The notes: a model not told the origin generated them from the sequence alone. A stretch of 64,000 nucleotides of DNA from Candidatus Thorarchaeota archaeon (GCA_963726195.1 CAVSBO010000016.1:96001-160000), one strand, 5' to 3'. Counted from the stretch's first letter, positions 1 to 64,000 are shown. Numbers and translations: made by a program.

Positions 1-1411
1 GCACCTTCATAGCAGCACGGAAATTGGAGATCCTGCTTTTCCCAGCAGCACGAGCACCACCAAACGACTCCTCGCCTGCTTTCTGCACGACGAACGTTGC
101 ACCAATAGTAGGATCCATAGTCTTCATGATTTCTTTCTGATCTGCGGTCACACGAAGCTTCTTTGTCACAGTACGTAGTCGTCTGGACCCACCTTCGTCA
201 GTGTATTCGACTTGTACTTGAATCGGTATCTCTTTGGCCTTGATTTTCTCCGATGGCTCCATCTCAAAGTACAGCTCGTGATTCTCTCCTACGACTCCTA
301 TCTTGCTCTGACTCTTCGTCCTGAGCTCTTCTACGACTGCTCTTGATATACCGGAAGCGTCCTTGATTTTGACACCCTTTGGAGTAATCAACCGGACTTG
401 CACGTCGCGCCCAAGCAATGATGCACCTGCAAGCTCCGACAAACTCCGGTCGAGTTCGTTTGGTGTCACGTAGTACATCTGGCCACTGGTGGCCTCCGGA
501 ATCAAACCTAAGGTTTTCAATTCCATCCCAGCACCCGAGGCAATACCAACGACATCGAATGCCACACTTAGATCCTTGAAGCCTCGTCCCAAATCCTCGT
601 AATAGTTGCCTGCTGGGGTGACTTGGTAACCCTCGAGGGCGCCAATCCCTTCATTGGCCAGCCCATCGGTGAGAAGAACAATCCTGCCGATGCCGCGATG
701 CTTCGCAATGGCATAGGCCATTCCGACCGCCGGACCAAGGGCAGTTCCACCTTGCTCGCGTAGAGCACCAATGTGGCGCTTCAGACTGCTTGCATCCTTT
801 CCTACCTTCACAAACTTGATCCAGTCCAGAAGCTTTGTTGTTGCCTCCTCAATAGACTCCAGGTTTTGAAACGATTCTCTTGGGAGTTGTACAGCCTCAC
901 CGTTTTCCAAGTTACGAAAAAGAACTGAACTCTCAAACTCTATCAATCCGAACAAGGTGTCTGGTGCATTCGCGGCCAAGCTCTCGACTGACGTAGTCAA
1001 GCTTCTTTTCACGGCAGCAAGGTTCGGTCCACCCATTGACCCGGAAACATCGAGAATAGCTAGGAAAGACTGTCCAGCCGAAGGCAAAGAACTGGCTGTT
1101 GTCTCAGTCATGTCAGGAGGCAGCTTGATGACGAAATCTGTATCAGCGCCAGCGGTGAATACCTCTCCCTCAATCACATTCATTGTGCCACAAAACGGGC
1201 AGATGAAGTGCTTTCCTATTCTACGGTCTTCAATAATCTGATCTGGACTCATGAGAAAACCGTTGCACTTCTGGCACGCTATAGGCTTGCCAGTGATATG
1301 AGTAACCTCGCGCGCGAGATCTTTGAACTCAACACGCATCACATAGGGAACGTCACCCATCATATCCCTCGAGGCCGGAAAGGCCTCTGAACTTGTCCTC
1401 AACATAGGCAT
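1..1411 (-). CDS. Sec23/Sec24-like protein (Zn finger + vWA + beta-sandwich), runs off the window edge; absent from the ORF track
   Basis: Manual translation from ATG 1411 is open to position 1. Motifs: CQKC...CPFCGTMN Zn finger, ILDVSGSMGG MIDAS, GGTALGPA, RIVLLTDGLANEGIG, and QVEYTDEGGSRRLRTVT (Sec23/24 beta-sandwich-like). Confidence 0.8.
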   Translation of the reverse strand, partial: MPMLRTSSEAFPASRDMMGDVPYVMRVEFKDLAREVTHITGKPIACQKCNGFLMSPDQIIEDRRIGKHFICPFCGTMNVIEGEVFTAGADTDFVIKLPPDMTETTASSLPSAGQSFLAILDVSGSMGGPNLAAVKRSLTTSVESLAANAPDTLFGLIEFESSVLFRNLENGEAVQLPRESFQNLESIEEATTKLLDWIKFVKVGKDASSLKRHIGALREQGGTALGPAVGMAYAIAKHRGIGRIVLLTDGLANEGIGALEGYQVTPAGNYYEDLGRGFKDLSVAFDVVGIASGAGMELKTLGLIPEATSGQMYYVTPNELDRSLSELAGASLLGRDVQVRLITPKGVKIKDASGISRAVVEELRTKSQSKIGVVGENHELYFEMEPSEKIKAKEIPIQVQVEYTDEGGSRRLRTVTKKLRVTADQKEIMKTMDPTIGATFVVQKAGEESFGGARAAGKSRISNFRAAMKV

Positions 1412-1479
1412 GTATTGGATACCTCAGCAGTAGTCTGTCGATTCCCAACTCAGGATTCAGTGTCTTAAGTCAATTGCTG

Positions 1480-2753
1480 GTCAACTACCTGCGACTAAAG
1501 TCGTAGACTTGCCACTGCGATCCGTGGTAGGAACTCTACCTCGTCATTTCGCGCGACGTTCGGGCGGTTGACTTTCGCCCTCCCGACCACAGCACTGCCA
1601 CGGTCGGATATGTTCCTTGCGGCATTAAGGTCTGCGTGAATCGAGAACCCGCACTGCTTGCATGCAAACTCGGAACCGTGCCGATTGCTCTTGGCAACGT
1701 GACCGCACCGCGAGCACCGCTGACTCGTATATCTCGGGTTTACGAAGAGCACCATCTTGCCAGCTTCGAGTGCCTTGTTCTCCACGGCCCGCTCCAGCTG
1801 GTAGTATGCCCAATTGGCGAACTTCTTGCGGGTCTGCTTGCCAATACGATGTTCTTTCTTGCTGCTGGTCTTGATGCCCTTCAGGTCCTCCAAGACAATG
1901 CAATCGAATGGTTTCGCCACTAGCCACGATGCAATCCTGTAGTTCTCTCCAGTCATGAACCGTCTTTCCCGCCCCGCTAGCGATTTGAGCTTTCGCCTGC
2001 AACGACGGGTGCCTTTTGACTGGAGGGATTTCCGCAAGTACTGGTACCTGTATTTCACGTTCTTGATGTGTTTGGAACTGTAGAACGTGTTGTCAGACGC
2101 GACAACTGCATTGTTGATGCCGCGGTCCACGCCTAGAAACTTGACTGGGTGGTCGTTCACGCCGGGATCGGGTATCTCGATGTTCAGAAACGTGATGACC
2201 CTGTCCTTCTTTGCCTTGAGCACGACAGCATTCACGGTAGAGAACTGATATTTCCTGAAATACTCTGGAATGATGAGCGGAAAGGTCTTGCGCCCATCAA
2301 TCGTCGAAATGGAGATTGCGCCACTTTCCAAGAAGGGGGTGAATGTGCGCTGGTTCAGTCGTATCGAAGACATCGGTTTCTTCACTGGCTTCTTGCATTG
2401 CCAGTTCTTTTTCTTCGCTAGTTTCAGCGATGCCAATGCCATGTCACGTGCACATTGCACGAGCGATGACTGCAAGTGTGGCAATCGTTCCCGGATGGAC
2501 GCATAGGTCGCCGCGTGGAGCACGTTCTTGTTGTACGTTCTCGAATTCCATCCAGCGCCCATAACATCGTTCGCCGCGTCGTTGTACTGGCGGATGGTCT
2601 CGACCAGTGATGGGTCGAGCGGCAGAGGGCATTGGATAGTGCGTATCATAACTCGACAATTACCGTGTATTTCATTAGAGCTTAAATCCATGTATTCCCC
2701 AGCGGCGATTCCTCTCCCGACTGAAGTTGGGGGCCTCCTCGCCGCGTTTCTCT
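1480..2753 (-). mobile_element. IS200/IS605-family non-autonomous element (tnpB only)
   Basis: Left-end hairpin at about 2702-2745, preceded on the minus strand by TTCAT (2754-2758). Right-end hairpin CTACGACTTTAGTCGCAG is followed by GTAGTTGAC ending at 1480. Confidence 0.75.
1495..2691 (-). CDS. tnpB: RNA-guided endonuclease TnpB, catalytic triad intact (start probably 2649)
   Basis: GVDRG (RuvC-I D), VLEDL (RuvC-II E), CSRCG...CKQCG Zn finger, HADLNAARNI (RuvC-III D). Confidence 0.93.
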   Translation of the reverse strand: MDLSSNEIHGNCRVMIRTIQCPLPLDPSLVETIRQYNDAANDVMGAGWNSRTYNKNVLHAATYASIRERLPHLQSSLVQCARDMALASLKLAKKKNWQCKKPVKKPMSSIRLNQRTFTPFLESGAISISTIDGRKTFPLIIPEYFRKYQFSTVNAVVLKAKKDRVITFLNIEIPDPGVNDHPVKFLGVDRGINNAVVASDNTFYSSKHIKNVKYRYQYLRKSLQSKGTRRCRRKLKSLAGRERRFMTGENYRIASWLVAKPFDCIVLEDLKGIKTSSKKEHRIGKQTRKKFANWAYYQLERAVENKALEAGKMVLFVNPRYTSQRCSRCGHVAKSNRHGSEFACKQCGFSIHADLNAARNISDRGSAVVGRAKVNRPNVARNDEVEFLPRIAVASLRL

Positions 2754-2936
2754 ATGAATTGTACCCGTTCGAGTCCAGAACTCTGTGGTCAGAACAGACT
2801 GAAACAATGTAACTCCGAGCCCATAATGCAAGAAAATCACGACCATACCAGTAGCGGCCTGTGAACAGAGAAGATATAAAGACCCCAGTGACCACTGCCT
2901 GTTCAAAGCAGGCGATGCTCTAGAAGGACAGCCGCG

Positions 2937-3308
2937 ATGGTGGTTGATAAAGCTAAGATAGAAACGGTCGTGGCCCAGACCATGGCAGCAAATGCGGACA
3001 TACAGGGGATTATCGTGTGTGATGACAAGGGCAAGGTGTTGTTTTCACACACGATAACTGCTGGAGTCAAGCACACTGATGTGGCTGCTCTTGCAGTGAA
3101 GATAGCCGCCAACTCTTCGCAGCTCGTAGGTGCTCTTGACAAGGGCACTCTGAGGGAGATCAGTATCGCCTCTGACAAGGGCTTTGTTATCGTTCTTGGC
3201 GATGTTGAACTCGTCCTGACTGCGGTAGCCGGAGAAACAGCAAAGGAATCAATCGGTCTTCTTCGGATAGCATTGAGGCGCGCCCTCCTATCGATGGTTA
3301 AGAAGTGA
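2937..3308 (+). CDS. Roadblock/LC7 (MglB-like) domain protein
   Basis: 123 aa; IQGIIVCDDKGKVL and GLLRIALRRA match the roadblock pattern. Confidence 0.8.
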   Translation: MVVDKAKIETVVAQTMAANADIQGIIVCDDKGKVLFSHTITAGVKHTDVAALAVKIAANSSQLVGALDKGTLREISIASDKGFVIVLGDVELVLTAVAGETAKESIGLLRIALRRALLSMVKK

Positions 3309-3490
3309 ACTGGCCTTTCAGAGCTAGCTTTTTGTAGGTTTCAGTTCCCAAGCAGCCAGAAGAATGTCTAGGTGTCATCCTAGTATCATCGGTGTTATAC
3401 GAACGATATTTAGGTCTCCATATTCCCTAGATATTGAGTCAGCCACGCCGCTTTGGAGACTCTCACCTAGGTAGCCGGACGGATAGTGCC

Positions 3491-6400
3491 TTGGTCTATA
3501 TCGAGAAGCTTGTGTGCAAGGGCTTCAAGTCATTTGGCCGGGACACCGTAACAATTACTCTCAGCTCTGGGTTCAACTGCATTGTGGGGCCAAATGGATC
3601 AGGCAAGTCGAACGTAATCGATGCATTACTGTTCGTCTTGGGACAACTGAGCGCAAAGACGCTCCGTGCGAATGTGTTTTCCGAATTGCTGTATTCTCCA
3701 CCGAAGCCTGACATGCCCCCCAAAGCCTCATCCGCTTTGGTCGAACTGCATTTCAATAACAAGGACAGAAAGCTAGAGATTGATGCAGACAAGGTCGTGA
3801 TAGAAAGACAACTGGATGAATCCGGAAAGTCTGTATGCCGCATAAATGGCAAGATGGTCACCCGGTCCTCTGTCATAGAAGTACTGGGGGGCATCGGAGT
3901 CGACCCAAATGGTTACAATCTGGTTCTGCAGGGCGAAATCGCCCAGATGGTCAAAGTCAATCCAATCGAACGCCGCAAGTTGGTAGAAGAGATTGCTGGC
4001 ATTTCAGCGTATGATGAACAGAAGGAAAAAGCACTCAAGAAACTGGCAGAGAGTGAAACGAATCTAGGCAAGGTCGAAACACAACTGCAAGAACGGCGAC
4101 GACAGACTTGAGCGTCTAGAATCAGAGAGAAAGGACGCGCTGCGTTATAGCTCCGTTCGTGATGGAATACAGCAAACCAGAATCGAGAGCCTCGCTTGGA
4201 CTATAATCAGAGGTGACAGCAGAAGCAAGACAATAGACGAGACTCTCGCGGAGCGAGCTGCAGATGCAGAAGGGCTCGCGAAAGAGCTCACCAAAGTCGA
4301 GAAGAATATGGCAAAGACTGAATCCGAAATCGAGGTGATAGAACAGGATATCGACCAAATCACTGGTGGGGATGCCTCGCGAGTTTCCGAACAGTACGGC
4401 GTGATGTCGGCCGAGGTTGATCACATCAAGGGTGGCCTCGAGCGCGCAAGAAACGACTTTGATAGGACCAAGCAGGAGAGGAATAGCCTCGAATCACAGA
4501 TTGATACAACTAAGGAACAGATAGCATCCAGTGAACAGTCCACAGAGGACAAGGAGAGGGAACTGGCCCGCCTTGAGATAGAAGTCAAGGAGTGCGCGGG
4601 CAGATATTGAGCGGCTCGAACAGCTGCAGGAAAAGGAGCAATCGTCATACTATGATACCACACGAGAACTCCAAGACTTCAACAATCAAATGGCCCACCT
4701 TGATGAGGCGATAGCTGATGTCAGGTCGACAATCAAGTCCGATAACAAGGAACTAGGGTTAGCGTATGAGGAAGTCCGCGATGCGGAGGATACTCTGAAG
4801 AACACCGAGACAGATTTGTCAGAACTGACAGTCATTGCTCCAGCGAGAACGCAGGAACTCCAGAAATCACAGGCAATGGAGGAAGAGAAACGGATCGAAC
4901 TCGAGAGTGTAGAGAAGCTGCTTGCCTCTGCGGAGGCTCAAGTGACTGAATCAGCGAAGTTGGTGGCTTCGACACGAGAAGAAATGATCAAGATACAGGC
5001 TCGACATGACGCGCTGAAAGAAGCAGAGGAAGCATTTCTGAAAAGACAGAGGGCATTGGCGAGGATACTCCAACTTCGTGACAAAGGTGAGATGGAGGGA
5101 ATCCTTGGAACAGTGGCAGAGCTCGGCACCATCAACCCAGATTACGGGACAGCACTAGAGGTGGCCGCGGGTAACAGGTTATCGCATATTGTAGTGGAAG
5201 ACGAAGATGTGGCTACTAGATGCATTGATGTCCTCAAGAAGGAAAGAATAGGGCGTGCATCCTTCATTCCTCTGGGCAGAATAAGGGCACGAAAGCCCGT
5301 CAAGGCTCCTAGCGGAAAGGGAATTATTGGCAATGCACTGGACCTGGTCAAGTTTGATTCAAAGATGCGGCCAGCGTTTGAATTTGTATTCTCAGACACG
5401 GTCGTAACAAAAGACTTCGAGACAGCGAAAGCAGTCAGTCTTAGTAAGCGGAGAGCAGTCTCGCTGGAAGGAGACCTAGTCGAGAGATCAGGCCTGATAA
5501 CTGGGGGATATTTCCACAAAGAAGCGAAAGGACTCTCGCTACAGGAACAGGACACAAGCCCTCAGGTCGTTACTCGCCTCAAGGGGCTCGAGGATATTCT
5601 GTCAGAGCTGCGACAGCAGGAGGAGCAATTAACGGACGGGAAGAAGGACCTCGACAGAGACCTTCAGGAACTTGCCAGACACAACTACAGGGAACGTATC
5701 GAAGTCGAAACACTCGAGCAGAAGCTTGCAGATAGAGAAGCCCGAGCGGAGAGTCTCGGAGAGAAGATCCGTAAGGCGAAAGTCACAATCGATGAACTGG
5801 AGAAGCAGATATCCGAACTGACGGCACGCGATGAAGAACTGACCAGTCAGCGTGACAAGATAAGGGAGCAGAGAGACCGCTGCAATGAGGCGCTTGCAAA
5901 GTCAGACACCGCTCGATTGAACCAAGAAATCAAGGATTTGAAGGAAGTCCTAGAACATCATAGAAGAAATCGTGAAGGCATTCAAAGGGATATCGCTTCG
6001 CTCCGGGTAGCGCTGGACGAGCGATATTCACCTAAACTGGCAGAACTTGTGGCCAGAACAGAATCGCTGGACTCGGTGTTACCAGGAATGGAAGGGGATG
6101 TACAGCTTTCTGAATCGGAACTCGCTGGGAAAGAAACAGAATTTCTCAAGCTGAGATCGGAAAGAGAGAAGATAGATACAGCCGTGAAGGACAAGCGGGT
6201 GCGTCAGCTAAGGCTCAAAGAGACTGTCAGGGACCTTAGGCTCAAGCAGGAAGAGATACGCGAAGCCCAGACATCGAACGAGAAGCTGTGTACCGACTTC
6301 AGGTCGAACGTTCTCGCCTAGAGAATGACTTAGTGGGATTCAAAGCCGAACTCGGTACCATCACTGAAGTGGATGCAGAGCTGGAAAAGAGAGCTGACCA

Positions 6401-7082
6401 GCGTGAGCTGACTGCTAAGGCAATCGAAGACTTGGGCGAGAAGATTAAGGAACTCGAGAGAGAACTTGAAGCGATGGGTCCGGTGAATCTGAAGTCGCTT
6501 ACGGACTATGACGCGGAAAGACAGACCTACGACGAGATAGCCGAGAAGAAGACTCAACTCGAGAAGGAGCACAAGGAGATTCTCTCGTTTATGGAAGAGA
6601 TTGAGAAGGAGAAAACTCAAAAGTTCCTTCAAGTCTATAACGAAATAGCAGACAACTTTTCCAAGGTTTTCGCAAAACTGTCGCCGAGCGGCGAAGCAAA
6701 TCTCATGCTTGAGAATCCCGAGCATCCTCTGATGGGGGGCGTAACTGTCAGGTCAAAGCCGGCAGGCAAGGAACTGGTTTCACTAGACGCCATGAGTGGT
6801 GGTGAAAAGACACTGACCGGGCTGGCATTGATTTTCGCTGTCCAGATGCACAGTCCTGCCAGCTTCTATGTATTTGATGAAATAGATGCAAACCTAGACG
6901 ATGTGAATGCTCACAACGTGGCCGTACTCATTTCGGAGATGTCCAGATCGTCCCAGTTCATAGTTGTATCGCTCAGAGATACCACTGTGCGTAAGGCAGA
7001 CATGCTTATTGGCGTGTCAAATCAAGATGGTATATCTAGGATAGTCGCCGTGGACCTGCAGGAGGTAGCGGAAACGGCTTGA
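3491..7082 (+). CDS. smc: Chromosome segregation protein SMC (three frameshifts at about 4105, 4590 and 6288, probably sequencing errors)
   Basis: GFKSF, GPNGSGKSN Walker A, coiled coils, hinge (GRASFIPL, GLITGG), MSGGEK signature, FDEIDANLD; split over four ORFs. Confidence 0.95.
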
Positions 7083-7802
7083 GCGACAGATATGGCTCTC
7101 CGTTTTGGGCGAACCCCCCTTACATTCTGCTAACGGATGTTCTACAGCTTGAAAACATCGAACCTTGGAACGTGGATGTTGGTAAGCTGAATTGCTGGAT
7201 TCCTTCAGGAAATGAGAAGGCTTGGAGACATCGACTTTCGAGTCTCCGGGAATGCTCTCTATTCCGCGTCAGTGATTTTCATGAAAAAGACCCGGGAGCT
7301 CGTCGAACTGGGCCTCATCCAGTCCGAAGTGTCTGAAGAAGAAGAGCAAGAAGTAGTCATTCCCAAGATACTACCTCCATTCAGGCTGAACAACCGTCGA
7401 GTAACCCTCGAAGAGTTGCTCCTAGCAATGGACCGAGTTCTCGGCAAAGGAGTAAGAGAACGTCCGGTACCTATGTCCCGACGACGCAGAGTGGATGTTG
7501 AGCCCTTGGCCTTCGCGACGGAATCAGCCCGGGCGAACATAGAGGAAACGATTGCTGAGGTGTACTCGGACATTTGCAGGATTGTAGGTGTCGGTGAAGT
7601 GATTCGATTCACTGACCTGCTGGTGAACAACACAAGGAAAGAGATAGTCCGCATTTTCTTCTCCATCTTACACCTCTATTCTAGAGCACTGATTGACCTC
7701 TGGATGGACAAGCACGACGTGATCTGGGTCAAACTGATGCCGCCGCCCCAAGAGGAAGAGGCAGGCGAGGAACATGCCAAGCCAGAAGCAATGAGTAGGT
7801 GA
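7079..7802 (+). CDS. scpA: Kleisin ScpA (frameshift at about 7190)
   Basis: IEPWNVDV, RVSGNAL, RVTLEELL and FFSILHL motifs; lies between smc and scpB. Confidence 0.85.
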
Positions 7803-8362
7803 TTTGCTTGCACAATGAGTTGGTGACACTCGAAGCGGCATTGTACGTTGCCGGCAGACCGCTGAGCCTGCAGGAGCTGGCCGATATTATCGGAAAAGCT
7901 GAGTCCACTGCCAAGCAGCTCATAGAAGACCTTGAATTCAAGTATCAAGAACGTGGCGGTGCTCTTGAGATTGCGGAACTGCCAAACAGCAGGTATGTGT
8001 TACAGCTCAGGCCTGAATTAACGTCACGAGTCGGGAAGCTTATACCCGGAGGACTGCTCTCGTTTGGTACTCTCCAGACTCTTGTCTACATAGCTTTGAA
8101 ACAGCCAATCCTCCAGTCGGATCTCGTATTCCAAAGAGGAACCCACGTCTACGACCACGTCAAAGAACTGGAAGATAAGAAATTCATATCGGCCACTCCC
8201 GAAGGACGAAGCAAGGTGTTGATAACAACTCCATTGTTCTCCGACTATTTCGGCCTTGATGCTGACGTAATCCGCATGAAAGCAGAATTGAGCTTCAAGA
8301 TGAAGAAGATAAGGGAAGATCAGAGTGACGCCGAAGGCGGGCCTGTTGCTGCCAGTGATTAG
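7799..8362 (+). CDS. scpB: SMC-Scp complex subunit ScpB
   Basis: LEAALYVAGRPLS, TLVYIALKQPI, TTPLFSDYFGL. Confidence 0.93.
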   Translation: MICLHNELVTLEAALYVAGRPLSLQELADIIGKAESTAKQLIEDLEFKYQERGGALEIAELPNSRYVLQLRPELTSRVGKLIPGGLLSFGTLQTLVYIALKQPILQSDLVFQRGTHVYDHVKELEDKKFISATPEGRSKVLITTPLFSDYFGLDADVIRMKAELSFKMKKIREDQSDAEGGPVAASD

Positions 8363-9378
8363 CAGACCCGAGGAATCGGCTCGCCCAATGGAATTTGCAG
8401 AACCATTCTTCCTCCTACACCAGTCTTCATGAGCACTCTTGAATCTCCTTTTCGCGCCTTTCCAATGACACACGCGTTTTCTGTTGTCTTGAATCTTGCA
8501 AGCGCATCCAGAATACAATCTGTGGCCGATGGGTCCGCTGCTATGATTGCTCTGCCCTCACACGCTATGTGGAAAGGACTGAGGCCTAGGATGTCACATA
8601 AAGACTGCACTGCAGTGCTTACAGGCACAAGGGTCTCATCTATCTCTATTTCCACACGCGATTTCGATGCAAATTCATTCAGGGCAACCGCAAGCCCACC
8701 GCGGGTAGGATCCTTCATCGCATGAATACGAAGACCAGCGACATCAAGACAATCATGAATAGGTTCCCACAGAGGCGCGACATCGCTGGTGAGATTGGTT
8801 TCGAACTTCAGCCCCTCCCTATGGGCCAACAAAGCTGTACCATGGTCACCAATGGGTCCAGTGACGATAACATCGTCGCCTGCCTTGACTCCTGCGTCTG
8901 CAATCGGCGAATTCAGGTAAAGCATACCGATACCAGTTGTCGACATCACAAGCCCATCAAGTGCACCCTTCGGCATAACCTTGGTATCTCCCGCTATCAT
9001 TGCAATCCCAAGCGGTTCTATAACGCTGTTCATCGACCTTAGAATTTCGCGAAGAATATCAATCTCGAAACCCTCCTCGACGACAATCGTGTTTGTCATT
9101 GCAAGGGGAGATGCTCCCATGACTGCAAGGTCGTTTATCGTGCCACATGCAGCCAGTGTTCCAAGGTTGCCACCCGGGAAGAAAAGGGGCTGAACAGTGT
9201 GCGCGTCTGCGGTCACTATTAGACCTGTGCTACCGACCGGAAGCGTTGCGCCGTCGTCCATCTCATCGAGCCCGATGCTGCCAAGCTTTCGGAGGCCAAA
9301 GGAAGGAATAATCACTTCCTCCAGCAGACGCTGCATAATCTTTCCGCCAGCACCGTGCGCCATCTCTATCTTCGCCAT
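8359..9378 (-). CDS. hypE: Hydrogenase maturation protein HypE
   Basis: HGAGG, DDGA, GDTKV, KDPTRGG and C-terminal PRVC. Confidence 0.95.
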   Translation of the reverse strand: MAKIEMAHGAGGKIMQRLLEEVIIPSFGLRKLGSIGLDEMDDGATLPVGSTGLIVTADAHTVQPLFFPGGNLGTLAACGTINDLAVMGASPLAMTNTIVVEEGFEIDILREILRSMNSVIEPLGIAMIAGDTKVMPKGALDGLVMSTTGIGMLYLNSPIADAGVKAGDDVIVTGPIGDHGTALLAHREGLKFETNLTSDVAPLWEPIHDCLDVAGLRIHAMKDPTRGGLAVALNEFASKSRVEIEIDETLVPVSTAVQSLCDILGLSPFHIACEGRAIIAADPSATDCILDALARFKTTENACVIGKARKGDSRVLMKTGVGGRMVLQIPLGEPIPRVC

Positions 9379-9562
9379 TCACGCACCTCTGTCCGCGCTC
9401 TACCATCATTGGTCCTGCTCGTTGTATTTGAAGGGAATGCTTTGTACAGCCGAAAAGAGCGCCGCCGTTTCGATAGTTCTTTGAATGGTGGGCATATATA
9501 GTCACAGGCCGTCACATAGGCTACAGAACGAGCGCATCGTCGCGAGCGAGGATGATGTTCCA

Positions 9563-10797
9563 GTGATTAAGACGTACACGCTCAAGCATGGCCTCCACTT
9601 AGACGGGTTTCTCTTGGCTTACCGGGATGCGCTCAACAAGATGATCTCCAAAATCTGGGAGAACATCCGTTGGATAGAGAAGTCGAAGAAGAGCAGCAAC
9701 CAAGTGCGGGTATTCCCGTCAATCCCCAGCTATGCGTTCAAGAAGCGGATGCGGGGCGAATTCCTCAACGAGTGGGAGTATTCCGCGCACTGGATCGACT
9801 CCGCGCTGAAGACCGCGTTCTCTATCATCGACTCATGGAAGAAGAACTACAACAAGGGACAACGGAAGCGGAACAAGCCCGTTGTGAAGCGATTCTTCGT
9901 CCGGGTGAAACAGACATTGATGAAGGTTGAGAACGAACGGATGCGAATCTCGATTAAGCCGAATCAGTTCGTTTACGTAGACCTCTCCAAGCGGTACTTC
10001 CCACTGGACGGAAAAATCGGGGAACCGATCCTCACTGACACGAGACTGCACATCCCGATCACGCTTCCGGATGGTAAGCCAGACCCGAACGACGTGATCG
10101 GGTGGGACTCCAATATATTCTCCATCGACGGATACTCGGAGAGCCGCGGTTGGGTCAAGGTGGACATCAAGTCGTTGCACACCATTCACGTCACGTATGA
10201 CGACAAATTCAGGAGCATTAACCGGGTCTACGCCCGCAACAAGAAGGCGGGCAAGAAGCTCTATGCCAAGTACCGGGCACGGTGCAGGAACCGGGTGAAG
10301 GAATACTTGTGCGACGTTGCCAACCTGATGACCAAGGTTCCTGCAATCCATGGGTTCGAGAATCTGGAAAAGAAATACCTGTTCAAGAGCTATCGCCACC
10401 GCTGGAACCGCAATCTTGGTCACCGGATTGGCGGCAGCTCTACCAGCTCGTCAAGAATAAAGCCGAGACCGTCAAGGTGAATCCGGCATGGACATCGAAG
10501 CGCTGCAGCAGGTGCGGGGCAACCAACAAATCCCTGAGAGCTGAGAAGGTCTTCGAGTGCCCATCGTGCGGATTGAAAATCGATCGGCAGTTCAACGCGA
10601 GCGTCAACATCTACCTGAAGATGAGAGGAGTTTCACCGGAAGTGCCATGGTTCGATACCACGGTGCTCCCGGCCGGGTTGCCCTTGATGGGGGCAGAGAC
10701 GAGTGATGCCGATGAACTCGCGAGGCATTTCGATGAACTGATGAAGCCCCAAGTCTACGTAACTCTGTCAAAGACTACGCCGACTATAACCCACTGA
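9563..10797 (+). CDS. tnpB: IS607-type TnpB (frameshift at about 10423), RuvC-III DRQ variant
   Basis: Close paralogue of 43568..44788; GWDSN, GFENL, CSRCG/CPSCG, IDRQFNAS. Confidence 0.85.
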
Positions 10798-10855
10798 GCA
10801 AGACTTAAAACCGGTTCTAAGCGTGCGTCAATGACTGAACCCGGAGGTAGTCTTC

Positions 10856-11236
10856 ATGGGTGTCTGGCATGGTAAGACTGGTCGCAGATTAACTGGTGCG
10901 CGAGTTAAGAAATCCAGAGGCAAGAAGAAGTACGAAATGGGTCATTCGCCAACAGAAACAATCGTGGGCGAAACCAAGAGACGCACCCTTGGCAGCAAAG
11001 GAGTTCATCATAAGAAGAGACCAGCTCTGCGAGTCAAAGAGGTCAACGTAACCGACTCTAAGAAGAACCAGACTTTCTGTGTAGAAATTCAAGAAGTAGA
11101 GAAGAATCCAGCCAACCTAGACTACCAGCGACGGAAAGTGATTACTCGCGGCACTATCATTAAGACACCAAAGGGCCGCGCAAAGGTCACCAGTCGTCCA
11201 GGTCAAGATGGCGCCGTAAACGCTGTACTAATCTGA
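10856..11236 (+). CDS. rps8e: 30S ribosomal protein S8e
   Basis: KKKYEMG, NPANLDYQRRKVITRGTII, VTSRPGQDGAVNAVL. Confidence 0.97.
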   Translation: MGVWHGKTGRRLTGARVKKSRGKKKYEMGHSPTETIVGETKRRTLGSKGVHHKKRPALRVKEVNVTDSKKNQTFCVEIQEVEKNPANLDYQRRKVITRGTIIKTPKGRAKVTSRPGQDGAVNAVLI

Positions 11237-11240
11237 GATT

Positions 11241-11635
11241 CTATCTCTTGGCAGCAGGGGCAACCTCAGCCTCGATATTTGTGATGAAGAAGTCCTTGCC
11301 GCCTGTGATCATCGTTGCGCTGCTACCGCAGTTCGTACATTTCATTGGTGCAAACATTGCTGCAGGACCAAGCGCCTCATCAGGACTGCCAGCCTCCCCT
11401 TCGTGCCCACAGTCTTTGCATTTTACTCTCCCCTTGACCATCTTGATGTTGAGCTCACTCCCTCCAGAATCGTCTTTTGAGTCGCAATCTCGAAATTAAA
11501 CTCGAGTTGCTCGGGGACAAGAAAGGTGAACTCACCGACCTCCACGTTAACCACCGTGACTCTCTTGACTTTGTGGCTCTTGGCAGCCTCCATGACTGCG
11601 TCAATGATTGAACAGGCAGCCGAGTATTCGTGCAG
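11241..11635 (-). CDS. hypA: Hydrogenase nickel insertion protein HypA (CTG start, frameshift at about 11460)
   Basis: Manual translation (M)HEYSAACSII...VEVGEFTFLVPEQLEFNFE, then CKDC...CTNC and GGKDFFITNIE. Confidence 0.9.
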
Positions 11636-11760
11636 GCCGAGTCACCACAGCAGAGAAAGCCTGAAGTGTGTTAAGGCGTTTTTGATACAGCAAGCATTGC
11701 TAACACCCCTTGCCCAATTCGAGAACCGCATTCGAGTCCTTGAATCCCGGAGACAGAGAC

Positions 11761-12306
11761 TTGCCCAAGCCAGCGAAAGCAAAGAAAGCTACTGTGAAAA
11801 CATACGCTGGAACAAAGAAGGGCAGAACCACAAAGAAGTCCGGGGTTGATGTTATCGAAAGAAAACCTGCGAAGGCCAAGCAACAAGTTGCCATGGTCAA
11901 GAGAGTACCCATAAGTCCAGAAGACCAGAACTATGTTCTGAACGACCTCCTCATCGAGTCGCAAAGTGCGGACGAACAGATGTCGCTTGGTGCAATTGAC
12001 CGTCTCGGCCGTATGGATGACACGCGTGCAACGGCATGCCTCGTCAGCTGCCTCAAGGACCCGAGATTCATAGTCCGTATCTACGCTGCTGCTCAGCTTG
12101 GTGAGAGAAACGATGCGTCAGCAGTCGAATCGTTGATAGAAGCTCTCCACGATGAATCTGTGTTTGTCAGGCAGACTGTGGCAGGAGCCCTAGGGCACAT
12201 TGGTGGCGAAAAAGCCGTTCAAGCAGTGAAAGAAGCTGAGACTGAAGGGCTGCTACTCAACGAACTGCCTGAAGGAAGGCGACTTGACCCGCCTCCGGAA
12301 GTGTGA
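11761..12306 (+). CDS. HEAT/PBS-lyase repeat protein with Lys-rich N-terminus
   Basis: LKDPRFIVRIYAAAQLG and LHDESVFVRQTVAGALG repeats. Confidence 0.8.
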   Translation: MPKPAKAKKATVKTYAGTKKGRTTKKSGVDVIERKPAKAKQQVAMVKRVPISPEDQNYVLNDLLIESQSADEQMSLGAIDRLGRMDDTRATACLVSCLKDPRFIVRIYAAAQLGERNDASAVESLIEALHDESVFVRQTVAGALGHIGGEKAVQAVKEAETEGLLLNELPEGRRLDPPPEV

Positions 12307-12350
12307 GTATGCATCCAGGGCTTAGCAGAGAGTAGTGGTTTCCCAGAAAT

Positions 12351-13931
12351 CTATCTTTTTGTCTTCTTGGTGTCGCCCTTTCTGTAGGACTCTGCTAACA
12401 AATCCGGGATGTATCGTGTCTCAATGTTGGTGCCCTTTAGGATGTCAGTTATCTGAATCGTGCAGAACGGACACTCGGTCGCAACCATCTGGGCCCCCGT
12501 CGCTTCGATGTATTCCTTCTTCGTAGTTGCTATCTTCATCGAAAGCTCGCGCTTTCCTGCACGTACGCCGCCGCCCGCACCACAACAACGGTTCTTGTAT
12601 GGGTCGTCGATATACTCAAGCCCGGGAATCATCTTGAGCAGCTCAATTGGCTGTGTTACGACTCCCTGCCCGCGGCCAAGGTGACACGGTTCGTGGTATG
12701 TCACCTTGATCTTGAGCTCGCCCTTCGGCTTAATGATGTTTTCTTCGCCAATCGCATCCAGCATGTATTCCGCGAGGTCATAGACCTTGAACTTTGGGGG
12801 CTCGCCGCGCATCTCCTCGACGAGAGGACGATGGTCCTCACGCAGGGTCTTGCCACAACCTGCGCAGGCGACAACGACTGTGTCCAGCTTGTACTTGTCC
12901 ATGACTTTCTCAAAAATCTCGGTGACCCTTTTGGCGGCGTCCTTGGCTGTGTGGGTGTCTCCGGTTCTGAAAGCAGGACTTGCACAACACCACTGCTCCT
13001 TTGGAACAATGACATCAATGTTGTTTCGGTTCAAGACCTCAATCAATGCCCTGCCAGTGTTTGGCATGCGATAGTCAATCAGACAGCCGGTGAAAAATGC
13101 GACTCGACCACGTGGCTTCTTGACGAGGAACTCCTCTGTGCCTATGCTCTTCAGAAGAGGCGCTTCCTTCTCAGGAACCGACCTGCCAGTAGCGTTAATT
13201 GAATCTATGAACGCTTGCTGACCTTCTGCAAGGGCGTAGCCAGCCTCAACAGCTTTTGCTCTCAACAACTCGACTGCTAGGCTTGGTATCTTGATTCGCT
13301 TGGGACAGATATCCTCGCACATTTTGCACGTGGTGCAGCTGTAGACGGACTCGTCCATTGCCATGGCGACACGATCTTCAACATCACGTGGGTCCAGCTC
13401 CAATCGAGCGAGTTGTCTGATAATCATGGGCCCAGGATAATCCCAAGTCTCATGCACGATTGGACAATTAGAAAGGCATGCCGAGCACTCAATGCACTTC
13501 CGTATTTCCCGAACCTTTTCGATTTCTTCGCTGTGAATTATCTCGGGTCTCTGAGGAGGTGTATCCCTTGCGACATAAGGTCTGATACGTCTAATCCTCA
13601 TTGTGACCTGTGCCAAGTCCACAACAAGGTCCTTGATGATTGGCATCTTCTCAAGCGGCTCGAGCTTCAGGGAGGAAACGTCCGGGTTGACTTTCGTCCG
13701 ACAGGCTATCCGGGCTGTGCCGTTAACCTTCACAGCACAGGAACCGCACTGCCCGCCTCTGCATTCCCACCGAAAAGCAAGACTTGAGTCGTACTTATCC
13801 TGAATGTATAGTAATGCATCAAGAATAGTCATTCCGGGTTCGAAAGCGACATTGAAGTCTTGAAAGTAAGGCGCATTGTCAATGTCAGGGTTATATCTCT
13901 GAACACTAGCCTTGAAGGTCTTGGTTGCCAT
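12351..13931 (-). CDS. tfrB: Thiol:fumarate reductase subunit B (FrdB-like Fe-S domain + CCG domains)
   Basis: CRGGQCGSC 2Fe-2S motif, CIECSACLSNC, CTTCKMCEDIC, and two CCG-like domains (WCCASP, RCCGAGGG). Confidence 0.88.
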   Translation of the reverse strand: MATKTFKASVQRYNPDIDNAPYFQDFNVAFEPGMTILDALLYIQDKYDSSLAFRWECRGGQCGSCAVKVNGTARIACRTKVNPDVSSLKLEPLEKMPIIKDLVVDLAQVTMRIRRIRPYVARDTPPQRPEIIHSEEIEKVREIRKCIECSACLSNCPIVHETWDYPGPMIIRQLARLELDPRDVEDRVAMAMDESVYSCTTCKMCEDICPKRIKIPSLAVELLRAKAVEAGYALAEGQQAFIDSINATGRSVPEKEAPLLKSIGTEEFLVKKPRGRVAFFTGCLIDYRMPNTGRALIEVLNRNNIDVIVPKEQWCCASPAFRTGDTHTAKDAAKRVTEIFEKVMDKYKLDTVVVACAGCGKTLREDHRPLVEEMRGEPPKFKVYDLAEYMLDAIGEENIIKPKGELKIKVTYHEPCHLGRGQGVVTQPIELLKMIPGLEYIDDPYKNRCCGAGGGVRAGKRELSMKIATTKKEYIEATGAQMVATECPFCTIQITDILKGTNIETRYIPDLLAESYRKGDTKKTKR

Positions 13932-13945
13932 TGCCTATTCCTCCA

Positions 13946-15634
13946 CTACGGCGGCGTAATCTTAGTGATAACCAATGGGTCCTTTCTCAGCTGCATCTGC
14001 CCATCGGGGCCCTTGCGTATTATGATATTGTAATAGCCCTTATCATTGGGGTCAGCATCTGTCCTGAAGTGCGCACCTCTGCTGCCCTTCCTCAGCAGTG
14101 CGGCTTCGGAGACCATCCTCGCGGTTATCACCATGTGCGCAAACTCGATAGCTTGGTGCCAGCCCGGATTGAATCGTTTTATCTGTTTGTCCACCTTGAC
14201 CCTTGGCACCATTTCCTTTTCCATTCTTCTGAGTTCTTGAACAGCATAGGAAAGACCCTTCTCATTCCTGAATATGTGCACATTCTCTTCCATTAGTTTG
14301 GTCAGGGCCGCGCGGGCTTCAGCTGGCGAAACTCCTTCCCTGCGCTGCAACATGGCCTCAAGACGTTCGAACTCATGAATCGCATCATCTCTATTGAAAC
14401 CGAGCAGCTTGCCGCCCTTCGCATACTTCGCCGCGTTCGTTCCGGCAATCGAACCGAAAACCTGAGTGTCGGCTAGGGCATTCCCACCGAGCCTGTTGCC
14501 CCCGTGCACACCACCTGTGCATTCTCCAGCCGCGTATAGACCAGAGATACTCGTTGCCGCTTCTTCGTTGATTCTAATTCCACCCATGAAGTGATGGGCG
14601 GTCGGGGCAACGACCATGGGCTCCTCATGAATGTCCACGCCAGCGTCCTCAAACTGCTCAACCATGCTCTCTAGCCTGTAATCAATAATCGACCTTGGCA
14701 AGTGCGCAACACTGAGGTAGACCCCGCCGTCTGGTGTACCTCTGCCCTGCATTATCTCGGTCATTATCGCGCGCGTCACCTGGTCACGACCTGCAAGCTC
14801 AAGCACGTCCGGATAGTATCGTTCCATGAAACGTTCACCGCGAGCATTCAGCAGGATTCCTCCTTCGCCTCGCACAGCTTCCGTGACAAGTCGTCCGCGG
14901 GCGGATTCTGGCTTGACTTGGCCCGTTGGGTGGAACTGCACGTGCTCCATATCGAGCATTTCACAGCCCGCATCATAGGCCATAGCGTAACCGTCGCCTA
15001 CGTCGAGCTGAGCATTACTGGTAACCTTGTAAACGCGCCCCGCCCCACCTGTTGCCATAACAATGGACTTCGCTCTGAAAACCAGATAGTCTCCGTACTT
15101 CAAATCGATAGCCGTGACGCCAGCGACCTTGCCATCTGTGATTAGGAGTTTCGTGGCGAATATCTCATCGAAGACTCTCACAGAGGCCTTTCGGATCCCC
15201 TCGGTGAGTGTGACCATTATCTCAGAACCTGTTCTATCGGACGCATAGGCAGTCCTTCGCCAGGTTTGCTTGCCGAATGCCCTTTGTGCTATCTTTCCTT
15301 CGGGAGTTCTGTCAAAAACTGCGCCCATCTCTTCCAAGTCGTAGATCCTTTCCGCGGCGTCCCTCACCAGAATCTCGACAAGCTTCTGATTGTTCAGGTA
15401 GTTGCCACCAACGATTGTGTCTTTGAAATGTGTGTCAGGTTTGTCAGCGGAGTCTACATTTCCGAGTGCAGCGTTGTAGCCGCCTTCGGCCATTGATGTG
15501 TGAGCCTTGCCAAGAAGTTCCTTACTAAGCATGATCACATCTAGGTTCTGCTTTGATGCCTCTATCGCGGCGCGGCATCCTGCTCCGCCAGCACCGACGA
15601 CAAGCACATCGCAGACAATCGTCTTGTAGTCCAA
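13946..15634 (-). CDS. tfrA: Fumarate reductase flavoprotein subunit A
   Basis: GAGGAG, HTSMAEGG, QFHPT, TEAVRGEGG, HHFMGG, HGGNRLGGNAL; TTG start after GGAGG. Confidence 0.9.
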   Translation of the reverse strand: MDYKTIVCDVLVVGAGGAGCRAAIEASKQNLDVIMLSKELLGKAHTSMAEGGYNAALGNVDSADKPDTHFKDTIVGGNYLNNQKLVEILVRDAAERIYDLEEMGAVFDRTPEGKIAQRAFGKQTWRRTAYASDRTGSEIMVTLTEGIRKASVRVFDEIFATKLLITDGKVAGVTAIDLKYGDYLVFRAKSIVMATGGAGRVYKVTSNAQLDVGDGYAMAYDAGCEMLDMEHVQFHPTGQVKPESARGRLVTEAVRGEGGILLNARGERFMERYYPDVLELAGRDQVTRAIMTEIMQGRGTPDGGVYLSVAHLPRSIIDYRLESMVEQFEDAGVDIHEEPMVVAPTAHHFMGGIRINEEAATSISGLYAAGECTGGVHGGNRLGGNALADTQVFGSIAGTNAAKYAKGGKLLGFNRDDAIHEFERLEAMLQRREGVSPAEARAALTKLMEENVHIFRNEKGLSYAVQELRRMEKEMVPRVKVDKQIKRFNPGWHQAIEFAHMVITARMVSEAALLRKGSRGAHFRTDADPNDKGYYNIIIRKGPDGQMQLRKDPLVITKITPP

Positions 15635-15885
15635 GTAAAGTCCTCCCAACGTGAACTCTTTCCGACTCGACGGCGGTCGGTCATTGAGCGGCTTTTATCC
15701 TTACTGTTCTACTTGGTACTGCATGCTTGATGCGAATTGTGCATTTACTTCTCAAAGGCAGGCATTCTGACAATCGTGACAGTGAATCTGGCATTTGGCG
15801 CCAAGATTCGCCTATTGTGGTACAGACTAATCATATCTAAATGGGTCCGCACGAATAAAGGCGCAGGATAATGGGGTGCCGAATC

Positions 15886-15987
15886 ATGGATGTCGAAAAC
15901 GTCCTGCTGGCTATCGCATTGTTCGTCCTAGTCTTGGTCGCTCTGTACGGAATGACTGTGCCGATGCTGAGCGCACTGGGAATCTAA
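15886..15987 (+). CDS. 33-aa single-pass membrane microprotein
   Basis: MDVENVLLAIALFVLVLVALYGMTVPMLSALGI*, preceded by an SD-like GGGGTG; below the ORF-track cutoff. Confidence 0.5.
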   Translation: MDVENVLLAIALFVLVLVALYGMTVPMLSALGI

Positions 15988-16096
15988 GCAAGAGGACTGA
16001 GCAAGAGAAGCGTTTCCAAATGCCCGTCGTGATTCGTAAAGAGCTGCGACGCTGCAGCCAAGTCCCATGTGATTGACTACTTGGATAATGGCTGAA

Positions 16097-16705
16097 CTAC
16101 GGCTTGATGCCCAGCTTCGCGTAGACCTCTGCTTTCTTGGCCTCCACCTTTTTTGCTATGTCGTCGTGAAGGCTATTGCCATGTGAATCCATGGTCACGA
16201 GAAGCGGTCCGAAGTCTTTTGCCGTAATTACCCAAAGGGCCTCTGGCATGCCGAGATCCTGCCACTCGTACGCTCTGACTTCCTTGAGACCCTTGGCTGC
16301 GAGCGCTCCGCAGCCGCCCGTATAACTGCAGTAGACTGCACCGACCTCCTTCAATGCGGCCAGTGTCTTGGGTCCCATGCCACCCTTTCCTACGATTATT
16401 CGTGCTCTGAACTTGCGTAGAAATTCATCTTCGAAGAGCTCCATGCGCGTGCTCGTAGTTGGACCCGCGGAAACTATCTGCCATTTGCCGCCTTTCTTCC
16501 ACGCAACCGGACCAACATGGTAGATGACGCTTCCATTGAAATCGACAGGTGGTTTCTCCCCTTTCTTTAGCAGCTCCAGCGCACGCTGGTGGGCCTCGTC
16601 ACGGGCGGTATAGACATGTTCTCCGGAAACGTATATAATGTCGCCAACCTTCAGCTTCCTAGCATCGGCCTCCGAAATAGGTGTGGTTAGATGATACTCT
16701 GCCAT
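16097..16705 (-). CDS. fumB: Fe-S fumarate hydratase beta subunit
   Basis: TARDEAH, GPTTSTRM, GKGGMG, DLGMPEA. Confidence 0.92.
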   Translation of the reverse strand: MAEYHLTTPISEADARKLKVGDIIYVSGEHVYTARDEAHQRALELLKKGEKPPVDFNGSVIYHVGPVAWKKGGKWQIVSAGPTTSTRMELFEDEFLRKFRARIIVGKGGMGPKTLAALKEVGAVYCSYTGGCGALAAKGLKEVRAYEWQDLGMPEALWVITAKDFGPLLVTMDSHGNSLHDDIAKKVEAKKAEVYAKLGIKP

Positions 16706-16706
16706 T

Positions 16707-17606
16707 TCACTTTCCTCCCGGGTGTGTCAGATACTTCACCTTGAGATCCTTCGAAATCACGGCTGTGCTCCTTCTGGCAGCCCAGCACTGGACGGCAACG
16801 CCAACCGGAAGACTAGCGGGATGGCGCATTGCATAACCGATTTTCACAGCTAGGACTGTTGTCTTGCCACCAAGCCCCATCGGTCCGATCCCTGTCATAT
16901 TCAACGCATCCGCGAGCTCCTTCTCAAGCTTCGCAACTTCAGGCTCAGGGTGGCTATCGTCCAGCGGTCTTAGTAGCTGCTGTTTGGCAATCTTGATTGA
17001 AATGTCAGCTCCCCCGCCGATGCCTATGCCGATTATGTTCGGCGAGCAGGCTTCGCCCATGTACTTCATTGCATTGTCGACCACGAGCTTCTTCACTCCG
17101 GCGAGACCGGCGCTAGGCTTGAGCATGCCAACTATCGAGACGTTCTCACTGCCGCCGCCCTTCGGAAACACTGTTATCTCTAGCGAGTCGCCGGATACAA
17201 TCTCCCAGTTGACCCAAGGAATCTTCTCTCCTATGTTGTCACCTGAGTTTGTTCCTTTGAAAGGATGGACTGCATTCGGTCTGAGCGGTATCTCCTCAGT
17301 CGCCTTTCTTGTCGCTGATGTCAGTGCATCCTGAATGGAATCAATGTAAGGGAATTTAGCTCCGACCTTCACGTAGTAGATAATGACTCCAGTGTCTTGA
17401 CACATCGGTATTCCCGTCGCAGCAATCTCCAGGTTCGAGATGATTGCTGAGAGCTGTGTCTTTGCGGTCGGGTCGTCCTCGTTTCTGTACGCTGTCCTAA
17501 GAGCCGCTTCCACATCGCTTGGCAGTTTCGTTACTGCCATTTTCAACATGCGAACCACAGTATCTTGGATCACCTGACTCGCGTCTGTCATGACTATCAG
17601 CTTCAT
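16707..17606 (-). CDS. fumA: Fe-S fumarate hydratase alpha subunit
   Basis: PMCQDTG, PKGGGSEN, GIGPMGLGG, HPASLPV, QCWAARR. Confidence 0.92.
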   Translation of the reverse strand: MKLIVMTDASQVIQDTVVRMLKMAVTKLPSDVEAALRTAYRNEDDPTAKTQLSAIISNLEIAATGIPMCQDTGVIIYYVKVGAKFPYIDSIQDALTSATRKATEEIPLRPNAVHPFKGTNSGDNIGEKIPWVNWEIVSGDSLEITVFPKGGGSENVSIVGMLKPSAGLAGVKKLVVDNAMKYMGEACSPNIIGIGIGGGADISIKIAKQQLLRPLDDSHPEPEVAKLEKELADALNMTGIGPMGLGGKTTVLAVKIGYAMRHPASLPVGVAVQCWAARRSTAVISKDLKVKYLTHPGGK

Positions 17607-17819
17607 GATGTTGCTCCGCGGAAATTGATAACACCTGTCCCAGCGGGGTGACTGCTCACTTCAAACGGCACCTAATCTGTATTGCTGTCAGTTGCAGAAC
17701 TGTCTGAACATAAGAGAAATCCACATCCGGGAGATGGTTATATCTCAGGTTCCTGCACATGAACATACAGCCTCACAAGACGGACGAAGGCATGAAGTGC
17801 GGGCGAAGATTGAGAGACC

Positions 17820-18308
17820 ATGATTCCAAGCCTAACGATGTCATCCGTATTGTCCGTTCTGACTGCTCTGAGCCTCCTATCCTTCTACAGCTACCTTGAC
17901 ATACGCCATCGCCAAGTATCAAATACTGCTGTACTGCTCGGAGGTGCGCTCGCATTCGTCGTGGTCGTATTATCCGGCCATCTACAGGCTCGACTTCCGC
18001 TCCACCTGTCTGCAGTCATCTTTGTTCCTTTGCTCTCATACTCACTGTTCAGGATTGGCGCTCTTGGTGGGGCAGATGTGAAGATATTATTGATCACCGC
18101 AATAGTGAGCCCGGGCTTTGAACTCATGGAGATGACCAACGCTCTGTTCGAGTCGGTATTGTCAGCATCTATTCAGATGTTTCTCATGTTGCTGGGCGGC
18201 TATCTGTATACACGAACGTCCGGCCACAAGAACCATGCAATCTCCCCACCGCTAATTCCATTCCTCTTTTTGGGGTATTTCGTGATACAGCTCATGGCAC
18301 TGGTCTAG
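17820..18308 (+). CDS. A24-family prepilin/preflagellin peptidase
   Basis: Membrane protein with SYLDIRHRQVSN and LGGADVK catalytic Asp motifs, and PLIPFL. Confidence 0.8.
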   Translation: MIPSLTMSSVLSVLTALSLLSFYSYLDIRHRQVSNTAVLLGGALAFVVVVLSGHLQARLPLHLSAVIFVPLLSYSLFRIGALGGADVKILLITAIVSPGFELMEMTNALFESVLSASIQMFLMLLGGYLYTRTSGHKNHAISPPLIPFLFLGYFVIQLMALV

Positions 18309-18676
18309 AGCCCCGACCTGCCAAGCCCCGCAAATACGAGCTTCTGAAGAATGCTGGAAGGAACCGCGAATGCATAGAAGAGAGTCCAAAGCACTACCCA
18401 CATGAGCAAGTAAGACATCAAGGAATTGGTGACTAGTCTTTGTCGTCCGCCCATGACAGTTGGATCAACATCCAAGAGGTAGACAATGACAAAAATCGTG
18501 AGCACATACATGAGGACGCCGAAGATAAGCCCTCTCAGTCCTGCGAACGTCTGACCGCCTGCGGCGCATATGATGGCAGTTATGATGGCAAAGAGCATCT
18601 TCACGTAGAAAGTCTGATCCTGGGGACGCTTTTCCCATCTGCCGAATAGCTGTTTGAAGACAGACTTGAAGCTCAC
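18305..18676 (-). CDS. EMC6/Rab5IP-like three-TM membrane protein
   Basis: Three TM segments; C-terminal SYLLMWVVLWTLFY resembles EMC6 TYVLFWTFLY. Confidence 0.6.
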   Translation of the reverse strand: MSFKSVFKQLFGRWEKRPQDQTFYVKMLFAIITAIICAAGGQTFAGLRGLIFGVLMYVLTIFVIVYLLDVDPTVMGGRQRLVTNSLMSYLLMWVVLWTLFYAFAVPSSILQKLVFAGLGRSGL

Positions 18677-18918
18677 GTTTACTCACCGGTCGGACTGGAG
18701 CAGGGTCGGTTAATAAAGTTATAATCGTATCGCTCTCAATCATGGCATGGATCCGACGGTATCGAAGAGAATTAATGGATATGTGGTAACAAAGAGTTCG
18801 AAACTACTGATAGAGACTCGTGAAATAGACTGCTTAGGTCTTGTTTTCACCCGTAATCTCATTGATTTCGACAGAATTCAAGACGTCGGTGATTCTACCG
18901 TAGGCTGGCGATTACTGA

Positions 18919-20933
18919 ATGAAAGATGCGATGAGCAACATTGACATCATGTTGGTACTTCCAGAGATAAGGAAGGCTGCAGAGGGGGCCTTTGTCAAGA
19001 ACATCTATCATCATGGCCAAGTCTTTGTACTGAAGCTTTACCAGCCCTCTGGTGGTAATGCGCAACTCCTGATTGAGCCGGGTCGTCGGATCCATCTAAC
19101 CGAGTTCCATAGAGTCGCTGAGAAACAACCAACAAAGTTCGTGACTGTCCTACGCAAGTACCTACGGGACAAGAGAATCGTTAGTGTCAGGCAGCATGAA
19201 CTAGATCGCATTGTCGTTTTGGAAACCAGTGACGAATCAGGAACACACAAGCTCGTGGTCGAACTCTTCGGGGAAGGCAATCTGATACTACTGGATCCTG
19301 AAGACGCCATCTTTGTGGCAATGCATTACAAGAGAATGCGTGACCGAGACTTGATACCTAAGGCCAAGTATGAATTGCCGCCGCCAAGAGGAATAGATGT
19401 GCGCACGCTGGAAGGACATTCTCTCAGGGAGATAATGTCCGATTCAGAAGCGAACGTTGTGCGAACACTGGCGAGCCGTCTGAATCTGGATTCGCTAAGT
19501 TGCGAAGAGGTATGTGCACTTTCGGGAGTCTCGTCGAAACTTATGGTGGCAGACCTCGACGACCAGGGATTCTTGGACCTTGAGAATGGGCTACGCTCAT
19601 TTATAGAGAAACTCAAAGCAGGAGTCAATGGCCCTTGTCTAGTCTTTGAGGAGGGAGAGGAGTCAGAGAATGAGAAGTCACCAATGGCATTTCTTCCATT
19701 CGAGTTCGCGTTCTATCGTGAACTACAGACAAAGCGGTTTGATACCTACAGTCAGGCAATTGACGAGTTCTTTGGAGTATCGCCTCAAGAAGAGGCAGAA
19801 GGAGAAACAAGCGATAAGTTCAGTGAGGAAACGCAGCGTCTACAGACAATCATCGACAAACAACAGGAGAGCCTTTTGCTTCTTAGAAAGAAGGCCGAGG
19901 AACTCAGGAATCAAGGGGAAGTCATTTACGCGAACTTCCGAGTCGTTCAGGAAGCACTTGAATCCATAACAGGAGTTCGATCACGTGGACAGCCTTGGGA
20001 CCAAATACTCCGTAGAATCGAGGAAGGAAAGAAAGATGGGGTCGGATCAGCGGTCCTAATTGAGCAGATTATACCCTCTCAGGCACAGATTGTCATGAAC
20101 TTTGGTGGGGCCAAAGCAACGCTTGATATGAGACTGTCCGCTCAGGATAATGCCGCAGCATCTTATGACGAGGCAAAGAAGATGGAAGCCAAAGCCGAGG
20201 GTGCGGAGGCTCAGGTCGCCAAGACACGTTCTCAGCTCGACCGGATGCAGGCACCGGTAGTTCCACAGCCAACAAGAGCAATCTCCACTAAGATAAGGAA
20301 GCAAAAGTGGTATGAGAGATATCGCTGGTTCATGTCGTCAGAGGGCTTTCTTGTATTGGGTGGTCGAGACATCAAGAGCAACGAACAGCTTGCAAAAAGA
20401 CAGATGACTGCAAACGACGTCTTCTTTCATGCATCACTTCATGGTGCGCCATACGTCATTGTGAAAGTCCCGGATCAACCGCCTAGCGAACAGACTCTAA
20501 TTGAGGCTGCACAGTTTGCAGTCGCGTTCTCCAGCGCATGGCATGATGGCCTCTCCTCTGGCGATGCGTACTGGGTCAATCCCGAGCAAGTCAGCTCTCG
20601 CCGCCTACAGGTGAGTATCTGCCACCGGGCGGGATCATGATATATGGCACGAAGAATTACATAAGGGGTGTCCCAGTGGAAGTATCTGTGGGGGTAATGA
20701 TTGAGGGAGAATTCGCGATACCGATTTCGGGACCCACATCTGCGGTGTCAACCAGCACCAGCTATCATGTAAGGATTGTCCCTGGCAAGACCAAGAAGAG
20801 CCAGCTTGTAAAAGAGATTGCAGGGCACTTGGCGCGAATGGCTCCAGAGGAAATTGCTCCTCTCATCACTCGCATACCTCAAGAGGATATGATGCGGGTT
20901 CTTCCTCCGGGTGACGGAGAGATACTTCTCTGA
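18919..20933 (+). CDS. rqcH: Ribosome quality control factor RqcH/NEMF (NFACT), frameshift at about 20596
   Basis: LDRIV, ELFGEGNLIL, KWYERYRWFMSSEGFLVLGGRD, FFHASLHGAP. Confidence 0.92.
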
Positions 20934-21105
20934 GCTCGACGCCGTCATCTAGCGCCGAACACATTCCAACCACATGCTCCAATCAGGGTCAATCTGATGC
21001 CGACAGCACAGACAGATTTAATAAGTTGGTTCAGAGGAAAGCTCACGAAATCACCCATCCGGCTATATTGATGGGATGACTCTCTGACGGACGGAGGTCG
21101 TTTTC

Positions 21106-21669
21106 ATGGCTGAAGGTTCACATGACATGTCTATGAGGGATATCATGACTTCTGACGTGGTCACGATGTCACCTGAGGACTCTGCCCTTGATGTCGCGAA
21201 GTCTATGAGCAAGGCAGACATAAGCTCAATTGTCGTTGTAAGCAAAGCAAGACCCGTAGGTATCATAACTGAAGAGGACTTGGTAAGGCGGGTAATTGCT
21301 AAAGAGCTGAATCCTGAGACGACCAATGCAAGTCAAATCATGAGCTCGCCGCTCATACACGTCACCCTAGATACATCTCTCACTGATGCAATGCGTGTGA
21401 TGGCGCGAAGCGGAATTCAGAGAGTTGCCGTGTTGAAGAATGAGTCTCTCGTGGGTATTGTGACTTCAAAGGACATTCTTCTGTGGTCTCCGGAACTTAT
21501 CGATATCTTGGTCGAGTCACTAAGGATGAAAACCGGCGGGACGGCCAGACCTTACGAAGAAGAAGACGATATCGTAGGATACGGAGGAATTTGTGACAGC
21601 TGCGGTGAGTACTCCACGGACCTAGTTATGGAAGACGGCAGATACTTGTGCGAGGCATGCCGGAGCTAG
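21106..21669 (+). CDS. CBS-pair protein with C-terminal Zn ribbon
   Basis: Two CBS repeats; CDSC...CEAC. Confidence 0.88.
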   Translation: MAEGSHDMSMRDIMTSDVVTMSPEDSALDVAKSMSKADISSIVVVSKARPVGIITEEDLVRRVIAKELNPETTNASQIMSSPLIHVTLDTSLTDAMRVMARSGIQRVAVLKNESLVGIVTSKDILLWSPELIDILVESLRMKTGGTARPYEEEDDIVGYGGICDSCGEYSTDLVMEDGRYLCEACRS

Positions 21670-21728
21670 TTCGGTTTATTAGCAGCATCCGGCCTGTATG
21701 GGTGAGCACGATATAGGAGGACTAGGCA

Positions 21729-22544
21729 TTGGAGATATCTCAGTTAATGACTGACCCAGTCACGATTGCTAAGGATCAGAGGTTGTCTTTTGCTCTCGAC
21801 CTTCTTGAGAAGAAGCGGGTGGATAGGCTAATCGTAACTGAAGACGGCAATCTGAGGGGAATACTGACATACGCAGACATCGCTGACCGACTTGGCGTGA
21901 GCAAAGTCATTGCGGTCTCGATTGGAAGACTCCACGTTTCGAGCGCTATGACTGAGACTGTAATCACGGTTCTGCCTACGGATGATGTAACGAATGTCGC
22001 ACAGCTCATGATTGATAGAGGAATGAGCGGGTGTCCCGTCGTAGACAAGGATGGCAGACTCGTGGGTGTAATAACTAAGGCTGAAATCACAACGCTTGCG
22101 AAGAAAATTGAGAATGTAAAAGTGAAGGAACTTATGACCAAAGAGGAGCTCTTGGTAGTCAGCCCGGTAGAGAGACTAATCAAGGCGAGATCGGAAATGC
22201 TTGCGGCCGGTTACACTGGGCTCCCAGTAACTGACGGCAAGCGCGTGCTGGGCCTCCTGACCGAAAGAATGGTCGCAGAAGCCATGGCGAAATTCAGTGA
22301 GGAAGTACCAGACAAGTATCGTGCAAATCAAGTCAGAATGATTCGAGTCGTGGATGCAATGATGCAACAACCTCCTATGGCGGAACCAGACGACCCGATA
22401 TCGGTTGCGGCAACAAAGCTGCTCGAGGCATATCTGAACACTCTGCCCGTCGTTACGAAAGGAAATAAGCTGGTTGGGATAATCAGTGCCACAGATTTCA
22501 CCCGTTTTGTGGCAAACAAGTTCAAGATTCCTCAAACTCGCTAG
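21729..22544 (+). CDS. Four-CBS-domain protein
   Basis: Repeated LVGII/GIL CBS motifs. Confidence 0.88.
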   Translation: MEISQLMTDPVTIAKDQRLSFALDLLEKKRVDRLIVTEDGNLRGILTYADIADRLGVSKVIAVSIGRLHVSSAMTETVITVLPTDDVTNVAQLMIDRGMSGCPVVDKDGRLVGVITKAEITTLAKKIENVKVKELMTKEELLVVSPVERLIKARSEMLAAGYTGLPVTDGKRVLGLLTERMVAEAMAKFSEEVPDKYRANQVRMIRVVDAMMQQPPMAEPDDPISVAATKLLEAYLNTLPVVTKGNKLVGIISATDFTRFVANKFKIPQTR

Positions 22545-22590
22545 TCGTTCAGCGTTTCTCATGAATGTCCGATGGTGGCCTTGGTAGTAG

Positions 22591-23907
22591 ATGTCAGTGG
22601 ACCTCCTCCTCAAGAATGGCACCGTGATAATTGATGGCATAGAAACTACCCGTTCTGTTGCTGTGAAGTCGAGTAAGATAGAAGGGCTCTATGACCCCGG
22701 AAACGAACCCAGCGCCCAGAAAGTCATTGATTGCGATGGGCTTTACGTACTTCCAGGAGCTATCGATATCCATGTTCATCTAAGAGACCTTGGCGAATCC
22801 CACAAGGAAGACTATGCCACTGGTACAATGGCTGCAGCCGCAGGCGGTGTAACGACAGTTGTTGACATGCCCAACTCGGTTCCACCCATACTATCAATGA
22901 ATGACCTTAAGGAGAAGATTGCAAGCGCACTGGAGAAACGCTTCGTCAATGTTGGGTTCTATGCAGGAATTCCAAAGAATCCTGCAGACTTTGATTCGTC
23001 CATGGTCCCGCACATTCTTGGAATGAAGGAGTATCCCCATTCCCCGTTGGCAAAGGGTGCTACGAGCGCCCATGAAAGGCTCTGTGGTTGTATGGATATT
23101 TCCCGGAAACACGGTCTCCCGCTTCTCTTTCATCCAGACTCCTCAAAGCCGGGTTCGAGGGCAGAAACTCTGGACGCCTACTTTGATCTTCATAGCTGTG
23201 AAAGCGAAGTCAAGTCAATCCAGCAGTTTCTGGACGCTCAGAAGGAAGTCGGGGGACATCTGCACGTCTGCCATGTGAGCTGTGCAACGGGGATTCGACT
23301 CATAGGAAAGCACAGGGCGGAACAGAGCGTTACCGCTGAAACAACACCTCATCACTTGCTCCTGTCAAGCAATCAGTTTCCGAACACGGATGGCACTGCA
23401 AAGATGCTGCCCCCACTGCGATCTTCATACGACAACAGTTCACTCAGACAGGCCCTATGCGGACGGTGTACAATTGATTGTGTTGTCTCCGATCATGCGC
23501 CCCATACGGAGCAGGAGAAGCACTCTGCATTCCTGAAAGCCTCGTCGGGGATACCAGGTCTCGAAACAATTGTACCCTTAATGCTGACAGAGGTTCTCGA
23601 AGGACGATTGTCATGGGTAGATTATCTGCGATGCTGCTGCTCGGCGCCTGCGTGGGTGTTGCAGATTCCTGCGAAAGGCGTCCTGTCAAAGCACTACGAT
23701 GCGGATATCACCGTGGTTGAGAAGACAGATACGGTGATACATGGGGCAGACTTCCAGTCAAAGGCCAAGATTACACCTTTCGAGGGGCGGCGCGTACTGG
23801 CTCATCCTGTGGTGACTATTGTGGGCGGAGAACCCGTTTATGACCATGGTAAGTTCCTAGTCGGACATGGAACCGCAGGAAGAGTGCCAGTGCGAGCGAG
23901 AAGATGA
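22591..23907 (+). CDS. pyrC: Dihydroorotase
   Basis: IDIHVHLRD, GGVTTVVDMPN, HVCHVS, PPLR, SDHAPH. Confidence 0.88.
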   Translation: MSVDLLLKNGTVIIDGIETTRSVAVKSSKIEGLYDPGNEPSAQKVIDCDGLYVLPGAIDIHVHLRDLGESHKEDYATGTMAAAAGGVTTVVDMPNSVPPILSMNDLKEKIASALEKRFVNVGFYAGIPKNPADFDSSMVPHILGMKEYPHSPLAKGATSAHERLCGCMDISRKHGLPLLFHPDSSKPGSRAETLDAYFDLHSCESEVKSIQQFLDAQKEVGGHLHVCHVSCATGIRLIGKHRAEQSVTAETTPHHLLLSSNQFPNTDGTAKMLPPLRSSYDNSSLRQALCGRCTIDCVVSDHAPHTEQEKHSAFLKASSGIPGLETIVPLMLTEVLEGRLSWVDYLRCCCSAPAWVLQIPAKGVLSKHYDADITVVEKTDTVIHGADFQSKAKITPFEGRRVLAHPVVTIVGGEPVYDHGKFLVGHGTAGRVPVRARR

Positions 23908-23941
23908 GGACCTGCTCACAGATGTGAAGTCACTGGGGGAC

Positions 23942-25128
23942 TTGAAACAGCGACAGGAGCAGTACAAGCACACCACTTCAGTCGTGATATCAATCGTCCA
24001 CCTAGACATACGGAAGGAGTGTATATCTGCGTGATGAGCATCAAGTAATGCGTCGAGGGGCAGAAGAATCGATGATACTGACATACAAGGTTCGGCACGA
24101 CCGCGACTTCTCCGAAGAGCTGAGAAAAGCAAGAAAGATTGCAAGGATTGCAGTGGAATCGCCTCTTCTATTAAGAACACCCGTGTGAAACACATCGGCC
24201 TGAAGTCAGTGATAGCGAACCAGGTACTCAGGAAGTACGGACGAAACAAGCAGACTAGGAAAGTGCGTTCTGTCAAGACTGACCATTCCGTGTCAAGGCA
24301 TACAGTGCGACCGAGAGAAGAGAACGATAAGGATCACTTCCCTCGGAATGGAGTTCGCGTACAGGTTCAGGGACGATTTTGTGAAGATTAACCAGATAGA
24401 GGTTGACAGGAGATTCTTGTACGTCTCGCTGACTGCAAAAGAAGCAGAGCCGCTCGCTCTGGAGGGATACATCGGTATCGACCTGAATGCTACGGGTCAT
24501 GCAGCAGTGGTCGCAATCCCTGCCACAGGAAAGGTCCTGAAGCTTGGAAGGAAAGCCTATCACATACACAAGAAGTACAGGGAGATGAGAAGAAGACTTC
24601 AACACATGGGGAAGTACCGGAAACTGAAGAGCGTAAAGAACAGGGAATCGAAGATTGTAAGGGACTCAATCACCAGATGAGCCGAAAGATCGTCGACACT
24701 GCATTCGAACACAGATGTGGAATACGACTTGAAGACCTGAGCGGTATCACCAGTACTGTAAGGACGAGGCGTTCGTTCAGATACTCCCTGCACAGCTGGT
24801 CGTTCTATCAGCTGAAAGACATGATAGAATACAAGGCTAGGCTGCTCGGAGTAAAGGTCGAATATGTCAATCCTGCATATACGTCAAAGACTTGCAGCAA
24901 GTGCGGCTCGATTGGTGACAGGAGTAAGAAGGAGTTCATGTGTCCCGCTTGCGGGCACGTTGACCATGCCAATGCAGCATTCAATATCGCAAAGGCATCG
25001 TCGGGCATGAGCCAATCCTTTGCACATAGAGATGCAGAGGACGGGAGCACTGACACCCCCAGAGACGCAATGGTCATGAATGCAACCAACGCCAGAACCC
25101 CATGACTTAAGTCGTGAGTGTGTGTCAG
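23942..25128 (+). mobile_element. Degenerate IS605 element: internally deleted tnpA(Y1) remnant + tnpB
   Basis: tnpA N-terminal-like QYKHTTSVV and C-terminal-like IK*CVEGQKNR* just upstream of tnpB. Right-end hairpin CATGACTTAAGTCGTG is followed by TGTGTCAG. Confidence 0.7.
24072..25105 (+). pseudogene. tnpB: Compact TnpB, fragmented, with RuvC-III Asp deleted
   Basis: MILTYKVRH..., GIDLN, RLEDL, CSKCG/CPACG; HVDHANAAFNI lacks the D-x of HADxNAA; three frameshifts. Confidence 0.8.
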
Positions 25129-25180
25129 GAAAAGCATAACGGCATGATGTGCAGGAATTCTGACATAGGAGTGATGACAG

Positions 25181-25810
25181 TTGTCGAGCGCGTATTCCGA
25201 CGCTGAGGGAATCTTTCTCGTGAAACTTGCCAGACAGACCGTGGAAGACTATGTCCGGTCTAAGAAGAAACCTGAACCGCCTGCGGACACCCCGGCCAAC
25301 CTTAAGAAAGAGTCTGGAGTATTTGTCACTCTGAATTCACTTGCAGGTAGGTATGTAGAATTGAGAGGCTGCATCGGGCGTCCCTATCCAAGTGAGCCCC
25401 TAGTGGAAGCAACGATTGACTCCGCCATAGACGCGGCCGTTAACGACTTTCGATTTGGAGCAGTAGCGCCTAAGGAACTAAGTACGATTCTTGTGGAACT
25501 CAGCATACTGACACCGCCGCAAAAACTGACTTACTCCAATCCCGTCGAACTGCTAGACCTAGTTCAAATTGGCCGTGATGGCTTAATAGCAGGTAGGGGT
25601 CGACAACGCGGGCTTTTGCTTCCTCAGGTCCCGGTGGAGTACGGATGGAATGTGAAAGAGTTTCTACAACATACCTGCAACAAGGCGGGTTTGCCAGCCG
25701 ATACTTGGATGGACCCAAGAACCGAGTTCATGTCATTCCAAGCCGAGATTTTCGGAGAAGTCAAACCTCGAGGAGAAGTGGTCAGGAACCCGCAACATCC
25801 GAGAATGTGA
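25181..25810 (+). CDS. AMMECR1/AmmeMemoRadiSam protein A (TIGR00296-type)
   Basis: GVFVTL, LRGCIG, GRDGL, GLLLPQV, CNKAGL. Confidence 0.92.
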   Translation: MSSAYSDAEGIFLVKLARQTVEDYVRSKKKPEPPADTPANLKKESGVFVTLNSLAGRYVELRGCIGRPYPSEPLVEATIDSAIDAAVNDFRFGAVAPKELSTILVELSILTPPQKLTYSNPVELLDLVQIGRDGLIAGRGRQRGLLLPQVPVEYGWNVKEFLQHTCNKAGLPADTWMDPRTEFMSFQAEIFGEVKPRGEVVRNPQHPRM

Positions 25811-26692
25811 ATGAGGGAGAGAATGCTCGTGAAGGGGCTACCGCCAAGCGTCGTTGACACCCTGAGGGGTTTTCTGGAGGAGGACATTCGATCGGGTGAT
25901 ATCACAACCGATGCCCTCGGGCCATTGAATGCCGCAGCAGTAGGCACAGTGGTGGCCAAGAGCAAAACCATCGTCGCGGGGCTCGAAGAAGCTGCGGCTA
26001 TCGCTGATATCTCTGGTCTTAATCACGAAGTCCTCGTATTCGAAGGCAACTGGGTTGCACCCGGAGAGCCCGTGATTCGCTTGATGGGACCTGCGAGGAT
26101 ACTGCTCAGTACTGAACGAGTTGTTCTCAACATAATCATGCGCATGAGCGGAGTTGCAACAAAAACCTACAACATGGTGCAGGCCGCAAGAAGAGAAAAT
26201 CCAAGGATAATTGTTACCGCGACGCGAAAGACAACCCCTGGTTTCCGATACTTCGAGAAACGTGCCGTCGAGATAGGTGGCGGAGATCCACACCGCTTCG
26301 CACTGGACGATATGGTGCTGATAAAGAACAATCATATTACACTCGTTGGAGGCGTCACGCAAGCCGTGCGGATGGCGAGGGAACGCACATCCTTTACCAA
26401 GAAGATCTCATGTGAGGCTAGGGACTTGCAGGAGGCCCTAGAAGCAGCGGAGACAGGTGTAGACATAATCCTGCTTGATAACCTCTCTCCTAGAGACATC
26501 GAGAGTGTGCACAAAGCACTGGTGCAGAGAGGAATGCGCGACAAAATCATTCTAGAGGCCTCTGGAGGAGTGGATGAGGACAATGTGCGAGCATTCGCAA
26601 AAAGCGGTGTGGATGTCATATCGTCGGGTGCTCTCACTCATTCCTACTCGTCGTCCGACTTCAGCATGAGCATCTCATTGGCTCAGCAATGA
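25811..26692 (+). CDS. nadC: Quinolinate phosphoribosyltransferase
   Basis: EDIRSGDITT, TRKTTPG, ILLDN, EASGG. Confidence 0.95.
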   Translation: MRERMLVKGLPPSVVDTLRGFLEEDIRSGDITTDALGPLNAAAVGTVVAKSKTIVAGLEEAAAIADISGLNHEVLVFEGNWVAPGEPVIRLMGPARILLSTERVVLNIIMRMSGVATKTYNMVQAARRENPRIIVTATRKTTPGFRYFEKRAVEIGGGDPHRFALDDMVLIKNNHITLVGGVTQAVRMARERTSFTKKISCEARDLQEALEAAETGVDIILLDNLSPRDIESVHKALVQRGMRDKIILEASGGVDEDNVRAFAKSGVDVISSGALTHSYSSSDFSMSISLAQQ

Positions 26693-26719
26693 AACAGAAC
26701 GGATTGGTCAGTTTGGAAT

Positions 26720-26797
26720 TGGTGCCCCGGCCGGGATTTGGACCCGGGTCGGGGGAGCGAAAGTCCCCAATGCTGGGCCGGACTACACCACCGGGGC
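26720..26797 (-). tRNA. tRNA-Glu(TTC), CCA encoded
   Basis: GCCCCGG acceptor stem; anticodon arm GGGGA-CTTTCGC-TCCCC. Confidence 0.93.
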
Positions 26798-26917
26798 CTA
26801 GACGCACCGGACTGCCTGAAGCAGTTATTAAGATTGTGACACGCTTCGTACGAACTTGTCGTTTTTGTGTCAGAGATATCAAGTGTGAACGGAGACACGT
26901 GAATGCACGTCCACTTT

Positions 26918-27427
26918 CTAGTGCTTGAGCGTAGGACTCGGCTGTTCCTTTTCATCGCAGAGTTTCCCAAGGGCTCGAGCATTGCGCGGGATTCGGCGTG
27001 AATGCGCGGGCCCTACGGCGCTGCGTTCTGGCTTCTCAAAACAAGGGCTCTCAGAGGATTCCGTCTTTGGTGAACTGCAATGGCGTATAGAGCTTAGAGG
27101 GGGCCAGGGGTCATCACCTATTCCACGTGAGAAGTCGCCAACAGCCGCCTGTAAGATGAACGATTGGAGCTCACTCTCGCTTGGCACGCCGTATAATGCC
27201 TTACAGCCTGCCACAAGCGTGGGCACAACCATGATGCCGTATGCTTCAGCAATAAACGGATGCCTCTCCACATTTACCTCGTACACCTGTGCAACGTCTG
27301 CTAGGTCTGATTCGTCTTGGTCGAGCATGCCTTTGACCATATTGCATAACACGCAGTGATTTGATGTAAACAGGAGAATCATCCAAGTTGCTCCATTCGG
27401 CTTTTCTCGTAGTCCCGCCCCGGTCAT
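26918..27427 (-). CDS. Thioredoxin-like protein
   Basis: FTSNHCVLC CxxC motif and YGIMVVPTL cis-Pro motif. Confidence 0.8.
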   Translation of the reverse strand: MTGAGLREKPNGATWMILLFTSNHCVLCNMVKGMLDQDESDLADVAQVYEVNVERHPFIAEAYGIMVVPTLVAGCKALYGVPSESELQSFILQAAVGDFSRGIGDDPWPPLSSIRHCSSPKTESSESPCFEKPERSAVGPAHSRRIPRNARALGKLCDEKEQPSPTLKH

Positions 27428-27615
27428 TTAAAGTCAGAAAAACATGAGGCAAGTTGCGCCGTCTCAAATGCGATGTGTTTTCATTGCGAAGGGGTTACCG
27501 CATGGAGAGGATAGTCTTGGATGGGTTGAGGTCGGTGGAGCAAAGAGCGCGCTTTCTTTCGCAATGTTAATATCACGAAGGCGGAAAGGGTTCCTTGTCC
27601 AATCATGTATTGAGT

Positions 27616-27722
27616 GGGCCCGTAGCCCAGCTTGGTAGTGCTTGTTCTCATTATGAGCGAGCGCCGTGAGCAGCAGGCTCATAACCTGTCCGTCGCGGGT
27701 TCAAGTCCCGTCGGGCCCACCA
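27616..27722 (+). tRNA. tRNA with CAT anticodon (probably Ile2) and an approximately 30-nt D-loop intron (27638-27667)
   Basis: GGGCCCG/CGGGCCC acceptor, GCAGG-CTCATAA-CCTGT, GGTTCAAGTCC, CCA. Removing the insert restores TGGTAGAGC. Confidence 0.85.
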
Positions 27723-27800
27723 CAATCAGGTTCTTCTCATCTCTCTGGGTTGTGTCCCTCAAAATTGTTCACTGTCTCTTCAGAACATCTAAGGAAAAAG

Positions 27801-27934
27801 TGGCGCCGCCGAGAGGGTTTCCGGACAGTCCGGGACTCGGAGAGTCTCTCGAACCTCTGACCAGTCGTCGCGCGTGCCAGAGCATTACGCTACAACTTAA
27901 CAGGCTGTCGCTCTACCGACTGAGCCACGGCGGC
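27801..27934 (-). tRNA. tRNA-Asn(GTT) with two introns: variable loop (about 27862-27889) and T-loop (27818-27847)
   Basis: GCCGCCG acceptor, ACAGC-CTGTTAA-GTTGT, CCA. The T-loop insert is bounded by a clean bulge-helix-bulge. Confidence 0.88.
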
Positions 27935-28161
27935 ACTCGACCGCAAGTTCCTTGTCGTCACAATATTAACGTTACTGTCAGACAGGGCATTAGTGCCGAA
28001 TACTTCGTTGAAACCCCCAACTTGCTGGCTCAGCGAGATAGTGACAATAGACGACTTAGGCCGCGTAATTCAGAACAAGGCAAAGAACTGTTTCGTGTCC
28101 AGAAAGCTCATTCCGCTGATTTCAATCACTACTATACGCCAAAGACTGATAACATACGGTT

Positions 28162-28803
28162 ATGCCCGAGAATTTCATGGTGTCCGATTCAGGCCACAAT
28201 TCTGCCCTTGTATGGTGTCCACTCATACCGCTTGATGATTTGAGTGGATTGGCCGGACACGAAGACGAGCTTGAGAAGATAAATCAAGTCTACGACGATT
28301 GGCGTTCGTCAATGAGAGGACGACAGACCGCGGTGGACGATGTCGGTATCTTCCTCGATAGGATACGAATGCTGTGGATCAGTGTCGGAATAGCATGTGG
28401 TGCAGAACGCGTTCTTGCGGAGAGAGTGCAGACAATTGTCGGGACTCAGCTCAGAAGAGGAGCGCTAACACTTGTTTCAAGGATGTCAAGCGAGAACTCT
28501 GAAGAAGTTGCCGTGAAGCACACACTCACCAGCTTCTTTCAGCAATTAAGGTTCGGCCATGATATATTCCCGCTGGAAGAAATACAGAAAGTTGCTGTGC
28601 CTCCGGACCACTCGAAAAAGCCGTCAGACTCTGCTTCATACCACAAGACCCAGAGAGAATCCAAACGGGAAAAGAACATTGAAGATGCCCAGAAGAATGT
28701 GTCCGGTTACGGAGTTGTCGGAACTGCTCTAGGTGAGAGCCTGAGGATTCTCGGTGAATTGTTCGCGCATCTTCTGAGCCCGGACCCATGGGGAGTAGAG
28801 TAG
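28162..28803 (+). CDS. Hypothetical protein
   Basis: 213-aa ORF with normal composition filling the gap; no recognised motif. Confidence 0.65.
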   Translation: MPENFMVSDSGHNSALVWCPLIPLDDLSGLAGHEDELEKINQVYDDWRSSMRGRQTAVDDVGIFLDRIRMLWISVGIACGAERVLAERVQTIVGTQLRRGALTLVSRMSSENSEEVAVKHTLTSFFQQLRFGHDIFPLEEIQKVAVPPDHSKKPSDSASYHKTQRESKREKNIEDAQKNVSGYGVVGTALGESLRILGELFAHLLSPDPWGVE

Positions 28804-28828
28804 CTAATACGAAGTGCCATCGAGACAA

Positions 28829-29401
28829 TTATACCCGAGATATCGCTTGGCCTGATTTGATAAATGCCACCTCCGATGTTCTCATGTCGACCCAGTCTGT
28901 GTGATACAGAGTCACTTCAACTCGAGACTGCGAAATCCCCATCTCGATGAAGCTTGCATCAGTACGTCCTTCCCACCCGCCTGTGGACCCTGAGATGCTC
29001 CCGGGGTTCAGGAAGAGCCGCTTTTCGTAAAGATCTATCGCCTCATCGTGGGTGTGACCATGGACCGTGACATCGGCATCGACACGTTTAGCAATCTCCC
29101 ATAGCTGCACAAGATCTCCTCGTGGTCTAATCTGCGTACCGTGAAGAAGCAGGATATTGATGTCTTCTATCTTGATTTCCTCGTGCATGTTGTAACGCCC
29201 CTCAAGATCCATGTTCCCCCGGACGATATGAGACTGGGGCAGTGGTGGCATGGCCTTTCTCATGTCGCTCTCGCGCACCAAATCGCCAGTGACTAATGCC
29301 AAATCGTATTGCGTTGATTGAATATGCTCATAGAAAGATGTGGGTATCGAATCTCTGCGTGTTGGGATGTGAGCGTCGCCAAAGACCAAGATGCGTTTCA
29401 A
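28829..29401 (-). CDS. Vps29/YfcE (MJ0936) family metallophosphoesterase
   Basis: GDAHIPTR, TGDL, VRGNMD, HGTQ, GHTH, NPGS. Confidence 0.88.
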   Translation of the reverse strand: MKRILVFGDAHIPTRRDSIPTSFYEHIQSTQYDLALVTGDLVRESDMRKAMPPLPQSHIVRGNMDLEGRYNMHEEIKIEDINILLLHGTQIRPRGDLVQLWEIAKRVDADVTVHGHTHDEAIDLYEKRLFLNPGSISGSTGGWEGRTDASFIEMGISQSRVEVTLYHTDWVDMRTSEVAFIKSGQAISRV

Positions 29402-29449
29402 GTCCTGACTCGCCCTCCTGGTCCTGCCTTAGACATTATGTTGGAGCCA

Positions 29450-31636
29450 TCAGGAATGCTCTTTGGTCAGATTGTCGAGAATCTTCAGGTATATCTCCTT
29501 CTTCTGACCCTTCGAGAGCTTCGCAAGTCTTTCCACTATTAGCTCAGGAGTGCTTCTCGCAAGCTGCCCGAAGCGGGGTGTTCTATCTACAATCAGTTCG
29601 AGGTTCTCATCAAGGCCACGCGCTTCGATTCCGTCTATTCTTACAGAAACGTTGGTTACTTCCTTTATCTCTCGAGCCAAGTGGCTGCAAATGACCGTAC
29701 AGGTCTTCGGGTCGCTCTGGAGCAACTCTATCAGTCCTGCAATCACGTTGGCTGCACTTCCAGGCTCTGTTATGGCTTCAATTTCATCAAACAGAGCAAG
29801 CTTGGATTTGTCGGAAACAACAATCTCTGCGAACTGCTTCAAGGTTGTTTCGAAAGCGCCTGCGCTCACGACGCCTCGGCTCTTGTAGAAGAAGTAAATC
29901 TCCTCGAACACCTTGACATAGGCTTTCTTCGCAGGAACTGGGAAACCCGTCTGGGCCATGGCCGCGATCTGTGCAAGCGTCTGAATCGTTGTTGTCTTTC
30001 CGCCGCTGTTAGCGCCTGAGAGGATAGCGCAGTTCTCGCCGTTTGTTCCCTCAGGACGAAATGGAGTTTCACCAATAGCATAATCAATGGGCTGAACGGC
30101 GCCATGTTTTCCCTTAAGCATGCTCTCGACCAAGAAGATATTCCGCGCACCTTGAATCCCCACTCCGTTGTAGTCCGATGAGATGTCTGGGAGCTGTAGG
30201 TCGTAGTCAGCTGCGAAAAGCCCCACAGCCAGAAACAAATCGAATTCCAACAGTGTTTGCACCGCATCAGTAACGACTGTCTTCAGCTTTTCCAACTGTC
30301 CGGCGAACTTCTTCATCAACTTGAATGAATGCTCGGCCATGATTCTTCTTAGTCTATCTTCCAGTTCGTTCGAGCGATTCGAGTCCATCTTCACTGGCAA
30401 TGATATCTCTTCGCTGATTATGCCTGTCGCCCAGTCAGCCTCCTTCGCACTCAGGCCCAGCGTTTGAACGAGCTTGTCTTCCGCCTCTTGAACCGTGTTT
30501 GTGAACGTTTCAATAATCTCCGCGGGCAGCATGTTCCGTAGCGACCCGGCGTCTGCACCCTCCATATCCGTCGACTGCAAGATACTTATTATCTGCTGAC
30601 CACCAAGAGTGATTTCGCTCTTGGAGATTCTCGACGTTACCTCCTCGTTGAGCCAAGCTTCTGTTTCAGCCATAGCAGTCGGGAAAGCCTTGACCGCCTT
30701 GCGATACCGGTCGAGCTCGGGGTCGATACCTTCTGCAACACCGCCGTCTTCGTCTAGGCCCTTCAGAATCTCACCCACTTGGGCAAGTTGCTGGAAGTCA
30801 AGCCCTTTTGCGAAAACAGTAACAGAGTCATTCATAGGAAGACTGCCAAATTCCGCAGCAAGTTTGCACGAGGCATCAATTACCTTGTAGTTCTTGGCAT
30901 AGAATCCCACAGTCCTCTCTGGGAGAACATCGTCGACACTCCAGCTCTTCCCTAGTATCTCGACATTGTCAAGACCGTCCATCGACTCGTCATATCCACC
31001 CTTGGGAGAAACGAACATCACGAGATCGTAACCCTGAGCATAGTCTGCACCACTCTCGCCTTGAGACAACAAGTAGACCGGGCACCATTTGTCGACACCG
31101 TCCTTGACTAGCGTGTCGAATACCTTGTCACTGTCAGTGATTATCACGCGGCCCTGTACTTTCTGGCTCTGTATCTTCCTGAAGAGACCTCGAACCTGCC
31201 CAAGGAGACTCTTGAGAGTCTCCTTCTGCTCGGAACTTAGCCTTCGGGCCATATCTGATGCATCAGCGAAGTACCTCTGACGCTCAAGAATCACGTCCAG
31301 CTTGTCCGGAGGTAAGGGGAAGTAAAGGAGAAGCTTGTCCTTTGCGTAGCTTGTGTTTGCATATTCACGCATGATATCTAGGATGGAGTCGAAGATTTTC
31401 CTAAGATCGGGGCTCCGAAGAATCATGTTCGCGGTTGCGCCAAATTGAGTCTCGAATGCGGCCTTCACAATATTGACAGCCTGTTTGTCGCCAATACCCG
31501 GTACTGCCGCAACCAAATCAACTCGTGAATCCAAGATGACCTTGAGTGCGACCGCTTCGTTTCCAAAGTGGTCGACCAAAGCCTTCTTGATTTTGTCACC
31601 AACGCCCGGAATGTCTGAGAGTTTTGTAACGCTCAC
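29450..31636 (-). CDS. Archaeal MutS-like ATPase with N-terminal HhH
   Basis: IPGVG HhH, SGANSGGKTT, AGAFE, FDEIEAITE. Confidence 0.88.
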   Translation of the reverse strand: MSVTKLSDIPGVGDKIKKALVDHFGNEAVALKVILDSRVDLVAAVPGIGDKQAVNIVKAAFETQFGATANMILRSPDLRKIFDSILDIMREYANTSYAKDKLLLYFPLPPDKLDVILERQRYFADASDMARRLSSEQKETLKSLLGQVRGLFRKIQSQKVQGRVIITDSDKVFDTLVKDGVDKWCPVYLLSQGESGADYAQGYDLVMFVSPKGGYDESMDGLDNVEILGKSWSVDDVLPERTVGFYAKNYKVIDASCKLAAEFGSLPMNDSVTVFAKGLDFQQLAQVGEILKGLDEDGGVAEGIDPELDRYRKAVKAFPTAMAETEAWLNEEVTSRISKSEITLGGQQIISILQSTDMEGADAGSLRNMLPAEIIETFTNTVQEAEDKLVQTLGLSAKEADWATGIISEEISLPVKMDSNRSNELEDRLRRIMAEHSFKLMKKFAGQLEKLKTVVTDAVQTLLEFDLFLAVGLFAADYDLQLPDISSDYNGVGIQGARNIFLVESMLKGKHGAVQPIDYAIGETPFRPEGTNGENCAILSGANSGGKTTTIQTLAQIAAMAQTGFPVPAKKAYVKVFEEIYFFYKSRGVVSAGAFETTLKQFAEIVVSDKSKLALFDEIEAITEPGSAANVIAGLIELLQSDPKTCTVICSHLAREIKEVTNVSVRIDGIEARGLDENLELIVDRTPRFGQLARSTPELIVERLAKLSKGQKKEIYLKILDNLTKEHS

Positions 31637-31819
31637 GCTCGATACCCCAACGACGGGATTGAGGCGGCCCTCGTCTGAGTCCTCCTTAAGGCTTGCTCTA
31701 GGTCGCGCTACACGTCTTTCTGCAGTGGTATGTTGTGCATAATAGGCTAGAAAAACCTGTCAGGGCTTGCTGCACGCCTCAGTCGCACACAGATAAGCCT
31801 CAAGTTAGCAGCAGATTAT

Positions 31820-33305
31820 CTAGTACGAACGTGCAACGTATACAATGGCTTTCGCTGCCTTGCCACACACGATACAGGCCCCTGTTGCGGTCTCCTCGAC
31901 ATCAATTCGCGTGCCTCGGACCTCGCCACCGGTCTTGTTCTTGATTTCGTCGGCACAACTCAATCCGTCTGTTTCGGTCGTGCAGAACTGCACTCGTCCT
32001 ATCTTGCCCTTGTCCAACGCATCCTCGAGGGCACCAAGAGTCTCTGCTTCGACTATTAGGTTCTCGAACCTCGACTCGGCATCGGCTCTAAGAACATGAT
32101 CATAATCCGCACCCACTGCCTGAACCTTCTTCGCGAGTCCAACAAGTGCAGCAGTTTCTCGTTTCATCAAATCTCTTCTGAAAACCACTACCTTCTCTTG
32201 TTTCACTTCGCGTTGGCCGACCTCAACTCTGACCGGCACACCTTTCATTTCCCAGTAGTTATATTTCCAGCCCGGCGTTGCGTCCCGACTGTCAAGATAC
32301 ACTCTGATACCTGCATCGCGAAGTGTGTTTTCGATTTTCTGACAGTAGCCGGTCACATCGTCGGTGCTCTTGCCCTTAAGTATGGGGATAATCACAACCT
32401 GGTAAGGTGCGAGCTTGAAAGGCAGTCTGAGACCGTTGTCATCTCCATGGACTGATATCAGAGCACCATAGATTCTGGAGATGGCTGGCCCGTAGCAGGT
32501 CTGGAACGCGTACACTGTTTCGTTGTCCTCGTTGACGTACTTGATGTCAAAGGCCTTAGCAAAGTTGTCACCGAGATCGTGAGTCGAAGGGAGTTGCAGC
32601 ACTTTGCCATCTGGCATTAGTGTGTCGGCAGCATAGGTGTTGACGCCACCAGGGAACTTATCCCACTGCGTACGCCTGAACACCATTGTTGGAATGCCAA
32701 ACGCTTCCGTGACAACTTCCTTAGTGGTCTCGAGATCTTCCCTTACCTGTGCTTTTGCCTCCTCGTGAGTGGCAAACACATTGTGGCTCTCAATCCAAAG
32801 GAACTCCCGGCCCCTAAGAAAAGGCCTCGTGCTCTTTACTTCAGACCTGAACACTGTGCAGCGCTGGTATCTCTTCAGTGGCAGGTCACGCCAGCTTCGG
32901 ACCCAGAGTGAGTACATCGGATAAATCGCGGTTTCGCTCGTAGGCCTGAGAGCCAAGCGTTCCTCTAAGCTTCTCGCCTTCACCGAACTCACTTATCCAG
33001 AAGACTTGGGGAGTGAAACCTTGCACGTGGTGCGATTCTCTGGACAGGCTGCTTTCTGGGATTACAGTTGGGAACAGCATGGGAAGATGCCCTTTTCTTT
33101 GGAGGACTCCTTCAAGGATGTCGAACATGAGTTCCATGGTCATGACACTCCATGGCAGGAATGGTGTGAAGCCTTTCACACCGTACCTTATGTCAGCCAG
33201 TTCAGCAACCCTGCAAATCTCTCCGAACCAATCTGGAAAACTGTCCTTTTTGCTTATGTGAAAGATTGCCTCTTTTTCGCCCTGTGCAGCTTCCCCATCG
33301 GTCAT
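31820..33305 (-). CDS. proS: Proline--tRNA ligase (frameshift at about 32968)
   Basis: ALRPTSET, SWRDLP, PFLRGREFLW, HGDDNGL, C-terminal ARSY. Confidence 0.95.
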
Positions 33306-33467
33306 TGGTACTATCCTCTGGATTGATTGGTTGTGGAAGAACGTCTAGGATGAAGAAGTAGTCTGCTGTTAGTGCGGAACGCGCTCACCTAGCATGCTCG
33401 TTCACCATCGGAGGGTCGTCTGAATCTCGTATTTAAGCCAAACTGTTGGTAGTCTGGAAAGCGGGCT

Positions 33468-33989
33468 TCACCGTTTGATGGTCACTTCGCCGATTTCTCT
33501 GACCCGTTCATCGAGTTTCAGTTCCTTGATTATCTCAACCACGCCATCGGGCACAAGAGGTTCCCACTCGCCGCCCCATCTCATCAAATCGCGGATATGT
33601 CTGCCACTGTAAGTACTCCTCTCAAGCAGCCCCGTTTCATCCATTTGATATCCTGCATCCATCAGAAGTCTTCTCACAAGGGGATTGTGGCTGTACGCCT
33701 TGTCGACTCGTGGGATGAGTGACATTAGATGAGACACCCATAAGGGATGAATGCCGATGTCCGGCACAGGCACTATATCGATACGGTCGAGCGGGAGGCT
33801 TTCATCTATGATAGCACGCTTGAAGAACATCATTCTCTCACCCCCTGTGAAAGGGTTATCGGGAGTGTGAGAGTATTGCGCGCTGCCAATGGCAATTACA
33901 ACATCCTCTCCTCTGTCCAGTATCTGCCTTACAGTATGCATGTGACCATTGTGTACGGGCTGAAATCGCCCTACGAATAATGACCGCAT
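33468..33989 (-). CDS. nadM: Nicotinamide-nucleotide adenylyltransferase
   Basis: GRFQPVHNGH, GSAQYSHT, NPFTGGER. Confidence 0.93.
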   Translation of the reverse strand: MRSLFVGRFQPVHNGHMHTVRQILDRGEDVVIAIGSAQYSHTPDNPFTGGERMMFFKRAIIDESLPLDRIDIVPVPDIGIHPLWVSHLMSLIPRVDKAYSHNPLVRRLLMDAGYQMDETGLLERSTYSGRHIRDLMRWGGEWEPLVPDGVVEIIKELKLDERVREIGEVTIKR

Positions 33990-34151
33990 CCCAATCGTAT
34001 CTCGGTTTGACATGGACAGCAAATAAGCATTGGGCCGCTCCGAGGGCCAAGTCAGATGACCTAGTGTGGGCCCCTGTTAACTTCGCTGTCTGAATGGCAT
34101 ACCGAAGTTCTTAACCTCAAAACGCTCTCTCGAAATGGCGGTTCTCCGGAC

Positions 34152-35222
34152 ATGATGGATATTGACGGCTCATACGGCGAAGGTGGAGGGCAGATACTCC
34201 GTACCGCCGTGTCCTTGTCAGCACTTGCAATGCAACCAGTCCGGGTTGTCAAGATTCGTGCAGGCAGACCTCAACCGGGTCTGAAGAACCAACATATCGC
34301 GGCAGTCGAACTTACTGCAAAACTCGTGAAAGCGCGCGTAAGCGGTCTCAAAGTCGGCAGCACAGAGGTGCGGTTTGAACCCGTCGAAAGATGTGGCGGC
34401 GACTTCAGCTTTGATGTCGGTACAGCGGGGTCAATCTCGCTTGTTCTTCAGGCGGCGCTGCCTCCGGCAGTCCTATCAAGCGAGCCCGTCAGTTTTCACG
34501 TGACCGGAGGCACTGATGTCAGTTGGAGCCCGTCTATCGATTATATGCGAGAGATCTTTGTGAGGATACTCGGACGTATCGGGCTCGCAGTGAATCTGGT
34601 ACAAGAACGCCGAGGACACTATCCTGCAGGTGGTGGCAAGGTCTCCTGCATCGTCAGCACAAACAAGCAGATTCTTCCGCTAGATTTGGTCGACTTTGGA
34701 AGGCTGAGAGAGATTGGGGGCATATCACACTGCGTAAGATTGCCAGCTCATGTGGCTGACAGGCAGGCTGCTTCGGCAGAAGAGGCTCTTCGTGGTCAGC
34801 ACATTGAGAGTTTGCACATCACCCGGGAAAGCTATCCAAAGAACGCAGACCCTCATCTGGGCCCGGGTAGCGGTATTGTTCTCTGGGCGGAATCTGAAGG
34901 TGGAATGAGGTTAGGCTCTGATTCCTTGGGTGAGAGAGGCAAGAGCGCAGAGAAGGTAGGTTCGGAGGCTGCACAGGCCCTCCTTCACGAAATGGCCTCG
35001 GGAAAAGGCGTAGACTCACATCTCTGCGACATGCTTGTCCCTTACCTCGCCCTAGCCCCACGTGAGAGCCGAATCGGGGTTACAGAAATCACATCGCACC
35101 TGATGACAAACATCTGGGTGATTCAGCAGATTCTTGGCGTAGGGGTTGATGTTCAAGGAAAGATTGGGGAGCCCGGAATACTACGAATCCGAGGAGCTGG
35201 TCTGCCTCTGAGGGAGAGCTGA
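34152..35222 (+). CDS. rtcA: RNA 3'-terminal phosphate cyclase
   Basis: DGSYGEGGGQILR, RPQPGL, GGTDV, SHLMTN. Confidence 0.95.
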   Translation: MMDIDGSYGEGGGQILRTAVSLSALAMQPVRVVKIRAGRPQPGLKNQHIAAVELTAKLVKARVSGLKVGSTEVRFEPVERCGGDFSFDVGTAGSISLVLQAALPPAVLSSEPVSFHVTGGTDVSWSPSIDYMREIFVRILGRIGLAVNLVQERRGHYPAGGGKVSCIVSTNKQILPLDLVDFGRLREIGGISHCVRLPAHVADRQAASAEEALRGQHIESLHITRESYPKNADPHLGPGSGIVLWAESEGGMRLGSDSLGERGKSAEKVGSEAAQALLHEMASGKGVDSHLCDMLVPYLALAPRESRIGVTEITSHLMTNIWVIQQILGVGVDVQGKIGEPGILRIRGAGLPLRES

Positions 35223-36258
35223 GAGATACTTGCGCACTGACTCCTGCATCGATGTGAGGTCAACAGAATCAACTGCTTCTCTCATTCAGCTCTTGAACGC
35301 CAACGCCTTCAGATGCTACTAGTTCGCGAGCCCCGGGAACCCTAGACCTTGCGGCTTCAAGTCTATCAAGTGGTGTGATGTCTACTTTGTTGAAGACTAC
35401 AATCATTGGGCTCACGGCAAACATTCTCCGGACTTCGGTGTAGAGATTGTATTGCTCATCAAATGGCCATCCGCAAGTCTCCGATGGGTCCATCATGAAT
35501 ATCACGACATTCGCAAGATACTTGAGAGCCGCAATCGCCTGCCTCTCAATTTGGTTTCTTTTGCTCATGGGACGGTCGAGAATACCCGGCGTATCAACGA
35601 CCTGAATGACATTATTGTCGACTGTCATGTGCCCAACTATCACTTCACGCGTGGTGAAGGGATAGTACGCAATCTCGGGCTCGGCAGTTGACACGGCCTT
35701 CACGAGAGTTGACTTCCCAACATTGGGAAAGCCAGCGCACACAATCGTGGGCGAGTTGGGATTAACACCCGGTAGGGAGGCCATGAGTTTCTTCGCTTCG
35801 ATAATCGTATCCAAGTTCTTGGATGTCTGTCTCAAAAGCGAAGAGACCCGCCCTTTCGCAGCGCTACGAAATCTCTTGATTTGTTCAGGCCCCGTGGCAC
35901 GCTTCATCGCCACGATTTCCGAGCCGACTATCTTATCTATCAATGCAATGCAGTTGAAAACCGCTCCGAGAGCCTGCTTCAGCCTGTCAATACCGATGAG
36001 TATCTCCGCTAGCTCAAGATAGAATGGGTGGAGCCGCTCCAGAGATGGAAAGGTTTCAACTGCTTCTCTCAGCTTGGCCTTTACTTGGGCAGAGAACTCC
36101 TGAGTCCTAGAAATCTCCCGAATCCGTGTCCTCTCAAGTTTCGGTATTTTAAGGGAACTCTTTACGTTCTTGCGAACCGATCTGTTATGTGCAAACTCGA
36201 TAATCTCCTCTGAAGTCATTATTCGAGGCATATCAACGAATGGATTCAACGATGGCAT
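35181..36258 (-). CDS. NOG1-family GTP-binding protein (frameshift at about 35285)
   Basis: HPFY, GFPNVGKS, YPFTT, DTPG, NKVD. Confidence 0.92.
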
Positions 36259-36376
36259 CTCAAGACCGCTTCCAGAGGACTTATCAACAGAGCTGATTGA
36301 ACAAGTCAAAACGTTTTAAAAAGACCGCAACTGACCCTTTTGTTGTATCAGAATCCCGAAAGGAGAGCACACGACC

Positions 36377-36964
36377 ATGTCAATTCCAACCGGAGCAACC
36401 GTCGTCGGCATCAAGTGCAGCGACGGAGCAGTAGTGGCGACTGACTCACTGATAACTTGGGGCACATTCGTTTTGAGCGAAAAGGGCATCAAAGCATACA
36501 AGCTGACTGACACGATTGTCTTTGCATCCGCCGGTTTGACTTCTGATTACCAGATGCTCGTCAAGAGGCTTCAGGCACAGATTAAGCTGTATGAGCTCAG
36601 CGAGAAGAAACAGATCAGTGTGAAGGCGCTATCCAAGATGGTCGCAAACATCCTTTACGCGAGAAAGCTGGATCCTATGTATGTTCAACCCGTGATAGTA
36701 GGCATTGACAAGACCGGGCCAGTCCTCTACACACTGGACATGGGAGGGTCGCTTATTCCCGATGACTACACTGCTGCAGGCTCGGGGATGCAGACAGCAT
36801 ACGGTGTCCTTGAAAGAGAATACAAGCCCAATCTCACTGTGAAGGAAGCGGAAGATATAGCTATTCGTTCAGTCAAGGCAGCAATTGCTCGTGATGTTCA
36901 GTCCGGCGGAGAGATTCGAGTAATGTCTGTTACCGAGAAGGGCGTCGAAGAGAGAGCCGCCTAG
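36377..36964 (+). CDS. psmB: Proteasome beta subunit (Ala at the catalytic Thr1 position)
   Basis: TGATVVGIK, AGLTSD, AAGSG, ARDVQSG. Confidence 0.9.
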   Translation: MSIPTGATVVGIKCSDGAVVATDSLITWGTFVLSEKGIKAYKLTDTIVFASAGLTSDYQMLVKRLQAQIKLYELSEKKQISVKALSKMVANILYARKLDPMYVQPVIVGIDKTGPVLYTLDMGGSLIPDDYTAAGSGMQTAYGVLEREYKPNLTVKEAEDIAIRSVKAAIARDVQSGGEIRVMSVTEKGVEERAA

Positions 36965-36967
36965 ACA

Positions 36968-38248
36968 GTGCGTGTGCAATTTGTGAACAGGAATACACTC
37001 ATCTTCCGGTTTTACCAGCAGTCGCGTTATAGTGCGGCAGCCCTGCTCGGTGCTGTCGAAACGGACCTGAGATTAGCCTCCTTGAATGTACTCGTGCCGT
37101 CGAATTCTCCAGAGGACGCCATAAGAGCTTCATTGGAACAGGGACCGGTAACTATAGCGTACTCGGTCATGTCCTCGCAAGCGGCGAGGATTATTGAAGA
37201 GGTCAGAAGCATCAGGAGTAAGCATGGGGATGCAGTGACTCTGATAGCCGGTGGACCCCATGCCAGTGCAAGGCCTTGGGAGCTATTGGACGCCGGGTTT
37301 GACCATGTCGTGATAGGCGAGGGTGAGAAAACTTTTCCCGAAATCCTGTATCGACTAATGAACGGACTTGATGTCGCTGGAATCGAAGGCGTAGTATCAG
37401 AACACATGGAGATCTACCCCAGACCACATGATCTCCCAAGACTTACTCTCGATGAGTATCCACCTTTCGCAGTTGGTTTGAATATTGTGGGGCCAATAGA
37501 AGTCACACGAGGCTGTCCATTTGGCTGCAGGTTTTGCTGTACACCCTTCCTTGCTGGTACCGTCGTCAGACACAGATCTGTGGATTCGGTTGTACGATGG
37601 TTGAGTCTAGCAGTAGAAAAGAGACATTTCAAGAGGACTTGGTTCCTGTCTCCAAACGCACTCTCTTATGGTGGCCATGGAACAACTGCCGAACCCGAAC
37701 AACTGGAGAGCCTCCTTAATAGGACCACATCAGTGGACGGAATTGAAGGGGTATACTTTGGCTCTTTTCCGTCAGAGGTAAGACCTGAGTTTGTGAATCA
37801 GGGAATCCTAGAGATTCTGCGGCATTATACGGCAAACGAGACACTTCAGATTGGGCTACAGTCGGGCAGTGATAATGTACTGAAGAATGCCAACAGACGG
37901 CACACGGTTCAGCAAGGGTTGGACGCTGTCAGAATGGCTCTGGACTGTGGTTTCATTCCTCACGTGGACATGATCTTCGGCCTGCCAGGAGAAGAAGAGA
38001 ACGACCTCAAGGCCAGTCTCAATGTATGCGATGAAATGACAGACATGGGTGTGAAGATACATGCTCACGTATTCATGCCACTTCCCGGAAGCCCCTTTGA
38101 ACAAATGCCGCCAGGTCGTCTCGATGAAGAGACTCGCAAGTACTTGGGCAATCTTGCGAGACGCGGATTACTGACAGGGTCTTGGGGTGATCAAGAACAG
38201 ATTGGAAGAAGACTAGCTTCAGACTCCTCAAATCTTGGTTCAGGTTAG
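36968..38248 (+). CDS. B12-binding radical SAM protein (TIGR04013-like)
   Basis: AGGPHAS, GEGE, TRGCPFGCRFC, FPSEVRPE. Confidence 0.85.
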   Translation: MRVQFVNRNTLIFRFYQQSRYSAAALLGAVETDLRLASLNVLVPSNSPEDAIRASLEQGPVTIAYSVMSSQAARIIEEVRSIRSKHGDAVTLIAGGPHASARPWELLDAGFDHVVIGEGEKTFPEILYRLMNGLDVAGIEGVVSEHMEIYPRPHDLPRLTLDEYPPFAVGLNIVGPIEVTRGCPFGCRFCCTPFLAGTVVRHRSVDSVVRWLSLAVEKRHFKRTWFLSPNALSYGGHGTTAEPEQLESLLNRTTSVDGIEGVYFGSFPSEVRPEFVNQGILEILRHYTANETLQIGLQSGSDNVLKNANRRHTVQQGLDAVRMALDCGFIPHVDMIFGLPGEEENDLKASLNVCDEMTDMGVKIHAHVFMPLPGSPFEQMPPGRLDEETRKYLGNLARRGLLTGSWGDQEQIGRRLASDSSNLGSG

Positions 38249-38336
38249 CCTATCAGGGGTCTCATCGCTTTCCAACAGCATGACTCGCTTGGCCAAAACC
38301 TGATAAGATGTAAACGCCCGAGGGTCGCGAAGTAAC

Positions 38337-39305
38337 GTGAACACGGAGATGCTTCCTAAGCTCAGAGAGAAGCTCGCACGCCAGGGTTATGATATTCTGG
38401 GCGAGAGAGGAGCCTTCAAGGCGTGCCAGTGGCAGAAGAAGAGCCTACTACTGGGCGATGTGTGCTACAAACAACGATTCTATGGTATCGAGTCTCACAG
38501 GTGTATTCAGATTACGCCTCTCGTAGACAAGTGTAATCAGGAATGCCAGTTCTGTTGGCGGGTGACTCCATCTGATATCGGTGATAGCTGGAATCAGACT
38601 CATGTGTCTGAGTCCGAAGTCCTAGAGCCGAAGCAACTCCTCGATGCTGCCATCATGGCCAACCTTCGTTCGCTCGGAGGATTCAATCCAGAGATAGTGA
38701 ACGGCGTTTCAGAACAGAAATATCAAGAAGCTCGTGAACCAAGGCATGTGGCCATATCTCTGGCGGGTGAACCAACTCTATATCCAATGATCAGCGGTCT
38801 GATTGACGAAATCAAACGGAGGAGAATGACCTCGTTCTTGGTGACGAACGGTACGCGTCCCGAAGTCCTGAACAGGACTTCGCTTCCTACACAGCTTTAT
38901 GTCACACTGGCCGCTCCGGACGAGGAGACCTATAGAACTCTATGCAGACCGAAGGATCCTGATGGTTGGATGCGGCTGAAAGAAACACAGGTACTACTGT
39001 CGTCGCTCAAGTGTAGGCGAGTCAACAGACTCACGATGGTGGCAGGCCGAAACATGCACGATGTTAGGTCGTATGCAAGACTGATTTTGAAAGGCGAGCC
39101 AGACTACGTTGAAGTAAAGGGCTACATGTTTCTGGGTGCGTCAAGACATAGACTTGGCGTGGGCAATGCACCTTCACACCGGGACATACGGGCTTTTGCC
39201 GAAAAACTGTCTTCAATCACAGGGTACTACATTCTGGATGAGCAAGTTGAAAGCAGAGTCGTTCTCTTATCACGTGAGCCACAGATAGAAAGGATAAACG
39301 TATAG
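38337..39305 (+). CDS. taw1: 4-demethylwyosine synthase TYW1/Taw1
   Basis: CYKQRFYGIESHRC, CNQECQFCWR, AISLAGEPT, EVKGYM. Confidence 0.95.
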   Translation: MNTEMLPKLREKLARQGYDILGERGAFKACQWQKKSLLLGDVCYKQRFYGIESHRCIQITPLVDKCNQECQFCWRVTPSDIGDSWNQTHVSESEVLEPKQLLDAAIMANLRSLGGFNPEIVNGVSEQKYQEAREPRHVAISLAGEPTLYPMISGLIDEIKRRRMTSFLVTNGTRPEVLNRTSLPTQLYVTLAAPDEETYRTLCRPKDPDGWMRLKETQVLLSSLKCRRVNRLTMVAGRNMHDVRSYARLILKGEPDYVEVKGYMFLGASRHRLGVGNAPSHRDIRAFAEKLSSITGYYILDEQVESRVVLLSREPQIERINV

Positions 39306-39318
39306 TGAGGATACCAAG

Positions 39319-39960
39319 ATGGAACTGGAGAGCATTCTCGGGCCCATAAAGGCAGAAATAGACGCTGACGACACCATCCGTGAAAAAGCCTTGCCCCTTG
39401 CGAGGGAGGCTGTGAGGATATGTGGAGAGACAATAAAGCGAGCACATCGAAGTGAGTTTGCAGAAGCATCAAAACTGCTAGAAGAGTCTCGGAATCTCCT
39501 AAGCAAGGCCGCGGATGAAATATCACATAGTGAATTCATGTTGAGCTCAAGAGTGTTGGACGCAGCGTACCAGGAAATTGCGGAAGCAGCCAACGTTGTT
39601 TCTCTGCTCAGTGGCGGCTCATTTATCCCGCCAGATCAGATTGGGGTTCCGTCCAGGTCCTACCTCACGGGCCTCGCCGACGCAATTGGCGAACTTAGAC
39701 GCGCCGTACTTGACTGCTTGCGTGCGGATGATACAGCCCGCGCTGAGCGATTTCTTAGCCTAATGGAAGAAACATTGGAAGGCCTTCTCGGGTTCGACTT
39801 TCCCAACGCTTTGGTCCCCGATCTCAGGAGAAAGTGCGATGTAGCAAGGTCTTTGGTAGAACGCACTCGGGGAGACCTCACTGCAGGAGTGCAACAGATG
39901 AAGCTGGTTCAGGAGCTGAGGAAATTCGAGGAGCACATCAAGGATGTTCGCAAACGGTGA
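39319..39960 (+). CDS. Translin/Trax-family RNase
   Basis: YQEIAEA, YLTGLADAIGELRR, LRRKCD. Confidence 0.88.
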   Translation: MELESILGPIKAEIDADDTIREKALPLAREAVRICGETIKRAHRSEFAEASKLLEESRNLLSKAADEISHSEFMLSSRVLDAAYQEIAEAANVVSLLSGGSFIPPDQIGVPSRSYLTGLADAIGELRRAVLDCLRADDTARAERFLSLMEETLEGLLGFDFPNALVPDLRRKCDVARSLVERTRGDLTAGVQQMKLVQELRKFEEHIKDVRKR

Positions 39961-40612
39961 ACTGGCTCAGACACTGGCAGAGACTGCAATCCAACAGGAG
40001 ATCTTAGCTAGGAGAGTCGTCATGCACGATGACCCTCCATTTAGCGGGAAATTCATCACGGGTGTGGATGCCGCCTACACTTCGACCGAGGCCGTGGGTT
40101 GTGCCGTGGTCATGGATTTGGCCACACGTCAAACGACCCAAGTTAGAAAGGTGATAAGACCCTGTACTGCGCCCTACGTGCCCGGGTTCTTTCAGCTCCG
40201 CGAGGGACCCGTGGTAGAAGATGTCCTGAAAACAATCGATTGTGACGGGCCCATTCTGATCGATGGTAACGGGATTCTGCATCCGCGCAGACTGGGCTTG
40301 GCTTCATACGTGGGTGTAAGAGCGAACAAACAGACAATCGGCGTTGCGAAGGGGCTCTTGGTCGGGCAAATGGGGTCCCGGCACGGTGATACCGCACAGA
40401 TAGTTTATTCGGGAGAGACTGTCGGTTCGGCTCTTTGGTTAGGAAGTGGGAAGAGACCGGTATTTGTGTCAGTGGGACATAGAGTTGCTCTTGAGACTGC
40501 ATTGAGCATTGTTAGAGCCTGCTCGTTCTCTGGTTTTCCCGAACCGCTTCTTAGAGCTCACAAGATTGCAGAATCACTGACAAAGGATACGGAAAGAGGA
40601 ACGGCAAAGTGA
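39944..40612 (+). CDS. nfi: Endonuclease V
   Basis: GVDAAY, PYVPG..LRE, DGNGILHPR, GVAK, VSVGH. Confidence 0.95.
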   Translation: MFANGELAQTLAETAIQQEILARRVVMHDDPPFSGKFITGVDAAYTSTEAVGCAVVMDLATRQTTQVRKVIRPCTAPYVPGFFQLREGPVVEDVLKTIDCDGPILIDGNGILHPRRLGLASYVGVRANKQTIGVAKGLLVGQMGSRHGDTAQIVYSGETVGSALWLGSGKRPVFVSVGHRVALETALSIVRACSFSGFPEPLLRAHKIAESLTKDTERGTAK

Positions 40613-41290
40613 TAGATCCTGAGACATGGTTTACTCTGTACGCTCTGGCTCGAACAGGGGCCATGCACCAAAGGAGACTGCTTACGACCCGTCAGCTCGG
40701 TCAGCTCTTGGGCGTGAGCCAACAAACAGCGTCGCGACGAGTCACGCACTGCGTTGACATGGGATATCTGAGTAGAATACACACAGCTAATGGTATCACA
40801 GTGCAGCTGAACTGAGAAAGGTCGTAATGAGCTCTTGCAGGTGTTCAACGGCTTGGAGGTGGCCATCACCCCCACCGTCGAAGAGATCATAATTCAGGGC
40901 CAAGTTATGGATGGCTTGGGTGAAGGGGCCTACTACGTTGATGTCTACTCTTCACGCTTCAAGGAGGCATTGGGCTTCAGCCCATTTTCCGGAACTCTGA
41001 ACGTGAGAGTCTCAGACGAGGAATCACGGAAGGCAGTTGGAAGAATGAAGGACAGCCCACCCTTGGTTGTCAAGGGCTTCAATCTTGATGGCAGAACCTT
41101 CGGAGATGTCATCTGCTATAGAGTCAAAATCAACGAAAAGGCGGAGGGCGCGATTGTCATTGCGCAGAGGACGCACCATAGCCAAGATACGTTGGAGGTA
41201 ATCTCTCCGGTCAATCTGAGAAAGAAACTGAACTTGGGCTCGAATGATACCATAGTTCTCAGATTCGTTCCTCTACATCTGGCAACCTAG
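40609..41290 (+). CDS. ribK: wHTH + CTP-dependent riboflavin kinase (frameshift at about 40810)
   Basis: GVSQQTASR HTH; GLGEGAYY, GTLNV, LEVISPVNLR. Confidence 0.92.
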
Positions 41291-41292
41291 AC

Positions 41293-41970
41293 TTAGTATC
41301 CATACTCGCCTGTTAGAGGTACGAATGCGACGCCACCCCAGCTCTTGGTACTGATTTTCCCATCTGCGGTTTTCTTGAAAACCATCAACTCCTGATAGAA
41401 ACCACGCCCGCCAACGGGAACAAGCATAGTACCGTTCTTGGCAAGCTGTTCAAAGAGTGGTGGCGGCACAGATGGCGCAGCCGCTGTCACAAGGATACGG
41501 TCGAAGGGTGCCTGTTCTGGTAGGCCCCTTCCGCCATCACCGTGTGTCAGAGTGACCTTGCTACCATACCCCGTTCGTTCCAAGTTGGACCGTGCGAAAC
41601 CGATGAGGTCATCGACAATCTCGATTGTGTGGATATGGCCGACACTCCGAATACCTTCAGGGGCAACAATCTCTGCACAAAGGGCAGCATGATATCCGGA
41701 CCCTGCCCCCACCTCCAGCACCTTCATTCCCGACTCTAACTCCATTACCTCGCACATGATTACGCACATATGAGGTGCAGAAATCGTCTGTCCACAAAGA
41801 ATCGGAAGTGGAGTGTCAGAGTATGCCTCACTCCGCATCTCGGGCAGAACGAATTCCTCCCGAGGAACCTTCCTAAATGCACGCTCTACCTTCTCACTTC
41901 TAAGGTACCCGCTCATCTTCAACCGTTGGACAAGCCTTTCCTTCTCAGTATTCAGTCGGTCCGCGGGCAT
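41293..41970 (-). CDS. pcm: Protein-L-isoaspartate O-methyltransferase
   Basis: VPREEF, QTISAPHM, LEVGAGSGY, APFDRI. Confidence 0.95.
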   Translation of the reverse strand: MPADRLNTEKERLVQRLKMSGYLRSEKVERAFRKVPREEFVLPEMRSEAYSDTPLPILCGQTISAPHMCVIMCEVMELESGMKVLEVGAGSGYHAALCAEIVAPEGIRSVGHIHTIEIVDDLIGFARSNLERTGYGSKVTLTHGDGGRGLPEQAPFDRILVTAAAPSVPPPLFEQLAKNGTMLVPVGGRGFYQELMVFKKTADGKISTKSWGGVAFVPLTGEYGY

Positions 41971-42029
41971 ATGAACCGGTATGCGGTGTTATGTGCAATG
42001 ATAAAAGCCTTGAGAACACAAGAAAGGCC

Positions 42030-42455
42030 ATGCGGAGCGTTCGCTTTCGTGCAGCCGGACACGAGAACATCGTTGGCAAGCACGAAACTACCCTAGAGAT
42101 AACGAGGGAAAGCGACCTAACCAAACGAGGAACATGTGTAATCGGAGTCCGTGCAAGCCAAGCTCTCAGAGACTTGGACGATGAGATAAAAGATCTGGCG
42201 AGAAAAAGGGAGACCCGCATCTGCCTCAAGATGACTATTCACGGTCAGGTTGAGGAAGTGGAGGGCCGAGGTGACCCTGGACTCACATACACGGACAAGA
42301 CGAGTATGGTCGTGCGGAAAAGCGCGTACCTGTGCGGGCGCACAGTCTTCGTGAATGCTGACAAGGCGGCCTCAGATTTGGACCGCGACTTCGTACAGAA
42401 ACTCAGAGACTCCAGCGCTATACTTGAGTGCGAACTTCTCTATTTCAACGAATGA
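42030..42455 (+). CDS. DUF371 family protein
   Basis: GHENI..HETTLEIT, RGTCVIG, SMVVRKS, ADKAA. Confidence 0.85.
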   Translation: MRSVRFRAAGHENIVGKHETTLEITRESDLTKRGTCVIGVRASQALRDLDDEIKDLARKRETRICLKMTIHGQVEEVEGRGDPGLTYTDKTSMVVRKSAYLCGRTVFVNADKAASDLDRDFVQKLRDSSAILECELLYFNE

Positions 42456-43507
42456 TTAGGTCTGCTACCATCTGGTATTCATGAGGGGCGCTCTCGCGAA
42501 CACGCTTCACTTGTCCTATTTCCAGTACTTCTCGTCCATTGCTCTTGATTAGCCCTGCAACTCTCTCGACCAGTTGCTGTTCAGGATTCTGCACCCCGAC
42601 AAATTCGTAATAGTGAACTATTCCGCCCTTCTTGACCGCTTGACAGGCCTGTCTCATGAATTGGAATGAATTCGAAGGATGGTTCATTATGACACGATCT
42701 GCATTCCGATTGAAGTTGTCCATAACGTAGTCGCGCGAATCCGCGACGACCGGAACGATGTCACCTTTGAGAACGATTCATCCTAATGCTCTGTTCCAAC
42801 AACTTGATGGCTTCGGGATTAATGTCGATGGCCACAATCTGCGAACTGCTGAGTCTGGCGATGTGCAACGCAAAACAGCCGACACCGGTGAACATGTCCA
42901 CGACCAGTTCGCCATCATTTACCTGCTTGGCTACCCTCTGATGTTCTTCAAGCAATCTGGGACTGAAGTAGGCAGCGGCCAAGTCTACAGCTATTCTGCA
43001 TCCATATTCCAGCTGCACCGTTGCTGTCTTGTTGTTACCCGCGAGGAATTCGTATTCTCGTGTCCTTGTTATGCCCGATACAGCTCCCTTCTTTGCGAGC
43101 ACCGTTGAGACACTCTTGTGTGCCGCCAGAAACGCTTGGCCTATCTGCTGCTTGTATTGCGACATCTCATCAGGGATTTCAAGCACCGCTATGTCCCCTA
43201 CCAAGTCGTACGCCCGGGGAAGTAGTCCAACCTCCTCCTCAGTCAACTTGCCACCCAGTGCGTCCTTGAGAGTCTTGGGAGTTCGCAAGACCGGGACAAA
43301 ACGCCTGACACCGGTTTCAAAGGCCTCACTTCCGACAATGCTGTGAATCTTCTGAGTCTCCAACTCCCCTAGTAGAGGAAAGAACAGCATGTCATCCTCT
43401 GATTCGATTTTGCAGTCGGTATCGAGCAGTCGTGCACGCAAGAGAGCCTTCCTGACTCTGTCTCCCAGACTCGCGGACACCTTAAGGAAAAACCTGTCAG
43501 GAGACAT
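42445..43507 (-). CDS. trm5: tRNA (guanine37-N1) methyltransferase Trm5 (frameshift at about 42772)
   Basis: YDLVGDIA, YFSPRL, DMFTGVG, DINP, DRVIMNHP, VHYY. Confidence 0.9.
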
Positions 43508-43567
43508 CGAACCGGACTATGGATAGATGCCTACAGAAACCTATCGGAAGTATCTTAGGGTTATAGT

Positions 43568-44788
43568 TTAGCCTTTCATTGGACATCTTAGATAAACTTG
43601 CGGCTTCACCAGTTCATCGAGATGCCTCGCGAGTTCATCGGCATCTCTCGTCTCCGCCGCTATCAAGGGTAACCCGGCCGGAAGTACTGCGGCATCGAAC
43701 CACGAAACTTCCGGTGAAACTCCTCTCATCTTTAGGTAAATGTTGATGCCCGCGTTGAACTGCCGGTCGATTTTCAATCCACATGACGGACACTCGAAGA
43801 CCTTCTCAGCTCTCAGGGATTTGTTTGTTGCCCCGCACCTACTGCAGCGCTTCGATGTCCATGCCGGATTTACCTCGATGGTCTCGGCTTTGTTCTTCAC
43901 GAGCTGGCAGAGTTGCCGCCAGTCCGCATGGTCAAGATTGCGGTTCCAGCGGTGTTGATGGTTCTTGAACAGGTATTTCTTCTCCAAATCCTCGAACCCG
44001 TGGATTGCGGGAACCTCTGTCATCTGGTCGGCAACGTGGCGCAGGAATTCCTTCACTCGGTTCCTGCACCGTGCGCGGTACTTTGCATAGAGCTTCTTGC
44101 CCGCCTTTTTGCTCCGTGCATAGACCCTGTTGATGTTTCTCAGCTTGTTGTCATACGTGACGTGGATGGTGTGCAACGGCTTGATGTCCACCTTGACCCA
44201 ACCACGACTCCTCGAATATCCATCGATGGAGAGCAAGTTGGAGTCCCACCCGACCATGTTCCTCTTGTCTGCCTCAGCATCCGGAAGTGTGATTGGGATG
44301 TGCACTTTAGTGTCGGTGAGGATCGGTTCTCCAATCTTCCCGTCCAGCGCAAAGTACCGCTTGGAGAGGTCGATGTAGACAAACTGATTCGGCTTGATTG
44401 AGATTCGCATCCGTTCGTTCTCAACCTTCATCAATGTTTGTTTCACCCGGACGAAGAACCGCTTCACGACGGGCTTGTTTCGCTTCCGCCATCCCTTGTT
44501 GTAGTTCTTCTTCCATGAGTCGATGATGGAGAACGCGGTCTTCAGTGCGGAGTCGATCCAGTGCGCGGAATACTCCCACCCGTCGAGGAATTCGCCCCGC
44601 ATCTGCTTCTTGAACGCATAGCTGGGGATTGACGGGAATACCCGCACCTGTTTGTCGCTCTTCTTCGGCTTCTCCGTCCAGTGGATGTTTTCCCAGATCT
44701 CGGAGATCATCTTGTTGAGCGCATCCCGATAGGCCAAGAAGAACCCATCTAAGCGGAGGCCATGCTTGAGCGTATATGTTTTAATCAC
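43568..44788 (-). CDS. tnpB: IS607-type TnpB, RuvC-III DRQ variant
   Basis: GWDSN, GFEDL, CSRCG/CPSCG, IDRQFNAG. Confidence 0.88.
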   Translation of the reverse strand: MIKTYTLKHGLRLDGFFLAYRDALNKMISEIWENIHWTEKPKKSDKQVRVFPSIPSYAFKKQMRGEFLDGWEYSAHWIDSALKTAFSIIDSWKKNYNKGWRKRNKPVVKRFFVRVKQTLMKVENERMRISIKPNQFVYIDLSKRYFALDGKIGEPILTDTKVHIPITLPDAEADKRNMVGWDSNLLSIDGYSRSRGWVKVDIKPLHTIHVTYDNKLRNINRVYARSKKAGKKLYAKYRARCRNRVKEFLRHVADQMTEVPAIHGFEDLEKKYLFKNHQHRWNRNLDHADWRQLCQLVKNKAETIEVNPAWTSKRCSRCGATNKSLRAEKVFECPSCGLKIDRQFNAGINIYLKMRGVSPEVSWFDAAVLPAGLPLIAAETRDADELARHLDELVKPQVYLRCPMKG

Positions 44789-44931
44789 TCGACATCATCT
44801 TTACCCACGATGATGCTCCTAGCGGCGTCGACCATCCGTTTCGACTTGTGGCTTCGCAAGCTGTGCGGCTTTCCCGAAAAGTGCGCGATGATCGCAATAA
44901 GGTCTCGGACGAGTTTCTCTCGTGGAGTGGT
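44785..44931 (-). pseudogene. C-terminal remnant of an IS607 serine-recombinase TnpA
   Basis: Manual frame TPREKLVRDLIAIIAHFSGKPHSLRSHKSKRMVDAARSII; its stop overlaps the tnpB GTG. Confidence 0.75.
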
Positions 44932-45098
44932 GTAGGCACCGCGTTGTTTTCATGCGTCCACTACGGGCCGTACGTTCTTTGAGGGAGTATATAAACCACG
45001 CACTGCGGAAGGCGTTCTCGTAATAAGAGCCTCCGTCACGTACTACGAAGTTGTATTTCTGGCTGCGGGCATGGCTCCAAATGCATTCTGTCCAGATA

Positions 45099-46187
45099 CT
45101 ACACACCTAACCTAGTAGTACTAATGAACTCCTTGCCGTACCCATCCTTTGTACCCACCATAATCTGATAAAATGCCCTCTTGTCGCGGCCACGTTTTCT
45201 AGAAGTAGGTTCTACTCTCTGTACCACTCCGGTGACGTCAACCTTGTCACCGGGTTGCAGTAGGCCTCTGAAGATTCCGTCGTAAATCATGATGCGAGTC
45301 ACGATATTGCCTTGGGTCGCGTCTGTGGGTTTCGAAGTGCCCTCATATATCGCAGGCATAAATATCCCATACCTCGAATCTTCAATCTCCATGCTGATGG
45401 TAACTGGATTTTCAACTAGTGATTTGTAATGCTCGTCCCCGTAGCGTATTGGTGCCTGTGTTGGCAATAGCACAGGCATTACCCCAATTCCCCTTCCTTC
45501 AAGATGGAATTCCCTGCGCCGGGAGGACAGCGTTTCGTAGGCATTGGAGACCGATGTTGGCAGCTTGTTTGCGGACGTGGAATCCCCTGAACGCCTACCT
45601 GAGAAATCTCCAACACGGACGCAGCTGTTCTGCTCTGCAATTTCGTCATAGCCTTCCTGAAGGCGCCACGCTTCTTTGAAACCATAGACATTCATGTTGA
45701 TGTCCGAACGCTTGGGGTCGTGAGCCTTCCAAGAAATGCTGCCAGTGACTCCGAGGCTGTCGAAGGAGATGTCGAGCGTATCATGTATGATTTCGGCCAA
45801 CCGCATGGCGCCTGCTTCGAGCTCGTCGAGCGGGCCTTCGTGAATTATCTCTCTCAGTCTCAACTCGGGACTAAAGTATCGTTTAACATCCTTCCTTGGC
45901 AGCTCGAGCAACTCCGTATGGAAGTGCAGGTCGTCGACCAGATACGTCGAAGGCACCAAGCTCATGCCCTCGACTACAGAGCTGACTTGGCCCCAGAAAA
46001 TGCGCCTGTAACTTGTGCTTCCGCTATGCCAGTCGCCGTCTCGGTCTGGAATGTATTTCAAGAAGCAGATTATGCGGTCTTGTGGCTGTACATATCCAAG
46101 AGTGACAAAGACCCGCCCGTCTATATCATGAACCACATCGCGATCTCTCAGTTGTTTGGGCAGGCGGGTCGTGGCGGCCTTGGTCAA
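45099..46187 (-). CDS. Pol-beta-type nucleotidyltransferase (COG1665-like)
   Basis: LRDRD, CFLKYIP, LGVTGS...SDINMNVYG. Confidence 0.75.
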   Translation of the reverse strand: MTKAATTRLPKQLRDRDVVHDIDGRVFVTLGYVQPQDRIICFLKYIPDRDGDWHSGSTSYRRIFWGQVSSVVEGMSLVPSTYLVDDLHFHTELLELPRKDVKRYFSPELRLREIIHEGPLDELEAGAMRLAEIIHDTLDISFDSLGVTGSISWKAHDPKRSDINMNVYGFKEAWRLQEGYDEIAEQNSCVRVGDFSGRRSGDSTSANKLPTSVSNAYETLSSRRREFHLEGRGIGVMPVLLPTQAPIRYGDEHYKSLVENPVTISMEIEDSRYGIFMPAIYEGTSKPTDATQGNIVTRIMIYDGIFRGLLQPGDKVDVTGVVQRVEPTSRKRGRDKRAFYQIMVGTKDGYGKEFISTTRLGV

Positions 46188-46271
46188 GGCTCAGTTCCTC
46201 TTGGTGACTGAAAATTGAGAGTTAGACTGATTAAGATGATGTTTCGCAGATTGAAAAATGGAGCCCTGTAG

Positions 46272-47492
46272 ATGAGAATTCTTCATGTCTGCGACAGCCT
46301 GAACCCAGCAGGGGTTGGGGGATACGAGTCATACTTGCATCATCTATCCCGAGTGTTCGCATCTGAAGGGCACGAATCGTTCATAGTGACTCAGTCGCCT
46401 GGTATTGAGTCGCCCGAGTCCATAACACAACCACATTGTCGACTGTTCCACCTTTCAGGCAATTTGCTGGAGGCCAGGAAGTGGGAATTCTTGTCGTTGC
46501 CTGAGGAGAGGAGGGCTTCAGCAGCAAAAAGCATGTTCAGTGAGAATGATGTCACTGCTGACGTTCAAATTTTGACAGGCCAACTCAGAACACTGGTCCG
46601 AGACCTGAACCCCGACGTAATCCATGCACACAGCACATACGTCGTCTTCAACAGAGTATTGGCAGAAGTGCGTCGTGACGGGATGCTTGCTGGGATACCG
46701 GTACTCGCGACAATCCACGGTCTTCCCAAAACTCTCGTCCTTCCGGACGGAAGAACAACAACCGACTACGAGCAGCTCGCTCAATCCTGTCCGTTTGATA
46801 CAATTACTGCGGTGAGCAAGTGCGTAGCGGTTGCTTTGCGTGAACACCTCCCCAAGGGGCTAGATGACTTGGTCCAAGTGCTCTACCTTGGGGTGGATAC
46901 ATCTGTCTTCCGACCTCAGATCCACGCGAACAAGCGCTGGGACTTGGCATTCTTTGGCAGAATTGAGCAGGTCAAGGCTGTAGACCTGTTGCCAAGCGTA
47001 TTATCGGCTCTAAGACTCCGCCTTTCGGAGATTCGTTTGGTAATTACCGGAGAAGGGTCATATCGAAGGACGCTCTTCGACGAATTCAAGAGAGAAGATG
47101 TTACAGATTTGGTAGACTATCTAGGCGTTGTGCCCATCGAGACGATTCCGAACCTTCTAAACAGTACCCGGGTCTTTCTTTATCCCTCAAGACAAGAAGC
47201 CCTTGGCCTATCATTGATTGAAGCAATGGCCTGTGGCGTTCCCGTAATAACCACGAATGTCTTCGGTCCCTCTGAGATAGTGACACACGCTCGTGACGGC
47301 ATCGCTGTGAGACCGGGAGATTCGATAGAGCTGTCCGAAGCAGTCCTAGAAGTACTCACTGACTCCCAACTGCGCTCCAGACTTGGACGGAATGCACGTA
47401 AGACCGTAGAGAAGCGATTCGACCTGAAGAAACACTCCGAGCAGTTGCTCTTGCTTTACCGTGGGTTAAGGCATGCTCGTCATCAATCATAA
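46272..47492 (+). CDS. GT4 glycosyltransferase
   Basis: GGYE, PDVIHAH, FGRIEQVK, EALGLSLIEAMACGVPVI. Confidence 0.92.
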   Translation: MRILHVCDSLNPAGVGGYESYLHHLSRVFASEGHESFIVTQSPGIESPESITQPHCRLFHLSGNLLEARKWEFLSLPEERRASAAKSMFSENDVTADVQILTGQLRTLVRDLNPDVIHAHSTYVVFNRVLAEVRRDGMLAGIPVLATIHGLPKTLVLPDGRTTTDYEQLAQSCPFDTITAVSKCVAVALREHLPKGLDDLVQVLYLGVDTSVFRPQIHANKRWDLAFFGRIEQVKAVDLLPSVLSALRLRLSEIRLVITGEGSYRRTLFDEFKREDVTDLVDYLGVVPIETIPNLLNSTRVFLYPSRQEALGLSLIEAMACGVPVITTNVFGPSEIVTHARDGIAVRPGDSIELSEAVLEVLTDSQLRSRLGRNARKTVEKRFDLKKHSEQLLLLYRGLRHARHQS

Positions 47493-47524
47493 GTCACTCA
47501 AGGGCACGCAAGGATATGTAACGG

Positions 47525-47663
47525 TGGCGGGCCAGGGGGGATTCGAACCCCCGACCAACAGGTTTCTCGGCCTCTCAGCGGATGCTGAATGATCTAAGAG
47601 CCTGTCGCTTTGGGCGGCCTTGGCTTTACAGCACATCGCTATACCTGGCTTAGCCACTGGCCC
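47525..47663 (-). tRNA. tRNA-Lys(CTT) with two introns (37/38 and D-arm, about 22/23)
   Basis: GGGCCAG acceptor, GCTA/TAGC D-stem, ACAGG-CTCTTA[31 nt]A-CCTGT, GGTTCGAATCC, CCA. Removing two 31-nt inserts gives 77 nt. Confidence 0.88.
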
Positions 47664-47866
47664 GGTGAGTTGGCATCTCGCCCATTTCTGGTTATAGAGA
47701 TTTCGGAGCATTCCCGCGACAATCAGGAAGTTGATTTCAAGACGGTTAGATTAGCAGTTCGCGGTCGCTCATTCATTCTCTCGTGTCCTATGTCTAGAGG
47801 AAGGCGTTTGTCACGAACTGTACTCAGCGTTTGCAGTAATGTTTCAGCCGGTTCTCTCGGTCTCCT

Positions 47867-49771
47867 TCATGGTGTTTCCCACCATCTCTCGAACTCCTGG
47901 CCCCTATGTTCTATTTCTGTGATTGCTTTCTCCGTTTTGATAGGTCTGCTTTTCAGAAATGTCTTCATCAGCTCCCTCTTTCTGATATCATTGGGTGGAG
48001 TGATTATGCCAAGCTTCGCAGTGTCCTTGACGCTTTTTGTTCGAGCATTCCAGGCCACACTCACTCTACCTGTGGCGGGGTAGTATCGGATCATATAGGG
48101 TTTCGTCTCGACAGCCACGCCCAAGCTCCGAGCAATCTCAGTTTCATCCATAATCAATCTGTTACGATTGCGTCCCACGATTTCTTGTAGATTGGCGGGA
48201 ATTCGGGCAGTCTCATTGTCCGAGTTCTCAGCCAACTCATGCAGCCGTCCCCACGATAGTGACCACGCTTTCTTCCCACGATCCCCATGTTGCCTGATAA
48301 GCCCTATTTCCTGTTCTCCGGCTTTTGGCTCGAATCCATATTTTTCTGCCTTATTCCCTGCATGCAGTGCGTTGGCACGAGTCCATATTACCTTTCCTTG
48401 ACCAACACATCCCTCTTGACATATCAGGTCCTCCATGTATGCTCGCCTGACTCTCTCGGAGCCCTCCGTGATGCTTGAGAAAAGGCCCGGATTCTGAAGA
48501 GTCCTATCGCCTGCTGGAATACCCAAGGACATCAATGCTATTCCTATGACAGAAGGAAAATGAGTCATGTAATGGCCTTGACCCTCGACATACCTTGGTG
48601 TGGGATCGATGTCTCCGAAGCGTCTGAAGCTCTCCACAACCCTATCGATTCGACTTATCTCGGGCTCGCCGTACTTGATTACCCCATTCGGTTCAATCGT
48701 GCAGTCTGAAACCACTGTTGCCGTAATCCTTGAAATTGCAATCTCACGTTCCTCTCGCCCGGGAAAGCGAGGGTTCTGAAGCCCACCTGGTCCACCACGT
48801 CCTGCAATCTTTGATATCTGGCCATTCAAGTCGGAAAGAGTCTTTCCTGAAATGTCATTCATCAGACTGACATGGTCTCCCCGAATTCGGTGAGTGCGCA
48901 CGTTAACGCAATTGGGTTCTACCGGGTCTGTCAATAGCTGGGGAGCCAGCTTGTCAAGACGCTTCAGGATTTCATCTCTACTTCGACCTTCTAGCCCCAG
49001 AGCACCTCCAAAATCAGTGATGTATCTGTTGAATGTCGTCACATCACGGAAACAATAATACAGGCTGCCATAGGCATTCTCAAGTCTAGTAGGAGTTAGG
49101 TCTGGTTTCCATAGATAGAGCGTTCCATCGTCCATTCCGTACCGAACACCCCCTTTCCTATCGAGGAACTCGTGAGTCTGATGGAGTGCCTGTCCAAGAG
49201 AGTGAACCTCCTCTGTTGACAGGGACGAACTCTCCTGAATGTCCATACGGAATATCCTCGATGATTCGGGTAACCTACGACTGAGGCTTTCCAAGGCACG
49301 AGAGAGACTATCCTTGTTCATGTCCCCGAAATCGGAAAACACCTGTCTTGACTCATTTCTGGATATTCTCTGAAGCCCCTTATTCGGCTCTCTTACACCC
49401 TCCTTTCGTTCCTTGAACTCTGTTCCTGTCTTCTCCGAGATATCCTCGATTCCAGCCCTCTCACCGAACTTCTGGGCAATCTTCTTCGACTTCTTCTCGG
49501 TAGCATCTTCTTGGTTCTCAGTCTCCTGAGATCTGAGACGCTCTCTGCCTGTCAAGACAGGTCTTCCGTTCATGTCGCCCCTCTGAGACAGGTGACCTTC
49601 CTTTGGCTCGACCCCCTCACTTCGTCTTCTAGGCGCTCTGCCATTGGTCTCCGACCGTCGTCTTACCTTGAACTCGTCTGCTATTCGACTTGATTCTGTT
49701 TCGGCCAGTTTCTGCCGGTCGGTGTTATCTCTCGGTTGTCGGGACTCCTTAGGTTGCAGTCGTCTACTCAC
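47867..49771 (-). CDS. Large protein with charged low-complexity N-terminus and C-terminal LAGLIDADG-like nuclease fold
   Basis: Two degenerate motifs, ISRITATVVSDCTI and RRAYMEDLICQEGCV, with LMSLGIPAGDRT between them. Confidence 0.6.
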   Translation of the reverse strand: MSRRLQPKESRQPRDNTDRQKLAETESSRIADEFKVRRRSETNGRAPRRRSEGVEPKEGHLSQRGDMNGRPVLTGRERLRSQETENQEDATEKKSKKIAQKFGERAGIEDISEKTGTEFKERKEGVREPNKGLQRISRNESRQVFSDFGDMNKDSLSRALESLSRRLPESSRIFRMDIQESSSLSTEEVHSLGQALHQTHEFLDRKGGVRYGMDDGTLYLWKPDLTPTRLENAYGSLYYCFRDVTTFNRYITDFGGALGLEGRSRDEILKRLDKLAPQLLTDPVEPNCVNVRTHRIRGDHVSLMNDISGKTLSDLNGQISKIAGRGGPGGLQNPRFPGREEREIAISRITATVVSDCTIEPNGVIKYGEPEISRIDRVVESFRRFGDIDPTPRYVEGQGHYMTHFPSVIGIALMSLGIPAGDRTLQNPGLFSSITEGSERVRRAYMEDLICQEGCVGQGKVIWTRANALHAGNKAEKYGFEPKAGEQEIGLIRQHGDRGKKAWSLSWGRLHELAENSDNETARIPANLQEIVGRNRNRLIMDETEIARSLGVAVETKPYMIRYYPATGRVSVAWNARTKSVKDTAKLGIITPPNDIRKRELMKTFLKSRPIKTEKAITEIEHRGQEFERWWETP

Positions 49772-50150
49772 CCTCCTGTACCGATTGCTTGTTGTGAAAT
49801 GCCCTGAACTTCTCAGTTATGGTGTTTGATAGTTCTTCAGCGTGCTCCTGCACCCCCGCACCTAGGTCACTCCAATGGCCACCTGAACTCTTTGTCGTGG
49901 TATCCTCTTTCTGTGCCAGCTGGAGTTTCCAACGCATGGACCTTGATAGTTGTTCAATTCGGGACTCCTCCTCTGTCATATCTTGAGGGAGCAGTCTTCT
50001 GCGATTCGGGTCATCTCTCCTCACAATGACAATGTTCCTTGCAATCTCCTTTGCAAGCATGTGGGTCCGCTCATCTTCTTTGGACTCTCTTGCCGAAGCA
50101 ACCCGTTCTGCTACACCAGCTCTGTCGGCGGGCACAAACTCAGGAGGCAT
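49764..50150 (-). CDS. Hypothetical charged helical protein
   Basis: Overlaps both neighbouring genes, consistent with translational coupling. Confidence 0.55.
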   Translation of the reverse strand: MPPEFVPADRAGVAERVASARESKEDERTHMLAKEIARNIVIVRRDDPNRRRLLPQDMTEEESRIEQLSRSMRWKLQLAQKEDTTTKSSGGHWSDLGAGVQEHAEELSNTITEKFRAFHNKQSVQEGE

Positions 50151-52824
50151 GAAGACTCCTTCTTCGGTCCTTGCTCAGAGGGTTTTCATTCAGGAGATTC
50201 GAGATAAGTGCGAAGTCGGGCTGTCGCGGTGGAGGACCGCACAAGGCAGACGCAAGTTCAACTATGGTGAAAGCTGTCTCGAACGGGGTTATTCGAACAT
50301 AGGGCATGTGTAAGGCATAGTGCGCGACCAGCTCTTCAAGCATGGTTGACTCCGGATTTTCGACGCACTCTGCAAGAGATTCTTCGTACAAGTTACGAAA
50401 GGCCTTTGTTTGGACCATGTCTCGAATCTGTGCCACAGACCTGTCGCCATCCTGTTCGGAATCCTCTTGTGCCATGCGACGCCTTAGAACAGGAATGGTT
50501 GGGGTCTTGGCAAACTCAGGATGATGCGCGTAGAAGTCAAGCATCCGCCTCTTCACGTCAGCATCAGTCCAAACCCTGTTCATCTCTGGGTAGTAGTCCG
50601 GGTCGTGAATGACTCTCACCTTTGCTGGAACTATGCTCGATGGCTCCGCAATCACAGCTTCTCCTGTCTGGAGAGCGGGAATGTGCGCTTTCTGTTCATC
50701 ATTCGAGTTTGTTTCGGCAGCCATGAGCTCGATGTCATCAGGACTCGTGAGCTTGTGCACGATCCGTGTGTGGCAGTTCTTTATCGCATCCCGGGCAAGG
50801 CGAGTCGGTATCTGCTCGCACAGAACAACACCCAATCCATAGCTCTTGCTTCAGCAATCATGTTGACGAACTGGTTGACCACCTGACGCTTGGCCATCGC
50901 ATGCTCGCCCATGTCTAGAGTCTTCGGCAACTCCTCCAAGACACGGTGTGCCTCATCTACGACAAGGAGAGGCTCGTAATCTGTCCGACGGGCCGAGCTG
51001 CCTGAAGTACTCGTAGACTCGCACGAGAAGCAGGCTGAGCACGAATGCCTTGAACTCGGGGTCAGTGAGGGGTTCGAGTTCGATGATTGTAGGCTTCGAT
51101 ATGATTTCGGACATGGGCAGGTTGCTTACCGTGTTGAATATCGCAGCTCGTGCCGGACTGCATAGGTCTTCGGCCCTCGCGATTAGCGCGCCATGGAAAT
51201 CCTGAGACAACTCAGAGCCATACTGCAAGACCTCCTCGCAATACCTGTCAACCTCTTCACGGAAGGAGTCGAGAGTGATGACATTGCCACGGACTTCGTT
51301 CACGGGGTCCCAGCCGTTGTGAATGTAGGTTTCTTCAAGCATCCTTCGGACATGGTTTGCCAACATACCGTAGAGCGGCCATGCAGCCACAAAACAGGAG
51401 TAAAGGAAGCCGATATGGGACTGTACTGGTACGCCCGGCTCAGGCATGAAGGGATTATCCCGCCAAGGTGCAATGCTCTCCTGTCCAACAGTGAAGAGCC
51501 TCATCTCAGGAATAACTCCAAGCAGAATGCGAGCATCTGTCTTGACTGGTTCGATGATCAGACTAGGTACGCCATTCTTCCATGCGTCGATGATTAACCT
51601 GTTCTTGGATGTGCTCTTTCCGGTGCCTGTCTTCCCAACGATTGTCACATGATATCGGAGAGATTCGAGCTCGATTGTCTTGAGATAACGAGGGTCTGGA
51701 GAGTCTAGGCGGTAAGGCTGGCCCAAGACAACCTTGCCGGGCTGAAAGGCTACGTCCTGCGAACCTCTCCCGACCGACTGACTGCCGGCAGTTGTGAAGG
51801 ATGCCGGGCTTGAAGACGCAAGGCCGAGCTCAATACTAGGAATCTCGAACAGACTGACTGCTTCGGCAGGTGTGAGGAGCGTCGCAGGAAGTTGCCCCTT
51901 GCCCACGAGCAATCTGCGCAGAATCTCAAGAGCCTTCGTTCCTTTGAAGCGATTGACTCTCATCTGTTGTTTACTGTCAGCAGAGGATATGGTGGAGAGT
52001 AGTACGCCGACTGCACGGTCCAGAGCCGTCCCGGCATTCTCCGAACCCCAGAAGGCAAGCGCTACCTGACAAGCGAGAACTCTTCCAGACTGCATCCTCT
52101 GATATGTTGCCTCGTGCGCTGATGAAAGCCTCATGGAGTCTACATCAACCTTGGACCCACTCTCTTGCGACCGGAGCAATCCTGAGCTGCCACGCTGACG
52201 TTGCGACCTTTCCAAGGCCGACTTGTATCGCTTTTTCGACAAATAGCGAACAAGGTACTCAGGCCTTCTCGGCCGTGCCGAGACCTGATACAATGCCGTA
52301 CCGGGATATTGAGCCATGATGTGAGCAAGTCCGTTCAACGGCTGATCTGCTGGCTTAGGCACTCCTTTCACGACAACAATTTCGCATGGTAACTCAAGAG
52401 GGGGCAGAGAGTCAAAGACGTGTGCTATCTGGAAATCAGGGAACTGTGCCAAGAACGCCGACTCTATGGCGCTCACACTTGGTTGGCTGCGCATCCCTCC
52501 ATAGAGCAGGCGGATGTTACCAGCGTTTGCCTCAAATCTGAAGTGTACAGACAGATTGGCAAACATCAAGGCACCGAGGAAACGCTCAAACTTAGCTCTC
52601 CTGCCTGCAGAACCATGTCCGTCCGCTTGCTCGTGGCGTGGAGACTCTGTTAGGACGATATACCCACGAGGTATCTTTTCGATCCTAGCACCCACGGTTG
52701 CGATTCTTCTTGACACATCGCTCCTGACTCTCAAGAGTAGGTGGCGCTCATCCCTAAATAACGCCACAGGAGAGGCCGTGTTGCGGTTAAGGTAGTCCAA
52801 CCACATAATCATCTCTCTTGCCAA
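50140..52824 (-). CDS. HerA/VirB4/TraD-like (DUF87) ATPase with long N-terminal domain (frameshifts at about 50970 and 50845)
   Basis: GKTGTGKS Walker A, reconstructed LLVVDEAHRV Walker B, and EARSYGLGVVLCEQIP. Confidence 0.85.
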
Positions 52825-62536: not shown

Positions 62537-63331
62537 ATGGTCAAGAAACGCGCTGAGTGGCCACAGGCCGATGAGTATGCAGTAGCTCTCGCGACCAAGG
62601 TCGCCCCGTATGGTGCGTATGTGACATTACCAGAATATGGTGACAAAGAGGGCTTCATCCATATCTCGGAAATAAGCAGCACTTGGGTAAGGAATATCCG
62701 TAATCACATACACGAAAACATGAGAACGGTCGTCAAGGTGCTACAGGTAGACACTCAGAAGAAGCACATAGACTGCTCGCTCAGGAGGGTCTCTGCTGAG
62801 GCAAAGAGAGCGAAAAACAATGAGTGGAAGAGAGCGCAGAAGGCGGAGAAGCTCCTCGAAGTAGTCGCAAAGGGGAACAACATGACTCTCGAACAGATTT
62901 ATGACAGTCTTGGATGGCCGCTTGAGGATACCTTCGGGGAAATCTACAGGGGACTTGAACGCGCTGCAGATACAGGGGTCGAAGCCTTCAAGGACGTTAA
63001 TGCTCCGAAGGAATTGCTGGGGCAGATTGCCGATCTCGCAAAGACACGCATTGAGATTCCTTCAGTTGACATAGACGGCGAGCTTTCCATAGTTGTTCCA
63101 GGTCCTGCGGGGATTAACGTAATCAAGCAGGCCTTGACAGCTGCACTTGACCAAAGGAGCGTATACGAGAAATCCTCCATAGATATCTACGCCTTGGGGG
63201 CACCGCGATACAAGTTGCATATTGTCAGCCAGAACTACAAAGAGGCAGAAGAGATACTCCAGAGCATCGTGGACTTGGCCACCAAGGGTATCGAGGGCAG
63301 CGGCGGGACTGTGAGTTTCTCGCGCAAGTAG
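62537..63331 (+). CDS. eif2a: Translation initiation factor 2 alpha
   Basis: S1 domain YGAYVTLPEY, HISEISSTWVRNIR, GAPRY. Confidence 0.96.
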   Translation: MVKKRAEWPQADEYAVALATKVAPYGAYVTLPEYGDKEGFIHISEISSTWVRNIRNHIHENMRTVVKVLQVDTQKKHIDCSLRRVSAEAKRAKNNEWKRAQKAEKLLEVVAKGNNMTLEQIYDSLGWPLEDTFGEIYRGLERAADTGVEAFKDVNAPKELLGQIADLAKTRIEIPSVDIDGELSIVVPGPAGINVIKQALTAALDQRSVYEKSSIDIYALGAPRYKLHIVSQNYKEAEEILQSIVDLATKGIEGSGGTVSFSRK

Positions 63332-63344
63332 GTGGCACCGGGTC

Positions 63345-63524
63345 ATGACCCATCTTTTCAAGTGTGTCAAATGTGGCAGATATACCCTTCACGAAGATGC
63401 ATGCCCAATATGCGGGGGGCATCTCCGCGACCCTCAACCAGCCAGATTTTCGATCCAAGACAAATATGGCGAATACCGTCGCAAGGCGAAAAGGAGCTCT
63501 AGGGCACTACCTGTTGGCCTGTAA
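63345..63524 (+). CDS. nop10: H/ACA RNP protein Nop10
   Basis: Manual ORF KCVKCGRYTL...CPICGG...PARFSIQDKYGEYRR, directly after aIF2alpha. Confidence 0.93.
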   Translation: MTHLFKCVKCGRYTLHEDACPICGGHLRDPQPARFSIQDKYGEYRRKAKRSSRALPVGL

Positions 63525-63569
63525 TTCAATGAGCTGGGTAACACATGAAAGGGCGGCAGGCCAATCCCA

Positions 63570-64000
63570 CTAGTACAATTGGGTTGGTACCCAGAAAGTA
63601 TGCCACTCAGACGCCAGCGTTGGCTCACCCGAAGTGACTCGGTCCCAGAATAGCACCCGGATTTGATAATTCATTCCGGGTCGAAGATTGACCTCTTGGG
63701 AGTCGGTGGACCCAAATGGCAGAAGGAATTCCGTTGCATTAGCGCCGGATGCAAACTGAGTGACATTGGCGCCTGCCGTATTGTAAACCCAGTTGCCATT
63801 GTAGTCAATGTGACCATCATAGAACTGATGGCCCTCATAGTTGACGAGACGGAGATTGGACTTTTCTGGCGCACCCAGTGGGGCGATTTGAATCCCTATA
63901 GCATCCTTGCCCAAGTCATAGCCGGGCAGGTTCAAGCCAAAGTATATGTGAGTGGTATTTCCTTGGATGTGGACTTTGGCATCAAATCCGCCTCCTAGCA
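63570..64000 (-). CDS. Beta-rich, probably extracellular protein (C-terminal part; starts beyond the window)
   Basis: Frame open to the window edge; Gly/Asn/aromatic-rich, DOMON-like character. Confidence 0.55.
   Translation of the reverse strand, partial: LGGGFDAKVHIQGNTTHIYFGLNLPGYDLGKDAIGIQIAPLGAPEKSNLRLVNYEGHQFYDGHIDYNGNWVYNTAGANVTQFASGANATEFLLPFGSTDSQEVNLRPGMNYQIRVLFWDRVTSGEPTLASEWHTFWVPTQLY

What the first reader, a model, noticed from the sequence alone, without database searches (positions are those of the whole stretch)
47867..52824. Coupled operon: VirB4/HerA-like ATPase - small helical protein - LAGLIDADG-fold protein with disordered N-terminus
Seen: three overlapping minus-strand genes. 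The last has about 150 aa of charged low-complexity sequence and two degenerate LAGLIDADG motifs that retain acidic residues (SDC, QEG). It is free-standing, not in an intron or intein. The ATPase has a roughly 350-aa N-terminal domain like DUF87 coupling/secretion ATPases. Inference: a translocase + adaptor + nuclease-fold cargo module, either polymorphic-toxin-like delivery or the core of an uncharacterised mobile element. I know of no named system with this layout.
Basis: inference. Interest (0 to 1): 0.7.

Follow-up and report, generated by a model that had tools for sequence, protein, structure and literature searches.

The report
Broken motor-ATPase and homing-nuclease island core
This stretch holds a damaged copy of an undescribed Asgard-archaeal gene pair, a DNA-motor ATPase coupled to a large protein ending in a homing-endonuclease domain, at the edge of a 12-kb island inserted at a tRNA gene without an integrase; the pair may be what moves such islands.

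Summary
The genes are real, but the layout is two broken genes, not three intact ones. The ATPase (VirB4/HerA clade; relatives about 860 aa) has a +1/-1 frameshift pair that puts Walker B out of frame. The "small helical protein" is the N-terminal piece of the partner gene, split from the 634-aa remainder.

The partner's C-terminus is a two-domain LAGLIDADG fold (Z 17.1). Both catalytic acidic positions are kept in 37 of 37 copies.

The linkage is conserved. In 34 of 34 relatives with downstream sequence, the ATPase is followed by a large protein with a charged N-terminus. Its C-terminal tip is swapped among two LAGLIDADG types, NUMOD3+HNH and HTH arrays.

The family is multi-copy and patchy: 52 of 87 Thorarchaeia genomes have it. 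The module's downstream end abuts a tRNA gene in 10 of 53 loci, against 0.2-0.5 expected.

Here the module borders an 11.96-kb island at the 5' end of tRNA-Tyr. The island is absent from three same-genus genomes, carries a substitute tRNA promoter, and has no recognisable integrase.

Best reading (0.45): the mobility core of integrase-free homing islands. Rivals are a HerA-nuclease defence system, a toxin-immunity system and DNA transfer.

This scan has found the same module before in other Thorarchaeota genomes. I found no paper describing it.

The parts
50953..52824 (-). ATPase, first ORF (623 aa as listed; homology starts near residue 48). It holds the N-terminal ~350-aa domain and the P-loop, with Walker A GKTGTGKS at 51613-51636. 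It ends at a premature TGA caused by a +1 shift near 50970.
50836..50972 (-). 47-codon stretch of the ATPase lying in another frame. It carries Walker B LLVVDEAH (50946-50969) and is nearly identical to relatives P0021 and P0022 when read in that frame.
50140..50835 (-). ATPase, last ORF (231 aa): the end of the HerA/VirB4-type core plus a ~130-aa helical C-terminal extension.
49764..50150 (-). It is the N-terminal piece of the partner gene and specific to the ATPase lineage. Its ATG overlaps the ATPase stop. A frame change near 49764-49816 splits it from the rest.
47867..49771 (-). Rest of the partner (634 aa). Charged low-complexity region at about 49292-49771. Conserved domain of unknown fold at about 48764-49147. 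Two-domain LAGLIDADG fold at about 47903-48763, with motif 1 VVSDCTIE at 48692-48715 (D356) and motif 2 LICQEGCVG at 48401-48427 (E453).
47726..47866 (-). Possible ~46-aa remnant of the third gene ('c2', ~200 aa). In 16 related loci c2 follows this type of nuclease gene. The match here is weak.
   Evidence: (E 0.19 in a search of 116 frames)
47528..47663 (-). Intron-containing tRNA-Tyr gene. Its 5' end is the left boundary of the island.
   Evidence: (Rfam tRNA 46.2 bits)
47664..59626 (.). 11.96-kb island absent from three same-genus genomes. It holds this module plus the broken methylase/glycosylase/HerA-NurA cassette. It is bounded by the 10-bp direct repeat CCACTGGCCC (47654-47663 and 59627-59636).
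   Evidence: for the neighbouring cassette
47686..47710 (-). Promoter-like stretch at the inner end of the island (ggttatagagatttcgg). It resembles the native tRNA-Tyr upstream region of G023 and G024 (gtttatagagattgcgg) and lies at the same distance from the tRNA. It is a likely substitute promoter.
   Evidence: read directly from the sequences

Best explanation
The stretch is a decayed copy of a two-gene unit, with an optional third gene, that forms the tRNA-proximal edge of integrase-free genomic islands in Thorarchaeia.

Gene 1 is a VirB4/HerA-clade hexameric-type motor ATPase. The window's type is soluble; about half of the relatives carry roughly four N-terminal membrane helices.

Gene 2 is translationally coupled to gene 1. 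Its N-terminal piece follows the ATPase lineage. A long charged linker comes next. The protein ends in a swappable site-specific DNA module: here a monomeric two-domain LAGLIDADG endonuclease with both catalytic acidic residues.

Proposed mechanism (inferred, not shown):
1. The nuclease tip cuts a conserved site at the end of a tRNA or housekeeping gene in a genome that lacks the island.
2. Recombinational repair copies the island in.
3. The island brings a replacement gene end or promoter, so the target gene keeps working.
4. The ATPase, tethered through the partner's N-terminal piece, supplies DNA translocation, either for processing the break or for moving DNA.

In this window the unit is probably no longer functional. 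The ATPase has two frameshifts, the partner is split, and the third gene is at most a remnant.
For: Shown here:
- LAGLIDADG fold. The AF2 model has pLDDT 90. VIA gives Z 17.1, rmsd 2.6, 189 residues to the TliVMA intein endonuclease; Z 16.6 to PI-PfuI; Z 16.0 to I-Tsp061I. Foldseek gives E 5e-6.
- Catalytic positions. D356 is D in 37 of 37 copies. Position 453 is D in 28 and E in 9.
- Linkage. An ATPase lies directly upstream of 15 of 40 fetched nuclease loci and in all 3 copies in this genome. A large charged partner ORF follows the ATPase in 34 of 34 loci that have downstream sequence.
- Partner tips are all homing-endonuclease-type or DNA-binding: Pfam LAGLIDADG_3, NUMOD3 x7 + HNH, and HTH arrays.
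- Tip swapping. On the ATPase tree the tip types need 15 changes, against a shuffled mean of 16.7. The L088 and L092 partners are 82% identical over ~700 aa and then unrelated.
- Distribution. The nuclease family is in 52 of 87 class genomes, with up to 8 or more matches per genome and many fragments, and in 0 of 3 same-genus genomes. It has 430 clusters at 50% identity.
- tRNA adjacency. A tRNA gene lies within -18 to +207 bp of the module's downstream end in 10 of 53 loci, involving 8 tRNA species. Expected is 0.23-0.45, Poisson P about 1e-10 or lower.
- Island. An 11.96-kb island sits exactly at the tRNA-Tyr 5' end, with single-copy empty sites in G022, G023 and G024, a 10-bp repeat and a promoter look-alike.
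- No integrase-like ORF in the window's island (Pfam on the 102-aa ORF 59188-59496, no hit) and no Pfam hit on three ORFs of the L104 island.
Against: - No cleavage, target site or mobility has been shown.
- Classic homing endonucleases need no ATPase, no 150-900-aa charged linker and no membrane anchor.
- The 10-bp repeat is unlike the 4-nt overhangs of LAGLIDADG enzymes and would also fit a recombinase core site.
- An integrase could act in trans or have been lost.
- The DNA-contacting hairpin after motif 1 (TIEPNGVIKY or HLKANGTLEY) is rather conserved, although the copies sit at different tRNA genes.
- HTH-array tips have no recognised nuclease domain.
- Some loci lie next to restriction-modification, AbiE or PLD-nuclease genes, as defence systems do.
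- Related loci are not independent, so the tRNA statistic is overstated.
Confidence: 0.45

Rival explanations
1. Anti-virus defence pair of the HerA-plus-nuclease kind, like SIR2-HerA, DUF4297-HerA, TdpAB or HerA-NurA. The ATPase ring would load on or sense foreign DNA and activate the tethered nuclease. The tips would vary under arms-race pressure.
For: - The ATPase core matches HerA of defence complexes: Z 24.2 to HerA-DUF, 22.5 to TdpAB, 20.4 to Nezha HerA-Sir2, 31.4 to DndH-C.
- Weak PADLOC HerA hits, E 2.7e-6.
- Effector variation on a conserved ATPase.
- Patchy distribution.
- Neighbours include HsdS/HsdM, AbiEii, a PLD nuclease and NYN. A methylase-HerA-NurA cassette lies in the same island.
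Against: - The tips are homing-type, sequence-specific modules (LAGLIDADG, NUMOD3+HNH) or HTH arrays without a recognised nuclease, which is unusual for defence effectors.
- The module itself, not an integrase, sits against the tRNA gene.
- Half of the ATPases are membrane-anchored.
- Many nuclease genes stand alone.
Confidence: 0.2
2. Polymorphic toxin-immunity system. The ATPase would act like the FtsK/HerA-type pump of type VII secretion and export or deliver the partner, whose C-terminal nuclease tip is the toxin. The small downstream gene (c2) would be the cognate immunity protein.
For: - The partner has a conserved N-terminal part and a replaced C-terminal part.
- c2 occurs only with the type-A tip: 16 type-A loci against 0 of 14 other loci.
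- About four membrane helices on roughly half of the ATPases.
Against: - No other secretion genes are conserved nearby.
- The window-type ATPase is soluble.
- Most type-A loci (27 of 43) lack c2, including this one.
- LAGLIDADG enzymes are too site-specific to be good toxins.
- The tRNA-edge position is left unexplained.
Confidence: 0.12
3. Minimal DNA-transfer apparatus, conjugation-like or Ced-like. A VirB4-type ATPase would pump DNA that the partner recognises and nicks, in place of a relaxase.
For: - The best whole-length structural matches are TrwK/VirB4 (Foldseek E 3.5e-17). VIA gives Z 31.9 to the VirB4 C-domain and Z 17.1 over 578 residues to full-length TrwK.
- Membrane-anchored forms exist.
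- The partner is a site-specific DNA-binding or DNA-cutting protein.
- This rival is compatible with the homing reading, as the way the element reaches new cells.
Against: - No pilin, channel (VirB6/CedA-like) or coupling-protein genes are conserved next to it.
- VirB4/TraC/CedD sequence models score far below their cut-offs.
- The window's form has no membrane helices.
Confidence: 0.1
4. The frameshifts are consensus errors of the assembly, and the window really encodes an intact ATPase and an intact ~760-aa partner.
For: - The out-of-frame Walker B stretch is still nearly identical to relatives.
- The two ATPase shifts are +1 and -1 only ~130 bases apart.
- A 99%-identical assembly (P0020, P0001) shows different frameshifts.
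Against: - Lesions are concentrated in the island, while long ORFs tile the rest of the window.
- The neighbouring cassette is also broken.
- The C10 paralogue is fragmented too.
- The shifts are not at homopolymer runs.
Confidence: 0.4

Closest known systems
Monomeric two-domain LAGLIDADG homing endonucleases of archaea (I-Tsp061I, I-DmoI; intein-borne PI-PfuI and the TliVMA endonuclease domain)
   Same: The same two-domain fold (Z 13.6-17.1). Two interface helices each end in an acidic residue. The gene is free-standing and sits beside a conserved RNA gene.
   Different: No Pfam LAGLIDADG model matches this type. The domain sits at the end of a 630-1500-aa protein behind a charged linker and an extra ~125-aa domain. 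The gene is obligately coupled to a motor ATPase in many loci. It is neither in an intron nor in an intein.
HerA-nuclease pairs (HerA-NurA of archaeal break resection; SIR2-HerA/Nezha, DUF4297-HerA and TdpAB defence complexes)
   Same: An FtsK/HerA-superfamily ATPase is encoded next to, and probably works with, a nuclease. The ATPase core is structurally close (Z 20-28).
   Different: The partner is neither NurA, SIR2 nor DUF4297 but a homing-type endonuclease with a swappable tip. The ATPase has a VirB4-like long N-terminal domain, and half of the relatives are membrane-anchored.
VirB4 ATPases of type IV secretion and conjugation (TrwK, TraC, CedB-like)
   Same: These are the best full-length structural matches, and the domain order is similar. 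Some relatives carry N-terminal membrane helices, as VirB3-VirB4 fusions do.
   Different: No other secretion genes lie nearby. Sequence models for VirB4, TraC and CedD do not reach their cut-offs.
Polymorphic toxin systems with C-terminal tip replacement (for example LXG toxins exported with the EssC ATPase)
   Same: An N-terminal part is conserved with the ATPase, the C-terminal part is replaced, and a tip-specific small downstream gene is sometimes present.
   Different: The tips are site-specific homing-type modules. No secretion apparatus is present. The loci abut tRNA genes.
tRNA-targeting integrative islands, and mobile endonuclease ORFs that carry a replacement gene end
   Same: The insertion is exactly at a tRNA gene end, with a short repeat and a substitute promoter so that the gene stays usable.
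   Different: No integrase was found. The repeat is only 10 bp. A motor ATPase is part of the unit.

Membership tests
LAGLIDADG homing endonucleases (monomeric, two motifs) | Two alpha-beta-beta-alpha-beta-beta-alpha domains packed through the two motif helices | tested here: met
   AF2 model with pLDDT 90.3. VIA gives Z 17.1, rmsd 2.6, 189 residues to 7qsu; 16.6 to 1dq3; 16.0 to 2dch; 13.6 to 2vs8. Foldseek gives E 5e-6.
LAGLIDADG homing endonucleases (monomeric, two motifs) | An acidic residue at the end of each motif helix (metal ligands) | tested here: met
   D356 is D in 37 of 37 copies. Position 453 is D in 28 and E in 9; the window has E.
LAGLIDADG homing endonucleases (monomeric, two motifs) | Match to a curated sequence model of the family | tested here: not met
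   No Pfam, NCBIfam or PADLOC hit for the window protein at E up to 1. No PDB sequence hit. Type-B partners of related ATPases do match PF14528, at 25-36 bits against a cut-off of 22.5.
LAGLIDADG homing endonucleases (monomeric, two motifs) | Site-specific double-strand cleavage and homing | not testable with these tools
   Only indirect evidence: the tRNA-edge position and the empty sites.
VirB4 family (type IV secretion ATPase) | P-loop C-terminal domain of the VirB4/HerA type with Walker A and B | tested here: met
   Z 31.9, rmsd 2.9, 350 residues to 4ag5. Walker A is at 51613-51636. Walker B is present but out of frame at 50946-50969.
VirB4 family (type IV secretion ATPase) | VirB4-type N-terminal domain | tested here: inconclusive
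   Full-length TrwK aligns over 578 residues, but with rmsd 6.7 and Z 17.1. Foldseek TM is 0.42-0.47.
VirB4 family (type IV secretion ATPase) | Encoded with other secretion components (VirB3, VirB6, VirB8, coupling protein, pilin) | tested here: not met
   No further gene family is conserved around 37 ATPase loci apart from the partner and c2. This rests on clustering of neighbours, not on family models.
VirB4 family (type IV secretion ATPase) | Score above the curated cut-off of the VirB4, TraC or CedD models | tested here: not met
   TraC 11.2 bits against 567; CedD 12-18 against 600; VirB4_plasma 8.4 against 590.
HerA family | Match to the HerA central or C-terminal domain models | tested here: inconclusive
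   The window pieces score DUF87 20.2 bits against a 23.2 cut-off and PADLOC HerA E 2.7e-6. Intact relatives carry precomputed PF05872 or PF01935.
HerA family | Paired with NurA, or with SIR2/DUF4297 in the defence forms | tested here: not met
   The partner is a LAGLIDADG, HNH or HTH protein in all 34 loci.
Polymorphic toxin-immunity systems | Conserved N-terminal part with replaced C-terminal toxin tip | tested here: met
   L088 and L092 partners are 82% identical over ~700 aa and then unrelated. Tip types are scattered on the ATPase tree.
Polymorphic toxin-immunity systems | Cognate immunity gene directly downstream of each tip | tested here: inconclusive
   c2 follows the type-A tip in 16 of 43 loci and never follows another tip. 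In the window it is absent or a remnant. Binding was not tested.
Integrase-borne tRNA islands | Tyrosine or serine recombinase gene within the island | tested here: not met
   No long ORF lies in 58.7-59.6 kb, and the 102-aa ORF there has no Pfam hit. No recombinase hit appears among the island ORFs scanned. A decayed or trans-acting enzyme cannot be excluded.
Integrase-borne tRNA islands | Direct repeat of part of the tRNA gene at both ends | tested here: met
   The 10-bp CCACTGGCCC (tRNA positions 1-10) is at 47654-47663 and 59627-59636, and is single-copy in the empty sites. A 33-bp repeat is present in L104. Most other loci have no repeat of 12 bp or more.

The most novel reading that the evidence does not exclude
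A new class of mobile island in Asgard archaea that moves without an integrase. A homing-type endonuclease tip, exchangeable between elements, chooses the end of a tRNA or housekeeping gene as target. A dedicated VirB4/HerA-type motor tethered to it drives break processing or DNA transfer. The island brings along a substitute gene end or promoter.
Probability: 0.35. Interest if true: 0.85.

Novelty: new variant of a known kind. Interest (0 to 1): 0.62.

Why it matters
If the reading holds, homing endonucleases would not be confined to introns, inteins and small free-standing genes. They could be the site-choosing head of multi-kilobase islands that also carry defence cassettes, with a motor ATPase as an obligatory helper. 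That would be a new way for archaeal genomes to gain and lose accessory DNA. It occurs in the lineage closest to eukaryotes.

It would also supply a family of natural LAGLIDADG scaffolds with swappable specificity modules. Even under the rival readings, the ATPase-partner pair is an undescribed and abundant system: 430 sequence clusters at 50% identity.

Tried and rejected
Contexts were rebuilt with the search for related loci, the genome search and the fetch from genomes instead.
- Pfam, NCBIfam and PADLOC gave nothing for the 634-aa and 128-aa ORFs. The only Pfam line, a Leucyl-specific domain at E 4e-4 in the charged region, is below its cut-off and was dismissed.
- A PDB sequence search with the family profile hit only low-complexity proteins.
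- No relative was found on IMG/VR viral contigs.
- Literature searches for LAGLIDADG with HerA, VirB4 or Asgard found no description of the pairing.
- A profile-profile comparison of type-A and type-B tips gave no significant score (hhalign probability 0.25%), although the two motifs line up. They are treated as separate LAGLIDADG lineages.
- The idea that the 128-aa ORF is a conserved adaptor gene was rejected.
- A search for long att-like repeats around 14 tRNA-adjacent loci found only one clear case, L104.
- Default ARAGORN missed the intron-containing tRNA. Rfam and ARAGORN with introns allowed found it.

Full report
**What is in the sequence**

On the minus strand of 47867-52824 the assembly gives four ORFs rather than three:
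- 50953-52824 (623 aa)
- 50140-50835 (231 aa)
- 49764-50150 (128 aa)
- 47867-49771 (634 aa)

The first two ORFs are parts of one ATPase. Between them, 47 codons carrying Walker B (LLVVDEAH, 50946-50969) lie in another frame. An extra base sits near 50970 and a base is missing near 50841. Intact relatives are 850-870 aa and read straight through (P0021, P0022).

A 99%-identical assembly (P0020, P0001, on an 11,986-bp contig) shows different frameshifts in both genes. I cannot tell real decay from consensus error without the reads. Lesions are concentrated in this island, while the rest of the window is tiled by long ORFs.

**The 'small helical protein'**

The 128-aa ORF has no homologue as a separate gene in any of the 60-odd related loci. 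Its ATG overlaps the ATPase stop, which is where the partner gene begins elsewhere.

It aligns with the first ~125 residues of the partners of the closest ATPase relatives, L089 and L090 (tblastn E 4e-6). They share the start (M/V/L)PP(E/S)FVP and a TITEKFRAF / AIADKFRNR / TIAEAFRF motif. The 634-aa ORF aligns with the L067 and L070 partners from their residue 232 onward.

So the last two ORFs are one partner gene of about 760 aa, split by a frame change near 49764-49816. There is no adaptor gene.

**The partner is a LAGLIDADG protein**

Nineteen homologues, all from Thorarchaeota sources where named, share a ~420-aa C-terminal region behind variable charged N-termini. With that alignment AlphaFold2 gives pLDDT 90.3 and pTM 0.87.

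All top structural matches are LAGLIDADG proteins:

| Match | Z |
|---|---|
| TliVMA intein endonuclease domain (rmsd 2.6, 189 residues) | 17.1 |
| PI-PfuI | 16.6 |
| I-Tsp061I | 16.0 |
| WhiA | 15.4 |
| I-DmoI | 13.6 |

Foldseek agrees, with E 5e-6. The fold spans protein residues ~337-623.

The acidic residue that ends each motif helix is kept. D356 is D in 37 of 37 diverged copies. Position 453 is D in 28 and E in 9; the window has E. This argues for a working metal site, unlike WhiA. No sequence model of the family matches. The ~125-aa domain before the nuclease (residues ~209-336) remains unassigned.

**The ATPase**

The model of the intact relative P0021 has pLDDT 84. Its core (residues ~300-720) matches:
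- the VirB4 C-domain, Z 31.9
- DndH-C, Z 31.4
- HerA, Z 28.5
- TrwB, Z 23.0

Full-length TrwK/VirB4 is the best Foldseek hit (E 3.5e-17) and aligns over 578 residues, though loosely (Z 17.1, rmsd 6.7). Curated VirB4, TraC, CedD and HerA sequence models stay below their cut-offs.

About half of the relatives, those over 1000 aa including this genome's C19 copy, have roughly four predicted N-terminal membrane helices. The window's type has none.

**Linkage and variable tips**

This genome has three copies of the pair:
- the window copy
- C19, which is intact: ATPase 1042 aa as called from its start codon (1056 aa stop-to-stop), partner 1219 aa as called (1228 aa stop-to-stop), and the third gene
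- C10, where the ATPase is cut by the contig end and the partner is fragmented

Of 40 nuclease loci fetched from other genomes, 15 have the ATPase directly upstream and overlapping. Twenty-one are solitary and four are cut by contig ends.

Conversely, I fetched 20 further ATPase loci that showed no type-A match on the same contig. Every one with downstream sequence has an overlapping ORF of 570-1914 aa with a charged N-terminus. Taken together, this holds in 34 of 34 ATPase loci.

The partners' C-termini differ:
- a second LAGLIDADG lineage matching Pfam LAGLIDADG_3, with canonical motifs
- seven NUMOD3 repeats plus HNH
- arrays of HTH domains
- two unassigned types

On a quick maximum-likelihood ATPase tree the tip types are scattered: 15 changes, against a shuffled mean of 16.7. 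The careful search did not finish, and the 'unknown' rows include loci cut by contig ends.

The clearest case is L088 and L092. Their ATPases are nearly identical. Their partners are 82% identical over the first ~700 residues and then unrelated, one ending in type A and the other in type B.

The window's ATPase groups with L089 and L090 (type B) and with L067 and L070 (type A).

A third gene, c2 (~200 aa, no Pfam match), follows the type-A tip in 16 loci and never follows another tip. In the window only a weak 46-aa remnant may be left, at 47726-47866.

**Distribution**

- The nuclease family is found in 52 of 87 genomes of the class, with up to eight or more matches per genome and many fragments. 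None of the three same-genus genomes has it.
- The ATPase is found in 42 of 87 class genomes.
- In a sample of 151 genomes of the phylum, the ATPase is found mostly in this family, plus six genomes of three other families.
- In the library of 1.84 billion representatives the nuclease profile finds 430 clusters at E up to 1e-3. The domain is always C-terminal.
- Nothing was found on viral contigs.

**Where it sits**

Compared with same-genus genomes G022, G023 and G024, the window carries an 11.96-kb insertion at 47664-59626.

The left boundary is exactly the 5' end of an intron-containing tRNA-Tyr gene (47528-47663, minus strand; Rfam 46.2 bits; ARAGORN with introns allowed). The first ten tRNA bases (CCACTGGCCC on the plus strand) recur at 59627-59636, next to the native upstream region. 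The empty sites have one copy.

The inner end of the island carries ggttatagagatttcgg. It resembles the native tRNA-Tyr upstream region of G023 and G024 (gtttatagagattgcgg) and lies at the same distance from the tRNA. I infer that the island supplies a substitute promoter.

The island also holds the broken methylase/glycosylase/HerA-NurA cassette noted earlier. I found no integrase-like ORF.

Across 53 related loci with sequence beyond the module, 10 have a tRNA gene within -18 to +207 bp of the module's downstream end. Eight tRNA species are involved. Expected is 0.23-0.45, with Poisson P about 1e-10 or lower. This is overstated, because some loci are related to one another. Solitary nuclease genes show the same adjacency. 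In L104 a 33-bp copy of the tRNA-Gln 3' end lies 8.96 kb away, on the far side of the module.

**Reading**

The partner tips are all modules typical of homing endonucleases or of site-specific DNA binding. The module takes the place next to the tRNA gene that an integrase usually holds. The islands are present or absent between close relatives, with clean empty sites. Copies decay often.

I therefore favour, at 0.45, the view that the pair is the mobility core of integrase-free homing islands, with the ATPase as a tethered DNA motor. The cutting, the target and the role of the motor are inferred, not shown.

Rivals:
- a HerA-plus-nuclease defence pair (0.2), supported by the ATPase fold and some defence neighbours
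- a polymorphic toxin-immunity system (0.12), supported by tip replacement and c2
- a minimal DNA-transfer device (0.1), which could coexist with homing

Whatever the family does, the copy in this window is broken as assembled in at least three places.

**Earlier notes of this scan**

One search lists follow-ups on the same module in other Thorarchaeota genomes and on another contig of this genome. Their readings range over the same four options. My linkage, tip-swap and island results were obtained before I read them. The tRNA-adjacency count was run afterwards and confirms their claim on independent loci. I found no published description.

Noticed in passing
window 43523-45095: The TnpB gene (ORF 43568-44788; Cas12f1-like TNB and OrfB_IS605 domains) lies in a 1.57-kb segment absent from same-genus genome G022, whose flanks are only 64 bp apart. 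It is a separate TnpB-only insertion just outside the island.
   Followed up: partly
window 47528-47663 (-): A 136-nt intron-containing tRNA-Tyr gene. Default ARAGORN misses it; Rfam and ARAGORN with introns allowed find it. The listed 74-aa ORF 47487-47711 overlaps it and is probably spurious.
   Followed up: yes
window 47664-59626: The 99%-identical copies of the ATPase and partner (P0020, P0001) come from a contig of 11,986 bp, almost the length of the island (11,963 bp). The island may assemble apart from its flanks in that sample, for example if only part of the population carries it or if it exists as an excised form. I could not fetch that contig.
   Followed up: no
window 55133-57236 (+): A second HerA-type ATPase, divergent from the module, is split into at least three ORFs: DUF87 at 55133-55762, HerA_C at 56111-56698, and 56655-57236. 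It belongs to the neighbouring cassette described in earlier notes.
   Followed up: partly
window 42761-43507 (-): The TRM5/TYW2-like ORF stops after 84 of 164 positions of the methyltransferase domain. The rest was not located.
   Followed up: no
L097:3695-4087 and L106:3271-3678: In two genomes the type-B module is followed by a ~131-136-aa ORF whose last ~40 residues match the start of urocanase (Urocanase_N positions 1-44). It overlaps the urocanase ORF, which starts at profile position 36 in another frame. The module abuts the 5' end of a housekeeping gene there, perhaps with a duplicated gene start.
   Followed up: no
L104:795-827 and 9754-9786: A 33-bp exact repeat of the tRNA-Gln 3' end brackets an 8.96-kb stretch holding an HTH-array partner, its ATPase and a 648-aa ORF without Pfam match. 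No integrase was found there.
   Followed up: partly
G000 contig C10:1-4745: The third copy of the module in this genome. The ATPase is cut by the contig start and the partner is fragmented into three ORFs. The third gene is intact, and a tRNA-Val gene lies 39 bp downstream.
   Followed up: partly
G000 contig C19:8197-9831: Downstream of the intact module copy lie a 280-aa ORF that starts like an HTH protein and a 152-aa ORF. I took them for a toxin-antitoxin-like pair from the sequence alone and did not scan them.
   Followed up: no
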